Part shown: positions 1 to 64,000 of the stretch, one piece after another
Numbering within the stretch: position 1 is the stretch's first letter
Layout of the letters: each line of letters opens with the position of its first letter
Origin: an uncultured Alphaproteobacteria bacterium
GTDB lineage: Bacteria; Pseudomonadota; Alphaproteobacteria; HIMB59; GCA-002718135
Reading direction: 5' to 3'
Assembly (NCBI GenBank): GCA_902518895.1
Contig: CABYHL010000003.1
Span: 19,789-83,788, forward strand
Length of the DNA stretch: 64,000 nt
Position numbers and translations under genes: made by a program
The notes under the pieces: model-generated
What the model was told of the DNA's origin: nothing
Database searches by the model: none
What the model saw: the letters and a program-made list of their open reading frames with translations, nothing else

Positions 1-155
1 AACCTAAAGCTGAAGAGGTAGAAGCAAAAGACGCAGATACAAAAGCAGATGAAGCAGAAGCCAAACCAGCAGAAGAATCTAAAGCAGAAGCTGCAGAGGA
101 ATCTAGTAAAGAAGAGGAAAAAGCAGCCGAAAATAAATCGGATGACAATAAATAA
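1..155 (+). CDS. 3' end of an upstream gene with an Ala/Glu/Lys-rich tail; probably 50S ribosomal protein L19 (partial)
   Basis: Open frame from nt 3 reads [50 protein letters not shown], ending TAA at 153-155 and overlapping the leuC ATG at 142. The L19 identity rests only on recalled rplS-leuC synteny. Confidence 0.55.
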
Positions 156-1545
156 TCCTAAAACTCTTTTTGATAAAATTTGGGAACATCATCTTGTTGA
201 TAGACAGGATGATGGAACTTGTCTTATATATATTGATAGACACCTTGTTCATGAAGTTACGAGCCCTCAAGCATTTGAAGGTTTAAGAAATAATAATCGT
301 AAAGTTAGAAGACCCGAAAGTACTTTTGCTGTAGCTGATCACAATGTTCCAACCTCAGATAGATCTAAAGGTATAGAAAATAAAGAAAGTAGAATTCAGG
401 TTGAAACACTAGAAAAAAATTGCAAAGATTTTGATGTTACACTTTTTCCATTATTAGATAGCAGACAAGGTATAGTTCATATAGTTGGACCAGAACAAGG
501 CATTACTCAGCCAGGTATGACAATAGTTTGTGGTGATAGTCATACAGCAACACACGGTGCATTTGGTGCATTAGCTTTTGGTATCGGCACAAGTGAAGTT
601 GAGCATGTATTAGCTACTCAGACCTTAATTCAAAAACCTGCAAAGAATATGCGAATTTCTGTTGAAGGTAAGTTAAACTTAGGTGTTACAGCAAAAGATA
701 TTATTCTTCATATAATAGGAGAAATAGGAACGGCTGGCGGAACTGGTTATGTTATTGAATATGCTGGTAATGCAATTTCCTCTCTTTCTATGGAAGGAAG
801 AATGACAATCTGCAATATGAGTATTGAAGCAGGTGCTAGAGCTGGTTTAATCGCTCCTGACGAAAAAACTTTTGAATATATTAAAGGTAGACCTTACGCT
901 CCATCAGGAGATTATTGGAATAAAGCGGTAGAATTTTGGAAATCTCTTCCATCTGATGAGGGCGCAAAATATGATGAAGAAATTTTAATTAATGCTGAAG
1001 ATATTTCACCACAAATAACTTGGGGCACAAGCCCACAAGACGTTGTTGCTATAGATGGTATAGTACCAAACCCACAAGAAGAGAGTAACCCGAATAGAAA
1101 GAGGGCTATGGAACGTTCTCTTGAATATATGGGTTTAGAACCCAATCAAGAAATACAAAAAATTAAAATTGATAAAGTATTTATTGGCTCTTGCACTAAT
1201 GGAAGAATTGAGGATTTAAGAGAAGTTGCCAAAGTTGTAGAGGGCAAAAAAGTTTCTGTAGACTCAATGATCGTTCCTGGTTCAGGTCTAGTTAAAAAAC
1301 AAGCTGAAGAAGAAGGTTTAGATAAAATTTTTATTGAAGCAGGATTTGATTGGAGAGAGCCAGGTTGCTCCATGTGTTTAGCTATGAATCCAGATCAATT
1401 AAAACCACAAGAAAGATGTGCATCAACATCAAATCGAAATTTTGAAGGTAGACAAGGTAGAGAAGGTAGAACACATCTTGTTAGTCCTGCAATAGCTGCT
1501 GCCTCCGCAATCAAAGGTTCTTTTGCAACAGCAGAGGATTTATAA
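142..1545 (+). CDS. leuC: 3-isopropylmalate dehydratase large subunit
   Basis: [26 protein letters not shown] and PGCSMC motifs. Start moved to ATG 142 because the longer ORF overlaps the upstream gene. Confidence 0.97.
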
Positions 1546-2148
1546 ATGGAATCATTTAAAACATTAATTGGTATCCCTGCGCCACTACCAATGATTAATG
1601 TCGATACCGATATGATTATTCCAAAACAATTTTTGAAAACAATAAAGAGATCTGGTTTAGGTAAAAACTTATTTCATGAATTAAGATACGATATTCAAGG
1701 TAACATAAAGAATGATTTTGTTCTTAACTGGGACCCTTATAAAACTTCAAAAATTTTAATTGCTGGGGCAAATTTTGGTTGTGGATCAAGTAGAGAGCAT
1801 GCACCATGGTCACTTTTAGATTTTGGTTTTAAGTCAATAATTGCACCAAGCTTCGCAGATATTTTCTATAATAATTGTTTTAAAAATGGAATACTGCCAA
1901 TTAAGTTAGATCAACAAAAGGTAGATATATTAATGAACGAAGCAGAAAATAAAAATGATGTTTCAGTTGATTTAGAAAATCAAAAAATCACTTATCAAAA
2001 TGACAAAACAATAGAATTTGAAATTGATTCATTTCGAAAAAAATGTTTGCTAGAGGGTTTGGATGATATTGGTTTGACGCTCCAAAAAAATAAAAAAATT
2101 GATGTTCACGAAGAAAAAATACACAGTTTCCAACCTTGGATAGTGTAG
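1546..2148 (+). CDS. leuD: 3-isopropylmalate dehydratase small subunit
   Basis: [13 protein letters not shown] and [11 protein letters not shown] motifs; directly follows leuC. Confidence 0.97.
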
Positions 2149-2154
2149 TCAGAA

Positions 2155-3267
2155 ATGAGTAATAAAAAAATTTTAATTTTACCTGGTGACGGAATCGGCA
2201 ATGAAGTTATGGCTGAGGTATTAAAAATAATTGATTGGATGGAAAAAACTAAATCTTTATCTTTTGATATTTCTGAAAGATTAGTTGGGGGTACAGCATA
2301 CGATAAAGAAGGTAATTCTATAAGTGATGAAACAATGCAAGTAGCTATGGATTGTGATGCAGTATTATTTGGTGCGGTAGGAGGTGCTAAATGGGATAAT
2401 GTAGAAAGAGATAAAAGACCTGAAGCAGCCTTATTAAGATTAAGAAAAGACCTAGATCTCTTTGCCAATCTAAGACCAGCTGTTGTTTTAGATGCTCTTT
2501 CAGATTCATCATCTTTAAAATCAGATCTTGTTAAAGGATTAGATATTTTGATAATAAGAGAATTAACAAGTGGTGTATATTTTGGGCAACCAAGAGGTAT
2601 ATCAAAAATTAGTGAGACTGAAAGTAAGGCAGTTGATACTCAACTATATACCACATCAGAAGTTAATAGAGTTTCACGAGTGGCATTTGATTTAGCAAAG
2701 TTGCGTAATAATAAAGTTACATCAGTAGAAAAATCAAATGTAATGGAAACAGGTTTATTTTGGAAACAAACCGTAACAGATTTACATAAACAGGAATATT
2801 CTGATGTTAATTTAGAACACATGCTTGCAGATAATTGTGCAATGCAGTTAGTTCGTTATCCAAAACAATTTGATGTCATACTTACAGATAACTTATTTGG
2901 TGATCTTTTAAGTGACACTGCTGCTATGCTAACAGGATCTTTAGGAATGCTTCCTTCAGCAGCTCTTGGACCAGTTAAAGAAAATGGAACTAGAGCAGCA
3001 ATGTATGAGCCAGTTCATGGTAGTGCACCAGATATAGCTGGCCAATCTAAAGCAAATCCTCTAGCAATGATCATGAGCTTTGCTATGATGTTGAAATATA
3101 GTTTTGATATGCAAGAAGATAGTCAAATGGTTGAGAAAGCTGTACAGAATGTATTACTAAAAGGTCTAAGAACAGCTGATATTAAAGATGGAGCAGAAAA
3201 AATTATTTCTACTCAAGAAATGGGAAATGCTGTTATTGAAGAATTAAAAATTCTATCTGGCAATTAA
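2155..3267 (+). CDS. leuB: 3-isopropylmalate dehydrogenase
   Basis: [15 protein letters not shown] and [13 protein letters not shown] motifs. Confidence 0.97.
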
Positions 3268-4311
3268 ATGACTCAAAAATACAATATAGCAGTAGCAGGA
3301 GCAACAGGTGCGGTAGGAACAGAAATAGTTCAAATATTAGAGCAAAGGGATTTTCCAATAGAAAATTTATATTTACTCGCGTCATCAAAATCAAAAGGCA
3401 AAAAAGTAGAGTTTAAAGATAAAGAAATTGTTGTAGAAGACTTATCAGAATTTGATTTTTCAAAAGCTCACATCGGTTTATTTTCACCCGGAGGCAAAAT
3501 TTCTGCCGAATATGCACCAAAAGCAGCTAAAGCAGGATGTATTGTTATAGACAATACCTCTCATTTTCGAATGCAACAAAATATTCCTTTAATCGTGCCT
3601 GAAGTAAACGCTAATGCACTTGATGAATTTTTTGATGATGAAAACAGAACTAATATTATTTCAAATCCTAACTGCTCAACAATACAAATGGTTGTAGCAT
3701 TAAAACCACTTCATGAAAAAGCAATTATAAACAGAGTTGTTGTATCAACTTATCAAGCTGTTTCTGGAGCAGGGAAAACAGGTATGGATGAATTATTTAA
3801 CCAGACTCAAAATGTTTATGCTAACCAAGAATTAAAAAAAGAAAAGTTTACAAAACAAATTGCTTTCAATGCCATTCCTCACATTGGAGCTTTTTTAGAA
3901 AATGGTAATACAGAAGAGGAGCAAAAAATGATTGATGAAACAAAAAAAATTTTAGATGAAGGAATTAATGTTTCAGCAACTTGCGTTAGAACAGCTGTAT
4001 TTATTGGCCATTCAGAAGCTGTAAATCTAGAGTTTGATTCACCATTAGATGAAAAAGAAGCTAAAGAAATATTATCTAACTCTGAAGGTATTTCAGTAAT
4101 TGATCATCGAAAAGATGAAGGTTATGTGACCCCTGTTGAAATTGCAGGAGAGGATAAAGTGTATATTAGTAGAATTAGAAATGATCAATCAATAGATAAT
4201 GGTTTGAATTTATGGGTAGTGTCAGATAATTTGCGCAAAGGAGCAGCACTTAATGCTGTTCAAATTGCAGAGTTAGTAATTTCAAAGTACTCAGAAAAAA
4301 TAACTATTTAA
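3268..4311 (+). CDS. asd: aspartate-semialdehyde dehydrogenase
   Basis: GATGAVG, NPNCST, STYQAVSGAG and DNLRKGAALN motifs. Confidence 0.97.
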   Translation: MTQKYNIAVAGATGAVGTEIVQILEQRDFPIENLYLLASSKSKGKKVEFKDKEIVVEDLSEFDFSKAHIGLFSPGGKISAEYAPKAAKAGCIVIDNTSHFRMQQNIPLIVPEVNANALDEFFDDENRTNIISNPNCSTIQMVVALKPLHEKAIINRVVVSTYQAVSGAGKTGMDELFNQTQNVYANQELKKEKFTKQIAFNAIPHIGAFLENGNTEEEQKMIDETKKILDEGINVSATCVRTAVFIGHSEAVNLEFDSPLDEKEAKEILSNSEGISVIDHRKDEGYVTPVEIAGEDKVYISRIRNDQSIDNGLNLWVVSDNLRKGAALNAVQIAELVISKYSEKITI

Positions 4312-4312
4312 T

Positions 4313-4387
4313 TGGCGGTCTCGTAGGGACTCGAACCCCAAATACATGTTCCGAAGACACGTGTGATATCCATTTCACCACGAGACC
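4313..4387 (-). tRNA. tRNA-Arg (anticodon UCG)
   Basis: Reverse complement folds as GGTCTCG TG GTGA-AATGGATA-TCAC A CGTGT-CT TCG GA-ACATG TATT TGGGG-TTCGAGT-CCCTA CGAGACC G CCA. The A20 Arg identity base is present. Confidence 0.93.
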
Positions 4388-4435
4388 TTTTATTTATAAA
4401 ATATTATATAGTATAAACTAAAGCTATAAAATATT

Positions 4436-5218
4436 ATGTCATTTTACCTATCAAAAATTCTTTGGTTAATATTAAATCCTTTTAATATTTTTATTTTTGT
4501 TACTTTGCTCTCAATATTTTTATATTTTGTTAAATTGAGAAGAATAAGTTTAATTATTTTTCTGATTAATTTTATATTTATCGCACTTATCTCTTTTTTG
4601 CCTATTGGAAGTTATCTAATTTATAATATTGAAAAAGAATATCACTCATACATAAAACCTCCAGACCAAGTCGATGGCATTCTTATTTTGGGAGGTGCAA
4701 CAAACCCTTTACTTTATAATGAATATGATCAAATCAGTTTAAATGGTTCTTCAGAAAGATTAGTTGAATCTGTTTTTATCATTAAAAAATTTGATAAGGC
4801 TAAAGTAATTTTTAGTGGTGGATCAGGTATTTTACATAGACCTGATTTTGATCATGCACAAGTTGCAAAATCTTTTTACAAAAAAATAGGAATAGAAATT
4901 GATAAGATAATTTTTGAAGATAATTCAAGAAACACCTATGAAAATATAATATATTCAAAAAAAATCGCTAATCCAAAAATAAATGAAAATTGGTTATTGA
5001 TAACATCTGCCTCGCATATGAAAAGAGCATTACTTATAGCAGATAAAAATAACTGGGATTTAATTCCATATGCAGTGGACTTTAAAAATATTAAAGAATT
5101 TAAATTAACTCCTAATTTTAATTTATTATCTAATCTAAATTCTTTTCAGCAAGGATCACACGAATGGTTAGGTCTAGTGTCATATTATTTAATGGGAAGA
5201 ACTGACAAAGTTTTCTAA
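4436..5218 (+). CDS. YdcF/ElyC family (DUF218) membrane-anchored protein
   Basis: N-terminal TM helices; ILILGG, IFSGG, SRNTYEN, LITSASHMKRA and HEWLG motifs. Confidence 0.88.
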   Translation: MSFYLSKILWLILNPFNIFIFVTLLSIFLYFVKLRRISLIIFLINFIFIALISFLPIGSYLIYNIEKEYHSYIKPPDQVDGILILGGATNPLLYNEYDQISLNGSSERLVESVFIIKKFDKAKVIFSGGSGILHRPDFDHAQVAKSFYKKIGIEIDKIIFEDNSRNTYENIIYSKKIANPKINENWLLITSASHMKRALLIADKNNWDLIPYAVDFKNIKEFKLTPNFNLLSNLNSFQQGSHEWLGLVSYYLMGRTDKVF

Positions 5219-6121
5219 TTTTTTAATAAAATCTTTTAAAATTGCATCCCTTTTGATTTCGTAAACTATTTTTATTGGATGTCTGTTTTTGTCTGAACTC
5301 CAACTCATATCATTCAATAAAATTGGAGAAGGTATTATATTAGTTGGAGCCCAATCTTCGTTTAAAACATAACCAACAGCTGCCATGTCCCAAATTTCTT
5401 TTGACCAACCTTTATGTATATTATTGTACTCTTTAAATCGCATTGCAAGAAATTTACCAATTTGACCATGAGGCTCTATATATTTTTCGATTTCTGGAAC
5501 TGTAGAAATAAGATGTGAAGTTACACCCTTGCAAGGAACCATCACTAGTGAGACACCGCAATCAAATAAAACTTGAGCACCTCCAATATCTTGCTTTAGA
5601 TTAAACTCTGAATTTTGTGGCCAATAAATTGCATTACCACCCAACCAAACTACAACAATTTTTTTAATAATTTCTGGCTCTTTCAATAATGCCGAGGCAA
5701 CATTAGAAATAGCACCTATGGCTATTACGTGTAGAGGATCTTCTTCAGTACATTTTAAAGCACTTTCTATGATATTATCTGCTGCAGGTGAACAAATAGG
5801 TTTTTTTTCAAAACCTACATATTTTGTTGATCCTTTAAAAACAAAATCATTTTTTTTAAAATTTATTTTTTCTAACAACCGAAAGATTTCATCATAACTG
5901 AGCTCCATTCCCTTCTTTGGATTATCTGAACGATTATTCATTGAAAAAGGAGCAGCATTTATACTTTGCACTTCTATTTTTTCTTTTGAAAACAACATTT
6001 GCACTAAAGCAAATTGATCATCAATTTCATTGTAGGTGTCCGTATCAAGAATAGCTTTAATTTTTCCTTTTTTAAACTCAAGTTGTTTTAAAATATCTGA
6101 AAAATCTCTCTCTAAAAGCAT
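5189..6121 (-). CDS. nucleoside hydrolase (IU-NH superfamily)
   Basis: Asp-rich Ca-binding motif LDTDTYNEIDD, IGAISNVA, WLGG and SEFNL. Confidence 0.88.
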   Translation of the reverse strand: MLLERDFSDILKQLEFKKGKIKAILDTDTYNEIDDQFALVQMLFSKEKIEVQSINAAPFSMNNRSDNPKKGMELSYDEIFRLLEKINFKKNDFVFKGSTKYVGFEKKPICSPAADNIIESALKCTEEDPLHVIAIGAISNVASALLKEPEIIKKIVVVWLGGNAIYWPQNSEFNLKQDIGGAQVLFDCGVSLVMVPCKGVTSHLISTVPEIEKYIEPHGQIGKFLAMRFKEYNNIHKGWSKEIWDMAAVGYVLNEDWAPTNIIPSPILLNDMSWSSDKNRHPIKIVYEIKRDAILKDFIKKLENFVSSSH

Positions 6122-6130
6122 ATCTTTATC

Positions 6131-6694
6131 TTACCAAGAACTATTTGGTTGTGTTAAAAATAACTCTTCTTCATTTGTTGATTTTCTATTTAATATTTTA
6201 TTTCTATGCGGATACCTTCCAAATTTTTTAATTGCCACGCTATGATCATCCCAAGCTTTTTTAATATTAGTGTATTCTGGATGATAATTTAAATATTTAT
6301 CGACTAATTTATGACCAAGTTCATGATCCGTGATATCTTCACTATGAATTAATGGCAGTAATAAAAAATGTATTTTATCAATATCTAGGCTATCTAAATA
6401 ATTTTTACTTATTGCTTCTTTGGCAATTAAAACACACTTATTATCCTGGTCATAAGCTTTTGAATTATTTCTGAAAAAATTTCTTGATAATTGATCAAGT
6501 AATATAATCAAAGCTACACATTCCTCAGCATCATTTTTCCAATTATCATAATCATTGTTAATGGCTTTAATGTAATCATCCATAAAAGTACTTTTTAAAA
6601 TATTATCAAATTCATCATCTTTTTTAAACCATTGTTCAAGTGGAGTTTTGATGAAACAAAATTCTAGAATAGCTTTAGCTCTTTCATTAATCAC
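6131..6694 (-). CDS. DUF924 family protein
   Basis: WFKKDDEFD, IILLDQLSRN, LPLIHSE and FGRYPHRN motifs. GTG at 6694 preferred over TTG at 6724, which abuts the divergent gene. Confidence 0.88.
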   Translation of the reverse strand: MINERAKAILEFCFIKTPLEQWFKKDDEFDNILKSTFMDDYIKAINNDYDNWKNDAEECVALIILLDQLSRNFFRNNSKAYDQDNKCVLIAKEAISKNYLDSLDIDKIHFLLLPLIHSEDITDHELGHKLVDKYLNYHPEYTNIKKAWDDHSVAIKKFGRYPHRNKILNRKSTNEEELFLTQPNSSW

Positions 6695-6724
6695 AGAGCT
6701 GTAATATAAATATATATTTTCCAA

Positions 6725-7396
6725 ATGACATTAAGTAATTTAAACAAATCTATCATTCATTGCAGAAAGTGTGAACGCTTAGTTAACTTCCGTGAAAAAA
6801 TTGCCAAAGAAAAAAGAAAGCAATATATTGATCAGAGTTATTGGGGTAAACCAATTACTGGTTACGGAGATGAAAAAGCCAAATTATTAATGGTAGGCCT
6901 TGCACCAGCAGCGCACGGAGGAAATAGAACAGGTAGAGTCTTTACAGGGGATAAATCAGCAGATTTTTTATTCTCTTGTTTATATAAAACTGGATTTGCA
7001 AACCAGCCAGATTCAGTAGATAGAGGAGATGGTTTGGAACTTCAAAATATGTATTTAACTACTGCTCTTAAATGTGTACCCCCAGAAGATAAACCTACTT
7101 CACAGGAATTGAAAACATGTTTTAATTTTTTCAATAAAGAAATTACTTTGTTAAAAAAAATAAAAGTCATTGTTGCCCTTGGTAAAATTGGTCATGATGC
7201 CTGTTTAAATTATTATAAGCAACAATATGAAATACGAAATAAAGATTTTATTTTTTCTCACGGATCTATGAATATTTTACCCGATAAGAAAATTTTGGTT
7301 GGTAGTTATCATCCAAGTCCAAGAAATGTTAACACAGGAAGAATAGATAAAAGTAAAATGGTAAAACTTTTAAATAGTATTAAAAAATTGCTTTAA
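6725..7396 (+). CDS. uracil-DNA glycosylase family 5 (4Fe-4S, UdgB-type)
   Basis: CRKC, YWGKP, GLAPAAHGGNRTGRVFTGD and SYHPSPRN motifs. Confidence 0.92.
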   Translation: MTLSNLNKSIIHCRKCERLVNFREKIAKEKRKQYIDQSYWGKPITGYGDEKAKLLMVGLAPAAHGGNRTGRVFTGDKSADFLFSCLYKTGFANQPDSVDRGDGLELQNMYLTTALKCVPPEDKPTSQELKTCFNFFNKEITLLKKIKVIVALGKIGHDACLNYYKQQYEIRNKDFIFSHGSMNILPDKKILVGSYHPSPRNVNTGRIDKSKMVKLLNSIKKLL

Positions 7397-7402
7397 ACCA
7401 TA

Positions 7403-8593
7403 ATGAAAAAATTTTTTTTACATGATCCAAATCTCTTAGTATACGGATTTGCCATGGTCTTCTTTGCAAGTTTTGGACAGACCTTTTACATTGCATTATT
7501 TAACGAAGATATTCGAAATCTATATAAAATAACAGATGGTGAGTTTGGATTAGTTTACGCAATTGCCACACTTGTAAGTTCTTTTTTATTCATTAACTTT
7601 GCTAAGTTAATAGATAAGATTGATTTAAGATTATACTCCATAGGTGTTATTCTAGGTTTAGCTTTTGCTTGTATTGGTTTTTATTTTATTTTTAAAAATA
7701 TTTTTCATCTTTTTCTTATTTTATTTTTATTACGTTTTTTTGGACAGGGAGCTATGACACATGCCGGCTCAACATCAATGGCGAGATATTTTTTAATTGA
7801 TAGAGGTAAAGCAATATCAGTTGCAACACTTGGAGGAATGTTAGGCATAATGTTTTTACCAAAGATTGTCGTTAATTTGGACTCATACTTTAATTTTAAA
7901 ACTCTTTGGTTTTTAACAACTTTGACTCTTTTAATCTTAATTCCAATAATATACTTTATTCTTCATAATCAAAAAAGTAGGGATGCTGTCCTTCAAAAAA
8001 ATATTGATAATGAGAAAACACATAAAAGTTGGACCATTACAGAAATTTTAAAAGACCGAGTTTTTTTTATCTATTTTCCATTAGCTGCATCCTTTCCATT
8101 TATTGGTACAGGGTTAATGTTTCATCAGATTTATATTTTTGATGCTAAAGGGTGGACAATGGAAATGCTGGGGAACGGTTATATATATTTTGGATTATTC
8201 TCTATTTTAGGATTATTAATAGGAGGGCCTTTAATAGATAAGATAAATACAAAGAAAGCAATACCCTTTGTGCTATTACCTTTGTTAGTCTGTATTACTA
8301 TTCTTTATTTTTCTAATAATTTTTGGTCATTCGTGCTTTACATGTCTTTATTTGGATTTAACTTAGGTTTATCAGCACCGTTTATGGGATCACTCTGGGC
8401 AGAAATTTACGGAGTGAAAAGTATTGGAACTGCTAAAGCTTTACTGCACGCAGTCGGGGTTTTTGCGAGTGCCTTATCGCCTGTTGTTTTTGGATATATT
8501 ATTGATTGGGGTTATGGAATATCAGTTATATTTTTAATTAGCTTCATTATGATTGTTGTATCATCAATTTTGCCTATAATTTATAGAACATGA
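7403..8593 (+). CDS. MFS transporter
   Basis: About 12 hydrophobic helices; FGQT, LRFFGQG and RGKA motifs. Confidence 0.88.
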   Translation: MKKFFLHDPNLLVYGFAMVFFASFGQTFYIALFNEDIRNLYKITDGEFGLVYAIATLVSSFLFINFAKLIDKIDLRLYSIGVILGLAFACIGFYFIFKNIFHLFLILFLLRFFGQGAMTHAGSTSMARYFLIDRGKAISVATLGGMLGIMFLPKIVVNLDSYFNFKTLWFLTTLTLLILIPIIYFILHNQKSRDAVLQKNIDNEKTHKSWTITEILKDRVFFIYFPLAASFPFIGTGLMFHQIYIFDAKGWTMEMLGNGYIYFGLFSILGLLIGGPLIDKINTKKAIPFVLLPLLVCITILYFSNNFWSFVLYMSLFGFNLGLSAPFMGSLWAEIYGVKSIGTAKALLHAVGVFASALSPVVFGYIIDWGYGISVIFLISFIMIVVSSILPIIYRT

Positions 8594-8730
8594 ATAAACA
8601 AATAATGGAGAGTCTTAATTTTCTAATCAAGGAATATAAAAGATTAAAAAAGAAAAAAGAAAATAGAAATATCAGCAGTAATGAACTAGAAACTTTAAAA
8701 CAACTTGAACAGTACTTAGGAAAAAAATAA
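8590..8730 (+). CDS. small basic hypothetical protein (46 aa), below the ORF-track cutoff
   Basis: MNKQIMESLNFLIKEYKRLKKKKENRNISSNELETLKQLEQYLGKK. ATGA overlap with the MFS stop and TAATG overlap with the zapE start fill the gap exactly. Confidence 0.7.
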   Translation: MNKQIMESLNFLIKEYKRLKKKKENRNISSNELETLKQLEQYLGKK

Positions 8731-9764
8731 TGTTTAATGTTATTGATCAATACAATAGTTTTGTTGAAAATAATTTTATTAAAAAAAATAAAGATCAAAT
8801 TGAATTTTTAAAACAAGCAGATAATGTATGGTCATCTTTTAGTAAAACAAAGTTATTTTTTAAGGATAAAATTTTCGAAGGAATTTATCTTTATGGTCAA
8901 GTTGGGACAGGAAAAACATTTTTATTAAATTTATTTTATCAAAATACCAAGATTGGAAAAAAAATTCATTTTAATAACTTAATGAATGAAATCCATGAAC
9001 AAGTTAAAAAATCAGAAAATAAAGAACTTGCAATCGAAAACTATGTAAAAAATTTAAGTAGAGATTTCAAAATAATATTTATTGATGAACTACATATTTT
9101 TAATATTGTTGATGCACTAATAATAAAAAAAATATTTAATTATTTTTCTAAATATAAAATATTTGTATTACTGTCGTCAAATTTTCATCCAGATAATTTA
9201 TATAAAGATGGTTTGCAGAGAAATGACTTTCTGCCATTTATTGATTTAGTTAAAAAAAATTTTTTTCTTTATGATATTAGTATTAAAACTGATTTTCGTC
9301 GACAAACTTTAAATCAATCAAAGACATATTTCACACCTATAACAACTGACACAACAAATGAATTTGAAAAATTATTTAATCGCTTTGTTGATCCCTCCCA
9401 TTTAACAACTGTAAAAATTAAATCTAAAAGTCGTGAACTAGAGTTTGATAAATGTACATCAAATCTAATGATGATAGATTTTGAAAATCTTTGTGAAGTA
9501 AATTTTGGTAATGAAGATTATAAAAATATTGCAGATAAATTTAAGTTGGTATTTTTAAAAAATGTTCCTGAATTTGATAATCATAAAAAAGATGCGTGCA
9601 GAAGATTTATTGGATTAATTGATATGTTATATGAAAATAATTGCTCAACAGTAATTTTAGCATCAAAACCTATAAATTCATTAAATAATATAAATACTCT
9701 AGCAGAAGAATTTAAAAGAACCGCTAGCAGATTATATGAAATGACCATAGTAAAACCAGATTGA
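8730..9764 (+). CDS. zapE: cell division ATPase ZapE (AFG1 family)
   Basis: Walker A GQVGTGKT, Walker B IIFIDE, SSNFHP, LYKDGLQR and RTASRLYEM. Confidence 0.92.
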   Translation: MFNVIDQYNSFVENNFIKKNKDQIEFLKQADNVWSSFSKTKLFFKDKIFEGIYLYGQVGTGKTFLLNLFYQNTKIGKKIHFNNLMNEIHEQVKKSENKELAIENYVKNLSRDFKIIFIDELHIFNIVDALIIKKIFNYFSKYKIFVLLSSNFHPDNLYKDGLQRNDFLPFIDLVKKNFFLYDISIKTDFRRQTLNQSKTYFTPITTDTTNEFEKLFNRFVDPSHLTTVKIKSKSRELEFDKCTSNLMMIDFENLCEVNFGNEDYKNIADKFKLVFLKNVPEFDNHKKDACRRFIGLIDMLYENNCSTVILASKPINSLNNINTLAEEFKRTASRLYEMTIVKPD

Positions 9765-10750
9765 TGAAATACATAATAAGATTTTTAGTCAGTACAGTAG
9801 TTTTATTAGTAGTAGTTTATTTTACTGCAGGTTTTTATGTTGCTTATCAAATTTTAAAAATAGATCCAACTTGTGGATTACACGAAGGATCCCTTCCTAA
9901 TACATGGAGTACAACAGTTGATTCACATGAATACTCAATTCTTGCACGACAAAAAGTAAGAGAAAATTTTAACTTTAAAGATTATTATTTAGATGAATGG
10001 CAAGATGTATACTTTCAATCTCGTGATTCTGACATTAAGATTAATGGATGGCTGTTTAATTATTTTCCAAATAGACCAATTATAATTGTAACACATGGTA
10101 TAAGCCCAAATGGTAAATGTAAGTCTGAAGCCAATCTTATTGCAAGTTTTTTAGTTAATAAAAAATTTAATGTTCTGACGATAGATTTAAGAAACTACGG
10201 CCAAAGTGATACTGTAAGTAGTTATGATGATTTAGGCTTAAAGTCATATAATGATATTCTTGGTGCATTTGATTTTTTAAAAAAAATTGGTTTCAAGTCT
10301 AATAGCATTGGATTACATGGAATATCTCTTGGTGCAAGCACCTCTATTTTTGCAGCACATTCAGAACCGGAAATACGTGCAGTGTGGGCAGATAGTTCAC
10401 TTGCTGAATTTAATATGATCTTAAAAGATGAAATAGCAAGATATGGTCTTACTATAGAATTTGGGCCAGTAGTAAGTTTAGCTGGAAGAATCTTAACTGG
10501 AACTGATCCAAGAGAATTATCTCCAGCTAAAAAATTATCAAATACACAATACTATTTTTTTACTCATGGTGATTCTGATACAAGAATCTTAACACGACAC
10601 TTTAATTATTTTAAAGATTATACAAATCAAAATAAAATTAATGCTGATTTTTGGTTAGTTGAAAACTCTTATCATGTAGATGCTATGTTTAAATATCCAG
10701 AAGTATATTCTAAAAAGATGGAAGATTTTTTTAATAAAAATTTAAAGTAG
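9761..10750 (+). CDS. membrane-anchored alpha/beta hydrolase
   Basis: N-terminal TM segment, THG oxyanion region, nucleophile elbow GISLG, HGDSD and a C-terminal His. Confidence 0.85.
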   Translation: MMKYIIRFLVSTVVLLVVVYFTAGFYVAYQILKIDPTCGLHEGSLPNTWSTTVDSHEYSILARQKVRENFNFKDYYLDEWQDVYFQSRDSDIKINGWLFNYFPNRPIIIVTHGISPNGKCKSEANLIASFLVNKKFNVLTIDLRNYGQSDTVSSYDDLGLKSYNDILGAFDFLKKIGFKSNSIGLHGISLGASTSIFAAHSEPEIRAVWADSSLAEFNMILKDEIARYGLTIEFGPVVSLAGRILTGTDPRELSPAKKLSNTQYYFFTHGDSDTRILTRHFNYFKDYTNQNKINADFWLVENSYHVDAMFKYPEVYSKKMEDFFNKNLK

Positions 10751-10889
10751 GCCGGACTCTAAAACTAGTTTGTACCTTGGCAGACACCTCTCTAGAATAA
10801 GAAACTCAAATAATTATCAAACGGCGGGTAAGATAATTAAAAATTCTTGGCGTTCCTCCGAAGCTAAGAAACGAGTATTATCCGGCTTA
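10748..10889 (+). ncRNA. structured non-coding RNA (IMES-2-like candidate; family not confirmed)
   Basis: GC-enriched intergenic block with closing helix TAGGCCGGA/TCCGGCTTA and inner helices ACTC/GAGT, TAATTATC/GATAATTA and TTCTTGGC/GCTAAGAA. G-U pairs favour the + strand. Confidence 0.6.
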
Positions 10890-11080
10890 TTAAGAGTAAT
10901 ATCTATCTATTTAAAATTCAAGATTTTTAGTTAAATCTGGTATAAAATTTGGTCGATTTTCATAAAATTTGCTACTTTTTATCAACATTTTACAAACTTC
11001 CATGATAGTAAGAAAAGATAACTAAACCATTAATATTTTGAAATTTGAAGAAAAATACTTACTTATGAAACATAAGAAAA

Positions 11081-11461
11081 ATGAAAAAAATGACTGATAA
11101 TAGACCATTATCACCTCACCTATCTATTCACAAAAGAGTACTTACAGCAGTATTTTCAATTTTTCATAGGATATCTGGAATAGGATTAAGTGTGGGCGCA
11201 ATATTAATTTCAATTTGGTTTTTATTAATTAGTTTTGGTCCTGAATTTTATATTTATTTTGAAATTCTTTCTAAAAGTATTTTGTTTAAACTTGTTCTAA
11301 TGATTTGGACTGTCGGTATTTTTTACCATTTATTTAATGGATGTAGAAAATTATATTGGTCATTCGGTATTGGAATGGAATTATCTCAAGTATATAAATC
11401 TGGTTATGCTGTTATATGTTTAACTCTAATTTCTAGTTTAGTTGTCTGGTATTTTGCATGA
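11081..11461 (+). CDS. sdhC: succinate dehydrogenase cytochrome b556 subunit
   Basis: RPLSPHL, SIFHRISG and YHLFNG motifs; alternative start at 11090. Confidence 0.95.
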   Translation: MKKMTDNRPLSPHLSIHKRVLTAVFSIFHRISGIGLSVGAILISIWFLLISFGPEFYIYFEILSKSILFKLVLMIWTVGIFYHLFNGCRKLYWSFGIGMELSQVYKSGYAVICLTLISSLVVWYFA

Positions 11462-11787
11462 AAAATTATGCTCTTAAATGGTTAACCCAAAGAATTACTG
11501 CTTCAGTTTTAATACCTTTGGCGTTTTGGTTTATATACTCAGCAATATCATTATCCAAGATGACTTATTCTGAAATAGAAATTTTTTTTCAATCCTATTT
11601 TAATGCATTCTTATTTTTTGTTATGATGCAATCTATGCTTCTGCATTCAAAATTAGGACTGCAAACAATTATTGAAGATTATGTCACATCGAAAAAGACA
11701 GCCAAATTTATTAAAGTATTAGTTAATTATCTTATTTATTTTATCATGATTTTAATTACAGTTAATTTAGTGAGAATGGTGTTTTAG
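11458..11787 (+). CDS. sdhD: succinate dehydrogenase hydrophobic anchor
   Basis: WLTQRITA and HSKLGLQTIIEDYV motifs. Confidence 0.94.
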   Translation: MKNYALKWLTQRITASVLIPLAFWFIYSAISLSKMTYSEIEIFFQSYFNAFLFFVMMQSMLLHSKLGLQTIIEDYVTSKKTAKFIKVLVNYLIYFIMILITVNLVRMVF

Positions 11788-13581
11788 ATGACTAATTCAT
11801 ATAAAATTATTGATCACCATTATGACGTTGTAGTTGTAGGAGCTGGAGGTTCAGGACTGAGAGCAACGCTAGGATGTGCAGAAGCCGGATTAAAAACAGC
11901 CTGTATATCAAAAGTGTTTCCAACAAGAAGTCATACTGTTGCAGCACAAGGTGGAATTGGAGCAGCTCTTGGTAATATGGGCGAGGATAACTGGAAGTGG
12001 CACATGTATGATACAGTTAAGGGTTCAGACTGGCTCGGAGATCAAGATGCAATTGAATACTTATGTTCTAAAGCCCCTGAAGCAGTAATTGAACTTGAAG
12101 AATATGGCATGCCATTTAGTAGAACAGATGATGGTAAGATCTATCAAAGACCTTTTGGCGGACACTTAACCAATAATGGCGAGGGAGCTCCTGCTATGAG
12201 AGCTTGTGCAGCAGCTGATAGAACGGGACATGCTTTACTCCATACACTTTATCAGCAATCACTTAAAAATAATGTAGAATTTTATATTGAATATTTTGTT
12301 TTAGATTTAATTTCTGATGATCAAGGTAATTGCATTGGTGTGGTAACATGGTGCTTAGAAGATGGATCAATCCATCGATTTTTATCTCATCAAACAATTC
12401 TAGCTACTGGTGGATATGGAAGAGCTTACTTCTCATCCACGAGTGCTCACATTTGTACTGGTGATGGTAGTGCAATGGCTTTAAGACAAAACCTACCTCT
12501 TTCTGATATGGAATTTATTCAGTTCCACCCAACAGGAGTTTACGGTGCAGGAGTGTTAATCACTGAAGGAGCAAGAGGAGAAGGTGGATATTTAACTAAT
12601 AGCGATGGTGAAAGATTTATGGAAAGATATGCTCCAAATGCAAAAGATCTAGCATCAAGGGATGTAGTAAGCCGAGCAATGACTATTGAAATTAGTGAAA
12701 ATAGAGGTTGTGGAGAGAATGCCGATCATGTGCTACTTCATCTTGAGCACATTGATGCTGATACACTACATAAAAGATTGCCTGGTATTTCAGAAACTGC
12801 AAAAATATTTGCTGGAGTTGATCTGACTAAAGATCCAATACCAGTTCTTCCAACGGTTCATTATAATATGGGCGGTATACCGACAAATTATAGAACAGAA
12901 GTTCTAAGGCCAACAAATGAAAATCCAGATAATGTATGTGAAGGTTTAATGGCTGTTGGTGAGGCTGCATGCGTTTCTGTGCACGGTGCAAATAGATTAG
13001 GAACAAATTCATTAATCGATCTTGTTGTTTTTGGCAAAGCAGCTAGCCTAACATGTAAAGAAAAAGTTAAACCAAATTCTAAAAAAATTGAAATTAGTAA
13101 ATCAAAAACAGATAATATTATTGAGCGATTTGATAAGATTAGAAACAGCAAAGGAAACTCTACAACTGGAGAACTTCGTACTTCCATGCAACATATAATG
13201 CAGCAAAAATGTGCAGTATTTAGAACACATGATCTCATATCAAAAGGTATTGAAGAATATTCAAAAGTTGAGAGCTCAATGGATGATATAGATATTAAAG
13301 ACAAATCATTAATTTTTAATACTGACTTAGTCGAAGCTTTAGAGTTACACAATTTAATGGCACAATCAAAAGTTACTCTTCATTCTGCGTTAAATCGAAC
13401 TGAAAGTAGAGGCGCACATGCAAGAGAAGATTATAAAGAAAGAGATGATAATAATTGGTTAGTTCACTCTTTAGCCTGGTTAAACGATAAGGGAGATGTG
13501 AGTATGGGTTCCAGAGGTGTTCATATGAATACTCTAACTAATCATGTTCAACCAATACCACCTAAAAGAAGAGTTTACTAA
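11788..13581 (+). CDS. sdhA: succinate dehydrogenase flavoprotein
   Basis: [16 protein letters not shown] (FAD-His) and HGANRLG motifs. Confidence 0.98.
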
Positions 13582-14369
13582 TGGCTCAGTTTACACTTCC
13601 TGCAAATTCAAAAATAACTAAAGGGAAAACTCACCAACTAAAAGAACCTGCAAACGATCCAAAGAAACTTGCAATCTACAGATGGGATCCCGAAGATGAT
13701 AAAAATCCTAGAATAGATAATTATGAGATAGATCAAGAAAAGTGTGGTCCAATGGTATTAGACGCACTTATGAAAATAAAAAACGAAATTGATCCAACTT
13801 TAACATTTAGAAGATCTTGCAGAGAAGGAGTTTGTGGTTCCTGTGCTATGAATATTGATGGTGTTAACACATTAGCATGTTTAAAAAGTATGTCTGATGT
13901 TAAAAATGAAATAAAAATTTACCCTCTTCCACATATGCGTGTAGTAAAAGATTTAGTTCCAGATCTTAGTAAGGCTTATGAGCAACTGGCTTCTATTAAA
14001 CCTTGGTTGCAGCGTGAAAAAACAAATGAAGAAAAAAACTCAGGAGACGAAAAAAAACAATCACCAAAAGATAGAGAAAAACTAGATGGTAAATGGGAGT
14101 GTGTATTATGTTTTTGCTGCACTACTTCTTGTCCAAGTTATTGGTGGAATGGAGATGAATATCTAGGACCTGCAGTTCTTTTACAAGCAGCAAGATGGGT
14201 AAGTGACTCTAGAGACTCAGAAAGAAAAGAGAGATTAAAAGCAATAAATGATTCATTAAAACTTTATAGATGTCATTCAATAATGAATTGTACTAGGTCT
14301 TGTCCTAAAGGTCTAAATCCAGCTAAAGAAATTGCTGGACTTAAAAAGGCTATTGTTACAGAATTGTAA
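13581..14369 (+). CDS. sdhB: succinate dehydrogenase iron-sulfur subunit
   Basis: [22 protein letters not shown] and [12 protein letters not shown] clusters. Confidence 0.98.
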
Positions 14370-14387
14370 TTAAAGTATAAAACTTAA

Positions 14388-15350
<963 letters not shown>

Positions 15351-15390
15351 TTGTATTTTTCATCTAATCTAACTATTACCTTTTATCAAA

Positions 15391-16575
15391 ATGAATTTGC
15401 ATGAATACCAAGCTAAAGATCTACTAAGAAAGTACAATCTACCTATACTTGAAGGCAAAAGTTACATTGAAAATATTGATGATTTAGAAAAAGATTTACA
15501 AAATATAAAAGGACCACCTTGGGTTATCAAATCACAGATACATGCTGGAGGAAGAGGAGCAGGGAAATTTTTAAAACCATTTAATACAAAAGGTGGAGTA
15601 CAAATAACAGAATCAATTGATGATGCAAAAAAAATTGCAAAAGGAATGATGGGCAACATATTGATTACAAAACAAACAGGTAATGAAGGAAAGTTAGTAA
15701 ATAGAATTTATATAGAAGCTGGATGTAAAATTGATAGGGAATATTATTTAAGTATTCTTCTTGATAGGAATCAATCAAAATTAATGATGATGGTATCTGA
15801 TGCTGGTGGTGTAGACATAGAAGATGTAGCTGAGAAAACACCAGAAAGAATTCAATATGTTTATTTTGATAACTTAGAAGATTTTACAATTAGTGATAGT
15901 CTTCAAAATAAATTAAACTTTTCTATTAATGAGTTTAACCAATTTAAAGAAATTGTTTCAAATTTATGTAAGGCCTATGTCGAAATAGATGCTTCTTTAA
16001 TTGAAATTAATCCTCTTGTTGTGACAAATGATGAAAAACTAATTCTTTTAGATGCTAAAATTAATATTGATGATAATGCCCTGTATAGACAGGCTGACAT
16101 TGAAAAATTAAAAGATACTTCAGAAGAAAATGATTTGGAACTTGAAGCTTCTGAAAACGATATGGTTTACATTAAGCTCGACGGAAAAATAGGCTGTATG
16201 GTTAATGGAGCTGGACTTGCTATGGCAACTATGGATATCATTAAACAATTTGGAATGGAGCCAGCCAATTTTTTAGATTTAGGTGGTACAGCAAATAAAG
16301 AAAGAGCCATTAAAGCTTTCAAGATCATTCAGTCAGATAAAAACGTGAAATCAGTATTCATAAATATTTTTGGAGGAATTATACATTGCGATATGATTGC
16401 GAATGGCATCATTGATGCAATTAAAGAATTAGAATTTAAACTTCCTGTTGTTGTACGTTTTCAAGGAACAAATTCTACAGAAGGAAGAGATATTATAAAT
16501 AATTCATCATTAGGATTAATTTCAATTGATGATTTTTCAAATGCAGCCCAGAAAGCTGTGGAGTTATCAGAATAG
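15391..16575 (+). CDS. sucC: succinyl-CoA synthetase beta subunit
   Basis: [17 protein letters not shown] and [11 protein letters not shown] motifs. Confidence 0.97.
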
Positions 16576-17459
16576 TGTCAATTTTAGTTAATAAAAATAC
16601 AAGACTCATTTGCCAAGGCTTTACCGGTTCACAAGGAACATATCATTCTGAACAAGCTATAGCATATGGTACAAACCTTGTTGGTGGTGTCACGCCTGGA
16701 AAAGGAGGTCAGACTCATTTAAATTTACCGGTGTTTAATACTGTTGCCGATGCAGTGAAACAAACTGAAGCAAACGCAACAGTTATTTATGTTCCTGCAA
16801 AGTTTGCTGCTAAAGCAATCCATGAGGCTTTAGATGCAAAGATTGAATTAATTGTTTGTATTACAGAAGGTATTCCAGTCTTAGATATGATTGATATAAA
16901 AAAAAGAATTATTAACAATAAAACATATTTGATTGGACCAAACTGTCCAGGCTTAATCACACCTTCCGAATGTAAGATTGGAATCATGCCTGGTTTCATC
17001 CATAAAAAAGGTAAAATAGGTATAGTAAGCAGATCAGGAACATTAACTTATGAAGCTGTTGCACAGACAACAGAGGTAGGATTAGGTCAATCAACATGTA
17101 TTGGTATTGGTGGAGATCCAATCCATGGAATGGATTTTGTAGATTGTATAAAGTTATTTTTAGAAGACGATGAGACTGAGGGAATTTTAATGATAGGTGA
17201 AATTGGTGGTGAGGAAGAAGAAAATGCAGCAGAATTTATTTTAAATTCAAAAAGAAAAAAACCAGTTTCAGCATTTATAGCTGGTCAATCTGCACCTAAA
17301 GGAAAGCGTATGGGTCATGCAGGTGCTATCGTTTCAGGTTCAAAAGGTACAGCAAATTCCAAAATTAAATCTTTAGAAAAGGCTGGAGTTTTGGTGTCAA
17401 AATCCCCAGCATCATTGGGAAAAACAATGAAATTAGCAATGCAAAATGGGAATAATTAG
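16575..17459 (+). CDS. sucD: succinyl-CoA synthetase alpha subunit
   Basis: [20 protein letters not shown] and MGHAGA motifs; GTG start. Confidence 0.97.
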
Positions 17460-17510
17460 TTTCCATTAGTATGATTGTTATGCGAAATGGTTTTAGTTTA
17501 ATAGAAATCT

Positions 17511-20414
17511 ATGAATGATACTTTCTTAAATAGTGCTAATGCGCCATATGTAGCTGAACTGTATTCTAAATATAGAAATGATCCTGAAAGTGTGGATACA
17601 ACTTGGAAAGATTTTTTTAATAATTTAAATGAAGATGACTACTCTGTTCTTAAAGATTTTGGAGGACCAGAATGGAAAGAACGTCCATCAAGTATAATAG
17701 ATAAAAATTACATAACTAAGGTTATAAAATCAAATGCGAATTACAATTCTGAGGAATTTAGAATATCAACCTTAGATTCAATTAGAGCATTAAGATTAAT
17801 TAGAGCTTTTAGAATTAACGGACATTTAATTGCAGATCTTGATCCCTTAGGAATATCTGAAAGAGAGTATCCTCAAGAATTAGATTATAAAAGCTATGGT
17901 TTCCTTGAAACAGATTTAGAAAAAGAAATATTCATTGATGGAAGTTTGGGTTTAGAAAAAAGTAAATTAAAAAATATTATTAAAATATTAAAAGAAACTT
18001 ATTCTGCTTCAATAGGTGTTGAATTTTTACACATACAACAAGCTGATCAAAAACAATGGGTCCAAGAAAGAATTGAAGAAGTAAGAAATAAAACAAATTT
18101 TACAAATGAGGGAAAAAAAGCAATCTATAAAAGATTAGTTGAATCAGAACTATTTGAGCAGTTTTTAGATAAAAAATTTTTAGGTACAAAGAGATACGGT
18201 ATCGAAGGTGGTGAAGCGATGATACCAGGGATAGAGCAAATTGTTAAACAGGCATGTTTGTCTGGAATTGAAGATATTATTATTGGAACTGCTCATAGAG
18301 GCAGACTAACACTTCTATCAAGTGTTTTGGAAATGCCTTACAAAAAAATATTATCAAAATTCCAAGGATCTTTAAACGATCCAAATGAGGTACTAGGTTC
18401 GGGTGATGTAAAATATCATTTAGGAGTTTCTGCTGATCGTGAATTTGAAAAAAAGAAAATTCATTTATCGCTCACTTCTAACCCATCACATTTAGAAGCA
18501 GTTAATCCAGTTGTGGCAGGAAAAGTAAGAGCTAAACAAACTTTAGCTAAAGATAAAACGACAGATAAAGTTATAGGTTTATTAATTCATGGAGATGCAG
18601 CAATTGCTGGACAAGGAGTTGTGGCCGAAACATTTGCTATGTCACAATTAAGAGGGTTTAAAACAGGTGGTACCATTCATTTTGTAATTAACAATCAGAT
18701 AGGTTTTACAACTATGCCACAATATGGACGATCAGCACCTTATTGTACTGAAATTGCAAAAATGGTTCAGGCACCAATATTTCATGTTAATGGCGATGAC
18801 CCAGAAGCAGTAGTTCATGTCTGTAGACTTGCAACGGAATTCAGAAATAAATTTAAAGTCGATGTTGTTGTAGATATGTTTTGCTACAGAAGATCAGGAC
18901 ATAACGAAGCTGATGAACCTTCTTTTACTCAGCCACTAATGTATAAGGCTATCAAAAAACAAATTACTACAAGAAAAAAATATGAAAAAAAATTAATTGA
19001 GAATAATACTCTTTCAGAAGAAGAATCTAGAGACATTGTAGATTCTTTTAAAAATTTTTTAGATAAAGAATTTGAATCAACTAAAAATTATAAACCAAAT
19101 AAAGTAGATTGGTTAGAGGGAACTTGGACAGGTTTATCTACTGCAACATTTGATGCAAGAAGAGGAAAAACATCTGTAAAAGAAAAAACATTAATTAACG
19201 TTGCTAAAAAAATTCATGAAATACCTGCTGATTTTAATGCTCATAGAAGAATAAAAAAAATTTATGGGGATCGATTAACAAGTGTCATCAACGGAAAAGG
19301 TATTGATTGGGCAACCTCTGAAAGTTTAGCTTTAGCAACACTTCTTGATGAGGGATACGGTGTTCGAATATCTGGACAAGATGTTGGAAGAGGAACATTT
19401 AGTCATAGACATGGTGTTCTATACGATCAAGAAAACGAAAATCGTTTTGTTCCATTAAGACACTTTCAAAACAAGCAAGGTTACTTTGAAATTATAGATA
19501 GTTTTCTATCTGAGTTTGGTGTTCTTGGTTTTGAATATGGATATTCACAAGTTGATCCTAAGACACTTGTTATATGGGAAGCGCAGTTTGGTGATTTTGC
19601 AAATGGCGCACAAATAATGATTGATCAATTCATTAGTTCTGGAGAAAGAAAATGGTTGAGAATGTCTGGTTTAACGATGCTTCTTCCCCACGGACATGAG
19701 GGCCAAGGTCCTGAGCATACAAGCGGAAGATTAGAAAGATTTTTACAGATGTGTGCAGAAGATAATATGCAAATTGTTAATTGTACAAGTCCTGCAAATT
19801 ATTTTCATGTTTTAAGAAGGCAACTACATAGAAACTTTAGGAAACCTCTAATTATATTTACACCAAAATCTACACTTAGACACAAATCTAATGTTTCTAA
19901 TATTGAGGATTATATTAATGGATCAACTTTCCATAGAATTCTTACTGATAAATTATCTGTTAAAGAAAAAAGGAAAAATAAAAGATTAATCATTTGCTCT
20001 GGTAAATTATATTTTGAACTTGCAGATCACATAGCAAAAAATAAAATTAAAAATCTCTCCATAATAAGATTGGAGCAGATTTATCCATTTCCTTATGAAA
20101 ACTTTAGAGATGAATTAAAACATTATACTGATGCTGAAATTATTTGGGCACAAGAAGAGCCAAAAAATATGGGTGCCTGGGGTTTTGTGAAAGGTAGATT
20201 GGAAAGTGTTATGCAGGAAGCCAAAGTTAAACAAGAAAAAATATTCTATGTTGGTAGAAGTCCAGCTGCGTCTCCTGCCGCTGGTTCTTTAGAAAGACAC
20301 TTAAGTAACCAAGAAACTATTATAAAAATGGCAACTGAAGATTCGATTAGCAAAATTATCAAATCTTGGGCAGGTATTTCAACAAAATTAAAGACTAATC
20401 TGCCAATTGAATAA
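17511..20414 (+). CDS. sucA: 2-oxoglutarate dehydrogenase E1
   Basis: GDVKYHLG, HGDAA (TPP), WEAQFGDF and GQGPEH motifs. Confidence 0.98.
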   Translation: MNDTFLNSANAPYVAELYSKYRNDPESVDTTWKDFFNNLNEDDYSVLKDFGGPEWKERPSSIIDKNYITKVIKSNANYNSEEFRISTLDSIRALRLIRAFRINGHLIADLDPLGISEREYPQELDYKSYGFLETDLEKEIFIDGSLGLEKSKLKNIIKILKETYSASIGVEFLHIQQADQKQWVQERIEEVRNKTNFTNEGKKAIYKRLVESELFEQFLDKKFLGTKRYGIEGGEAMIPGIEQIVKQACLSGIEDIIIGTAHRGRLTLLSSVLEMPYKKILSKFQGSLNDPNEVLGSGDVKYHLGVSADREFEKKKIHLSLTSNPSHLEAVNPVVAGKVRAKQTLAKDKTTDKVIGLLIHGDAAIAGQGVVAETFAMSQLRGFKTGGTIHFVINNQIGFTTMPQYGRSAPYCTEIAKMVQAPIFHVNGDDPEAVVHVCRLATEFRNKFKVDVVVDMFCYRRSGHNEADEPSFTQPLMYKAIKKQITTRKKYEKKLIENNTLSEEESRDIVDSFKNFLDKEFESTKNYKPNKVDWLEGTWTGLSTATFDARRGKTSVKEKTLINVAKKIHEIPADFNAHRRIKKIYGDRLTSVINGKGIDWATSESLALATLLDEGYGVRISGQDVGRGTFSHRHGVLYDQENENRFVPLRHFQNKQGYFEIIDSFLSEFGVLGFEYGYSQVDPKTLVIWEAQFGDFANGAQIMIDQFISSGERKWLRMSGLTMLLPHGHEGQGPEHTSGRLERFLQMCAEDNMQIVNCTSPANYFHVLRRQLHRNFRKPLIIFTPKSTLRHKSNVSNIEDYINGSTFHRILTDKLSVKEKRKNKRLIICSGKLYFELADHIAKNKIKNLSIIRLEQIYPFPYENFRDELKHYTDAEIIWAQEEPKNMGAWGFVKGRLESVMQEAKVKQEKIFYVGRSPAASPAAGSLERHLSNQETIIKMATEDSISKIIKSWAGISTKLKTNLPIE

Positions 20415-20445
20415 ATTGACGTAAATGTTATTAAGCATTTAATTA

Positions 20446-21627
20446 ATGAGCACTGAATTAATAGTTCCAACACTTGGAGAGTCAATTACGGAAGCAACTG
20501 TTTCAAAATGGCTTAAGAATATAGGCGATAATTTTGAAGCAGATGAACCTTTAGTTGAAATTGAGACAGACAAAATTACAGTTGAAGTACCAGCACCTCA
20601 TGCAGGCTCTCTAAAAGAAATAAAAGTTTCTGAAGGCACTGATGTTGAAATTGGTGGTATTTTAGGAATCTTAGATGAATCAAAAGGCAAAACACCAAGT
20701 CCTAAAAAAACTGAAACTAAAGAAGATAAAATAAAAGAAGAAGTAAAAGCAGTTAAGGTTGAAACAAAATCTTCGCCTGCCAAATCTTCACCATCTGCAA
20801 GAAAAATAGCTGAAGAAAATAATATTAAACTTGAAGATGTCACCTCATCCCGTTCTGATGGAAGAATTAATAAAGAAGATGTAGTTTCTCATCTTTCTTC
20901 TTCAAATAAAACAACCACTAACAAAGGTGAAAGAGAAGAAGTTGTTAAAATGTCTAAGATCAGACAGACAATATCTAAACGTTTAAAGGAGGCTCAAAAT
21001 ACAGCAGCCATACTTACAACTTTCAATGAAATTGACATGTCCAAAGTCATGGAAATTAGAAAATCAAAAAACCAAGAATTTCAAAGTCGGTATGAGGTCA
21101 AATTAGGTTTCATGTCATTTTTTGTAAAAGCGGTAGTAAAAAGTTTGCAAGAGTATCCAGCTGTGAATGCCGAAATAAAAGATGAAAATATAATTTATAA
21201 AAATCATTTTGATATAGGTATAGCTGTTGGAACTGAAAAAGGATTAGTTGTACCAATACTTAAAGACGCCGATCAATTGAGTTTTGGAGAAATAGAAACT
21301 AAAATTATTGATCTTAGTACAAAAGCCAAAGATGGAACGCTGACCATGGACGATTTGACTGGTGGAACTTTTACAATTTCAAATGGTGGCGTTTACGGAT
21401 CAATGCTCAGCACCCCAATAATCAATAGACCTCAATCTGGAATTTTAGGGATGCATAATATTCAAAAAAGAGCAGTAGTTGTAAATGATGAAATAGTAAT
21501 TAGGCCAATGATGTATGTTGCATTAAGTTATGATCATAGAATTATTGATGGAAAAGAAAGTGTTGGATTTTTAGTGAAAGTGAAAGAACTTCTAGAAGAT
21601 CCATCCGAATTAGTATTAGGAATATAA
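20446..21627 (+). CDS. sucB: dihydrolipoamide succinyltransferase E2
   Basis: Lipoyl motif ETDK and catalytic DHRIIDG. Confidence 0.97.
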
Positions 21628-21628
21628 A

Positions 21629-23026
21629 ATGGAAGATTTTGATTTAATAGTAATTGGTGCGGGACCTGGCGGATATGTAGCTGCAATCAGAGCAGCTCAA
21701 CTTGGAATGAAGGTTGCTTGTATAGAAAAAGAGCCATCACTCGGTGGAACTTGTTTGAACATTGGATGCATACCTTCTAAAGCATTATTAAATTCATCTG
21801 AAAAATTTTATGAAATTTCAAATCATGCTGCAGAGCATGGCATAAAAACATCAAAGATAGATTTAGACCTAAATGTTTTGATGGATCGCAAAACTAAGAT
21901 AGTAAAAAAACTCACAACAGGGATCGGTTTTTTATTTAAGAAAAATAAAATAACACATATCCCTGGCATGGCTTCATTTGTAGATAAAAATACTATTTCT
22001 ATTACAAATGGAAAAAATGAAATTACTGCCAGTGCTAAAAATTTTATTATCGCAACAGGATCATCTTCTATTGAGATACCAAATATTCCTGTTGATGAAA
22101 AACAAATAGTATCTTCAACAGGTGCTCTTTCTCTACCTAAAATACCAACATCACTCCTAGTTATTGGTGGTGGATATATTGGACTAGAGATGGGATCAGT
22201 ATGGAGTAGATTAGGCTCAAAGGTAACAGTTGTTGAAGCTCTTGACAGAATTGTTCCAACTATGGATGCTGAAATTGCAAAAGAGTTTATGAAAATGTTA
22301 ACTAAACAAGGATTAGAATTTAAATTATCTCATAAAGTTAGTTCTGCAAAATCTGGTAAGTCTGGTGTAGATGTTGAGATGGAAACATTAGATAAAAAGA
22401 AAATAAAAGAAAACTACGAAATAGTTTTAATGTCAGTAGGAAGAAAACCAAATACAGAGGGACTGGGTCTCGAAAAAATTGGTATTAAATTAACCGCAAA
22501 AAAATCCATTGAAATTAAAGATAATTTTCAAACTTCTGTTGAAGGAATCTACGCAATTGGTGATGTAGCTCCAGGACCAATGCTAGCACACAAAGCTGAA
22601 GAAGAAGGAGTTGCTTGTGTTGAATTTATAAACGGTCAAAAACCTCATATAAACTACGACGCTATACCAGCGATTGTTTATACCAATCCAGAGATAGCAT
22701 CAGTTGGAAAAACAGAGGAACAACTCAAGCAAGAAAAGAAAGACTTCAAGGTTGGAAAATTTCCTTTTATGGCAAATGGTCGTGCCTTAACTACCTCCGC
22801 ATCAGAAGGATTTGTTAAAATTTTGGTTGATAAACAAACAGATGAAATTTTAGGTGCTCATATAATCGGTCATGATGCTGGACAACTGATCGCTGAAATT
22901 GTTACGACAATAGAATTTGGTGGTAGTGCAGAAGATATTGCTAGAGTATGTCATGCTCATCCGACAACTAGTGAAGCAGTAAAAGAAGCAGCTTTAAGTG
23001 TTGATGGTAGAGCAATTCATATTTAA
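21629..23026 (+). CDS. lpdA: dihydrolipoamide dehydrogenase E3
   Basis: GGTCLNIGCIPSK and HAHPTTSE motifs. Confidence 0.97.
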   Translation: MEDFDLIVIGAGPGGYVAAIRAAQLGMKVACIEKEPSLGGTCLNIGCIPSKALLNSSEKFYEISNHAAEHGIKTSKIDLDLNVLMDRKTKIVKKLTTGIGFLFKKNKITHIPGMASFVDKNTISITNGKNEITASAKNFIIATGSSSIEIPNIPVDEKQIVSSTGALSLPKIPTSLLVIGGGYIGLEMGSVWSRLGSKVTVVEALDRIVPTMDAEIAKEFMKMLTKQGLEFKLSHKVSSAKSGKSGVDVEMETLDKKKIKENYEIVLMSVGRKPNTEGLGLEKIGIKLTAKKSIEIKDNFQTSVEGIYAIGDVAPGPMLAHKAEEEGVACVEFINGQKPHINYDAIPAIVYTNPEIASVGKTEEQLKQEKKDFKVGKFPFMANGRALTTSASEGFVKILVDKQTDEILGAHIIGHDAGQLIAEIVTTIEFGGSAEDIARVCHAHPTTSEAVKEAALSVDGRAIHI

Positions 23027-23226
23027 ATTTTAGCTAGATCCATTCCTTTTTTGTATTTTTTTGATGATTGTTTTACAATTGCTTGACCGCATCTCATAAC
23101 TTTTCTTTTATGATCAAAAGTCATTTTTGGCTCACCATGTAATTTCCATCCATTAGAGAGTGCCTCTGTTACTCTTTGGCAAAAATCAACAGTGTCATCA
23201 TCTGTAATAAATCTATAACCTTTCAT
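23023..23226 (-). CDS. DUF1737 family small protein
   Basis: YRFIT-DD--FCQRVTEALSNGWKLHGEP pattern; purine-rich AGGAAGG upstream of the ATG. Confidence 0.8.
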   Translation of the reverse strand: MKGYRFITDDDTVDFCQRVTEALSNGWKLHGEPKMTFDHKRKVMRCGQAIVKQSSKKYKKGMDLAKI

Positions 23227-23238
23227 TTTACCTTCCTT

Positions 23239-23901
23239 TCATTTAATACTTAATAAATTTACTTCTATAATTTTAATTAAGTACTCAACAAGATCAGTTT
23301 GCATATCAACTGTAAATTTATTTTTATCTTTTGATCCCATAGCCAATATTAGAGTATCTTCACGAAATTTAACTTTTAATAAAATATATGATTTTATTGT
23401 TGCTGATTTATTAGGAAAAAATAAAAGTAAACCTTTAGGATTTTGATTTAAATTTGTAACCATTTTGTTTTTAAAATAACTATTTGCAATTTTAATATCC
23501 AGTTGTGATAAATTTTCTGCTCTAATATTTTCATTTGTAACAAAACAATTCATTTCATCACAACCTAAAATTGTTTTAAGATCATTTTTAATTAAGCTTA
23601 TTAATTTTTGTAAACTTTTTACATTTAGAATTCTAATTGTAGATTTTAGAATTCTTTTTTGAGCATTTAAATGACTTTTTCCTGCAAGTAGTACTTTTGT
23701 CATTTGATTTTGTAGATCTATATTTTGTTGCGATATTTTTTTATATCTATAAGCTTCTAAATCAACAACCTTATCAGAACTATTATCTAAGGTTGGAAAA
23801 TTTAGTTCATTAACTAATTCTGAATTTTTAATAAAAAAATTTTTATTTTTTTTTAAAAAATTTATTATTTGTTTTTCACTAATTTCATCTTCATGCGCCA
23901 T
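23239..23901 (-). CDS. DUF484 (YigA-like) family protein
   Basis: I--FL--N--FF...VVDL N-terminus and position after tal. Start set at ATG 23901. Confidence 0.72.
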   Translation of the reverse strand: MAHEDEISEKQIINFLKKNKNFFIKNSELVNELNFPTLDNSSDKVVDLEAYRYKKISQQNIDLQNQMTKVLLAGKSHLNAQKRILKSTIRILNVKSLQKLISLIKNDLKTILGCDEMNCFVTNENIRAENLSQLDIKIANSYFKNKMVTNLNQNPKGLLLFFPNKSATIKSYILLKVKFREDTLILAMGSKDKNKFTVDMQTDLVEYLIKIIEVNLLSIK

Positions 23902-23906
23902 GATGA

Positions 23907-24566
23907 TTATTTTGGCAAGATTTGCTGTCCTGTTTTTGCCCAATCATCAAGAAATGCTTTCAGCCCTTTATCTGTGAGAGGATGTTTATATAATTCGTGA
24001 ATAACTTTAGGTGGTAGAGTTGAAACATGGGCACCAATCACAGCTGCATCAATAAGATGTTGAGTATTTCTTACTGAAGCAACTAATACTTCAGTATCAA
24101 ATCCATAATTTTCATACATTATTACTATATCTGAAATTAGATCCATACCTTTTTCACCAATATCATCGAGTCTTCCCACAAATGGAGAAATAAATGTTGC
24201 ACCAACCTTAGCGGCTAGTAATGCTTGAGCAGCACTAAAACACAACGTTACATTTACCATGATATCTTTTTCTCTAAGAGCTTTGCATGTCTGAAGACCA
24301 GCGGGTGTAAGAGGAACTTTTACAGCAACATTCTTAGCTAATGATGCTAAGTATTCACCTTCTTCAAGCATTTTGTCATATTCCGTTGCTGTCACTTCTG
24401 CACTTACTGGACCAGATACTATGGAACAAATTGTTTTAATTGTTTCCCCCATATCTTTATCACTTTTTGCAATTAGAGATGGGTTTGTCGTAACACCGTC
24501 TATTAATCCACTAGGCATTAACTCTTCGATCTGAGGTATATTGGCAGTGTCTATAAAAAATTTCAT
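23907..24566 (-). CDS. tal: transaldolase / fructose-6-phosphate aldolase (small type)
   Basis: [14 protein letters not shown], Schiff-base VAVKVP and [10 protein letters not shown]. Confidence 0.93.
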
Positions 24567-24629
24567 TGTTTGTTGTATACCATATACAAGTTATTTAGAA
24601 AGTTAACATATAAAAAATACGTAAATATA

Positions 24630-26585
24630 ATGTTGTACGATGTAGTAGTAACAAGACCTTTCGACAAAGTTTTCACTTATTATTCAACAAATGAACAACT
24701 TGAAATTGGTCAAGTAGTTTTAGTTCCATTTGGAAAAAAAATAGAAGCTGGAATTATTTGGAAGAAGAATGTTAAAAATCCTGGTTACGAAATTAAAGAG
24801 GTTACAAAAATTTGTAATGATCTTATCCTTCAGAATTCTTCAATCGATTTTATAAATTGGATCGCAAGCTATACTTTAGCTCCACTAGGAGCAGTTTTAA
24901 AATTATTTCTTATTAATAATGATATAGTTGAATTTGATAAAGAAAAATTAGATAGTTTCAATAACACCGAACCTTCTTTAGTGACCTTGAGTGAAGAGCA
25001 AGCAAATTCATTTAAAGAAATCACCCAATCATTTAATAAATTAAACAAACCTGTTTTATTAGAAGGTGTAACAGGCTCTGGTAAAACTGAAGTATATTTT
25101 GAAATAATAGATAAATTTTTAAAAGAAAAAAAACAAATATTAATAATGGTTCCAGAAATTAGCTTAACACCGCAATTAGAGACAAGAGTAAAGAAGCGTT
25201 TTGGAATGGAAGTATGTTTGTGGCATTCTAAAATTACAAAAAAAAATAGGAAAAAAATTTGGCATAAATGTTTTACCGGAGATCCAGTCATTGTTATTGG
25301 TGCTCGTTCAAGTTTGTTTCTTCCTTTTACAAACTTAGGATTAATTGTTGTCGATGAAGAACATGACTCTAGTTATAAACAAGAGGACAATATACGTTAC
25401 CAAGCAAGAGATCTTGCAGTTGTAAGAGCTAAAATTGAAAAAAATTTTATATTATTAGCTTCGGCAACACCATCTTTAGAAACAATAAATAATGTTAAAA
25501 TTAAAAAATATAATCAAGTCTATTTATCAAAACAATTTTCTGGAACTCCATTACCTGAAATTACTATAATTGATTTAAATAAAAATAAACTTGGAAAAGA
25601 TAAATGGATATCACAATCAATTATAGATTCTATTTCTCACTGCTTAGAAAATAAAGAACAAACTCTTATTTTTTTAAATCGTAGAGGATACTCACCATTA
25701 ACTTTGTGTAATAGTTGTGGATTCAGATATGAATGTGATCAATGTTCATCATGGATGGTTATGCATCAACACAAAAAAGTTTTCTTATGCCATCAATGTG
25801 GAACTATAAAAAAATTAAATTTAGATTGTCCACAATGTAATGAAAAAGATAGTATAAAATTTGTTGGTCCTGGTGTTGAGAGAGTTGCAGAGGAGCTAAA
25901 AGAATTATTTCCTGGAAAAAAAATTTCCATCATGTCTAGTGACAACGTTAACACACCAAACAAAATTAAAAAATTTATAACTGATATAAATAACAAAGAT
26001 ATAGATATAATTGTAGCCACACAAATTATGGCAAAAGGATATGATTTTCCAAATTTGTCTTTAGTAGGAATCGTTGATGCGGACGCAGGTTTATTTGGTG
26101 GTGATCCTAGGGCTATAGAAAAAACTTTTAATCTACTTCAGCAAGTTGGAGGAAGAGCTGGTAGAGGAAAAAAAATTGGTAAAGTTTTTCTTCAAACATA
26201 TTTTCCAGATCAAGAAATAATTAAGTCGATTCAACTTAGAGAAAGAGAGGCTTTTATTGAAAAAGCTTTAGAAGAGAGAAAGAATTTTAATATTCCTCCT
26301 TTTGGTTTTATGACTTCAATAATTCTTTCTAGTCATACAAAGGCATTAGTTCTGAAACACGCTTCAAGACTGGTTCAACAAGATCAAAATAGTGAAAATA
26401 TTAAAGTTCTAGGTCCGGTTGAGGCTCCAATTTCTTTGCTTAGAGGACAATATCGGTACAGAATATTATTGAAAAGCAAAAGTAGAAAAAATCTCAATAA
26501 ATTTACAAAAAAAATTGTTGAAAAGACTAAACTACCTTCTTCTGTAAAGTTAATTATTGATGTTGATCCCTACTCATTTATGTAA
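24630..26585 (+). CDS. priA: primosomal protein N' (replication restart helicase)
   Basis: GVTGSGKT, DEEHD, eight-Cys zinc region, QVGGRAGR and C-terminal DVDP. Start moved to ATG 24630. Confidence 0.96.
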   Translation: MLYDVVVTRPFDKVFTYYSTNEQLEIGQVVLVPFGKKIEAGIIWKKNVKNPGYEIKEVTKICNDLILQNSSIDFINWIASYTLAPLGAVLKLFLINNDIVEFDKEKLDSFNNTEPSLVTLSEEQANSFKEITQSFNKLNKPVLLEGVTGSGKTEVYFEIIDKFLKEKKQILIMVPEISLTPQLETRVKKRFGMEVCLWHSKITKKNRKKIWHKCFTGDPVIVIGARSSLFLPFTNLGLIVVDEEHDSSYKQEDNIRYQARDLAVVRAKIEKNFILLASATPSLETINNVKIKKYNQVYLSKQFSGTPLPEITIIDLNKNKLGKDKWISQSIIDSISHCLENKEQTLIFLNRRGYSPLTLCNSCGFRYECDQCSSWMVMHQHKKVFLCHQCGTIKKLNLDCPQCNEKDSIKFVGPGVERVAEELKELFPGKKISIMSSDNVNTPNKIKKFITDINNKDIDIIVATQIMAKGYDFPNLSLVGIVDADAGLFGGDPRAIEKTFNLLQQVGGRAGRGKKIGKVFLQTYFPDQEIIKSIQLREREAFIEKALEERKNFNIPPFGFMTSIILSSHTKALVLKHASRLVQQDQNSENIKVLGPVEAPISLLRGQYRYRILLKSKSRKNLNKFTKKIVEKTKLPSSVKLIIDVDPYSFM

Positions 26586-26703
26586 TTTACCCACAATTTT
26601 AAAAATATCTTCAATTTAACTCATTTGACGCACAAACTGACAGTTTACCTACTTTTTCTGATGTGTTAATAGCCTATTTTTAAACTTCTTATGAACATAA
26701 CTT

Positions 26704-27261
26704 ATGGCATCTAACACGTTATCTGGAGACCTTATATCTGAAAGATACGGAGCAGCTCTGTATGATCTTGCATCTGAAAAAAAATGCATTGATGATATTC
26801 TATATGATTTTGAATTAGTGCAAAACGCATTGAAAGAAAGTTCAGAATTGAGACAAGTTATTAAAAGTCCATTAGTAAATTCAGATGAGAAGCTTAATAT
26901 TTTGCTAAAATTATTTTCTAAAGCAAATTTACATAATCTTACGACAACTTTTTTAAAAGTTCTTGATAACAATAAGAGAATTTCAAATATCGCTTCTATC
27001 ATTTTACAATTTAAAAAAATAAACTCTGAAAAAAGGGGTGATATTACTGCTGACGTAACATCAGCAAATATATTATCTGATGATGAAAAAAATAATATTA
27101 CAAATCAGCTTAAAAAATCTTTAGGTGAAAAATTATCTTTAAATTTTGATGTTGATGGAGACATTATAGGCGGTTTAATTGTTAAGGTTGGTTCCAAAAT
27201 GATTGATACATCTATAGCTAATAAAATTAATAAACTTAAAATTGCAATGAAGGGGGCATAA
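26704..27261 (+). CDS. atpH: ATP synthase F1 delta
   Basis: RYGAAL and [17 protein letters not shown] motifs. Confidence 0.96.
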
Positions 27262-28796
27262 TGGAAATTAAAGCTGCAGAAATATCGTCTGTAATTAAAG
27301 ACCAAATAGCTAATTTTGAAACTAAAGCGGATGTTGCTGAGGTTGGAACAGTACTAAGTGTTGGAGATGGAATTGCACGTGTGTATGGTCTTGATCAAGT
27401 ACAAGCTGGAGAGATGGTAGAATTCCCAGGCGGCATTAAAGGTATGGCCCTCAACCTTGAAATGGATAACGTTGGTGTTTCAATCTTTGGTGATGATACT
27501 GGAATTAAAGAAGGTGACACAGTTAAACGTACAGGAGAAATTGTTGACGTTCCTGTGGGAAAAGAATTGCTAGGACGTGTTGTTGATGGTCTAGGAAATC
27601 CTATTGATGGTAAAGGACCTATTCAATCATCTGAAAAGAGAAGAATTGAATTAAAAGCTCCAGGCATTATTCCTCGCCAAAGTGTATCTGAACCAATGCA
27701 GACAGGTATTAAAGCACTTGATGCTCTTGTTCCAGTTGGAAGAGGACAACGTGAATTAATAATTGGTGATAGACAAACAGGTAAAACTGCTGTTGCCATT
27801 GATACAATCTTAAATCAAAAATCTGTAAATCAATCAGACAATGAAAAAGAAAAGTTATATTGTATCTATGTTGCGATTGGTCAGAAAAGATCAACAGTTG
27901 CTCAAATTGTAAAAACGCTAGAAGATAATGGTGCTATGGAATACACAATTGTTGTATCTGCAACTGCATCAGAGCCTGCACCTTTGCAATTTTTATCTGC
28001 TTATACTGGTTGTACAATGGGAGAATATTTTAGAGATAATGGTATGCATGCATTAATTGTTTATGATGATTTATCAAAGCAAGCTGTTGCTTACAGACAG
28101 ATGTCGCTTCTTTTAAGAAGACCTCCTGGACGTGAAGCATATCCTGGAGATGTATTTTACATTCATAGTCGTCTTTTAGAAAGAGCTGCCAAAATGAGTG
28201 ATGAACATGGTGGTGGAAGTTTAACTGCTCTTCCAATTATTGAGACTCAAGCTGGAGACTTATCTGCTTACATTCCAACAAATGTTATTTCCATTACGGA
28301 TGGACAAATATTTTTAGAAACAAACTTATTTTTTGCTGGTATTCGTCCTGCGATTAACGTTGGTCTTTCTGTAAGCCGTGTTGGTTCTGCAGCTCAAACA
28401 AAAGCAATGAAAAAAATTGCTGGTCCTGTAAAACTAGAATTAGCTCAATATCGTGAGATGGCTGCTTTTGCCCAGTTTGCATCAGATTTAGATGCTTCAA
28501 CGAAACAATTACTTGATCGTGGTGCAAGACTAGTTGAAATCTTAAAACAAGGTCAATATTCACCACTAACGGTTTCAGAGCAAGTTGTATCTATTTATGC
28601 AGGTGTACGCGGATATCTTGATAAAGTTGCTGTAGGTGATGTAGTCAAGTTTGAAGCAGAAGTTTTAAATGAGATTAGAACTAAGCATAGTGATTTATTA
28701 GATGCAATTGCCAATGAAAAAGAATTATCTAAAGAAAATGATGATAAATTAAAATCAATCTTAGATAATTTGGTTGGAAAGTTTGCAAGTAACTAA
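27261..28796 (+). CDS. atpA: ATP synthase F1 alpha
   Basis: GDRQTGKT and [15 protein letters not shown] motifs. Confidence 0.99.
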
Positions 28797-28799
28797 TCT

Positions 28800-31124
<2,325 letters not shown>

Positions 31125-31125
<1 letters not shown>

Positions 31126-31523
31126 TGGCAACAATTTCTTTTGATTTAGTTTCTCCAGAAAACCTTGTTTTCAATGATGAAGTTGGTACTATAATTGTCC
31201 CTGGTAAAGATGGCGACTTAGGTATTTTACCAGGACATAGTAAGGTAATGTCCTCTCTTAGACCAGGAAGAGTAATGGTATATAATGAAGATAAAAGTTT
31301 AATTAAATCCTTTTTTGTTTCTGGTGGTTTTGCAGAAATCAATCCTGAAAAATGTATTGTTCTTGCTGAAAGTGTTGTTGAAGTGAATTCTTTAGAAAAA
31401 ACATCAATTGAAAAAGAAATACAAGAATTAGAAAATAAGGAAGGCAAAGAAACAGAGGAACAACTTTCTGTGGCTAAAGCAAAATTAGAAGCAATAAATG
31501 TAAATTATTACGATAAAATTTAA
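31125..31523 (+). CDS. atpC: ATP synthase F1 epsilon
   Basis: LVSPE, GDLGILPGH and VSGGFAEI motifs. Confidence 0.96.
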
Positions 31524-31535
31524 TTTCTCTTTAAA

Positions 31536-32006
31536 TTATACATTAGCTAAATTACTTCTAAATTCTTTTTGAATTTTTATATAAACATTTTTTTTAAATG
31601 GTACTGCGTTTCGGCTAATTTCATCATAATCCATCCATTGCCATTCACTAAATTCGGGATTTTCTGTTCCTACATTTATATCGTTATCAATTCCTGTAAA
31701 ACGAAATAAAAACCACTTTTGAATTTGACCTATGTATTTATCACCCCATGGTAATGTCTTTAGTGTTTCTCTAGGTATGTCATAAGAGATCCATTCTTGA
31801 GATGAAGTAATCAAAGATGCATTATTTGTACCAATCTCTTCCATCATTTCTCTCCAAACTGCTTCTTCAGGATTTTCATTTTCATCGATACCACCTTGAG
31901 GCATCTGCCAATATCCACTTGGATGATCTAATCTTCGACCAACTAAAATTTGATTTCTTGCATTGAGAATCATCATTCCCACACATTTTCTATATTTTTT
32001 TTGCAT
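31536..32006 (-). CDS. rppH: RNA pyrophosphohydrolase
   Basis: WQMPQGGID, Nudix box REMMEEIG and GQIQKWF. Confidence 0.94.
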   Translation of the reverse strand: MQKKYRKCVGMMILNARNQILVGRRLDHPSGYWQMPQGGIDENENPEEAVWREMMEEIGTNNASLITSSQEWISYDIPRETLKTLPWGDKYIGQIQKWFLFRFTGIDNDINVGTENPEFSEWQWMDYDEISRNAVPFKKNVYIKIQKEFRSNLANV

Positions 32007-32008
32007 TA

Positions 32009-33304
32009 TTATTCTTGAGTTTCATTAAAGAGACTTACACCTTGCACAAGATCAAAGGCTCTCCGAAGTTGATAATCAATCTCTAAACGTTTTTCAAATT
32101 CACTTAATTCATTATCTTCATTTTCTTCTACATCTTCTTCATTATTTTTATCAAGAGAATCTTTTAGATCTGATTCAGAAAATCTTTTATAATCAAAAGA
32201 TTCAAATTCTCCTTGTTCAATGATTATGTCTGGTACGATCCCCTTACCTTGGATTGATTCACCTGAAGGAGTATAATATCTGGCGGTAGTTAATCTTATA
32301 CCAGTTAGATTATCACTATTTGAAACTTGAAAAGGAATTATTGTTTGAACTGAACCCTTTCCAAAAGATTGTGTACCTATAATGATTGCTCTTTTATGAT
32401 CTTGAAGTGCGCCTGCAACAATTTCAGAAGCTGATGCAGAACCACCATCAATAATTACAACAAGTGGTTTTCCATTAGTTTTATCAGATTTTTTTGCACG
32501 ATATCTTCTTATGTCTTTTTTATCTCTGCCTCTTGTTGAAACAATTTCTCCTCTTTCCAAGAATATATCCGTTACCTTAACTGCTTGTGTAAGAAGACCA
32601 CCTGGGTTTGATCGCACATCTAAAACGTAACCCTTTATTTTATTTTCTTGTTCAATCTTTTTTATAGCATTTAGAAGACCACTTTCTGTTTGTTCATTAA
32701 AAGATGTTATTCTTAAGTATCCAATATTGTTAAGCACTTCACTTTTAACTGATCTAATTTTGATATAATCTCTGATAATTTCAATCTCAAAGGGTTCAGT
32801 ATTTGCTCTTGAAACAGTAATTACTATTGGCTCACCTTTTTTGCCTCTCATTAATTCAACAGCTTCATTTAGAGTTAGACCAAAAACAGGTGTTTCGTCT
32901 ATTTGAATAATATAATCACCTGCAAGAACTCCAGCATCATATGCCGGCGTATCTTCTATCGGAGCAATGACTTTTACAAAACCTTCTTCCATAGTAATTT
33001 CAATACCTAATCCACCAAATTTACCCTCTGTATCCATTTGCATTTCTTGAAATACTTCTTCATTCATAAAACCAGAATGAGGATCTAAACCTGACAACAT
33101 TCCATCAATCGCTTTTTCAATTAATTCTTGATCCGTAACCTCTTCCACATAGGAAGATCTTACCCTGTCAAACACTTGTCCAAATAGATCTAAATATTTG
33201 TATTTTTCTTCATCTGAAGAAGATCCATATGTTTTAGGTGCAAGAAGTGTAATGAGGGTGAACAGTAGTATTACTTTTAAAAAAACATTTTTTGAAATTA
33301 TCAT
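32009..33304 (-). CDS. ctpA: carboxy-terminal processing protease (S41)
   Basis: Signal peptide, PDZ GLGI, SASASEIVAGALQD and FGKGSVQ. Confidence 0.94.
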   Translation of the reverse strand: MIISKNVFLKVILLFTLITLLAPKTYGSSSDEEKYKYLDLFGQVFDRVRSSYVEEVTDQELIEKAIDGMLSGLDPHSGFMNEEVFQEMQMDTEGKFGGLGIEITMEEGFVKVIAPIEDTPAYDAGVLAGDYIIQIDETPVFGLTLNEAVELMRGKKGEPIVITVSRANTEPFEIEIIRDYIKIRSVKSEVLNNIGYLRITSFNEQTESGLLNAIKKIEQENKIKGYVLDVRSNPGGLLTQAVKVTDIFLERGEIVSTRGRDKKDIRRYRAKKSDKTNGKPLVVIIDGGSASASEIVAGALQDHKRAIIIGTQSFGKGSVQTIIPFQVSNSDNLTGIRLTTARYYTPSGESIQGKGIVPDIIIEQGEFESFDYKRFSESDLKDSLDKNNEEDVEENEDNELSEFEKRLEIDYQLRRAFDLVQGVSLFNETQE

Positions 33305-33309
33305 ATATT

Positions 33310-33645
33310 TTAAGCTAGTTTAGTTTGTGAAGAATCAAAGCTTACTTCCCATAATTTTTCTAATGCATATAATTCTCTAATTTCTTGTCGAAACAAATGA
33401 ACAATAATCTCACCTGCATCAACAATTATCCAGTCACATTGAGGTCTTCCTTCAGGATTTGGACACTTTATCCCTGCTTTTTTTAATTTTTTTACCATTT
33501 CGTCTGCTGTAGCATCTGAATGTCTAGTTGACCTACAGGTAGCAATCACAAAGGCATCAGCAACGGATGATTTATTAGATAAATCAATAACTTTTATATC
33601 TTCAGCTTTTGCATCACTTAGTATTGATACAATATTTTCCGTCAA
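33310..33645 (-). CDS. rsfS: ribosome silencing factor
   Basis: KAEDI, WIIVDAGEIIVHLF and YALEKLW motifs; TTG start. Confidence 0.93.
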   Translation of the reverse strand: MTENIVSILSDAKAEDIKVIDLSNKSSVADAFVIATCRSTRHSDATADEMVKKLKKAGIKCPNPEGRPQCDWIIVDAGEIIVHLFRQEIRELYALEKLWEVSFDSSQTKLA

Positions 33646-33658
33646 TGAAGTAAATTTA

Positions 33659-34237
33659 TTAATATTTACCTCTTAATTTATTTCTTTGATTTCTAATTTC
33701 AGATGATGAAATTTTAATTTCTTTATTTTGAATCAAAGTCCAAGCAGGAATTTTTTTTGAAACATGTTCTATGTCTTGAGCTATATATTTATTATGAATA
33801 AATTTCTTTGCTGCAACACTTTTCAAAGCATTCGTATTATATCCATGTCTTCTAAAAATAACAATAGAGATAATATGAAAAATTGATTGCCATTTTTCCC
33901 ATTCGTGGAAATTAACTAAATTGTCTGCACCCATTAACCAAAAAAATTTAATATTTTTATAATATTGAATTAGAAATTTAATTGTTTGATAAGAGTATTG
34001 AGATCTAATTTTTTTTTCTACTTCTAATATTTTTATAGGAAAATTTTTTGTAATTTGTTTACAATTTTGTAATCTCTCTTCGTATGTTGCGGGCTTTGAA
34101 ATCTTCAAGGGGTTTTGAGGTGTAACTAGCCACCAAATCTCATCTAGCTGTAATACTTTTTTAGCTTCATTTGAAATAAATAGATGCCCTCGATGTGGCG
34201 GATCAAAAGACCCTCCCAGAAGTCCAATCTTTTTCAA
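33659..34237 (-). CDS. nadD: nicotinate-nucleotide adenylyltransferase
   Basis: GGSFDPPHRGH, MGADN and ISSSEIR motifs; TTG start. Confidence 0.94.
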   Translation of the reverse strand: MKKIGLLGGSFDPPHRGHLFISNEAKKVLQLDEIWWLVTPQNPLKISKPATYEERLQNCKQITKNFPIKILEVEKKIRSQYSYQTIKFLIQYYKNIKFFWLMGADNLVNFHEWEKWQSIFHIISIVIFRRHGYNTNALKSVAAKKFIHNKYIAQDIEHVSKKIPAWTLIQNKEIKISSSEIRNQRNKLRGKY

Positions 34238-35487
34238 TTAAGGTCTTTCCTGGCCATTACCATTAACTACATATTTAAATGTAGTTAAATGTTTTGTTCC
34301 CACTGGTCCTCTTACATGTATTTTGTCTGTTGAGATTCCTATCTCAGCACCAAAACCAAATTCACCGCCATCCGCAAATTGTGTAGATGCATTTTTAAGT
34401 ATTATTGCGCTGTCTATTTTATTATAAAATTTTTCAAAGGTTTTTTCACTTTCTGTAATTATACTTTCTGTATGTCCAGAAGAATAATCATTTATATGCT
34501 TAACCGCTCCATCAACTCCTGAAACAATTTTTACTGATAAAATTTTATCTAAATATTCTAATGACCAATCTTCTTCACTTGCCGTTTTAAAATCACTATC
34601 TAAAGACTGAATATATTCATCACCTCTAATTTCACAATTTACTTCTTTTAGAGGTTCTAATATTTTCATTGCTTCGTCTTTAATTTTTTCATCAATTAAA
34701 AGTGTTTCTGCAGCACCACAAATTTCAGGACGTCTCATTTTGCTATTAAAAACTACTTTTTCTGCAATGCTTAAATCAGCATCTTTATCTACATACACAT
34801 GACATATACCGTCTAAATGTTTGATAACGGGTATTTTGCTTGCTGAATTAATTTTTTCAATCAAACCTTTGCCACCTCTAGGAATAATTACGTCAACATA
34901 ATCTCTCATGCTTAGCAAATGATCAACCGCTTCTCTTTCAGGTGTATTAATCATTTGGACACAATGTTCAGGGAGTCCAGCTTCTGTGAAAGCATTTGTA
35001 ATGTTATTTACCAATTCCTTAGAGGAATGAAAACTATCACTACCACCTCTTAAAATTATACAATTGCCAGATTTTATAGAAAGACAAGAAGCATCAACAG
35101 TGACGTTCGGTCTGGATTCATAAATCACGCCTAATACACCAAGTGGTGTTGAAATTTTACGAAACTGCAAACCATTAGGTCTTTCCCATTTTTCTAATGT
35201 AATGCCAATTGGATCTGGTATCTCGATAATATCTTCAATGGATGTAATCAATCCATCAATAGATTTTTTAGTTAATGTAAGTCTATTTATTAAAGGCTTA
35301 GCTAAAGATTTTTTTTCACCATTTTCTAAATCTATTTTATTAGCGTCAAGAATTTTATTTCTATTTTTATCTAAATTTTTAGTGAGTTTTTTTAAAGCAA
35401 GATTTTTTTGATCACTTCTACAGACTTTCATATTTAGAGAGGCAGATTTTGCTCTTTTACCTAATTCAATAATATTATTTTCAATAC

Positions 35488-35491
<4 letters not shown>
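34238..35491 (-). CDS. proA: gamma-glutamyl phosphate reductase
   Basis: IYESRPNV, PRGG and FADGGEFGFGAEIGIST motifs. Confidence 0.96.
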
Positions 35492-37585
<2,094 letters not shown>

Positions 37586-37599
37586 TTAATTAATTGGGA

Positions 37600-37857
37600 T
37601 TATTGTTCTGTGGGAACAACTGATACAAAAGTTCTTACTCTTGTTTTTTTAAAAGTTACTTTTCCATTTATTGTAGCAAATATAGTGTGATCTTTACCTA
37701 TGCCAACATTATCACCTGGATGAAACTTTGTGCCTCGTTGCCTAATAATGATGTTTCCTGCTATTACGTTTTCACCACCAAATTTCTTAACTCCAAGTCT
37801 TCGACCCGCAGAGTCTCTTCCATTCCTAGAACTACCACCTGCTTTTTTCGTTGCCAT
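37600..37857 (-). CDS. rpmA: 50S ribosomal protein L27
   Basis: [16 protein letters not shown] and [10 protein letters not shown]. Confidence 0.98.
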
Positions 37858-38378
37858 TATTTATCTTCTTTTTTAGTTTTAACAGTTTTTTTAACAGTTT
37901 TCTTTACTGATTTTTTCTTAGTAGGTGAAGCTTTATTTACTGCTTTTTTTGTAACTGTCTTCTTTTTTGTAACTTTTACCTCTTTAGACTCAATTTTTTC
38001 TTTACTAAATTTAGTTTCAGTTTTTTTAACTTTTTTTGTTTCTGGTTCAGCGGTTGACTTTTTTCCACCATAAGAAATTGATTCTATTCTTAATACAGTT
38101 AGATATTGTCTATGACCTTGTGTTAGTCTGTAATTTTGTCTTTTTCTTTTTTTAAAAACTATTATTTTTTTATCTCTGATTTGATCAACAATTTTTGCTT
38201 CAATTGAAGCATCTTTTAGTAATGGCTCGCCTAAGCTATTTGTGCTTTGATCACTGATCGCTAATACATCAGTAATAGACACTTTATCACCTTTGGATCC
38301 CTCAAGTTTTTCTACTTTAAGTATCTGACCAGCTCTTGCTGAGTATTGCTTTCCACCAGTTTTGAAAATTGCTAACAT
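37857..38378 (-). CDS. rplU: 50S ribosomal protein L21 with a Lys-rich C-terminal extension
   Basis: TGGKQY and GHRQ motifs, followed by ~70 extra K/T/V-rich residues. Confidence 0.96.
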
Positions 38379-38393
38379 ATCTTTTGATGGCGG

Positions 38394-38422
38394 GGTTTAT
38401 AGTGAACTATGCTAATAGTCAA
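38394..38422 (-). promoter_or_regulatory. sigma70-type promoter of the rplU-rpmA-obgE operon
   Basis: TTGACT-17 nt-TAAACC followed by GC-rich CCGCC. A -10 box lacking the final T is typical of alphaproteobacterial housekeeping promoters. Confidence 0.55.
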
Positions 38423-38458
38423 ACTAAAAATATGGCGTAAATACTGGAAATAAAGACC

Positions 38459-39211
38459 TTAAAAGCTATCCTTTGCTTTTCGCAAATAAGCAAATAATTC
38501 AAAGTCTGTAAAACCTAGCTCTTTCTTAATTATAGTACCTAATTTTGAATTTTGATTCAGGAATAAGTTATATTGTTTTTCATCTTCTAATAAAAAAGGT
38601 ACGGATTTTCCTTTATTATTTAAATCATCAATAATTTTGTTTCTAACTGTCAAATAAGCACTTTCTTTTTTGAGTGTTTTCTCAAGAAAATTTAAATTGC
38701 TTAATGTATATTCATGACCACAATAAATAATTGTATTTTTATCTAACTCATTGATTATTTTTAAACTGTTAAACATTTCATTTAATGTTCCTTCAAACAC
38801 ACGACCACAACCAAGTCTGAACAGTGTATCACCACAAAATAAAACACCATTATTTTCATCATAGTAAATTATATGATCTAATGTATGCCCGGGTGTTTTT
38901 ATTATTCTAAATGTATTTAAGCAGGAGCTGACTTCATCTCCATCATGTAAAACGAATCTTGTATTTTCAATCTGAGCACTTGGAGAGTGTATATTAACTT
39001 CTGGAAAAGCATTAAGTATTCCTTTTATACCTGATGTGTGATCTTTATGATGATGTGTAATAAATATATCTTCTATAGTTAAATTGTATTCAAGAGCAAA
39101 ATTTAATATAGGATTACTATCAGCAGGATCTATAACACAGCTCCTAAGCTTGTCATTATATAAAACAAAAGAGTAGTTATCTTTTAATTGATTTATAATT
39201 TCAACTTTCAT
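38459..39211 (-). CDS. gloB: hydroxyacylglutathione hydrolase (glyoxalase II)
   Basis: THHHKDH, TPGHT, GDTLF-GCGR and CGHEYT motifs. Confidence 0.94.
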   Translation of the reverse strand: MKVEIINQLKDNYSFVLYNDKLRSCVIDPADSNPILNFALEYNLTIEDIFITHHHKDHTSGIKGILNAFPEVNIHSPSAQIENTRFVLHDGDEVSSCLNTFRIIKTPGHTLDHIIYYDENNGVLFCGDTLFRLGCGRVFEGTLNEMFNSLKIINELDKNTIIYCGHEYTLSNLNFLEKTLKKESAYLTVRNKIIDDLNNKGKSVPFLLEDEKQYNLFLNQNSKLGTIIKKELGFTDFELFAYLRKAKDSF

Positions 39212-39218
39212 CTAATAA

Positions 39219-39902
39219 CTAATTTGCAATAACAGAATTTTTTGCAAAAACTTTTTTTGATGATTTAATTTTTATTGGTTCAAAATTTTTATAACTTAAT
39301 AAAAAGATAGCTTCGTGAGTGAAAAAATTTACTCCAGTAACTGATTCACTTATATCAAATTGCTTACCTTTTGATGTTAATCCAATACTTTTTTCAATCA
39401 CAATATTCATTTCATTACACAAATTCAAAAAATCCTTAATTGTAAAAAAATGAATGTTAGGTGTGTCATACCATGTATAAGGTAAACTTTCTGTTACTGG
39501 CATTTTTCCAGATATTAAAAGCTGTAATCTTATTTTCCAATGTCCAAAGTTAGGAAAAGAAACAATTGCTTTTGATCCTATTCTTAATAATTCAGATAGA
39601 ATATCTTTGGGTTTCATCATTGCTTGTAAAGTTTGACTTAAAATTACATAATCAAAACTATTATTTGAATATTGAGATAAATCTAATTCGGCATTTCCAT
39701 GTACAACATTGAAACCCCTTGCGATAGCATTTGCTGCTAGATCTCTATTTAATTCAATGCCATGAGTTATCGCATTACGATTATTTTCTAATTGCTCCAT
39801 AAGACCGCCATCACCACATCCAATATCTAGGATTTTTCTATCTTGTGCGATAAGTGTTTCAATAAGAGACCAATCTTTTCTTATGCTATTAATTTTATTC
39901 AT
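39219..39902 (-). CDS. metW: methionine biosynthesis protein MetW
   Basis: LDIGCGDG, VILSQTLQA and TPNIHF motifs; follows metX. Confidence 0.93.
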   Translation of the reverse strand: MNKINSIRKDWSLIETLIAQDRKILDIGCGDGGLMEQLENNRNAITHGIELNRDLAANAIARGFNVVHGNAELDLSQYSNNSFDYVILSQTLQAMMKPKDILSELLRIGSKAIVSFPNFGHWKIRLQLLISGKMPVTESLPYTWYDTPNIHFFTIKDFLNLCNEMNIVIEKSIGLTSKGKQFDISESVTGVNFFTHEAIFLLSYKNFEPIKIKSSKKVFAKNSVIAN

Positions 39903-41043
39903 CTATCTTTGCAAAGTTGTTTGTTAGGAAACCTTTTATTACATCATCTAACTGTGGTTCCTCTAATAAAAAACTATCATGTCCTTTATCAGTATCAATT
40001 TCTAAAAAGCTTACTTCTCTTGATAGAGAATTTAATTGATTTACAATAATTTTACTTTCTATTGTAGGGAATAACCAATCCGAGGTAAAAGAGACAATTA
40101 AATATTTTAAATGGTTATTTGGATTATGACTAAACTCAATATTTTTTCTAAATGTTTCATCATGATCAAAATAATCCATAGCCCTTGTTAAATAAAGATA
40201 TGAATTTGCATCAAATCTTTCAACAAATGATTTACCTTGATATCTCAGATAACTCTCAACTTGAAAATCAGCATCAAACCCAAAAGAAATAATATCTCTT
40301 GATTGAAGTTTTCTTCCAAATTTTCTATGCATCGCATTTTCGGATAAATATGTGATATGTGCAATCATTCTTGCTACTGATAGACCTCTTTCTGGCACTT
40401 CATTATTTTCAAAATACTTTCCATTTTTCCAAATAGGATCACTCATTATTGCCTGTCGCCCAACTTCATGAAATGCAATATTTTGAGCGGAATGTTTTAA
40501 AGCGCCCGCAATATGTATAATATTTAAAATTTTATCTGGAAAATCGATTGCCCATTGAAGTGCTTGCATTGCTCCCATCGAACCACCAATGACAGAAAAT
40601 AACTTCTCTATATTTAAACTTTCAATCAATAAAGATTGAGCCTTCACCATATCTTTTATTGTTACGGAAGGAAAATTACCACCATATGCAACATCAATTC
40701 CATTTTGTAACTCTTTAGGACCAGTTGATCCAGCACAACCGCCGAGTACATTTGAGCAAATTACAAAAAATTTGTTTGTATCAATTGGTTTATTAGGTCC
40801 AACCATTCTAGACCACCAACCTTCTCTCCCAGTAATGGGATTGTTCCCAGCAACATATTGATCTCCAGTTAAAGCATGGCAAACAAGAATAGCATTTGTT
40901 TTATCAGTATTTAATTTACCATATGCTTTGAATGCTAGTTTAAAACTATCTATTATATCTCCTGATTCTAGTTTTAAATTAATATTCTCAAAATAGGCTA
41001 TTTCGCTTTCAAGTTTTGTATCAGTAGTAAATTTTGTATTCAT
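39895..41043 (-). CDS. metX: homoserine O-acyl(acetyl)transferase
   Basis: HALTG, GGSMG and GHDSFLL motifs. Confidence 0.95.
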   Translation of the reverse strand: MNTKFTTDTKLESEIAYFENINLKLESGDIIDSFKLAFKAYGKLNTDKTNAILVCHALTGDQYVAGNNPITGREGWWSRMVGPNKPIDTNKFFVICSNVLGGCAGSTGPKELQNGIDVAYGGNFPSVTIKDMVKAQSLLIESLNIEKLFSVIGGSMGAMQALQWAIDFPDKILNIIHIAGALKHSAQNIAFHEVGRQAIMSDPIWKNGKYFENNEVPERGLSVARMIAHITYLSENAMHRKFGRKLQSRDIISFGFDADFQVESYLRYQGKSFVERFDANSYLYLTRAMDYFDHDETFRKNIEFSHNPNNHLKYLIVSFTSDWLFPTIESKIIVNQLNSLSREVSFLEIDTDKGHDSFLLEEPQLDDVIKGFLTNNFAKIDE

Positions 41044-41087
41044 ATCTTTTTAGTCTAACACTATTTGAAAGAACGAAGGAGGAGTGT

Positions 41088-41140
41088 AAACGCTTTAGCT
41101 GATTATTGCTCCACCCGCAAGCTGTCTCAAATCGGTGATA
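41088..41140 (-). promoter_or_regulatory. SAM-II (SAM-alpha) riboswitch
   Basis: Minus strand reads TCACC-GATTTGA-GACAGCTTGC-G-GGTGG-AGCAATAAT-CAGCTAAAGCGTTT: P1 UCACC/GGUGG, GAUUU, UUGC, GCUAAA and pseudoknot AGAC/GUUU. Lies upstream of metX. Confidence 0.85.
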
Positions 41141-41146
41141 ATAGGT

Positions 41147-41174
41147 CTTATATTTATATATCTTTCTAAGTCAA
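41147..41174 (-). promoter_or_regulatory. putative promoter of the SAM-II-metXW transcript
   Basis: TTGACT-16 nt-TATAAG, which would place the start site at the 5' edge of the aptamer. Confidence 0.5.
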
Positions 41175-41252
41175 TAAATCGTCATTTTTTAAATTAAATA
41201 CTACTTTATTTTGATTTATCGTTAGATAGTTTGTAAAGAAACGTCCAAAATT

Positions 41253-42602
41253 ATGAAAAATAAAGAATTAGACAATTTAAGAAGCAAAATTAATAACATT
41301 GATGATGAGATTTTATCTTTATTATCTAATCGCTCTAAAATTGTTTTAGAAATAGGAAAACACAAAAAAGATAATTCAGTTGTTGATCTAGATAGAGAAC
41401 AAAAGATTCTCGACAGATTAAGCTCTAAATTTACAGGATCTTATCCGAAAGATACTATTGTTAGACTTTGGAGAGAAATTTTTCAATCTTCTGAAAAACT
41501 TCAAAAGTTAACTAAAGAAAATATTCAATCAAAAAGATCTATAGAAAATATTAATGTTTATAAAGGTGGTAAGGCAAAGTTAAATAACAATAAAAGAGTT
41601 ATCAAACTTTCTTCAAATGAAAATCCTTATGGTGCTTCACCGAAAGCAATTGAATTGTTAGAGACAAAAAATATTAATCATGATTTACACAGATACCCAG
41701 AAATTGATGGATCATCATTAAGAGAAGCAATAGCTAAAAATTTTTCTATTGATAGTAATAGAATTATTCTTGGCTCTGGCTCAGATGAAGTTTTATTATT
41801 TGCAGCTTTGGCATTTTGTCAAGATGGCGATGAAATTCTTCACGCAAACCACGGCTTTGAGATGTATTCAATTGTGAGTAAAGTAGTTGGTGCTGTTCCA
41901 AAAAAAATTAAGGAAGATGCAAATTTCAATTTAAATATTGAAAATCTCATAGATCAAACAAATGACGCTACTAAAGTTATTTATATTGCATCACCTAATA
42001 ATCCAACTGGAACTTATTTGTCTAGAGACCAACTCGTTAAGTTAATGAGTAGTATTTCTAAAAATATTATAGTTGTTATAGATGGGGCATATGTCGAATA
42101 TGTACAAAAAGACGATTATGATAAAGGATTTAGTTTAACAGATGAATACGAGAATCTTATTTTAACAAGAACATTTTCAAAAACATATGGACTCGCAGCT
42201 TTAAGAGTAGGCTGGTGTTATACCAGTCAAAAAATAGCTGATATAATTAATAAAATAAAACCTCCTTTTAATACGACAACTATTTCACAGTCTCTTGCAA
42301 TTAAAGCTTTGGAAGATAAAGAACATATTGAAAACTCTGTTAAATTAAATTCTGAAATTAAAGATTGGTTTGAAAAAGAGCTCAAACTTCTAAATATTAA
42401 GATCAGACAAACTGAAGGTAATTTTACTTTAATTGAAACTTCAGAAGAAGAAGCTGAGAAAATTAGTAATCATCTTATGAATGATGGCATTATTATAAGG
42501 CGTTTAAATAGTTATAATCTGCCCAATTTTTTGAGAATTAGTATTGGTACAAAAGAAGAAATGAATTTGACAGTTGAAAGTTTGAAGAAATTTAATGTCT
42601 AA
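41253..42602 (+). CDS. hisC: chorismate mutase (AroQ) / histidinol-phosphate aminotransferase fusion
   Basis: N-terminal LRSKINNIDDEILSLLSNR...GKHK...DLDREQKIL (type II CM), then LSSNENP, GSDE, SPNNPTG and the PLP Lys motif RTFSKTYGLAALRVG, all in one frame. Confidence 0.9.
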   Translation: MKNKELDNLRSKINNIDDEILSLLSNRSKIVLEIGKHKKDNSVVDLDREQKILDRLSSKFTGSYPKDTIVRLWREIFQSSEKLQKLTKENIQSKRSIENINVYKGGKAKLNNNKRVIKLSSNENPYGASPKAIELLETKNINHDLHRYPEIDGSSLREAIAKNFSIDSNRIILGSGSDEVLLFAALAFCQDGDEILHANHGFEMYSIVSKVVGAVPKKIKEDANFNLNIENLIDQTNDATKVIYIASPNNPTGTYLSRDQLVKLMSSISKNIIVVIDGAYVEYVQKDDYDKGFSLTDEYENLILTRTFSKTYGLAALRVGWCYTSQKIADIINKIKPPFNTTTISQSLAIKALEDKEHIENSVKLNSEIKDWFEKELKLLNIKIRQTEGNFTLIETSEEEAEKISNHLMNDGIIIRRLNSYNLPNFLRISIGTKEEMNLTVESLKKFNV

Positions 42603-43506
42603 AATAACTTATGATTCAGCTCTGGTCATTGGTATGGGATTAATTGGATCATCCATAGCAAGGGCTCTCAAGGAAAATCAATTATCAAAAAAAATTTTTG
42701 CTATTGATAAGGAAAGTGAGGTAATAAGTACTTCAAAAAATTTAAATCTTGTGGATGCAATAGAGTGTGATTTAAATAAATATAATCAACAATTTGATAT
42801 TATTTTTATTTGTACGCCTTTGAGTTCATATAGGGAAATATTTAAGCAATTGAATAGCTATGTTAATGAAACAACACTAGTAACAGATGTTGGTTCAACA
42901 AAAGTAAGTGTTATAGAAGATTTTAAAGAATCAACTAATAATAAAAAAATTTTATTTGTTCCTGCCCACCCTATTGCTGGATTAGAGAAAAGTGGACCAG
43001 AATTTGGTTTCGCAAAGCTGTTTGAGAATAGGTATTGTATTTTGACCCCAACAGAAACTCAGAGTGAGATAACAAGATCAGTTTCAGATATTTGGGAGTC
43101 ATTCGGAATGAATATAGAAATCATGGAACCTAAACGTCATGACAGAGTACTAGCTATGACATCTCATATTCCACAACTCATTGCATATTCTGTCGTAGGA
43201 ACTGCAACAGAGCTTGAATCTCAAATGAAAGATGAAGTAATTAAATATTCAGCTGCAGGTTTTAGAGATTTCACAAGATTGGCAGGTAGTGATCCAGTAA
43301 TGTGGCGTGATGTTTATGAAAAAAATAAAGAAGCCGTTTTAGAAATGCTTGGTCGTTTCAGTGAAGATCTACTTACTTATCAAAAAGCAATAAGAAATAA
43401 TGATTTAAAATATTTGGAAGAAAAATTTATAAAATCAAAAGAAATTAGAAAAATTATTGAAGAGATTGGTCAAGCAGGAACTTTTGATCCCACAGAAAAG
43501 AATTAG
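42595..43506 (+). CDS. tyrC: prephenate/arogenate (cyclohexadienyl) dehydrogenase
   Basis: GMGLIGSS, TDVGSTK, HPIAG, SHIPQL and GFRDFTRLA motifs. Confidence 0.93.
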   Translation: MSKITYDSALVIGMGLIGSSIARALKENQLSKKIFAIDKESEVISTSKNLNLVDAIECDLNKYNQQFDIIFICTPLSSYREIFKQLNSYVNETTLVTDVGSTKVSVIEDFKESTNNKKILFVPAHPIAGLEKSGPEFGFAKLFENRYCILTPTETQSEITRSVSDIWESFGMNIEIMEPKRHDRVLAMTSHIPQLIAYSVVGTATELESQMKDEVIKYSAAGFRDFTRLAGSDPVMWRDVYEKNKEAVLEMLGRFSEDLLTYQKAIRNNDLKYLEEKFIKSKEIRKIIEEIGQAGTFDPTEKN

Positions 43507-44210
43507 TTATCCAATAATAAATTTGATGCAGTTTCTATTCTATTTTGAACTTCGTTTAATAAAACTTTTTTATCTAAACCTTCATCAATTGTCGGTAAAA
43601 ATTTTATAGTAATTAACCCTTTCTCTAATACCCATGATTGTTTTGGCCAACATAAACCTGAATTTAAAGCTACAGGAAGGATTTTTCTTTTTGTATGATT
43701 ATAAATTCCAATAAAACCTGTCTTATAATCAGGTTTACTACCAGGTAGTTTTCTTGTTCCTTCGGGGAAAATAATAATTGAAGATCCAAAAGATAATTTT
43801 GATTGAACTTTTTGTAACATATCTCTCATAGCTTTTGTTCCACCATCTCTATTAATCGCAACCATATTAGACTTGAATAAATACTGGCCAAAAATTGGTA
43901 TAAAGAAAAGCTCTCTTTTATGGACAAAAAAACAATCTTTTAAATAATAATAGAGTGCGAGTGTCTCAAATGCGGACTGATGTTTAGACGCAATTAAGAC
44001 ACTTTCATTTGGAATATTTTCTAAACCCTCAATTTTATGTTTAATATTACATATAAGATTAAGAAAAATAAAAATAACACGTATCCAAAGTTTCGTTGGA
44101 TATTTAAGTAAATAACTTGGCAATAAGAGAAAAGGTAAACATAAAATACCCATCAACACAGTCCATATAACCAAGGAAATATAAAATATTATACTTTTTA
44201 AAATTAACAT
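43503..44210 (-). CDS. plsC: 1-acyl-sn-glycerol-3-phosphate acyltransferase
   Basis: SKHQSAFE and FPEGTR motifs. Confidence 0.9.
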   Translation of the reverse strand: MLILKSIIFYISLVIWTVLMGILCLPFLLLPSYLLKYPTKLWIRVIFIFLNLICNIKHKIEGLENIPNESVLIASKHQSAFETLALYYYLKDCFFVHKRELFFIPIFGQYLFKSNMVAINRDGGTKAMRDMLQKVQSKLSFGSSIIIFPEGTRKLPGSKPDYKTGFIGIYNHTKRKILPVALNSGLCWPKQSWVLEKGLITIKFLPTIDEGLDKKVLLNEVQNRIETASNLLLDN

Positions 44211-44260
44211 ACTTAATGATTTTGTTTTATATACTAGCCTGACTGATCTATATATAATTT

Positions 44261-44704
44261 ATGTTCATTGTTTGCTCTAATTGTGAATTCAAGTATTTAG
44301 TAAATTCTGCAGATCTTAAACCAAATGGTAGAATGGTTGAATGCGCAAATTGTAATCATCAATGGTTTCAAGAATTAGATGATACTGACATTACATCATC
44401 AGTCCCATCTACAACAAAAGAAGAATTAGATAAAAATTTAAAAAATAATAAACAAAAAGAAAAATTAGAGAAAGCTCCAGTCAGAAATTTACCAAGTACA
44501 GTTGTAAGACAAGAAAAACCAAGTGTTGTTAATTCAACTATAGTAATTATTCTAGCTATAGTTGTAATTTTAGCAATATGGATTTATCGATCCTACGGTG
44601 TAAATACTTTTATTATTATTGATTTCTATATTAGGGAATTTTTCTTTAATTTAAATTTGATAATTTCAGACTTAGCTAAAATTATACACAATACTTTAAA
44701 TTAG
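44261..44704 (+). CDS. zinc-ribbon bitopic membrane protein (MJ0042-type finger, ZitP-like)
   Basis: CSNC...CANCNHQW finger, charged linker, one TM helix and a short C-terminus. Confidence 0.82.
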   Translation: MFIVCSNCEFKYLVNSADLKPNGRMVECANCNHQWFQELDDTDITSSVPSTTKEELDKNLKNNKQKEKLEKAPVRNLPSTVVRQEKPSVVNSTIVIILAIVVILAIWIYRSYGVNTFIIIDFYIREFFFNLNLIISDLAKIIHNTLN

Positions 44705-45946
44705 CTACAACCAACTCGGAATAATATCAGCTTCAATTGTTTTCTCAATTTTCTCTGGAGAATAAATAATTGCATAATTATCATTGTGTACTAAAATTTC
44801 AGAGGGCAGTGGTCTAGAGTTATAATTTGAAGACATTACTTTTCCATAGGCTCCTGTATTTTTTATAACTAGTAGATTACCAATTTTTTGTTTAGCCAAT
44901 TTAATATTTTTTAAAAAAACATCTGAACTTTCACAAATAGGACCAGCAATAGCATAATCCATAAATTCCTCTGAGTTTACATTTATCGCAGATATTTCAT
45001 GATATGCACCATACATCGCTGGACGTATCAATGTATTCATACCAGCATCAACAATTAAATAATTTATACCTCCATTATTCTTAATTGTAAGAATAGAGGT
45101 AACTGTAACTCCAGCCTCAGCAATTAAATATCGACCAGGCTCAAACGATAATTCATAGTTTGTTTGCGTAAAACAATTATCAAGCTCTTCTTTTACCTTT
45201 TTGATATTAAAGTCAGGATCAGAATCTTCATATTTAACATGAAAACCTCCTCCCAAATCTACATGTTTAATATTAATGCCTGATTCAATAAATTTATCTG
45301 CAGCCATTTTCATTTGAGAAAATGTATTTTTATAGGCCTCATTTTTACTAATTTGACTTCCAATATGACAACTAATACCAATTAAATTTAAACTTTTGCA
45401 ACTTTTAACTAATTTGATAATTTTATCTATGTTATCGAATTCTATACCAAACTTATCAGTTTTTTTTCCTGTTGAAATTTTACTTAAAGTTTCACCATCA
45501 ACATCTGGATTAAGTCTAACACCAATATCAACGATTTTATTTTTTTCATTTGCTAAATTATCGAGAAGTTTTATTTCTTCTAAAGATTCAGTATTAATTA
45601 ACCGTATATTTTTATGTATAGCATAGAGTAAGTCTTGATCAGATTTTCCAACACCTTCAAAAATTATTTTATTTGGATCGAAACCAGCTTCTAAAGCTCT
45701 TTTTAATTCACCAACTGACACTACATCTGCTCCAATATCTAACGAGTTCATTAATTTCAAAATAGCTTGATTTGAATTAGACTTAATTGAATAAAAAATA
45801 TTGTTACCTAAAATTCCTTTAGTTTTATTAACTTGATTAATAATTTTTTGTTGTGAATACACATAAAAAGGTGTCTGACAAACTTTAACTAAGTCATATA
45901 AAGAAGTTCCCTCAATATACGGGTCATTATTTTTATAAGTGAGCAT
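44705..45946 (-). CDS. lysA: diaminopimelate decarboxylase
   Basis: YSIKSN, HIGSQ, EPGR, GPICES and GAYG motifs. Confidence 0.96.
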   Translation of the reverse strand: MLTYKNNDPYIEGTSLYDLVKVCQTPFYVYSQQKIINQVNKTKGILGNNIFYSIKSNSNQAILKLMNSLDIGADVVSVGELKRALEAGFDPNKIIFEGVGKSDQDLLYAIHKNIRLINTESLEEIKLLDNLANEKNKIVDIGVRLNPDVDGETLSKISTGKKTDKFGIEFDNIDKIIKLVKSCKSLNLIGISCHIGSQISKNEAYKNTFSQMKMAADKFIESGINIKHVDLGGGFHVKYEDSDPDFNIKKVKEELDNCFTQTNYELSFEPGRYLIAEAGVTVTSILTIKNNGGINYLIVDAGMNTLIRPAMYGAYHEISAINVNSEEFMDYAIAGPICESSDVFLKNIKLAKQKIGNLLVIKNTGAYGKVMSSNYNSRPLPSEILVHNDNYAIIYSPEKIEKTIEADIIPSWL

Positions 45947-46132
45947 TTATTCAGTGTTTATAATAACGGATTGTTGACGTTTTTTTTCTTCTTCTAATTT
46001 CTCTAAACAGGCTTCATCACATGGATATGTAATTACCGATTTGTCTACTTGATCTTCTGGTAAACTTAAAGGACCAACTTTACCACAGCTGAAAGTAAAC
46101 AACAAAAATGATAATAATATTAATCTGATCAT
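45947..46132 (-). CDS. LptM/YifL-like small lipoprotein
   Basis: Lipobox FSC followed by GKVGPLSLP; lies between argH and lysA. Confidence 0.82.
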   Translation of the reverse strand: MIRLILLSFLLFTFSCGKVGPLSLPEDQVDKSVITYPCDEACLEKLEEEKKRQQSVIINTE

Positions 46133-47514
46133 TATAAGTATTTTTTTATAACAAGTTTTATCATTTTTTTAGTAATTTCAGGAGCCGTACCCCCAAAACT
46201 TGATTTTGATTTAACACTGTTAGTAGTTGATAGCACTTTTTTTGCGTCAGCTGTTATATTTTTGTCAAATTTTTTTAATTCTCCAAGAGATAATGAATCT
46301 ATGTTTCTATCTTGTTTTGAACAATAAGAAACAATCTTTCCTGTAACAACATAAGCATCTCTAAATGAATATCTAAGATTTTGAACCAACCAATTAGCCA
46401 AATCGGTAGCGGTTGCATTTGAATTATCAATCAACTCTTTCATTCTAGTTATGTTGAATGTAGATTTTGATAAAATTTCATTCATAACTTTTATACACAA
46501 AGATACATTGTCGTATGAATTAAATGTTATTTGTTTATCGTCTTGTAAGTCTTTACTATAAGAAAGTGGTAACCCTTTAATAATATTAAGCATTGAACTT
46601 AAATTACCGATGATAATACTTGTTTTTCCTCTAACAAGCTCTGCACCATCTGGATTTTTTTTCTGAGGCATAATTGAACTACCAGTTGAAAGATCATCTG
46701 GTAAATTGATAAAATTAAATTGTTGATTTGACCAAAGTACTATTTCCTCTGCTATTTTTGATAAATGAACAGCAATTAGTGATAGAACAAATAAAAATTC
46801 TATTACAAAGTCTCTATCTGACACAGTGTCCATAGCATTTTTTGTTGGCTCTCTAAATCCCAACTCTTTAGTTGTATATTTTCTATCAATAGGAAAAGAA
46901 GTCCCTGCAAGTGCAGCTGCACCTAATGGGTTTTCATTAAGACGATATAAACAATCTTCAAGTCTTGTTCTGTCTCTACCAATCATTTCAACGTAAGCTA
47001 AAACATGATGAGCCAATGTTATTGGTTGAGCAATCTGTAAATGAGTGTAACCTGGCATAATTGTTTCAGTATTTTTTGTTGCAATATTAATTAAAGTTCT
47101 CTGAAATTTTTTTAGTTCACTATCTAAAATTTTAGTTTCTTTTTTAACCCATAATTTTAAATCAGTTACTACCTGATCATTTCTAGATCTTGCAGTATGA
47201 AGCTTTCCTGCAATTTTTCCAATTTTCTTAAATAATAAACTTTCAATGTTCATATGAATATCTTCAAGTTTTTTTGAAAATACGACCTTGTTTTTTTCAA
47301 TATCTCTTTCAATTGCTTTAAGTCCAGAGACTATTGCACTTTGTTCTTTTTTATTTATTATTTTTTGTTTACCGAGCATTCTAGCATGTGCTATTGACCC
47401 AGTTATATCTTCTTTATACAGACGTTGATCGATATCTATAGACGTATTAATTGCATCTAAAATCTCACTAGGTCCTTTTGAAAAATGGACATTTCTTGAA
47501 GGATTTTTTTTCAT
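46132..47514 (-). CDS. argH: argininosuccinate lyase
   Basis: HTARSRNDQ, MPGYTHLQ and GSSIMPQKKNPD motifs. Confidence 0.97.
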   Translation of the reverse strand: MKKNPSRNVHFSKGPSEILDAINTSIDIDQRLYKEDITGSIAHARMLGKQKIINKKEQSAIVSGLKAIERDIEKNKVVFSKKLEDIHMNIESLLFKKIGKIAGKLHTARSRNDQVVTDLKLWVKKETKILDSELKKFQRTLINIATKNTETIMPGYTHLQIAQPITLAHHVLAYVEMIGRDRTRLEDCLYRLNENPLGAAALAGTSFPIDRKYTTKELGFREPTKNAMDTVSDRDFVIEFLFVLSLIAVHLSKIAEEIVLWSNQQFNFINLPDDLSTGSSIMPQKKNPDGAELVRGKTSIIIGNLSSMLNIIKGLPLSYSKDLQDDKQITFNSYDNVSLCIKVMNEILSKSTFNITRMKELIDNSNATATDLANWLVQNLRYSFRDAYVVTGKIVSYCSKQDRNIDSLSLGELKKFDKNITADAKKVLSTTNSVKSKSSFGGTAPEITKKMIKLVIKKYL

Positions 47515-47618
47515 TTTGCGCGCCTATAAGAGATATTTATATTAATTTCCACCCTTATGCTTAAATTATTTTCATACGGCAAATTTTTCTTATATAAGCT
47601 CACCTTTATAGAACTCAC

Positions 47619-49853
47619 ATGAATATTAAAAAAGTAGTAGTAATAGGATCTGGCACTATGGGCAGTGGAATCGCAGCCCAAATAGCAAATGCTAATATTG
47701 ATGTTACACTTCTAGACTTACCTTCAAAAGAAGGATCTAGAAACCAAATTACAGAAAACGCTAAAGAAAGAATTAAAAAATCACGACCTCCACTTTTAGT
47801 AGAAAAAAACAAAGCAGAATTAATTAAGGTTGGAAATATTGAGGATGACTTTAATGAAGTTGCGGAAGCTGATTGGGTTGTGGAGGCTGTTGTTGAGAGA
47901 ATAGATATTAAACATAACATTTATGATAAAATTCAGACTACAAGAAAGAACAATTCTATAATTTCATCTAATACATCTACAATTCCATTGAAAATCTTAT
48001 CTGCAAATATGTCAGATGAAATGAAAAAAAATTTTTGCATTACCCATTTTTTTAACCCAGTTCGATATATGGCATTGCTAGAGATAGTAACTGAAAAAGC
48101 TAATGACAATGAAAAAATAAATTTATTAAAACAATTTTGTGATGAAAAACTTGGTAAAGGTGTAATTATTTGTAACGACACTCCAGGATTTATTGGAAAC
48201 AGAATTGGAGTTTATGCAATGCAAGTTGCTATGACTGAAGCTTTTAAAATGAAGATATCAATTGAAGAAGCTGATGCAGTATTTGGAAGACCAATGGGTA
48301 TCCCGAAGACTGGAATTTTTGGACTATACGATTTAATTGGTATCGATTTGATGGCTGATGTTTTAAAAAGTTTTATCAAAGAACTCCCAAAAGAAGATTC
48401 TTTCCACGAGGTTGCACAAGAAATTCCATTGGTCACAAAACTTATTGAAACTGGGTATACAGGAAGAAAAGGTAAGGGTGGTTTTTATAGAATGAATAAA
48501 TCTGATGGTAAAAAAATTCTTGAAGCAATTAATTTAGAAACTGGCGAGTATCACCCAAGTCAGAAAATTAATTTAGGCATGGGAGATAAAATTGACATAA
48601 ATAAACTCATTCAAAGAAAAGACAAATACGGTGAATATGCAAAATCAATTCTGACAAAAGTAATTAGGTATGCTGCATATTTAATCCCTGATGTATCATC
48701 AAAATATATAGATATAGATGATGCACTAAGATTAGGTTTTAATTGGACTGTCGGCCCTTTTGAAATGCTTTCAAATATTGATACAAAAAATTTTATTGAT
48801 CAAAATACTGATATTAACTTCTTTAAAGATCTAAAGGGAATTTTTGAATTTAATAAAAGACCTGGATATTTAGATTCAAGTATTGATAATTTAAGATCAT
48901 TAAATTTACAAAAAACTTTTGAGAACCCTTCTGCTAATATTAAAAATGCTTCATTATATCAGGTTGTTGAATTTACTACTAAGGCAAACGCTTTAGATAC
49001 TGACTCTATGTTAGCTTTAAAAGAAGCTGCTCAAAATAATAAAAGCACAATTGTGATTAATGATGCAATGCAATTTTCTGCTGGTGTAAATTTAAATTAT
49101 GTCATGGAATTTGCTAAAAATAATGAATGGTCTAAAATTGAAAAATTTATAATTGATTTCCAACAAACGTGTAAAACAATAAAATATGCAGATAAGCCTT
49201 TTATTGCTGCGCCATCAGGACTTGCTATTGGCGGTGGTTTTGAAGTGGTATTGCATTGTGATTATAACGTTGCTCATACAAATGTTGTTCTTGGACTAGT
49301 TGAATCTTTAGTTGGACTTATTCCTGCTGGTGGGGGTTGTAAGGAAATGCTGTGGCGTTGGTTACAAACTCCAGAAGGTAAAGAAAATTCTGAACATGCG
49401 TCTATGAAAGTTTTTGATCTTATTGGTTATGCTATTACTGCTACCTCACCAAATGAAGCGTTGCCAAATCAATTCTTTTTAGAAAAGGATAAGATGGTAA
49501 TAAATAGAGACAGACAATTATCAACGGCTATCGATTTATTAAATAATATTGAGGGAGGTTATGAAAAACCTTCTCAACCTAAATTCAATTTAGGCGGTAG
49601 TGCTGTCAGAGATAAAATGTTTGAAAAACTTGAAGCACTATATAATGAAAATAAAATTTTAGACCACGGATTAGAAGTAGGTAAGCAAATTGCTTTTGTA
49701 CTTAGTGGTGGAAATACAAATATTGATAATGAATTAAGTGAAGATGATCTTTATAATCTTGAATTGGAAGCTTTCATGAGACTTATCCAGATGCCTAAAA
49801 CTCAAGAGCGAATAAAACATACACTTGAAACTGGAAAACCATTAGTAAATTAA
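47619..49853 (+). CDS. 3-hydroxyacyl-CoA dehydrogenase / enoyl-CoA hydratase (FadN-type, dehydrogenase N-terminal)
   Basis: GSGTMG, HFFNP and PGFIGNR, then crotonase motifs FSAGVNL and GGGFE. Confidence 0.92.
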   Translation: MNIKKVVVIGSGTMGSGIAAQIANANIDVTLLDLPSKEGSRNQITENAKERIKKSRPPLLVEKNKAELIKVGNIEDDFNEVAEADWVVEAVVERIDIKHNIYDKIQTTRKNNSIISSNTSTIPLKILSANMSDEMKKNFCITHFFNPVRYMALLEIVTEKANDNEKINLLKQFCDEKLGKGVIICNDTPGFIGNRIGVYAMQVAMTEAFKMKISIEEADAVFGRPMGIPKTGIFGLYDLIGIDLMADVLKSFIKELPKEDSFHEVAQEIPLVTKLIETGYTGRKGKGGFYRMNKSDGKKILEAINLETGEYHPSQKINLGMGDKIDINKLIQRKDKYGEYAKSILTKVIRYAAYLIPDVSSKYIDIDDALRLGFNWTVGPFEMLSNIDTKNFIDQNTDINFFKDLKGIFEFNKRPGYLDSSIDNLRSLNLQKTFENPSANIKNASLYQVVEFTTKANALDTDSMLALKEAAQNNKSTIVINDAMQFSAGVNLNYVMEFAKNNEWSKIEKFIIDFQQTCKTIKYADKPFIAAPSGLAIGGGFEVVLHCDYNVAHTNVVLGLVESLVGLIPAGGGCKEMLWRWLQTPEGKENSEHASMKVFDLIGYAITATSPNEALPNQFFLEKDKMVINRDRQLSTAIDLLNNIEGGYEKPSQPKFNLGGSAVRDKMFEKLEALYNENKILDHGLEVGKQIAFVLSGGNTNIDNELSEDDLYNLELEAFMRLIQMPKTQERIKHTLETGKPLVN

Positions 49854-49891
49854 ATTAATTTCTTGTAGTATTTGATCCTTTAAGGAAACAG

Positions 49892-51523
49892 ATGAGTAAT
49901 TTTGATACAAACCTAGATAAAAATTCAGCCAATTTTGTTCCACTATCACCATTAAGTTTTATAACTCGCGTGAAAGATATTTATCCAAACTATGACTCTT
50001 TAGTTTATGGAAAAAGAAGTTACACTTGGCTTGAAACCTATAATCGGTGTACCAAGTTTGCTAGTGCATTAGCAAAAAAAGGAATTACAAAAGGAAGTAC
50101 CGTTTCAATCATAGCGGCAAATACTCCGGAATTATTCGAAGCACATTATTCTATCCCAATGACTGGCGGCGTTATTAATACGATCAATACTAGACTTGAT
50201 GCAGATACAATTGCGTATATTCTAGATCATAGTGATGCAAAGCTTCTTATAACTGATACTCAATTTTCACCTACAATGAAAAAGGCTTTAAAAATATATG
50301 GGAAGAATATTCCTATTATTGACATTCATGATGATCAGGCAGTTTTTAAAGATGGTGAGGGTGAACAAATTGGAGAAATGACATATGAAGAATTTTTACA
50401 AACAGGTGATGACAATTATAATTGGTCTTTACCTGAAGATGAATGGCAAGCAATCTCACTAAGCTATACATCAGGCACAACTGGTAAACCAAAAGGTGTT
50501 GTGTATCACCACCGTGGATCATATTTAATGTCTACAGGAAGTGTTACGGCATGGAACATGCCTAATAAATTAACATTTCTTTATACTGTTCCAATGTTCC
50601 ACTGTAACGGATGGGGCTATCCTTGGACAGCCGCTTTAATACATGCAAAGATTATTTGCTGCAGGTACATTGTTGCGAAAGATATTTATAATTTAATAGA
50701 TAAATACAATGTAACTCATTTTGGAGGCGCTCCTATAGTTTTAAGTTTAATTGCTAACGCAGATGAGAGAGATAAAAAGGAAATAAATCATAAAGTGTAT
50801 GTATTAACTGCTGGAGCTCCACCAACGAGTGCAATTCTTGAAAAGATGGATAACTTAGGTTTTGAAGTTATGCATGTATATGGGCTAACTGAAACATATG
50901 GCCATATTCTTCAATGCGCTTGGAATGAAGAATGGGAATCACAATCAAAATCTGAAAAAGCTGATATTAAAGCAAGACAGGGTGTTCGTTATCCAAATAC
51001 TGAAGAAGTTTGTGTCGCAGATCCAGAGACCTATGAAAAAGTTCCAATGGATGGAGAAACTATGGGAGAGATTTTAATTCGAGGAAATGTTGTAATGAAA
51101 GGATATTACAAAAATAAAGAGGCAACTGAAGCATCCATGAAAAAAGGATGGTTTCACTCTGGTGATTTAGCCGTTGTCTATCCTGATGGATATATTCAAA
51201 TAAAAGATAGATCTAAAGATATTATAATTTCTGGAGGAGAAAATATTTCATCTGTGGAAGTGGAGAATGTTGTTGCAAAACATCCATCTGTTTCCTTGGT
51301 TGCAGTAGTTGCCAAACCAGATGAGAAGTGGGGTGAAACACCATGTGCTTTTGTAGAATTAGCACCTGGAAAAAATGCCACAGAAGAGGATATAATTCAG
51401 TTTTGTAAAGAAAATATGGCTGGATTTAAAAGACCAAAGCATGTAATCTTTGGTGAATTACCAAAAACTTCAACAGGGAAGATACAAAAGTTTGAATTAA
51501 GAACAAAAGCAAAGGAGTTATAA
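49892..51523 (+). CDS. dmdB: acyl-CoA ligase, DmdB-like (3-methylmercaptopropionate-CoA ligase clade)
   Basis: NFVPLSPLSF N-terminus, YTSGTTGKPKG, PMFHCNGW, YGLTETYG and PKTSTGK. Resembles the Pelagibacter DmdB sequence as I recall it. Confidence 0.78.
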   Translation: MSNFDTNLDKNSANFVPLSPLSFITRVKDIYPNYDSLVYGKRSYTWLETYNRCTKFASALAKKGITKGSTVSIIAANTPELFEAHYSIPMTGGVINTINTRLDADTIAYILDHSDAKLLITDTQFSPTMKKALKIYGKNIPIIDIHDDQAVFKDGEGEQIGEMTYEEFLQTGDDNYNWSLPEDEWQAISLSYTSGTTGKPKGVVYHHRGSYLMSTGSVTAWNMPNKLTFLYTVPMFHCNGWGYPWTAALIHAKIICCRYIVAKDIYNLIDKYNVTHFGGAPIVLSLIANADERDKKEINHKVYVLTAGAPPTSAILEKMDNLGFEVMHVYGLTETYGHILQCAWNEEWESQSKSEKADIKARQGVRYPNTEEVCVADPETYEKVPMDGETMGEILIRGNVVMKGYYKNKEATEASMKKGWFHSGDLAVVYPDGYIQIKDRSKDIIISGGENISSVEVENVVAKHPSVSLVAVVAKPDEKWGETPCAFVELAPGKNATEEDIIQFCKENMAGFKRPKHVIFGELPKTSTGKIQKFELRTKAKEL

Positions 51524-52833
51524 TGGATCCAAAAACTTATAAATTTGACACACTCAGTCTACATGCTGGTTATCAACCAAGTAAAAACGCTGGCTCAAGA
51601 CAAGTTCCAATTTATCAAACAACTTCATATATGTTCGATGATGTTGATCATGCGGCAGCACTTTTTAATTTAGAAAGAGGTGGTCATATTTATAGTCGTA
51701 TGTCCAACCCAACAGTACAAGTCCTAGAAGAAAGAGTTTGTGCTCTTGAAGGAGGAACAGCTGCTCTTGCAACTGCATCTGGAATGAGTGCAATTTTTTT
51801 AACTATTATGACTCTTTGTAACGCTGGCGATCACATGGTTGTTTCTTCTCAGCTTTACGGTGGAACAGTAAATTTATTTAGATTAACACTTCCTAAGTTT
51901 GGTATTAAAACAACTTTTGTAAAACCAAGAGATACAGAAGGTTTTAAAAAAGCTATTCAACCAAATACTAAAGGTATTTTTGGTGAGCTTGTTGGTAATC
52001 CTGGTAATGAATTAATGAACATGCCTGAAGTTTCAAACATAGCAAAAGAAGCAGGTATCCCACTAATAATTGACAGTACTTATCAAACTCCTTATTTGTG
52101 CAGACCTTTTGAACACGGAGCTGACCTTGTTGTACACTCACTAACTAAATGGATGAGTGGCAATGGTTCTTCAATGGCAGGAATATTAGTTGAAGGTGGA
52201 ACTTTTGATTGGATGCAAAATGATAAATTTCCTTCTATGACAGAACCTTACGAGGGCTATCATGGACTATCATTTGCAGAAGAATTTGGTCCAACAGCTT
52301 TTACAATGATGGCAAGAGCTGAGGGTATGAGAGATATGGGGCCTTGTTTAGCTCCTCAAAATGCTTGGAATATTTTACATGGTTTAGAAACTCTTTCTCT
52401 TCGAATGGAAAAACATTGTTCTAATGCTTTGAAAATGGTTGAGTATTTATCAAATCATGAGAGTGTTGCTTGGGTTTCACATGCTAGCGCACCAGGACAT
52501 CCAGATAAAGAACTTGCAGAAAAAATTCTTCCTAAAGGAACTGGGTCAATGATTGCCTTTGGAATTAAAGGTGGAAAAGAAGCAGGTGCTGCTTTTATTA
52601 ATAATGTTAAACTTGCGTCACATTTAGCAAATGTTGGTGATGCAAGAACACTAGTTATACACCCAGCATCTGCAACACACTCACAAATGGATGAGGCAAC
52701 TTTAAAATTTGCTGGATTATCTCATGATATGATTAGATTATCTGTTGGCTTAGAAGACTTTGAAGATATTGTAAACGATTTCGAAGATGGATTCAGAGCT
52801 GCAAAAAAACCTCGTTTAGTTGCAAACAAATAA
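51523..52833 (+). CDS. metY: O-acetylhomoserine aminocarboxypropyltransferase (sulfhydrylase)
   Basis: PIYQTTSY, YSRMSNPT, PLP Lys HSLTKW and HLANVGD motifs; TAATG overlap with dmdB. Confidence 0.92.
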   Translation: MDPKTYKFDTLSLHAGYQPSKNAGSRQVPIYQTTSYMFDDVDHAAALFNLERGGHIYSRMSNPTVQVLEERVCALEGGTAALATASGMSAIFLTIMTLCNAGDHMVVSSQLYGGTVNLFRLTLPKFGIKTTFVKPRDTEGFKKAIQPNTKGIFGELVGNPGNELMNMPEVSNIAKEAGIPLIIDSTYQTPYLCRPFEHGADLVVHSLTKWMSGNGSSMAGILVEGGTFDWMQNDKFPSMTEPYEGYHGLSFAEEFGPTAFTMMARAEGMRDMGPCLAPQNAWNILHGLETLSLRMEKHCSNALKMVEYLSNHESVAWVSHASAPGHPDKELAEKILPKGTGSMIAFGIKGGKEAGAAFINNVKLASHLANVGDARTLVIHPASATHSQMDEATLKFAGLSHDMIRLSVGLEDFEDIVNDFEDGFRAAKKPRLVANK

Positions 52834-53649
52834 ATGAAGTTTAAAGTTCGCGGAATTGATACGTTTGCCTCCACTGGAGGCAGACCTTTTGATAAAAATA
52901 AACCCCTTATAATCTTCGTTCACGGCAGTGGACTAAGTCACATGGTTTGGGTTTTACAAACACGCTACTTTGCATTCCGTGGATATAGCGTTTTAGCCGT
53001 TGATTTACCAGGTCACGGACTTTCTTCTGGTGAAAGTTTAAAAACTATTGAAGAAATGGGAAACTGGGTTGGTGATGTAATTGGAGCAGTTGGATGTAAA
53101 GAAGCTTCACTTGTTGGACATTCTCAAGGATGTCTTGTAACAATGGAATGTGTTGCTCAACACCCAGAAAAAATTAAAACGTTAACTCTTATGGGTGGCG
53201 CATCTGCAATTCCAATGAATCCTGAACTATTAAGGCTTGCTGAAGAGAGTAATCCTAAGGCTGTTGATCTTATGATGGATTTTGCGCACGGGCCTGCAGG
53301 ACATTTTGGAGGTCACCCTGTTCCTGGCTTATATCACCTAAATGTTGGTTCTATGATAGTTCAAAATAAAGAAATTAAAGATACCTTAGGTGTGGATTTT
53401 AGAGCATGCGATAATTATAAAAACGGACCTGAGATTGCTAAAAAATTAGATTTACCAACTCTCTCTATATTAGGTGCACAAGATAGAATGTGCCGTTTAA
53501 AAGATGGAAAAATTCTTGCTGATTATATTAAAGGCTCGGAAGTAAAGATTATTGAAGATTGTGGTCATATGATGCTCCTAGAAGAAGCAGATCAAACATT
53601 AGAAATTCTAAAGAAGTTCATAGCTGAACATTATCCGTTACCCAGTTAA
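52834..53649 (+). CDS. alpha/beta fold hydrolase
   Basis: FVHG, DLPGHG, GHSQG and CGHM motifs; abuts the metY stop. Confidence 0.9.
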   Translation: MKFKVRGIDTFASTGGRPFDKNKPLIIFVHGSGLSHMVWVLQTRYFAFRGYSVLAVDLPGHGLSSGESLKTIEEMGNWVGDVIGAVGCKEASLVGHSQGCLVTMECVAQHPEKIKTLTLMGGASAIPMNPELLRLAEESNPKAVDLMMDFAHGPAGHFGGHPVPGLYHLNVGSMIVQNKEIKDTLGVDFRACDNYKNGPEIAKKLDLPTLSILGAQDRMCRLKDGKILADYIKGSEVKIIEDCGHMMLLEEADQTLEILKKFIAEHYPLPS

Positions 53650-53684
53650 TAAATTTTAAAAATTTTTAATAATTAATATATCTT

Positions 53685-53870
53685 CTATTGCTGATTTTCT
53701 TCTTTATCAGGTCTTGTAAGTTCTTCGAGTTTACGCATTTCCTCTTCCATTTTAAGCTTTTCTTGCTCTTCGCGTTTCTTCTTACGTTCCTCAGCTTTCA
53801 TTTTAAGCTTTAACTCTTTTTGCATTTTGCGGTCTCCCGCTCTTGATTTGTGATTAAAATGGATTCCCAT
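53685..53870 (-). CDS. small highly charged hypothetical protein
   Basis: 61-aa E/K/R-rich helical ORF, GC-richer than its flanks, filling the gap between genes. Confidence 0.7.
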   Translation of the reverse strand: MGIHFNHKSRAGDRKMQKELKLKMKAEERKKKREEQEKLKMEEEMRKLEELTRPDKEENQQ

Positions 53871-53920
53871 AATGAGCGTGTATATACTAAAAATTTAATG
53901 ATTTATCTAGACTCTAAATT

Positions 53921-54115
53921 TTAATTTCTGGCAAGCCAGACAATAACGACAAAAACAAATATAGCTATAGCTTGAAAAAGTACTCTTAAACGCATTAGCT
54001 TATTACTATGATTTTTATTAAGTTTGCCATTTACAGCCATTGCTATGACCCCAATGACTACGACTGCTAGAGTTGCAGCCATAAATAAAACTAGCACTAT
54101 TTGCATTGTACCCAT
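53921..54115 (-). CDS. twin transmembrane helix small protein (HIG1 domain)
   Basis: Two TM helices with SNKLMRLRVLFQAIA. Confidence 0.88.
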   Translation of the reverse strand: MGTMQIVLVLFMAATLAVVVIGVIAMAVNGKLNKNHSNKLMRLRVLFQAIAIFVFVVIVWLARN

Positions 54116-54173
54116 ATATCTATCTATATAAAACTTTTATTGAATGAAGCAAGAATTCATACATAAGGTCAGT

Positions 54174-54848
54174 ATGGACAATATATTATTAGGCCCATCA
54201 ATATCAAAACACGATAAACCTAAGAAATTAATGGTAATGCTTCATGGTTATGGTGACAATGCTGCTAATTTTATTCATTTAGCAGAACCTTTAGACCAAG
54301 ATGAATGGGGAATGCATTATGTAGCTTTAAATGCACCAAGTATTATGCCTGGCAATCCAATGGGTTATCAATGGTTTGATTTATATTTGAACGGTGTTTA
54401 TATTTCTGATGTTGGTCCAAAAGAATTTGAAAATGTTAGAAATTTAATAAATGAAAATGTTAAAAAAATTTCTAATACGATATCTCTTCTTACAAATGAT
54501 TTAAACATAGAGATGAGTGATTGTTTTGTTATGGGTTTTTCTCAAGGAGGCATAATGGCTTTTGAATTGGGTCAATCTCTTAATCAAAAATTAGCTGGCA
54601 TAGCAATTATTTCTTCAAGAATAATTTCAAGAGAATTTGTTCCAAAAAATTCATTTTTAGAAACACCAATATTTATTTCACATGGTGGACTAGATAATGT
54701 GCTACCTGTTTCAAATTTCAATCAATCAGTTGAAATTCTAAAAAAATATAATTTTAAATTTGTATCTCACCTTTTACCAAATGATGAGCATACTATGTCG
54801 CAAGAAACAATAACTTTATTCCAAAACTTTATTAAAAAAAATATTTAA
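54174..54848 (+). CDS. phospholipase/carboxylesterase (YpfH-like)
   Basis: MLHGYG, QWF, GFSQG and HGGLD motifs. Start could alternatively be 54144. Confidence 0.9.
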   Translation: MDNILLGPSISKHDKPKKLMVMLHGYGDNAANFIHLAEPLDQDEWGMHYVALNAPSIMPGNPMGYQWFDLYLNGVYISDVGPKEFENVRNLINENVKKISNTISLLTNDLNIEMSDCFVMGFSQGGIMAFELGQSLNQKLAGIAIISSRIISREFVPKNSFLETPIFISHGGLDNVLPVSNFNQSVEILKKYNFKFVSHLLPNDEHTMSQETITLFQNFIKKNI

Positions 54849-54912
54849 AGTAATCGAATCTTAATATTATATTACTATTTTAATAATATGACTTGGGTGA
54901 GTAGAAAATAAA

Positions 54913-55467
54913 ATGAGTACCGCAGAAAATCCAGCTTTGGTTCTTAATGCTGATTTTCGGCCACTATCCTATTACCCACTTTCCTTATGCTCATGGCAAG
55001 ATGCTATTAAAGCCGTTTTTCTTGAAAGAGTTTCAGTGATTGAAAATTACGAGCATGAAGTTCATTCCCCAAATCTTACATTTAAGTTACCAAGTGTAAT
55101 TGCACTTAAAGATTATGTAACGCCTCAAAGAAGACCTGCGTTCACTCGTTTTAATGTATTTTTAAGAGATAATTTTACTTGCCAGTATTGCACTAATCGT
55201 TTTCCTGCCAACGAGCTGACATTTGATCACTTAGTGCCTAAATGTTTAAATGGAAAAACTACATGGGAGAATGTAGTTTCTGCTTGTACGTCCTGTAATT
55301 TAAAAAAGGGAAGAAAATTAATTCACAATACAGATATGAAACTTTTTAAAAAACCACTTCGACCATCTTCTATTCAACTACAAAACAATGGTAGGAATTT
55401 TCCACCAAATTTTTTGCATGAAACTTGGAGAGATTATTTGTACTGGGATACAGAATTAGAAAATTAA
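54913..55467 (+). CDS. stand-alone HNH endonuclease
   Basis: LVLNAD, RDNFTCQYC, TFDHLVP and WENVVSACTSCNLKKG. Confidence 0.92.
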   Translation: MSTAENPALVLNADFRPLSYYPLSLCSWQDAIKAVFLERVSVIENYEHEVHSPNLTFKLPSVIALKDYVTPQRRPAFTRFNVFLRDNFTCQYCTNRFPANELTFDHLVPKCLNGKTTWENVVSACTSCNLKKGRKLIHNTDMKLFKKPLRPSSIQLQNNGRNFPPNFLHETWRDYLYWDTELEN

Positions 55468-56033
55468 ATTTTTTTTGAGATTGCAATAGCAGTTTTACAT
55501 CCAAGCTCAATTACTTTAGTCATAATTTTATAACCTGGGGCTTTTTCCGCATCGTGTTCTATTCCAATATCATGGTGCTCTAGTTCATCATCTCGGAATT
55601 TAGAAATTGTTTTTTTTAAATCTTTATGATCATCTCCTAAGAGCTCCAATTGTTCTTGGTAATGTTCACCGATTACTTTTTCAACAGCAACAGTACACGC
55701 CATGGCAGCTTTTTCACCCATTAAGGCAGTGGATGCGCCAAGCGCATAACCTGCAACATTCCATAAAGGAAGGAGAGCAGTTGGCCTAACTCTATGTTCT
55801 AATATTAGTTCATTGAATTTATCAATATGCTCTTTTTCTTGGTCAGCCATATGTTGAATCGTTTTTCCAAGTTTTGAGTTCTTCCCAAAAACTGCTATTT
55901 GCCCGTCATATATTTTAGTTGCACCATATTCACCTGCATGATCGACTCTTATGATTTCTTCCAAAATCTCCCTATGAGTAATTCTATTTGAAGAGTGTTT
56001 TTTTTTAGACGCTTTTTTCTTTTTTAATGCCAT
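55464..56033 (-). CDS. coq7: demethoxyubiquinone hydroxylase (di-iron)
   Basis: IRVDHAGEYGA, EKEH and DELEH motifs. Start set at ATG 56033. Confidence 0.92.
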   Translation of the reverse strand: MALKKKKASKKKHSSNRITHREILEEIIRVDHAGEYGATKIYDGQIAVFGKNSKLGKTIQHMADQEKEHIDKFNELILEHRVRPTALLPLWNVAGYALGASTALMGEKAAMACTVAVEKVIGEHYQEQLELLGDDHKDLKKTISKFRDDELEHHDIGIEHDAEKAPGYKIMTKVIELGCKTAIAISKKI

Positions 56034-56499
56034 AGTATCTAAATAAATAAATAGCATTTAAAATAAAAATAACTAGTAAAACTAGTGTATTAATTGAAGC
56101 AGCAGAAATTCCAAAAAAACTCCAAATAACTTCATCACAACTAATTACCTGCTTTGATAATATCTGTGCTTTAAGGTCTGAAGCATTCTCACTGTTAGTT
56201 AACATTGCTGAACAACCTGCTGGTCCTTTAAGAATTTTATTTTCAACTCCAACATGCCATATAGAATAAAAAAGCCCGTAAACTGATGCAAACTGTATTA
56301 CTAAATAAAGCCAAATTTTATTTAAATTTTTGAATAAAAATATCAAAATTAAACATATTAAAATTAAATAATACGGATGTCTTTGCTTTAAACACAACTC
56401 ACATGGCTGAAGATTAAAAAAGTATTCAGCAATTAATGCTGATGATATCGAGATAAGTGAAATAATAAATAAAAGTTTTATCCAATTACGAATTATCAT
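56005..56499 (-). CDS. dsbB: disulfide bond formation protein B family
   Basis: PCELCLKQR, a second Cys pair and four TM helices. Confidence 0.9.
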   Translation of the reverse strand: MIIRNWIKLLFIISLISISSALIAEYFFNLQPCELCLKQRHPYYLILICLILIFLFKNLNKIWLYLVIQFASVYGLFYSIWHVGVENKILKGPAGCSAMLTNSENASDLKAQILSKQVISCDEVIWSFFGISAASINTLVLLVIFILNAIYLFRYYGIKKEKSV

Positions 56500-57080
56500 A
56501 AAAATCTAATTATAAAAACACTTCCAACAAGTAAAATAAAAAATACAATAGTTAAAATATTAAAATATTTATCAATAATTAATTTAATTTTTTCACCAAA
56601 AAAATAAAGAAGTATTGCTATTAAATAAAATCTTAATCCCCGACCAATTATAGAAACAATAATAAACAAAAAAATATTTAATCCAAATACACCACTTGCA
56701 ATAGTAATAAACTTATAAGGAAAGGGTGTTATTCCAGCACCTAGAACAATTAATATGCCAAATTCTTTGTAGTAATTTTCAAAGACACTAAAAGAATTTT
56801 CTAAATGATAAAAGTCTACAATGTAAATACCTACTGAATTATAAAAAAAATATCCTATTGCATATCCTAGTATTCCACCCAGAACTGAAAACAGTGTACA
56901 CATAAAAGCATAAAATAAAGCTCTTGCTTTAGAAGCTAATGCCATTGGTATCAAAAGTATGTCTGGTGGAATTGGGAAAAATGAGCTTTCTGCAAATGAT
57001 ATTAAACTCAAATACCACTTTGCGTTTTTATGTTGTGCCTTCTCTAAAGTCCAATCGTAAGTTTTTTTAAAAAAATTCAT
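56496..57080 (-). CDS. YqaA/DedA family membrane protein
   Basis: FAESSFFPIPPD and TPFPYK motifs. Confidence 0.92.
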   Translation of the reverse strand: MNFFKKTYDWTLEKAQHKNAKWYLSLISFAESSFFPIPPDILLIPMALASKARALFYAFMCTLFSVLGGILGYAIGYFFYNSVGIYIVDFYHLENSFSVFENYYKEFGILIVLGAGITPFPYKFITIASGVFGLNIFLFIIVSIIGRGLRFYLIAILLYFFGEKIKLIIDKYFNILTIVFFILLVGSVFIIRFL

Positions 57081-57156
57081 TTAATTTTATTTTTTTTATA
57101 ATTTTGATTTATACTATTAACTATCTTAAATCTAAATTATCATAGATATTACTTAA

Positions 57157-58353
57157 ATGGAAAATATAGAGACTAAAGAATTAAAAACGGCATTTTATGC
57201 AACTTTTTCACAGGGGTTCTTTGCAACATTAACCTTCAGTATGTTTATGGTAAATTCACCAATTCTTTTTGATTTGATTGGTATGACAAAAATAGAATTT
57301 TCTATAGGATTTATTATTTTTGGTATTTGTAATGTAATTACAAACCAACTTACAACCCGTTTTTTACTCCCAAAAATAGGAAGCACAAATTGTTTAATTA
57401 TAGCAAGATTATTATATGCTTTTATTCCTTTTTCTGTGTTTTACTTTTCTTCATATAATTTTTTTATTTTCGTATCTATGTTGTGGGGTATTTCTATTGG
57501 AATACAAGCTCCTAATATTTTTACACAAGTTGCGATAATAGAAGAAAAAACAAAAAAAATTCTTAATCCAATATTTAAATCATCCTTTAATTTTGGTTTT
57601 CTATCTGGAGCAGGAATATCTAGTTTATGTCTTGGTTTGGAAATTGACCCTGTATACACTACTTTTATTGTAGGTTTGTTTGTTTTTGTATCAACTTTGA
57701 CTATGTATTTTTTTGGAATGAATATGAAATATGATGTTGTTAATAAGGATCCAAGATTTTCAATTCCAAATTATAAAATTATCATGTTTGCATCAATTAA
57801 TATGTGTATTATCGCATTTATGGGAATAATAATTCAATGGTCACCTTTATGGCTCGTTACTGATCTTGCTGCACCAATTTTTTTAGTTGGTTCAATAGTT
57901 ATTTTTTTTAATGTAGGTGAGATTATAAGTAATTTGTTTGCGTCAAAATTAATTACAAAACTTGGTGAAGTAATTGTAGGTCCATGTTTTGCAATGGTTG
58001 GATCAACAATATTAGTGATAAGTATTTTTTCTCAAAATATAATTATTATTTTTATAGCAATAACACTTTTTGGAATGTTAATTTCCAATGTTATGCCCAT
58101 AGTATTTAGACAAGCAGTAAAAAATTCTCAAAATCCAATCCCAGTTACTATTTCTCATGTATCAAGTATTGCTTTTGTCGGAGCTATATTTGGACCTGCT
58201 GTTGTTGGAATTTCAGCTGAAACCTTTGGTTTAACGTTTAATATGTATGCATTAGGCGTTGTAATGTTTTTGATTGCTTTACTAATGTTTTTTATAATGC
58301 GTGAAGATAAATTGGTAGGAGTAGAGGGAATCGAACCCACACCACCGAAGTGA
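57157..58353 (+). CDS. MFS transporter
   Basis: About 12 TM helices. The last 13 codons and the stop lie antisense to tRNA-Leu. Confidence 0.82.
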   Translation: MENIETKELKTAFYATFSQGFFATLTFSMFMVNSPILFDLIGMTKIEFSIGFIIFGICNVITNQLTTRFLLPKIGSTNCLIIARLLYAFIPFSVFYFSSYNFFIFVSMLWGISIGIQAPNIFTQVAIIEEKTKKILNPIFKSSFNFGFLSGAGISSLCLGLEIDPVYTTFIVGLFVFVSTLTMYFFGMNMKYDVVNKDPRFSIPNYKIIMFASINMCIIAFMGIIIQWSPLWLVTDLAAPIFLVGSIVIFFNVGEIISNLFASKLITKLGEVIVGPCFAMVGSTILVISIFSQNIIIIFIAITLFGMLISNVMPIVFRQAVKNSQNPIPVTISHVSSIAFVGAIFGPAVVGISAETFGLTFNMYALGVVMFLIALLMFFIMREDKLVGVEGIEPTPPK

Positions 58354-58397
58354 CCGGATTTTGAATCCGGCGCGTCTACCAGTTCCGCCATACTCCC
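58313..58397 (-). tRNA. tRNA-Leu (anticodon CAA)
   Basis: Reverse complement GGGAGTATGGCGGAACTGGTAGACGCG CCGGA-TT CAA AA-TCCGG, long variable arm, GGTTCGATTCC and encoded CCA. Confidence 0.96.
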
Positions 58398-58467
58398 TTA
58401 GTTAAGGTTTACTCTGGATTTAATTATTAGTCTATTAGTTTTAATGATTTATTTATTTTTATTACGA

Positions 58468-59070
58468 TTATCTTTTTAGATTAAATTTTGAAGAAATAGT
58501 CGTGTACTCACTATATCCCATTCTTGCTATATATCTCATTGCAACACTATCAACTCTATTATTCTTAATAAATTTGTTATTTATAAAAATTCCAATTACT
58601 TCACCAATAATCATTGTAGAGATTTTTTTTGAATTTGATTTTAATTTAATTGTTTTAACTAATTTACATTCTAAATTAACAGGACTATCTTTAACTGACG
58701 GAGGTTTAACAAGTCTAGATTTTTTCTTTCTTAAATTTGATAAAATAAATTCATCTTCATCAGGTTTGAAATCCCTGGAAGATATATTCATTTGATTTCT
58801 TGAAGTGGTGGTTGCAAAATTTACAACAAATTCTTTTGTAGTCAAAATATTTGATAACGTATCCTTATATTTCCCATGTGTTGAACTACCATTTGAACAA
58901 AACATAACTTGAGGAGGCTCATCAGCCACAGCGTTAAAATATGAATATGGTGCTAAGTTCGCTTTTCCATTTATACTAATTGAAGAAATCCACCCAATAG
59001 GTCTAGGAAAAACTAGTGACTTAAATGGATCTATTTTAAAAGGACTTCCTTTTTTTGGTTCATAAAACAT
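58468..59070 (-). CDS. flavin reductase-like FMN-binding protein
   Basis: PRPIGWISS, NLAPYSYFN, KDT--NI and EFVVN motifs. Confidence 0.9.
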   Translation of the reverse strand: MFYEPKKGSPFKIDPFKSLVFPRPIGWISSISINGKANLAPYSYFNAVADEPPQVMFCSNGSSTHGKYKDTLSNILTTKEFVVNFATTTSRNQMNISSRDFKPDEDEFILSNLRKKKSRLVKPPSVKDSPVNLECKLVKTIKLKSNSKKISTMIIGEVIGIFINNKFIKNNRVDSVAMRYIARMGYSEYTTISSKFNLKR

Positions 59071-59078
59071 TATCTATT

Positions 59079-59492
59079 TTATAAATAAGAATTTGCGTAT
59101 TCTTTTATTTTTTCAAGCATAGAATAGACTCCATTCCTTCTCCCTGGAGTTAAAAGAGTATCAAGCTCTAAAGTATTTAACATACTAAAATCAGAATTTT
59201 TAATTTCAGATGGATTTCTGTCACCATAAATATCGCATAGAATTGTTACCATACCCTTTGATATAAATGCATCTGAGTCGTAATAAAATGAAAGTTTATT
59301 TTCTTTTAGTTTAGGAACCAACCAAACTTGTGCCTGACATCCAGAAACTTTAAACGAGTCATTTCTATATTCTTCTGGAAAATCTTTAGCATTTTTTGCT
59401 TGATCAATTAAAAACTTATACTTGTCCATTCCGTCATCGAATAGATCTAGACTCTCCTTGTAGTAATTTATTTTTTCTTCTATTGTTTTCAT
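59079..59492 (-). CDS. sufE: cysteine desulfuration protein SufE
   Basis: VSGCQAQVW, DSDAFISKG and LTPGRRNG motifs. Confidence 0.92.
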   Translation of the reverse strand: MKTIEEKINYYKESLDLFDDGMDKYKFLIDQAKNAKDFPEEYRNDSFKVSGCQAQVWLVPKLKENKLSFYYDSDAFISKGMVTILCDIYGDRNPSEIKNSDFSMLNTLELDTLLTPGRRNGVYSMLEKIKEYANSYL

Positions 59493-60538
59493 GACATAAA
59501 TTTTCTTAACACTTTAGCAGAATCTTCTGGCAATACATCCATAATGAAAACACCAGCCATTGATTCTGATCCTGCTAAAATTTTTGGTTTATCGCCGTGT
59601 CGTAAAGGTGGATAAAATTCTACATGAAAATGAAAGTCATTATCATTTAATTCAGGAGATGCGTGTAAACCCATTATATATGGGCATCTTTTATTAAGAA
59701 AATTATCATATCCTTTAACAACTTGCTGAATACATTTAGAAAAATCTTCAATTTGCTCATCATTAAATTTCCACGGTCCTTCAATTTGAATTTTAGGTAT
59801 TATCCATATCTCATAAGCATATCTTGCAAAGGGCGGTACAGCAGCAATAAAATTATCATTTTGATACACATAATATTTCTCCTCCAGTTCCTTCATAATT
59901 TTAATTAAAAAACTCTCTTTTTTAAATGCCCTTATTTCTTTTTCAATTGCAGGAGGAATAAAAGGATATGCATATATTTGACCATGAGGATGATGTAAGG
60001 TAACGCCACATTCTTCCCCTCTGTTTTCAAAAGGTAGAACATATTTCACATCTGGTTTTTTTTGTAACTCCAAATATCTATCAATCCAAACTTTAGTTAA
60101 CAATTGTATTCTGTCTAAAGGCATTTCAGAAATTGTATCTAGATGTGCTGGGGAATAGACAACTACTTCACACTCTCCTTTTGAAGGTTTACTTAAAATT
60201 TTTTCTAAAAATATATTTTCTCCATTTGAATTAAAGCTAGCCCAACGATTTGGAAAGACTGCAACTTCAAAGTTTGAAAATGGTATTTCTGTAGGATAAT
60301 TTAAATTTGCCCCTGGACAAAGTGGGCAATATTCTTTTGGCGGAAATGAAGTTCTATTTTTTCTTCCTGCTGAGTAGGTAACCCATTCTTCTCTTGAAGG
60401 GTTCCATCTCATATGAGGTTTAGGAATTTCTGTTACCTCAAGTTCTTGGCTTGGGGATTCTTTATGTTCCTTATAGCCATAAAGATAGAGTTCTTTTTTA
60501 TCATTTCTTATAAAAATTCTTTTATGTATTTGATTCAT
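59489..60538 (-). CDS. galT: galactose-1-phosphate uridylyltransferase
   Basis: CPLCPG and FENRGEECGVTLHHPHGQ (catalytic HPH). Confidence 0.93.
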   Translation of the reverse strand: MNQIHKRIFIRNDKKELYLYGYKEHKESPSQELEVTEIPKPHMRWNPSREEWVTYSAGRKNRTSFPPKEYCPLCPGANLNYPTEIPFSNFEVAVFPNRWASFNSNGENIFLEKILSKPSKGECEVVVYSPAHLDTISEMPLDRIQLLTKVWIDRYLELQKKPDVKYVLPFENRGEECGVTLHHPHGQIYAYPFIPPAIEKEIRAFKKESFLIKIMKELEEKYYVYQNDNFIAAVPPFARYAYEIWIIPKIQIEGPWKFNDEQIEDFSKCIQQVVKGYDNFLNKRCPYIMGLHASPELNDNDFHFHVEFYPPLRHGDKPKILAGSESMAGVFIMDVLPEDSAKVLRKFMS

Positions 60539-61505
60539 TAATTTTTTCTTCCCATTTAATCGAAGAATTTATAATTTCACTTAGATCATTATATTTTGGC
60601 CTCCAATCAATATGTTTTAATATTTTTGATGTATCTGCAATTAATTGTTCAACATCCCCATCTCTTCTATTTGAAAATTTGTAATTAATTTTATCTTCTG
60701 AAATTTTATTTGCAGTATTTATAACATCTAAAACACTAAAACCATTTCCATAACCACAATTAAATAAGTTAGATTCTGAATTTTCTAATAAATATTTTGC
60801 AACTTCTAAGTGAATATCAGCAAGGTCAGAGACATGAATATAGTCTCTGATAGCTGTTCCATCAGCTGTATTATAATCATTGCCAAATATTTCAATATGA
60901 TCTCTTTTACCTACAACTACTTCAGATAAAATTTTTATTAAATGTGTTGATCTTTTAGATATTTGACCTGATCTTAATTTTTTATCAGCTCCAGCAACAT
61001 TAAAGTATCGCAATATTATAAATTTGTAGTCATGCTTATTTTCAAATAAAAAATTTTCTGTTTTTATTTTAGATTCAGCATATGGATTTCGAGGATTTAA
61101 ATTTGTATTTTCATCAATTAATTTATTTTCACTTACCGATCCGTATGCAGCAGCTGTTGAAGAAAATACTATTTTATTTAATCCATTATTTTTACAAGTT
61201 TCAAATAGTTTAGTTGCATTTTCAGTATTATTATCAAAATATTTTTGCGGATATTTAACAGATTCTTCAACTTGAATAAAACCAGCAAAGTGCATCAATA
61301 AATCAAAGCTATTAGATTTTATAAGCTCAGAGATTACTTCTTCATCATTAATATTACATTTTGTAAAAAATGCATTTTTAGGAATAAGACTTTCGTTTCC
61401 AGTAGATAAATCATCAATAATATGAACATTATGACCAGCATCTAGAAGAGAAAGAGCGGCATGACTTCCGATATATCCTGCGCCACCCGTTAAAAGAAAA
61501 TTCAT
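60522..61505 (-). CDS. galE: UDP-glucose 4-epimerase
   Basis: GGAGYIGSH, FSSTAA, YAESK, LRYFNVAGA and RDYIHV motifs. Confidence 0.95.
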   Translation of the reverse strand: MNFLLTGGAGYIGSHAALSLLDAGHNVHIIDDLSTGNESLIPKNAFFTKCNINDEEVISELIKSNSFDLLMHFAGFIQVEESVKYPQKYFDNNTENATKLFETCKNNGLNKIVFSSTAAAYGSVSENKLIDENTNLNPRNPYAESKIKTENFLFENKHDYKFIILRYFNVAGADKKLRSGQISKRSTHLIKILSEVVVGKRDHIEIFGNDYNTADGTAIRDYIHVSDLADIHLEVAKYLLENSESNLFNCGYGNGFSVLDVINTANKISEDKINYKFSNRRDGDVEQLIADTSKILKHIDWRPKYNDLSEIINSSIKWEEKINESNT

Positions 61506-61641
61506 ATTAGTATCTAATAAATTATAATTAATTAATTTAAAATTGATATATTTTATAAATGACTAATATTATGAGTCTCTTTATTTATTGAATTCAAAAT
61601 AAAGTCTGTTAATGCTAAAGATAGACATATTGTGCTAACAT

Positions 61642-62379
61642 ATGAGATTAAATAAAAAAAATATTATAGTTACTGCAGCTGCACAAGGTATTGGAAGAGC
61701 AACCGCTCTTAAGTTTGCAAATGAAGGGGCTAAAGTATTAGCAACTGATATTAATGAAGATAAATTAAATGATTTAAAAAACGATAATGAGAGTATCCAA
61801 ACTATGAAATTGGATTCAACTAACAAAAAAGATGTAGAGGCTTTTTGTTCTTCTATAGACAAGATTGATGTTTTATTTCACGCAGTAGGTTTTGTACATC
61901 ACGGAACAATTCTTGATTGTGATGAAGATGAATTTTCACGATCAATCAATGTTAATATATTTTCTGCATATTTAATGACCTACAATCTTTTGCCAAAAAT
62001 GCTGAAAGAAAAGAAAGGTAATATCGTTATTGTTTCTTCTGCTGCATCTAATGTTAAAGGTGTGCCTAATAGGTTTATTTATGGAACTACAAAAGCAGCA
62101 CTAAATGGATTTGTAAAAGCTATAGCTATAGATCACATTAAAGATGGAATTCGCTGTAATGCTATTTTGCCTGGAACTGTTGAAACACCTTCATGGGAGG
62201 GAAGAGTTAACATGGCTGATGATCCTGTTAAAGCAAGATCAGATTTTATAGCAAGACAGGCAATGGGAAGATTAGCACAACCAGAAGAAATAGCATCTCT
62301 TGCAACTTATTTAGCAAGTGATGAATCAGACTTTGTTACTGGAACATTAAACTTAATTGATGGAGGATGGACTTTATAA
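61642..62379 (+). CDS. SDR oxidoreductase, 2-keto-3-deoxy-L-fuconate dehydrogenase/BDH2-like
   Basis: TAAAQGIG, VHHGTILDC and NRFIYGTTK signatures of this SDR subfamily. Confidence 0.82.
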   Translation: MRLNKKNIIVTAAAQGIGRATALKFANEGAKVLATDINEDKLNDLKNDNESIQTMKLDSTNKKDVEAFCSSIDKIDVLFHAVGFVHHGTILDCDEDEFSRSINVNIFSAYLMTYNLLPKMLKEKKGNIVIVSSAASNVKGVPNRFIYGTTKAALNGFVKAIAIDHIKDGIRCNAILPGTVETPSWEGRVNMADDPVKARSDFIARQAMGRLAQPEEIASLATYLASDESDFVTGTLNLIDGGWTL

Positions 62380-63227
62380 TGAAAACTTTAAGATACAGAA
62401 TTGGAAATGAAGTTAAACCAGGAATACTTGATCAAAAAGGAAATATTCGAGATGTGTCATCTCTAGTTAAGGATTGGGATAATAAAAATGTAACTATTAG
62501 CAAATTGAATGAAGTGAAAAAAATTGATCCTACATCTTTACCTCTAGTCGAAAACAGTGATGGATATGCACCTTGTGTTTGTAAAGAAAGTATTGGAAAA
62601 TTTATTTGTATCGGCCTCAATTATTCTGATCATGCTGAAGAAACAGGTCAGAAAGTTCCACCTGAACCAATTATTTTTGCAAAAGCAACAAGTGCCGTTA
62701 TTGGACCAAACGATAATGTAGAGATTCCAAAAAAATCAGTAAAGTCTGACTGGGAAGTTGAACTTGGTGTTATTATTGGAAAAGAAGCAAAATATATTTC
62801 TGAAAGCGAATCACAATCTCATATTGCTGGATACTGTGTCATCAATGATCTCAGCGAAAGAGAATTTCAAATAGAACATTCCGGCCAATGGGTTAAAGGA
62901 AAGTCTTGTGACACTTTTGGTCCAATCGGACCATATTTGGTTACTACTGATGAGGTACCAGATCCTCAAAACTTAAAAATGTGGCTTGATGTTAATGGTA
63001 AAAGAATGCAAGATGGATCAACAAGCACCATGGTTTACGGCGTAAACTTTTTAATAAGTTACTTAAGTCAATTTATGTCATTACAACCTGGAGATATCAT
63101 TTCAACAGGCACACCCCCAGGAGTTGGAATGGGAATGAAACCACAAGTGTTTTTAAAAGCAGGTGATGAAATGAAACTTGGTATTGAGGGTCTGGGAGAA
63201 CAAACTCAAAAAACCATTCAGGCGTAA
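62379..63227 (+). CDS. fumarylacetoacetate hydrolase family protein (2,4-diketo acid hydrolase-like)
   Basis: CIGLNYSDH, DWEVEL, NDLSER and TGTPPGVG motifs. TAATG-coupled start at 62379. Confidence 0.9.
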   Translation: MKTLRYRIGNEVKPGILDQKGNIRDVSSLVKDWDNKNVTISKLNEVKKIDPTSLPLVENSDGYAPCVCKESIGKFICIGLNYSDHAEETGQKVPPEPIIFAKATSAVIGPNDNVEIPKKSVKSDWEVELGVIIGKEAKYISESESQSHIAGYCVINDLSEREFQIEHSGQWVKGKSCDTFGPIGPYLVTTDEVPDPQNLKMWLDVNGKRMQDGSTSTMVYGVNFLISYLSQFMSLQPGDIISTGTPPGVGMGMKPQVFLKAGDEMKLGIEGLGEQTQKTIQA

Positions 63228-64000
63228 TGTTTGGCAATATCAATAATTGTCATAACGTTAAAGATTTTAGAAACTTGGCAAAAAAAAGACTACCTAGTCC
63301 AATATTCCATTACATTGATGGTGCTGCTGATGATGAGATAACTTATAAAAGAAATACTGATGCCTATGAGCAATGTGATTTAATTCCAAATGTTTTAAGC
63401 GGTGTTGATAAAGTTGATATGTCAACTACGGTAATGGGACAAAAGTTAGATATGCCTTTGTATTGTGCACCAACCGCTCTTCAAAGATTATTTCATCATG
63501 AAGGTGAGATTGGAGTTGCAAAAGCTGCAGAAAAATTTGGAACTATGTTTGGAATTTCTTCTTTAGGGACAGCCAGTATTGAAGAAATATCAAATTTAGT
63601 AAAAACACCTAAATTATTTCAACTCTATGTTCACAAAGACAAAGGACTAAATAAAGCTCTTATAGAAAGATGTAAGGAATCAAATTTTGAAGCAATGGCT
63701 GTTACTGTAGATACTGCTGTTGGAGGTAACCGTGAAAGAGATTTGTATACAGGTTTTACTATTCCAATGAAATTAAAACTCAATAGTATTCTAAGTTTTA
63801 TACTCCATCCAAAGTGGGCAGTAGATTATTTTACAAAACCAAAATGGGAATTAAGTAATCTAAAGGATCATATTAATGAAGGCACAACAGTAATGACAAC
63901 CATAGGAGATTACTTCACAAAAATGCTTGATAACTCCATGAGTTGGAAAGATGTAGAAAATATTAATAAAGAGTGGGGACGTCAATTTGCAATTAAAGGG
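63227..64000 (+). CDS. FMN-dependent alpha-hydroxy-acid dehydrogenase (L-lactate dehydrogenase LldD-like), truncated by the window end
   Basis: Not in the ORF track. My translation gives MFGNINNCHNVKDFRNLAKKRLPSPIFHYIDGAADDE...APTALQRLFHHEGE...FQLY...TVDT..GNRERD; TAATG overlap with the FAH gene. Confidence 0.9.
   Translation, partial: MFGNINNCHNVKDFRNLAKKRLPSPIFHYIDGAADDEITYKRNTDAYEQCDLIPNVLSGVDKVDMSTTVMGQKLDMPLYCAPTALQRLFHHEGEIGVAKAAEKFGTMFGISSLGTASIEEISNLVKTPKLFQLYVHKDKGLNKALIERCKESNFEAMAVTVDTAVGGNRERDLYTGFTIPMKLKLNSILSFILHPKWAVDYFTKPKWELSNLKDHINEGTTVMTTIGDYFTKMLDNSMSWKDVENINKEWGRQFAIKG

Follow-up and report, generated by a model that had tools for sequence, protein, structure and literature searches.

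The GC-rich island between an alpha/beta-hydrolase gene and sdhC in the DNA of an uncultured alphaproteobacterium of the HIMB59 lineage raises the question of what it encodes, from which strand, and how its product might act. In the 64,000-nt stretch analyzed (the window), which is about 94% coding, the island has a GC content of 40.6%, against 20.1% in the rest of its spacer and 31% in the window as a whole. A preliminary description had proposed an orphan structured RNA of about 140 nt, placed in the largest gap of the window. The 330-nt spacer proved to be the third largest ORF-free gap by crude ORF calling, one of the two larger gaps running off the window end and the other containing two small ORFs. 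The RNA itself was borne out: homologues, structure-supporting covariation and a discrete transcript were all found, together with the complementary stretches and the sequence that had been named, and the island flagged earlier is almost certainly a genuine structured RNA gene. Both strands folded better than shuffled sequences (z -2.65 for plus, -2.23 for minus). A coding reading was rejected because of the lack of an AUG, 1-nt indels among near-identical copies and invariance at would-be synonymous sites. The hydrolase gene (9761..10750, plus strand; Pfam Abhydrolase_1/Peptidase_S9) is convergent with the small RNA gene, while sdhC (11081..11461, plus strand; Pfam Sdh_cyt; conserved start probably the ATG at 11090) is divergent from it.

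In one AT-rich marine alphaproteobacterial family, blast or the covariance model located the RNA in 81 of 115 genomes, each with one copy, as in the window's genome. Among the family genomes at least 90% complete it was present in 10 of 11, and the eleventh had a divergent copy. Its position was fixed, always between the hydrolase gene and sdhC: sdhC flanked the element in 70/70 fetched loci and the hydrolase gene in 69/70, the exception being a contig edge. The RNA was 99-100% identical between species, and its overall nucleotide identity of 84-100% compares with amino-acid identities of the flanking proteins down to 50-68%. With Infernal and stricter filters it was detected in 0/71 genomes of the sister family (f2) and in 0/150 other alphaproteobacterial families among the genomes searched. 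Matches from a pattern scan of genome contigs (about 27 of 80 listed) came from unrelated phyla and were attributed to chance, about 34 being expected; 6/6 viral contig matches failed the covariance model, and 3/7 metagenome matches were unrelated gut contigs.

The covariance model scored 155 bits on the minus strand at 10749..10886, and in this sense the mature RNA would comprise 138 nt, from a 5' G at 10886 to a 3' U at 10749. Five helices make up the fold. The 5' strand of P1, GCCGGAU (10880..10886), pairs with GUCCGGC (10751..10757), and the two strands change in a compensatory manner, with the forms GCCGG/CCGGC, GUCGG/CCGAC and GCUGAGU/ACUCAGC, as well as GCCAGGAA/UUCCUGGC and GCUAGGAA/UUCCUAGC in divergent genera. 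P2, formed by ACUCG (10872..10876) with 10804-10808, encloses two hairpins: P4 (10844..10870), whose 11-nt loop L4 (10852-10862, UUCGGAGGAAC) contains the Shine-Dalgarno (SD)-like GGAGGAA, and P3 (10811..10839), whose loop L3 (10819-10831, UUACCCGCCGUUUGA) contains an invariant CCGCC. The fifth helix, P5 (CUAG/CUAG; 10765..10795), carries the 23-nt loop L5, AGA(G/A)GUGUCUGCCAAGGUAC....

P1 and P3 show many compensatory changes, while P2, P4 and P5 vary mainly in a wobble-compatible way. In a MAFFT alignment of 43 sequences, 5/8 pairs of the hairpin 10811-10839 were changed on both sides, as were 7/9 pairs of P1 in the longer form of the preliminary description, the outer three pairs of which fall outside the inferred RNA ends. 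The other helices it had named (ACTC/GAGT, CTAG/CTAG and the hairpin 10844-10870) were kept mainly by changes that wobble only on the minus strand. On that strand, 87% of the cells in the MAFFT alignment were paired, with 11 pairs changed on both sides and a covariation score of 0.193, which was reached by 0/500 shuffles; in the model-fitted alignment 90% were paired, 16/32 pairs were changed on both sides, including 5/5 in P2, and the score was 0.227. The P4 hairpin has a conserved internal mismatch, and its outer stem varies by wobble and is wholly replaced in genus g5 (AAUAG/CUAUU, by eye). The g5 homologue has no P5, and in g3 this helix is altered.

The apical loops are nearly invariant. 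L4 was invariant in the aligned sequences (43/43) except for a g8 member, its GGAGGAA being retained in the divergent g3 and g5 homologues; the CCGCC of L3 was kept in all genera including g3 and g5, and L5 was almost invariant in six genera. The complementarity of L3 and L4 (CGGCGGG/TCCTCCG), previously suggested as a kissing loop, is present, but both loops are nearly invariant, GG-A-GG facing CC-G-CC throughout; a sixth pair, C-G, becomes G.G in g3, g5 and g8 without compensation, and no single register fits all genera. RNAalifold selected this loop-loop pairing as a helix on the plus strand only because it is GC-rich and invariant. The suggested internal duplication was reduced to an exact 8-mer, TAAGAAAC, plus short words, with a first copy that is not retained in other genera. 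A rod-like alternative fold of the 6S type, through two GCCAAG/UUCUU copies, was rejected because in the g5 homologue the two strands of the local P4 have changed in concert.

Expression was evident from a marine metatranscriptome run (X11), in which 24 contigs all lay within 10740-10907 and the summed word depth rose to about 10,900 (about 10,860) on the element and was 0 on both flanks, although uncovered parts of the stretch in this run and in runs X2 and X9 are no proof by themselves. The unstranded contigs of X11 thus form a sharply bounded pile-up, as expected for a discrete transcript. Eleven runs recorded as RNA contain the stretch, and all the runs containing it together represent 10 studies. 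One X11 contig joins 10886 head-to-tail to 10749 at a depth of 398 with no letters shared at the joint, which fixes the RNA ends at these two positions.

Since only assembled contigs were mapped and these carry no strand, the orientation was deduced from other evidence. The conserved promoter, the wobble statistics and the U-rich tail after P1 indicate that the gene is very probably transcribed from the minus strand, away from sdhC. The promoter consists of a -35 hexamer TTGAAT (10916..10921, minus strand), conserved as TTGAA(T/A) at a fixed distance from P1, and, 17 nt after it, a -10 hexamer TACTCT (10893..10898, minus strand), which ends 6 nt before the inferred 5' end; position 10886 is the seventh base past it. 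The arrangement TTGAA(T/A)-17 nt-TAnnnT, followed by 6-8 nt and P1, was found in 52/58 distinct loci, while the spacers varied freely. At the other end, a terminator-like U-rich tail (10732..10748, minus strand) overlaps the final codons of the hydrolase gene, which is convergent with it. In the 12 nt that follow P1 the mean is 7.3 T in the minus sense vs 4.8 in the plus sense, with at least seven T in 32/62 vs 4/62 loci; the window's own clade has a weaker tail (6 T of 12). Read from the minus strand, wobble pairs overall number 105 G.U vs 27 A.C, and the minus:plus counts by helix in the MAFFT alignment are 5:0 in P2, 13:1 in P3, 28:16 in P4 and 7:0 in P5. Against this orientation, several sequences have A.C on the minus strand at one position directly inside P2. 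The promoter, the discrete transcript, the terminator-like end and the conserved structure are those of a generic stand-alone bacterial sRNA gene, with the strand deduced as above. Since the fold drawn earlier most likely represents the reverse complement of the RNA, the loop described as anti-SD CCTCC is probably read as GGAGG, that is, the SD-like GGAGGAA, and the idea of an SD-masking sRNA does not apply in its original form.

The RNA fits no described family and is a new motif, and no paper describing a 138-nt RNA adjacent to sdhC was found in the literature search. At gathering score Rfam returned two tRNAs only in the window, and Rfam 15 at E values up to 10 gave only chance matches to ceN109 (17 bits) and nse_sRNA (15 bits) within 10650-11150 on both strands. 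The guess of an IMES-2 RNA accordingly failed, no Rfam 15 family matching on either strand at either threshold. IMES families are included in Rfam 15; IMES-1 to IMES-4 are reportedly orphan structured RNAs abundant in ocean metatranscriptomes. In that abundance the present RNA resembles them, while it differs in lacking an Rfam match at E up to 10, in that its host lineage is known and in its constant location in the genome. The exclusion of tRNA, SRP RNA and RNase P RNA was confirmed: ARAGORN found no tRNA or tmRNA in 10600-11100, the SRP RNA lies on contig C19 and the 5S rRNA on contig C15, and RNase P RNA was found in 4/4 relatives searched. 6S RNA (ssrS, RF00013) is likewise abundant, stand-alone and about 140-190 nt long, with its own promoter and paired ends, but it is a rod with a central bubble, whereas covariation here supports a branched fold with three hairpins and no Rfam match. 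It is also the one standard housekeeping RNA not detected in the host family: RF00013 was matched neither in the window nor elsewhere in its genome, nor in any of 28 family genomes at least 85% complete (0/28), although the model matched only 5/14 control genomes, so that 6S RNAs elsewhere may have been missed.

Neither Hfq (PF17209) nor CsrA (PF02599) was detected in the window's genome or in five relatives 92-96% complete, and the RNA thus falls outside the Hfq-dependent sRNAs, which presuppose Hfq in the host. The RNA may nevertheless be a two-site protein sponge, as suggested earlier, though CsrA and Hfq were not detected. Like sponges of the CsrB/RsmZ type it is abundant and exposes GGA in a hairpin loop; those RNAs have many GGA loops, against one GGA-bearing loop here. 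The enterobacterial RyhB, Spot 42 and RybB and the neisserial NrrF control sdhCDAB and need Hfq; none of them is known to be encoded beside sdhC. They share with the present RNA a link to the sdh operon, which here consists only of adjacency and a shared divergent control region. A further parallel comes from Stav et al. (2019; PMC6429828), in which SAR11 HIMB5 'sRNA-1', with its partner 'PBC-3', is a stand-alone candidate between convergent genes near phosphoglucomutase/Ap4A hydrolase, formed by two hairpins with a GAAUCA linker, the partner being a cytochrome c biogenesis leader. By that description, both RNAs are GC-rich islands of streamlined AT-rich marine alphaproteobacteria with a purine-rich SD-like loop (GAGGGAG in sRNA-1, GGAGGAA here), each exactly complementing a conserved pyrimidine block in another gene's leader; they differ in locus, lineage, partner and architecture, the RNA here being a 138-nt five-helix branched molecule (PMC6429828).

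Taken from these features, a working model can be outlined. The stand-alone gene, with its own sigma-70-type promoter divergent from sdhC, very probably yields a stable, very abundant, branched 138-nt RNA, whose 5' and 3' ends are locked together by P1, the 3' end being trimmed back to this helix. P1 carries the two-hairpin domain (P2 enclosing P4 and P3) and the third hairpin P5, with the three nearly invariant apical loops as the presumed working parts. The RNA would then act in trans without Hfq, L4 offering GGAGGAA(C) to a CCUCC-bearing RNA; judged from sequence complementarity, such pairing is a tentative proposal that may well prove wrong. As partner, the strongest candidate is the invariant GGUUCCUCC that lies within the leader of a gene for a small, very basic (Lys/Ala/Pro-rich) protein, and the 16S rRNA anti-SD tail or the RNA's own CCGCC loop L3 could serve instead.

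The basic-protein leader as the partner of L4 is a doubtful assignment. The predicted duplex has 13 pairs and -23.3 kcal/mol, vs only -17.1 kcal/mol for the best of 1198 translation-start regions, and the leader ranks third of 6584 intergenic windows, behind the sRNA's own antisense and a 23S rRNA antisense. The leader was found in 81/115 genomes, and GGTTCCTCC was invariant in 22/22 aligned leaders and also occurred in genera g2 and g8; NCBIfam gave no name for the 58-aa protein. Against this target, the complementarity rests on SD/anti-SD-like words, which also recur for unrelated reasons, the site already pairs within its own leader hairpin as GGAGG(G)/CCUCC, just 8 pairs are shared by all six genera, 13 pairs being reached only in the window's clade, and the g3 and g5 leaders do not have the site although their sRNAs retain GGAGGAA. 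Several further matches were set aside: an L3 complement at an SDR/neuB gene junction corresponded to the coding motif VDGGW; AAACGGCGGG on contig C27 lay opposite the coding strand of a permease gene; on contig C1, three L4 'sites' were antisense to a tandem glycine-riboswitch-like leader; ACCTTGGCA on contig C4 was a tRNA-Gly anticodon arm and therefore of the same sense as L5 rather than its complement; and a 10-nt identity of L4 with 23S rRNA was within chance.

The very high abundance, near-total invariance and compact branched fold agree no less well with an RNA that binds a protein or a machine. In such a case it would be an abundant housekeeping or sponge RNA that binds a protein or a cellular machine instead of an mRNA, with L3, L4 and L5 as contact sites, for example as a branched functional substitute for 6S on RNA polymerase, or on the 30S subunit as a decoy or hibernation factor that mimics an SD. 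We regard this as rather unlikely, yet much is consistent with it: long loops that hardly vary across six genera (L5 has 23 nt), the interspecies identity and very high read depth, the paired, trimmed ends typical of stable RNAs, the missing Rfam 6S match, as against SRP, 5S and RNase P RNAs, which were found, the lack of a detected Hfq, and L3 and L5 having no complement of at least 12 nt anywhere in the genome. Moreover, no more than about 82 ORF starts are preceded by an SD of the GGAGG type, most commonly in the form GGAGGAA (20/82), so that L4 copies the strongest local SD. On the other side, no partner protein was identified, the fold departs from the rod that defines 6S, whose model is itself of limited sensitivity, L4 shares just 5 pairs with the 16S tail (GGATCACCTCCTTTCT), anti-SD pairing leaves the conserved AA(C) after GGAGG unexplained, and P5/L5 is dispensable in g5.

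An extension of the SD copy, improbable as it stands, would make the RNA the missing global regulator of a lineage without recognizable 6S RNA, Hfq or CsrA. A super-abundant RNA (on the order of 1% of bases in one metatranscriptome), perhaps partly circular, would display the strongest local SD, perfectly copied in a hairpin loop, to ribosomes or RNA polymerase; if true, translation would shift between the few SD-led mRNAs, such as that of the basic-protein gene, and the SD-less majority. Whichever partner applies, the folded RNA of about 138 nt is very strongly conserved and highly expressed, and it comes from an abundant marine bacterial group. The host clade, probably of the HIMB59/AEGEAN-169 type, is among the common open-ocean bacteria, and AEGEAN-169 is equated with SAR11 subclade V/HIMB59 in PMC10308909. 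These pared-down genomes keep the RNA more strictly than the neighboring respiratory genes and make it in very large amounts, so it likely does something central. In marine metatranscriptomes it is both a practical nuisance and a marker, as it can absorb reads without annotation. Now that a promoter, a covariance model and the ends of the RNA are available, along with a concrete candidate for its partner, the role of abundant orphan marine RNAs becomes testable in this family.

Transcription from the plus strand, as a hydrolase 3' UTR or terminator, an sdhC leader or an sRNA with an anti-SD CCUCC loop, is very unlikely. The plus strand also folds well (z as above) and allows an invariant hairpin UUGG.AGA/UCU.CUAG with G.U pairs; in the three outer P1 pairs plus-strand wobbles are commoner (18 vs 9); and low-depth RNA-library contigs of runs X2 and X9 extend from the hydrolase gene across the element as far as 10929/10930, beside a T-run, implying that some plus-strand read-through or DNA was present. 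In opposition to this, the stretch upstream on the plus strand is coding and has no conserved promoter, while the conserved minus-strand promoter lies exactly 7 nt from one inferred end, the wobbles favor the minus strand about 4:1, 'further pair types' on the plus strand are not above shuffles (289/500 reach the observed value, vs 0/500 for minus), and the high-depth contigs stop at the element borders, entering neither gene. A promoter-like block of sdhC (T-run, TTGAAA, about 16 nt, TACTTA; 11038..11065, plus strand), conserved among 17 aligned loci that represent all genera, is located downstream of the element; together with the strand evidence, it argues against a cis-acting leader or riboswitch of sdhCDAB, and thus against the sdh leader proposed before.

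That the minus-strand RNA is naturally circular, its ends aligned by P1 and ligated in the cell, is a faint prospect. Circularity would account for the RNA's stability as well as for the head-to-tail joint described above, and P1 does bring the ends side by side. The joint, however, is a single one from a single run, at a depth of about 4% of the peak, and reverse-transcriptase template switching or library ligation would yield the same product for any super-abundant RNA; in addition, the 5' triphosphate of a primary transcript is a poor ligase substrate.

A DNA-level element, such as a segment of a replication origin or a regulatory region bound by proteins, is suggested by conserved DnaA-box-like repeats and is hardly credible, having already been largely refuted by helices kept through compensatory and wobble changes, which indicate constraint on the RNA, by the massive, sharply bounded depth in an RNA library, by flanking genes that share one direction and by the GC skew, which showed no origin signal and no switch at 10.9 kb. 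The repeats themselves, two 9-mers (TATCCACA..TTATaCACA) between the element and the sdhC promoter, are conserved across the order; the sdhC spacer of the sister family f2, where no copy of the RNA was detected, has both a promoter and DnaA-like boxes.

The element (10749–10886) is a genuine small-RNA gene and belongs to a new family of structured RNAs restricted to one lineage; in the sea, its product reaches very high abundance. The gene is located in a 330-nt spacer (10751–11080) between an alpha/beta-hydrolase gene (9761–10750, plus strand) and sdhC, the first of the plus-strand sdhCDAB genes (from 11081), where it forms a GC-rich island (40.6% GC versus 20.1% in the remaining spacer and 31% in the window). 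All the complementary stretches named in the preliminary description were present, and both strands folded better than shuffled sequences (z −2.65 for plus and −2.23 for minus). The comparison with Rfam proposed there matched no family to the element: Rfam 15 at gathering score detected two tRNAs and nothing else in the whole window, and relaxation to E up to 10 for both strands of 10650–11150 gave no meaningful match. ARAGORN had no match at the element, and SRP RNA, 5S rRNA and RNase P RNA were found elsewhere, in line with the earlier exclusion of SRP and RNase P RNA. A full-text literature search found no description of this RNA, the supplementary psRNA lists of Shi et al. (2009) and Weinberg et al. 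(2009) being places that could hold it under a number. In excerpts of the respective papers, the Pelagibacter ubique candidates did not include the sdhC spacer (Meyer et al., 2009; PMC2704228), neither sdh nor HIMB59 was mentioned (Stav et al., 2019, PMC6429828; Brewer et al., 2021, PMC8632094), and AEGEAN-169 was noted solely as a 16S group (Hou et al., 2016; PMC5069720).

The stretch was present in 19 runs listed, 11 of them on record as RNA, from 10 studies together. In a marine metatranscriptome (X11, 82–83 million letters), 24 contigs were confined to positions 10740–10907, with a summed word depth of up to about 10,860 on the element and 0 in the hydrolase and sdhC flanks, which thus provided a built-in silent control. 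Metatranscriptome coverage, suggested earlier as a check, therefore did show a pile-up of (unstranded) contigs on the element. At face value this depth amounts to approximately 0.7 Mb of 82 Mb, of the order of 1%, word depth being a poor measure of expression. A single X11 contig with a depth of 398 joined 10886 directly to 10749. This joining of head to tail defines both termini of a molecule 138 nt long, and 10886 lies exactly 7 nt downstream of the minus-strand −10. The joint may reflect a circular form of the sRNA, or, given the extreme abundance of the RNA, it may be an artefact of template switching or ligation. Two RNA libraries from different studies (X2 and X9) contained low-depth contigs extending from the hydrolase gene through the element, both stopping at 10929/10930 beside a T-run, and a further run (X4) had contig cover across everything at a depth of 17; these may represent plus-strand read-through or DNA. 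The hydrolase transcript may have its 3' terminus at 10929–10930, where the X2 and X9 contigs stop.

With high probability, the RNA is read from the strand opposite to the one folded in the preliminary description. The strand had to be inferred because the contigs carry no strand information, but the promoter, the wobble statistics, the U-rich tail and the RNA contig ends agreed on minus. In every genus, P1, the first of the five helices (P1–P5), was preceded on the minus strand by TTGAA(T/A), 17 nt of freely varying sequence, a TAnnnT hexamer and 6–8 nt, with the hexamers at 10921–10916 and 10898–10893 in the window. This frame fitted exactly in 52 of 58 distinct loci and in three more with a hexamer ending in C or A; among the other three, L057 needed an 18-nt spacer, L068 fitted via a second TTGAAA, and the box was absent from the examined stretch of L039. 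In the minus reading, the model-fitted alignment totaled 105 G.U versus 27 A.C wobbles. The 12 nt past P1 had on average 7.3 T in the minus sense versus 4.8 in the plus sense, and at least 7 T were found in 32/62 versus 4/62 loci, respectively; the tail of the window's own clade was weaker (6/12 T).

Covariation, also recommended previously, was analyzed in a MAFFT alignment of 43 sequences with the helices scored for each strand. P1 and the hairpin 10811–10839 (P3) were well supported, with both-side changes in the plus-strand reading in 7 of 9 pairs (GCCGG/CCGGC, GTCGG/CCGAC, GCTGAGT/ACTCAGC) and 5 of 8 pairs, respectively. The other helices left Watson-Crick pairing mainly via C.A/A.C cells on plus, equivalent to G.U on minus, and the minus:plus wobble counts were 5:0 for P2, 13:1 for P3, 28:16 for P4 and 7:0 for the CTAG helix (P5); the opposite trend was limited to the three outermost P1 pairs. 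In the minus reading, the five helices had 87% of cells paired, 11 pairs changed on both sides, a covariation score of 0.193 and 41 further pair types, with none of 500 shuffles as high, while the number of further pair types observed in the plus reading, for a slightly different helix set, was reached by 289 of 500. Realignment by a covariance model built from the MAFFT alignment, which leans towards the structure of that model, gave 90% paired cells, 16 of 32 pairs changed on both sides and a score of 0.227. P4 (10844–10870) had a conserved internal mismatch and was maintained in six genera by wobble changes only. The fold supported by covariation is branched, in contrast to the rod of 6S RNA; the Rfam 6S model found nothing in 28 family genomes at least 85% complete, and gave a match in only 5 of the 14 genomes used as controls.

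A DNA search of all family genomes detected the element in 81 of 115, including 10 of the 11 that were at least 90% complete, and in 6 of 8 genera; it is single copy in the window's genome (71% complete). The identity was 97–100% in many species, and positions 18–124 were kept at 78–87% in more distant ones. The element was adjoined by sdhC in 70/70 fetched loci and by the hydrolase gene in 69/70, the exception being a contig edge. The RNA core was better conserved than the flanking proteins (for example, in locus L045, 85% nucleotide identity versus 67, 63 and 53% amino-acid identity of the hydrolase, SdhC and SdhD), indicating selection on the nucleotides themselves. Among the matches listed, the named carriers of its two most conserved blocks were uncultured Alphaproteobacteria single-cell genomes, 'MarineAlpha5' bins, Pelagibacterales/Pelagibacteraceae MAGs and one 'HIMB59-...' MAG, suggesting hosts of the HIMB59/AEGEAN-169 type. 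About 27 of the 80 listed matches of this two-block scan belonged to unrelated phyla and were attributed to chance (about 34 expected). The covariance model detected the RNA in 60 of 79 sampled family genomes, and, in samples searched with Infernal's stricter filters, in 0/71 sister-family genomes from the same order (including a complete 1.4-Mb genome) and 0/150 of other alphaproteobacterial families (one genome per family). Six pattern matches in viral contigs were considered as phage-borne copies, and none was confirmed by the model.

Two genera scored as lacking the RNA, g5 and g3, gave weak model matches once the filters were off (20.8 bits, E 7e-4, and 14.3 bits, E 0.03, respectively), located as expected in the sdhC spacer and divergent from sdhC. 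Both had a TTGAAA promoter, a new P1 (GCCAGGAA/UUCCUGGC in one and ACCAGGAA/UUCCUGGU in the other) followed by Us, one hairpin with the loop UGGGAGGAAU and another with the loop CUCC(C)GCCGG; the g5 copy was without P5 and had P4 replaced on both strands. A metagenome scan for this type produced four true loci, two of them new variants with P1 changes GCUAGGAA/UUCCUAGC and GUCAGGAA/UUCCUGGC; three further matches were unrelated gut contigs. These copies reduce the minimal conserved core to P1 and two hairpins presenting GGAGGAA and CCGCC. The g3/g5 sRNA genes also share an 11-mer GTGGATAAGTT in the transcribed region (L218 2134–2144; L217 minus, about 1187–1177), the complement of a DnaA-box-like word, which in g5 is in a hairpin with an upstream TTATCCA.

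Downstream of the element on the plus strand, three conserved blocks precede sdhC: the sRNA −35 box, a pair of DnaA-box-like 9-mers (10980–10997, degenerate in the window's own genus) and a T-run/TTGAAA/TACTTA promoter-like block about 20–50 nt before the sdhC start. Thus sdhC has its own promoter beyond the element, and the RNA is directed away from this gene, so the reading as an sdh-operon leader, considered initially, was rejected. The DnaA-box-like pair (TATCCACAg..TTATaCACA in the sdhC sense; TATCAACA in the window's genus) lies between the sRNA and sdhC promoters and is kept in all genera and in the sister family without the sRNA (L218 1933–1955; L217 about 1360–1385, minus; L219 1937–1960). 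It may be an operator common to the divergent promoters; GC skew gave no origin signal there.

As to function, the leading idea is that the SD-like apical loop of P4 (L4, GGAGGAA) would pair with a CCUCC-bearing RNA. Searches for Hfq and CsrA in the window's genome and in five relatives (92–96% complete) detected neither. The window's genome contained no complement of at least 12 nt to any of the three loops; its 9–11-mer complements were at chance level, several dissolving on inspection. The standout candidate partner is the leader (contig C4, 5139–5279, equal to L220 440–580) of a gene for a 58-residue Lys/Ala/Pro-rich basic protein (MAKKKKKAAPKKKKK..., start at 5264), in which GGUUCCUCC(G) is complementary to L4 (CGGAGGAAC). 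Its duplex with the L4 segment was −23.3 kcal/mol, compared to −17.1 kcal/mol for the best of 1198 start regions, and it ranked third of 6584 intergenic windows for L4 pairing, after the antisense of the sRNA itself and of 23S rRNA, neither of which is a real RNA. The leader is strongly conserved (81/115 genomes), with GGTTCCTCC invariant in 22/22 aligned leaders and also found in g2 and g8. Judging from excerpts of Stav et al. (2019), a published parallel to such loop and leader pairing exists in SAR11 (sRNA-1/PBC-3). However, the match is made of SD/anti-SD-like words, the leader site is engaged within the leader itself by a GGAGG(G) lying upstream, only 8 pairs are common to all six genera, and the g3 and g5 leaders are without the site, yet their sRNAs retain the loop. 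Furthermore, GGAGG-type SDs are rare in this genome, occurring at about 82 ORF starts at most, with GGAGGAA the commonest form; as the 16S rRNA also has a canonical tail, ribosomes could equally well recognize L4. About as likely as the pairing with a CCUCC-bearing RNA is a protein- or machine-binding role, in view of the extreme invariance, abundance and compact fold.

The basic-protein leader itself has the look of a regulatory element: a TTGACT promoter is accompanied by two hairpins, AUCAC/GUGAU and GGAGG(G)/CCUCC, the second of which precedes the true AAGGAG SD. The leader matched no Rfam family at E up to 1, and NCBIfam gave the protein no name. By crude ORF calling, only one ORF-free gap internal to the window (53650–54143) exceeds the element's spacer in length, and it contained two small minus-strand ORFs, of 61 aa (Lys/Glu-rich) and 64 aa (two hydrophobic stretches). 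Outside the window, the 3' half of a tRNA-Gly(GCC) gene on contig C4 (44490–51100) recurs three more times in the 6.5 kb after the gene, the pattern expected from tandem integration of islands at a tRNA gene. Finally, a 245-nt leader on contig C1 (163432–163676) carries, in the same sense as the downstream gene, two tandem repeats GCCGAAGGAACGC...GUCGGAAGUAGGC and resembles a tandem glycine riboswitch.
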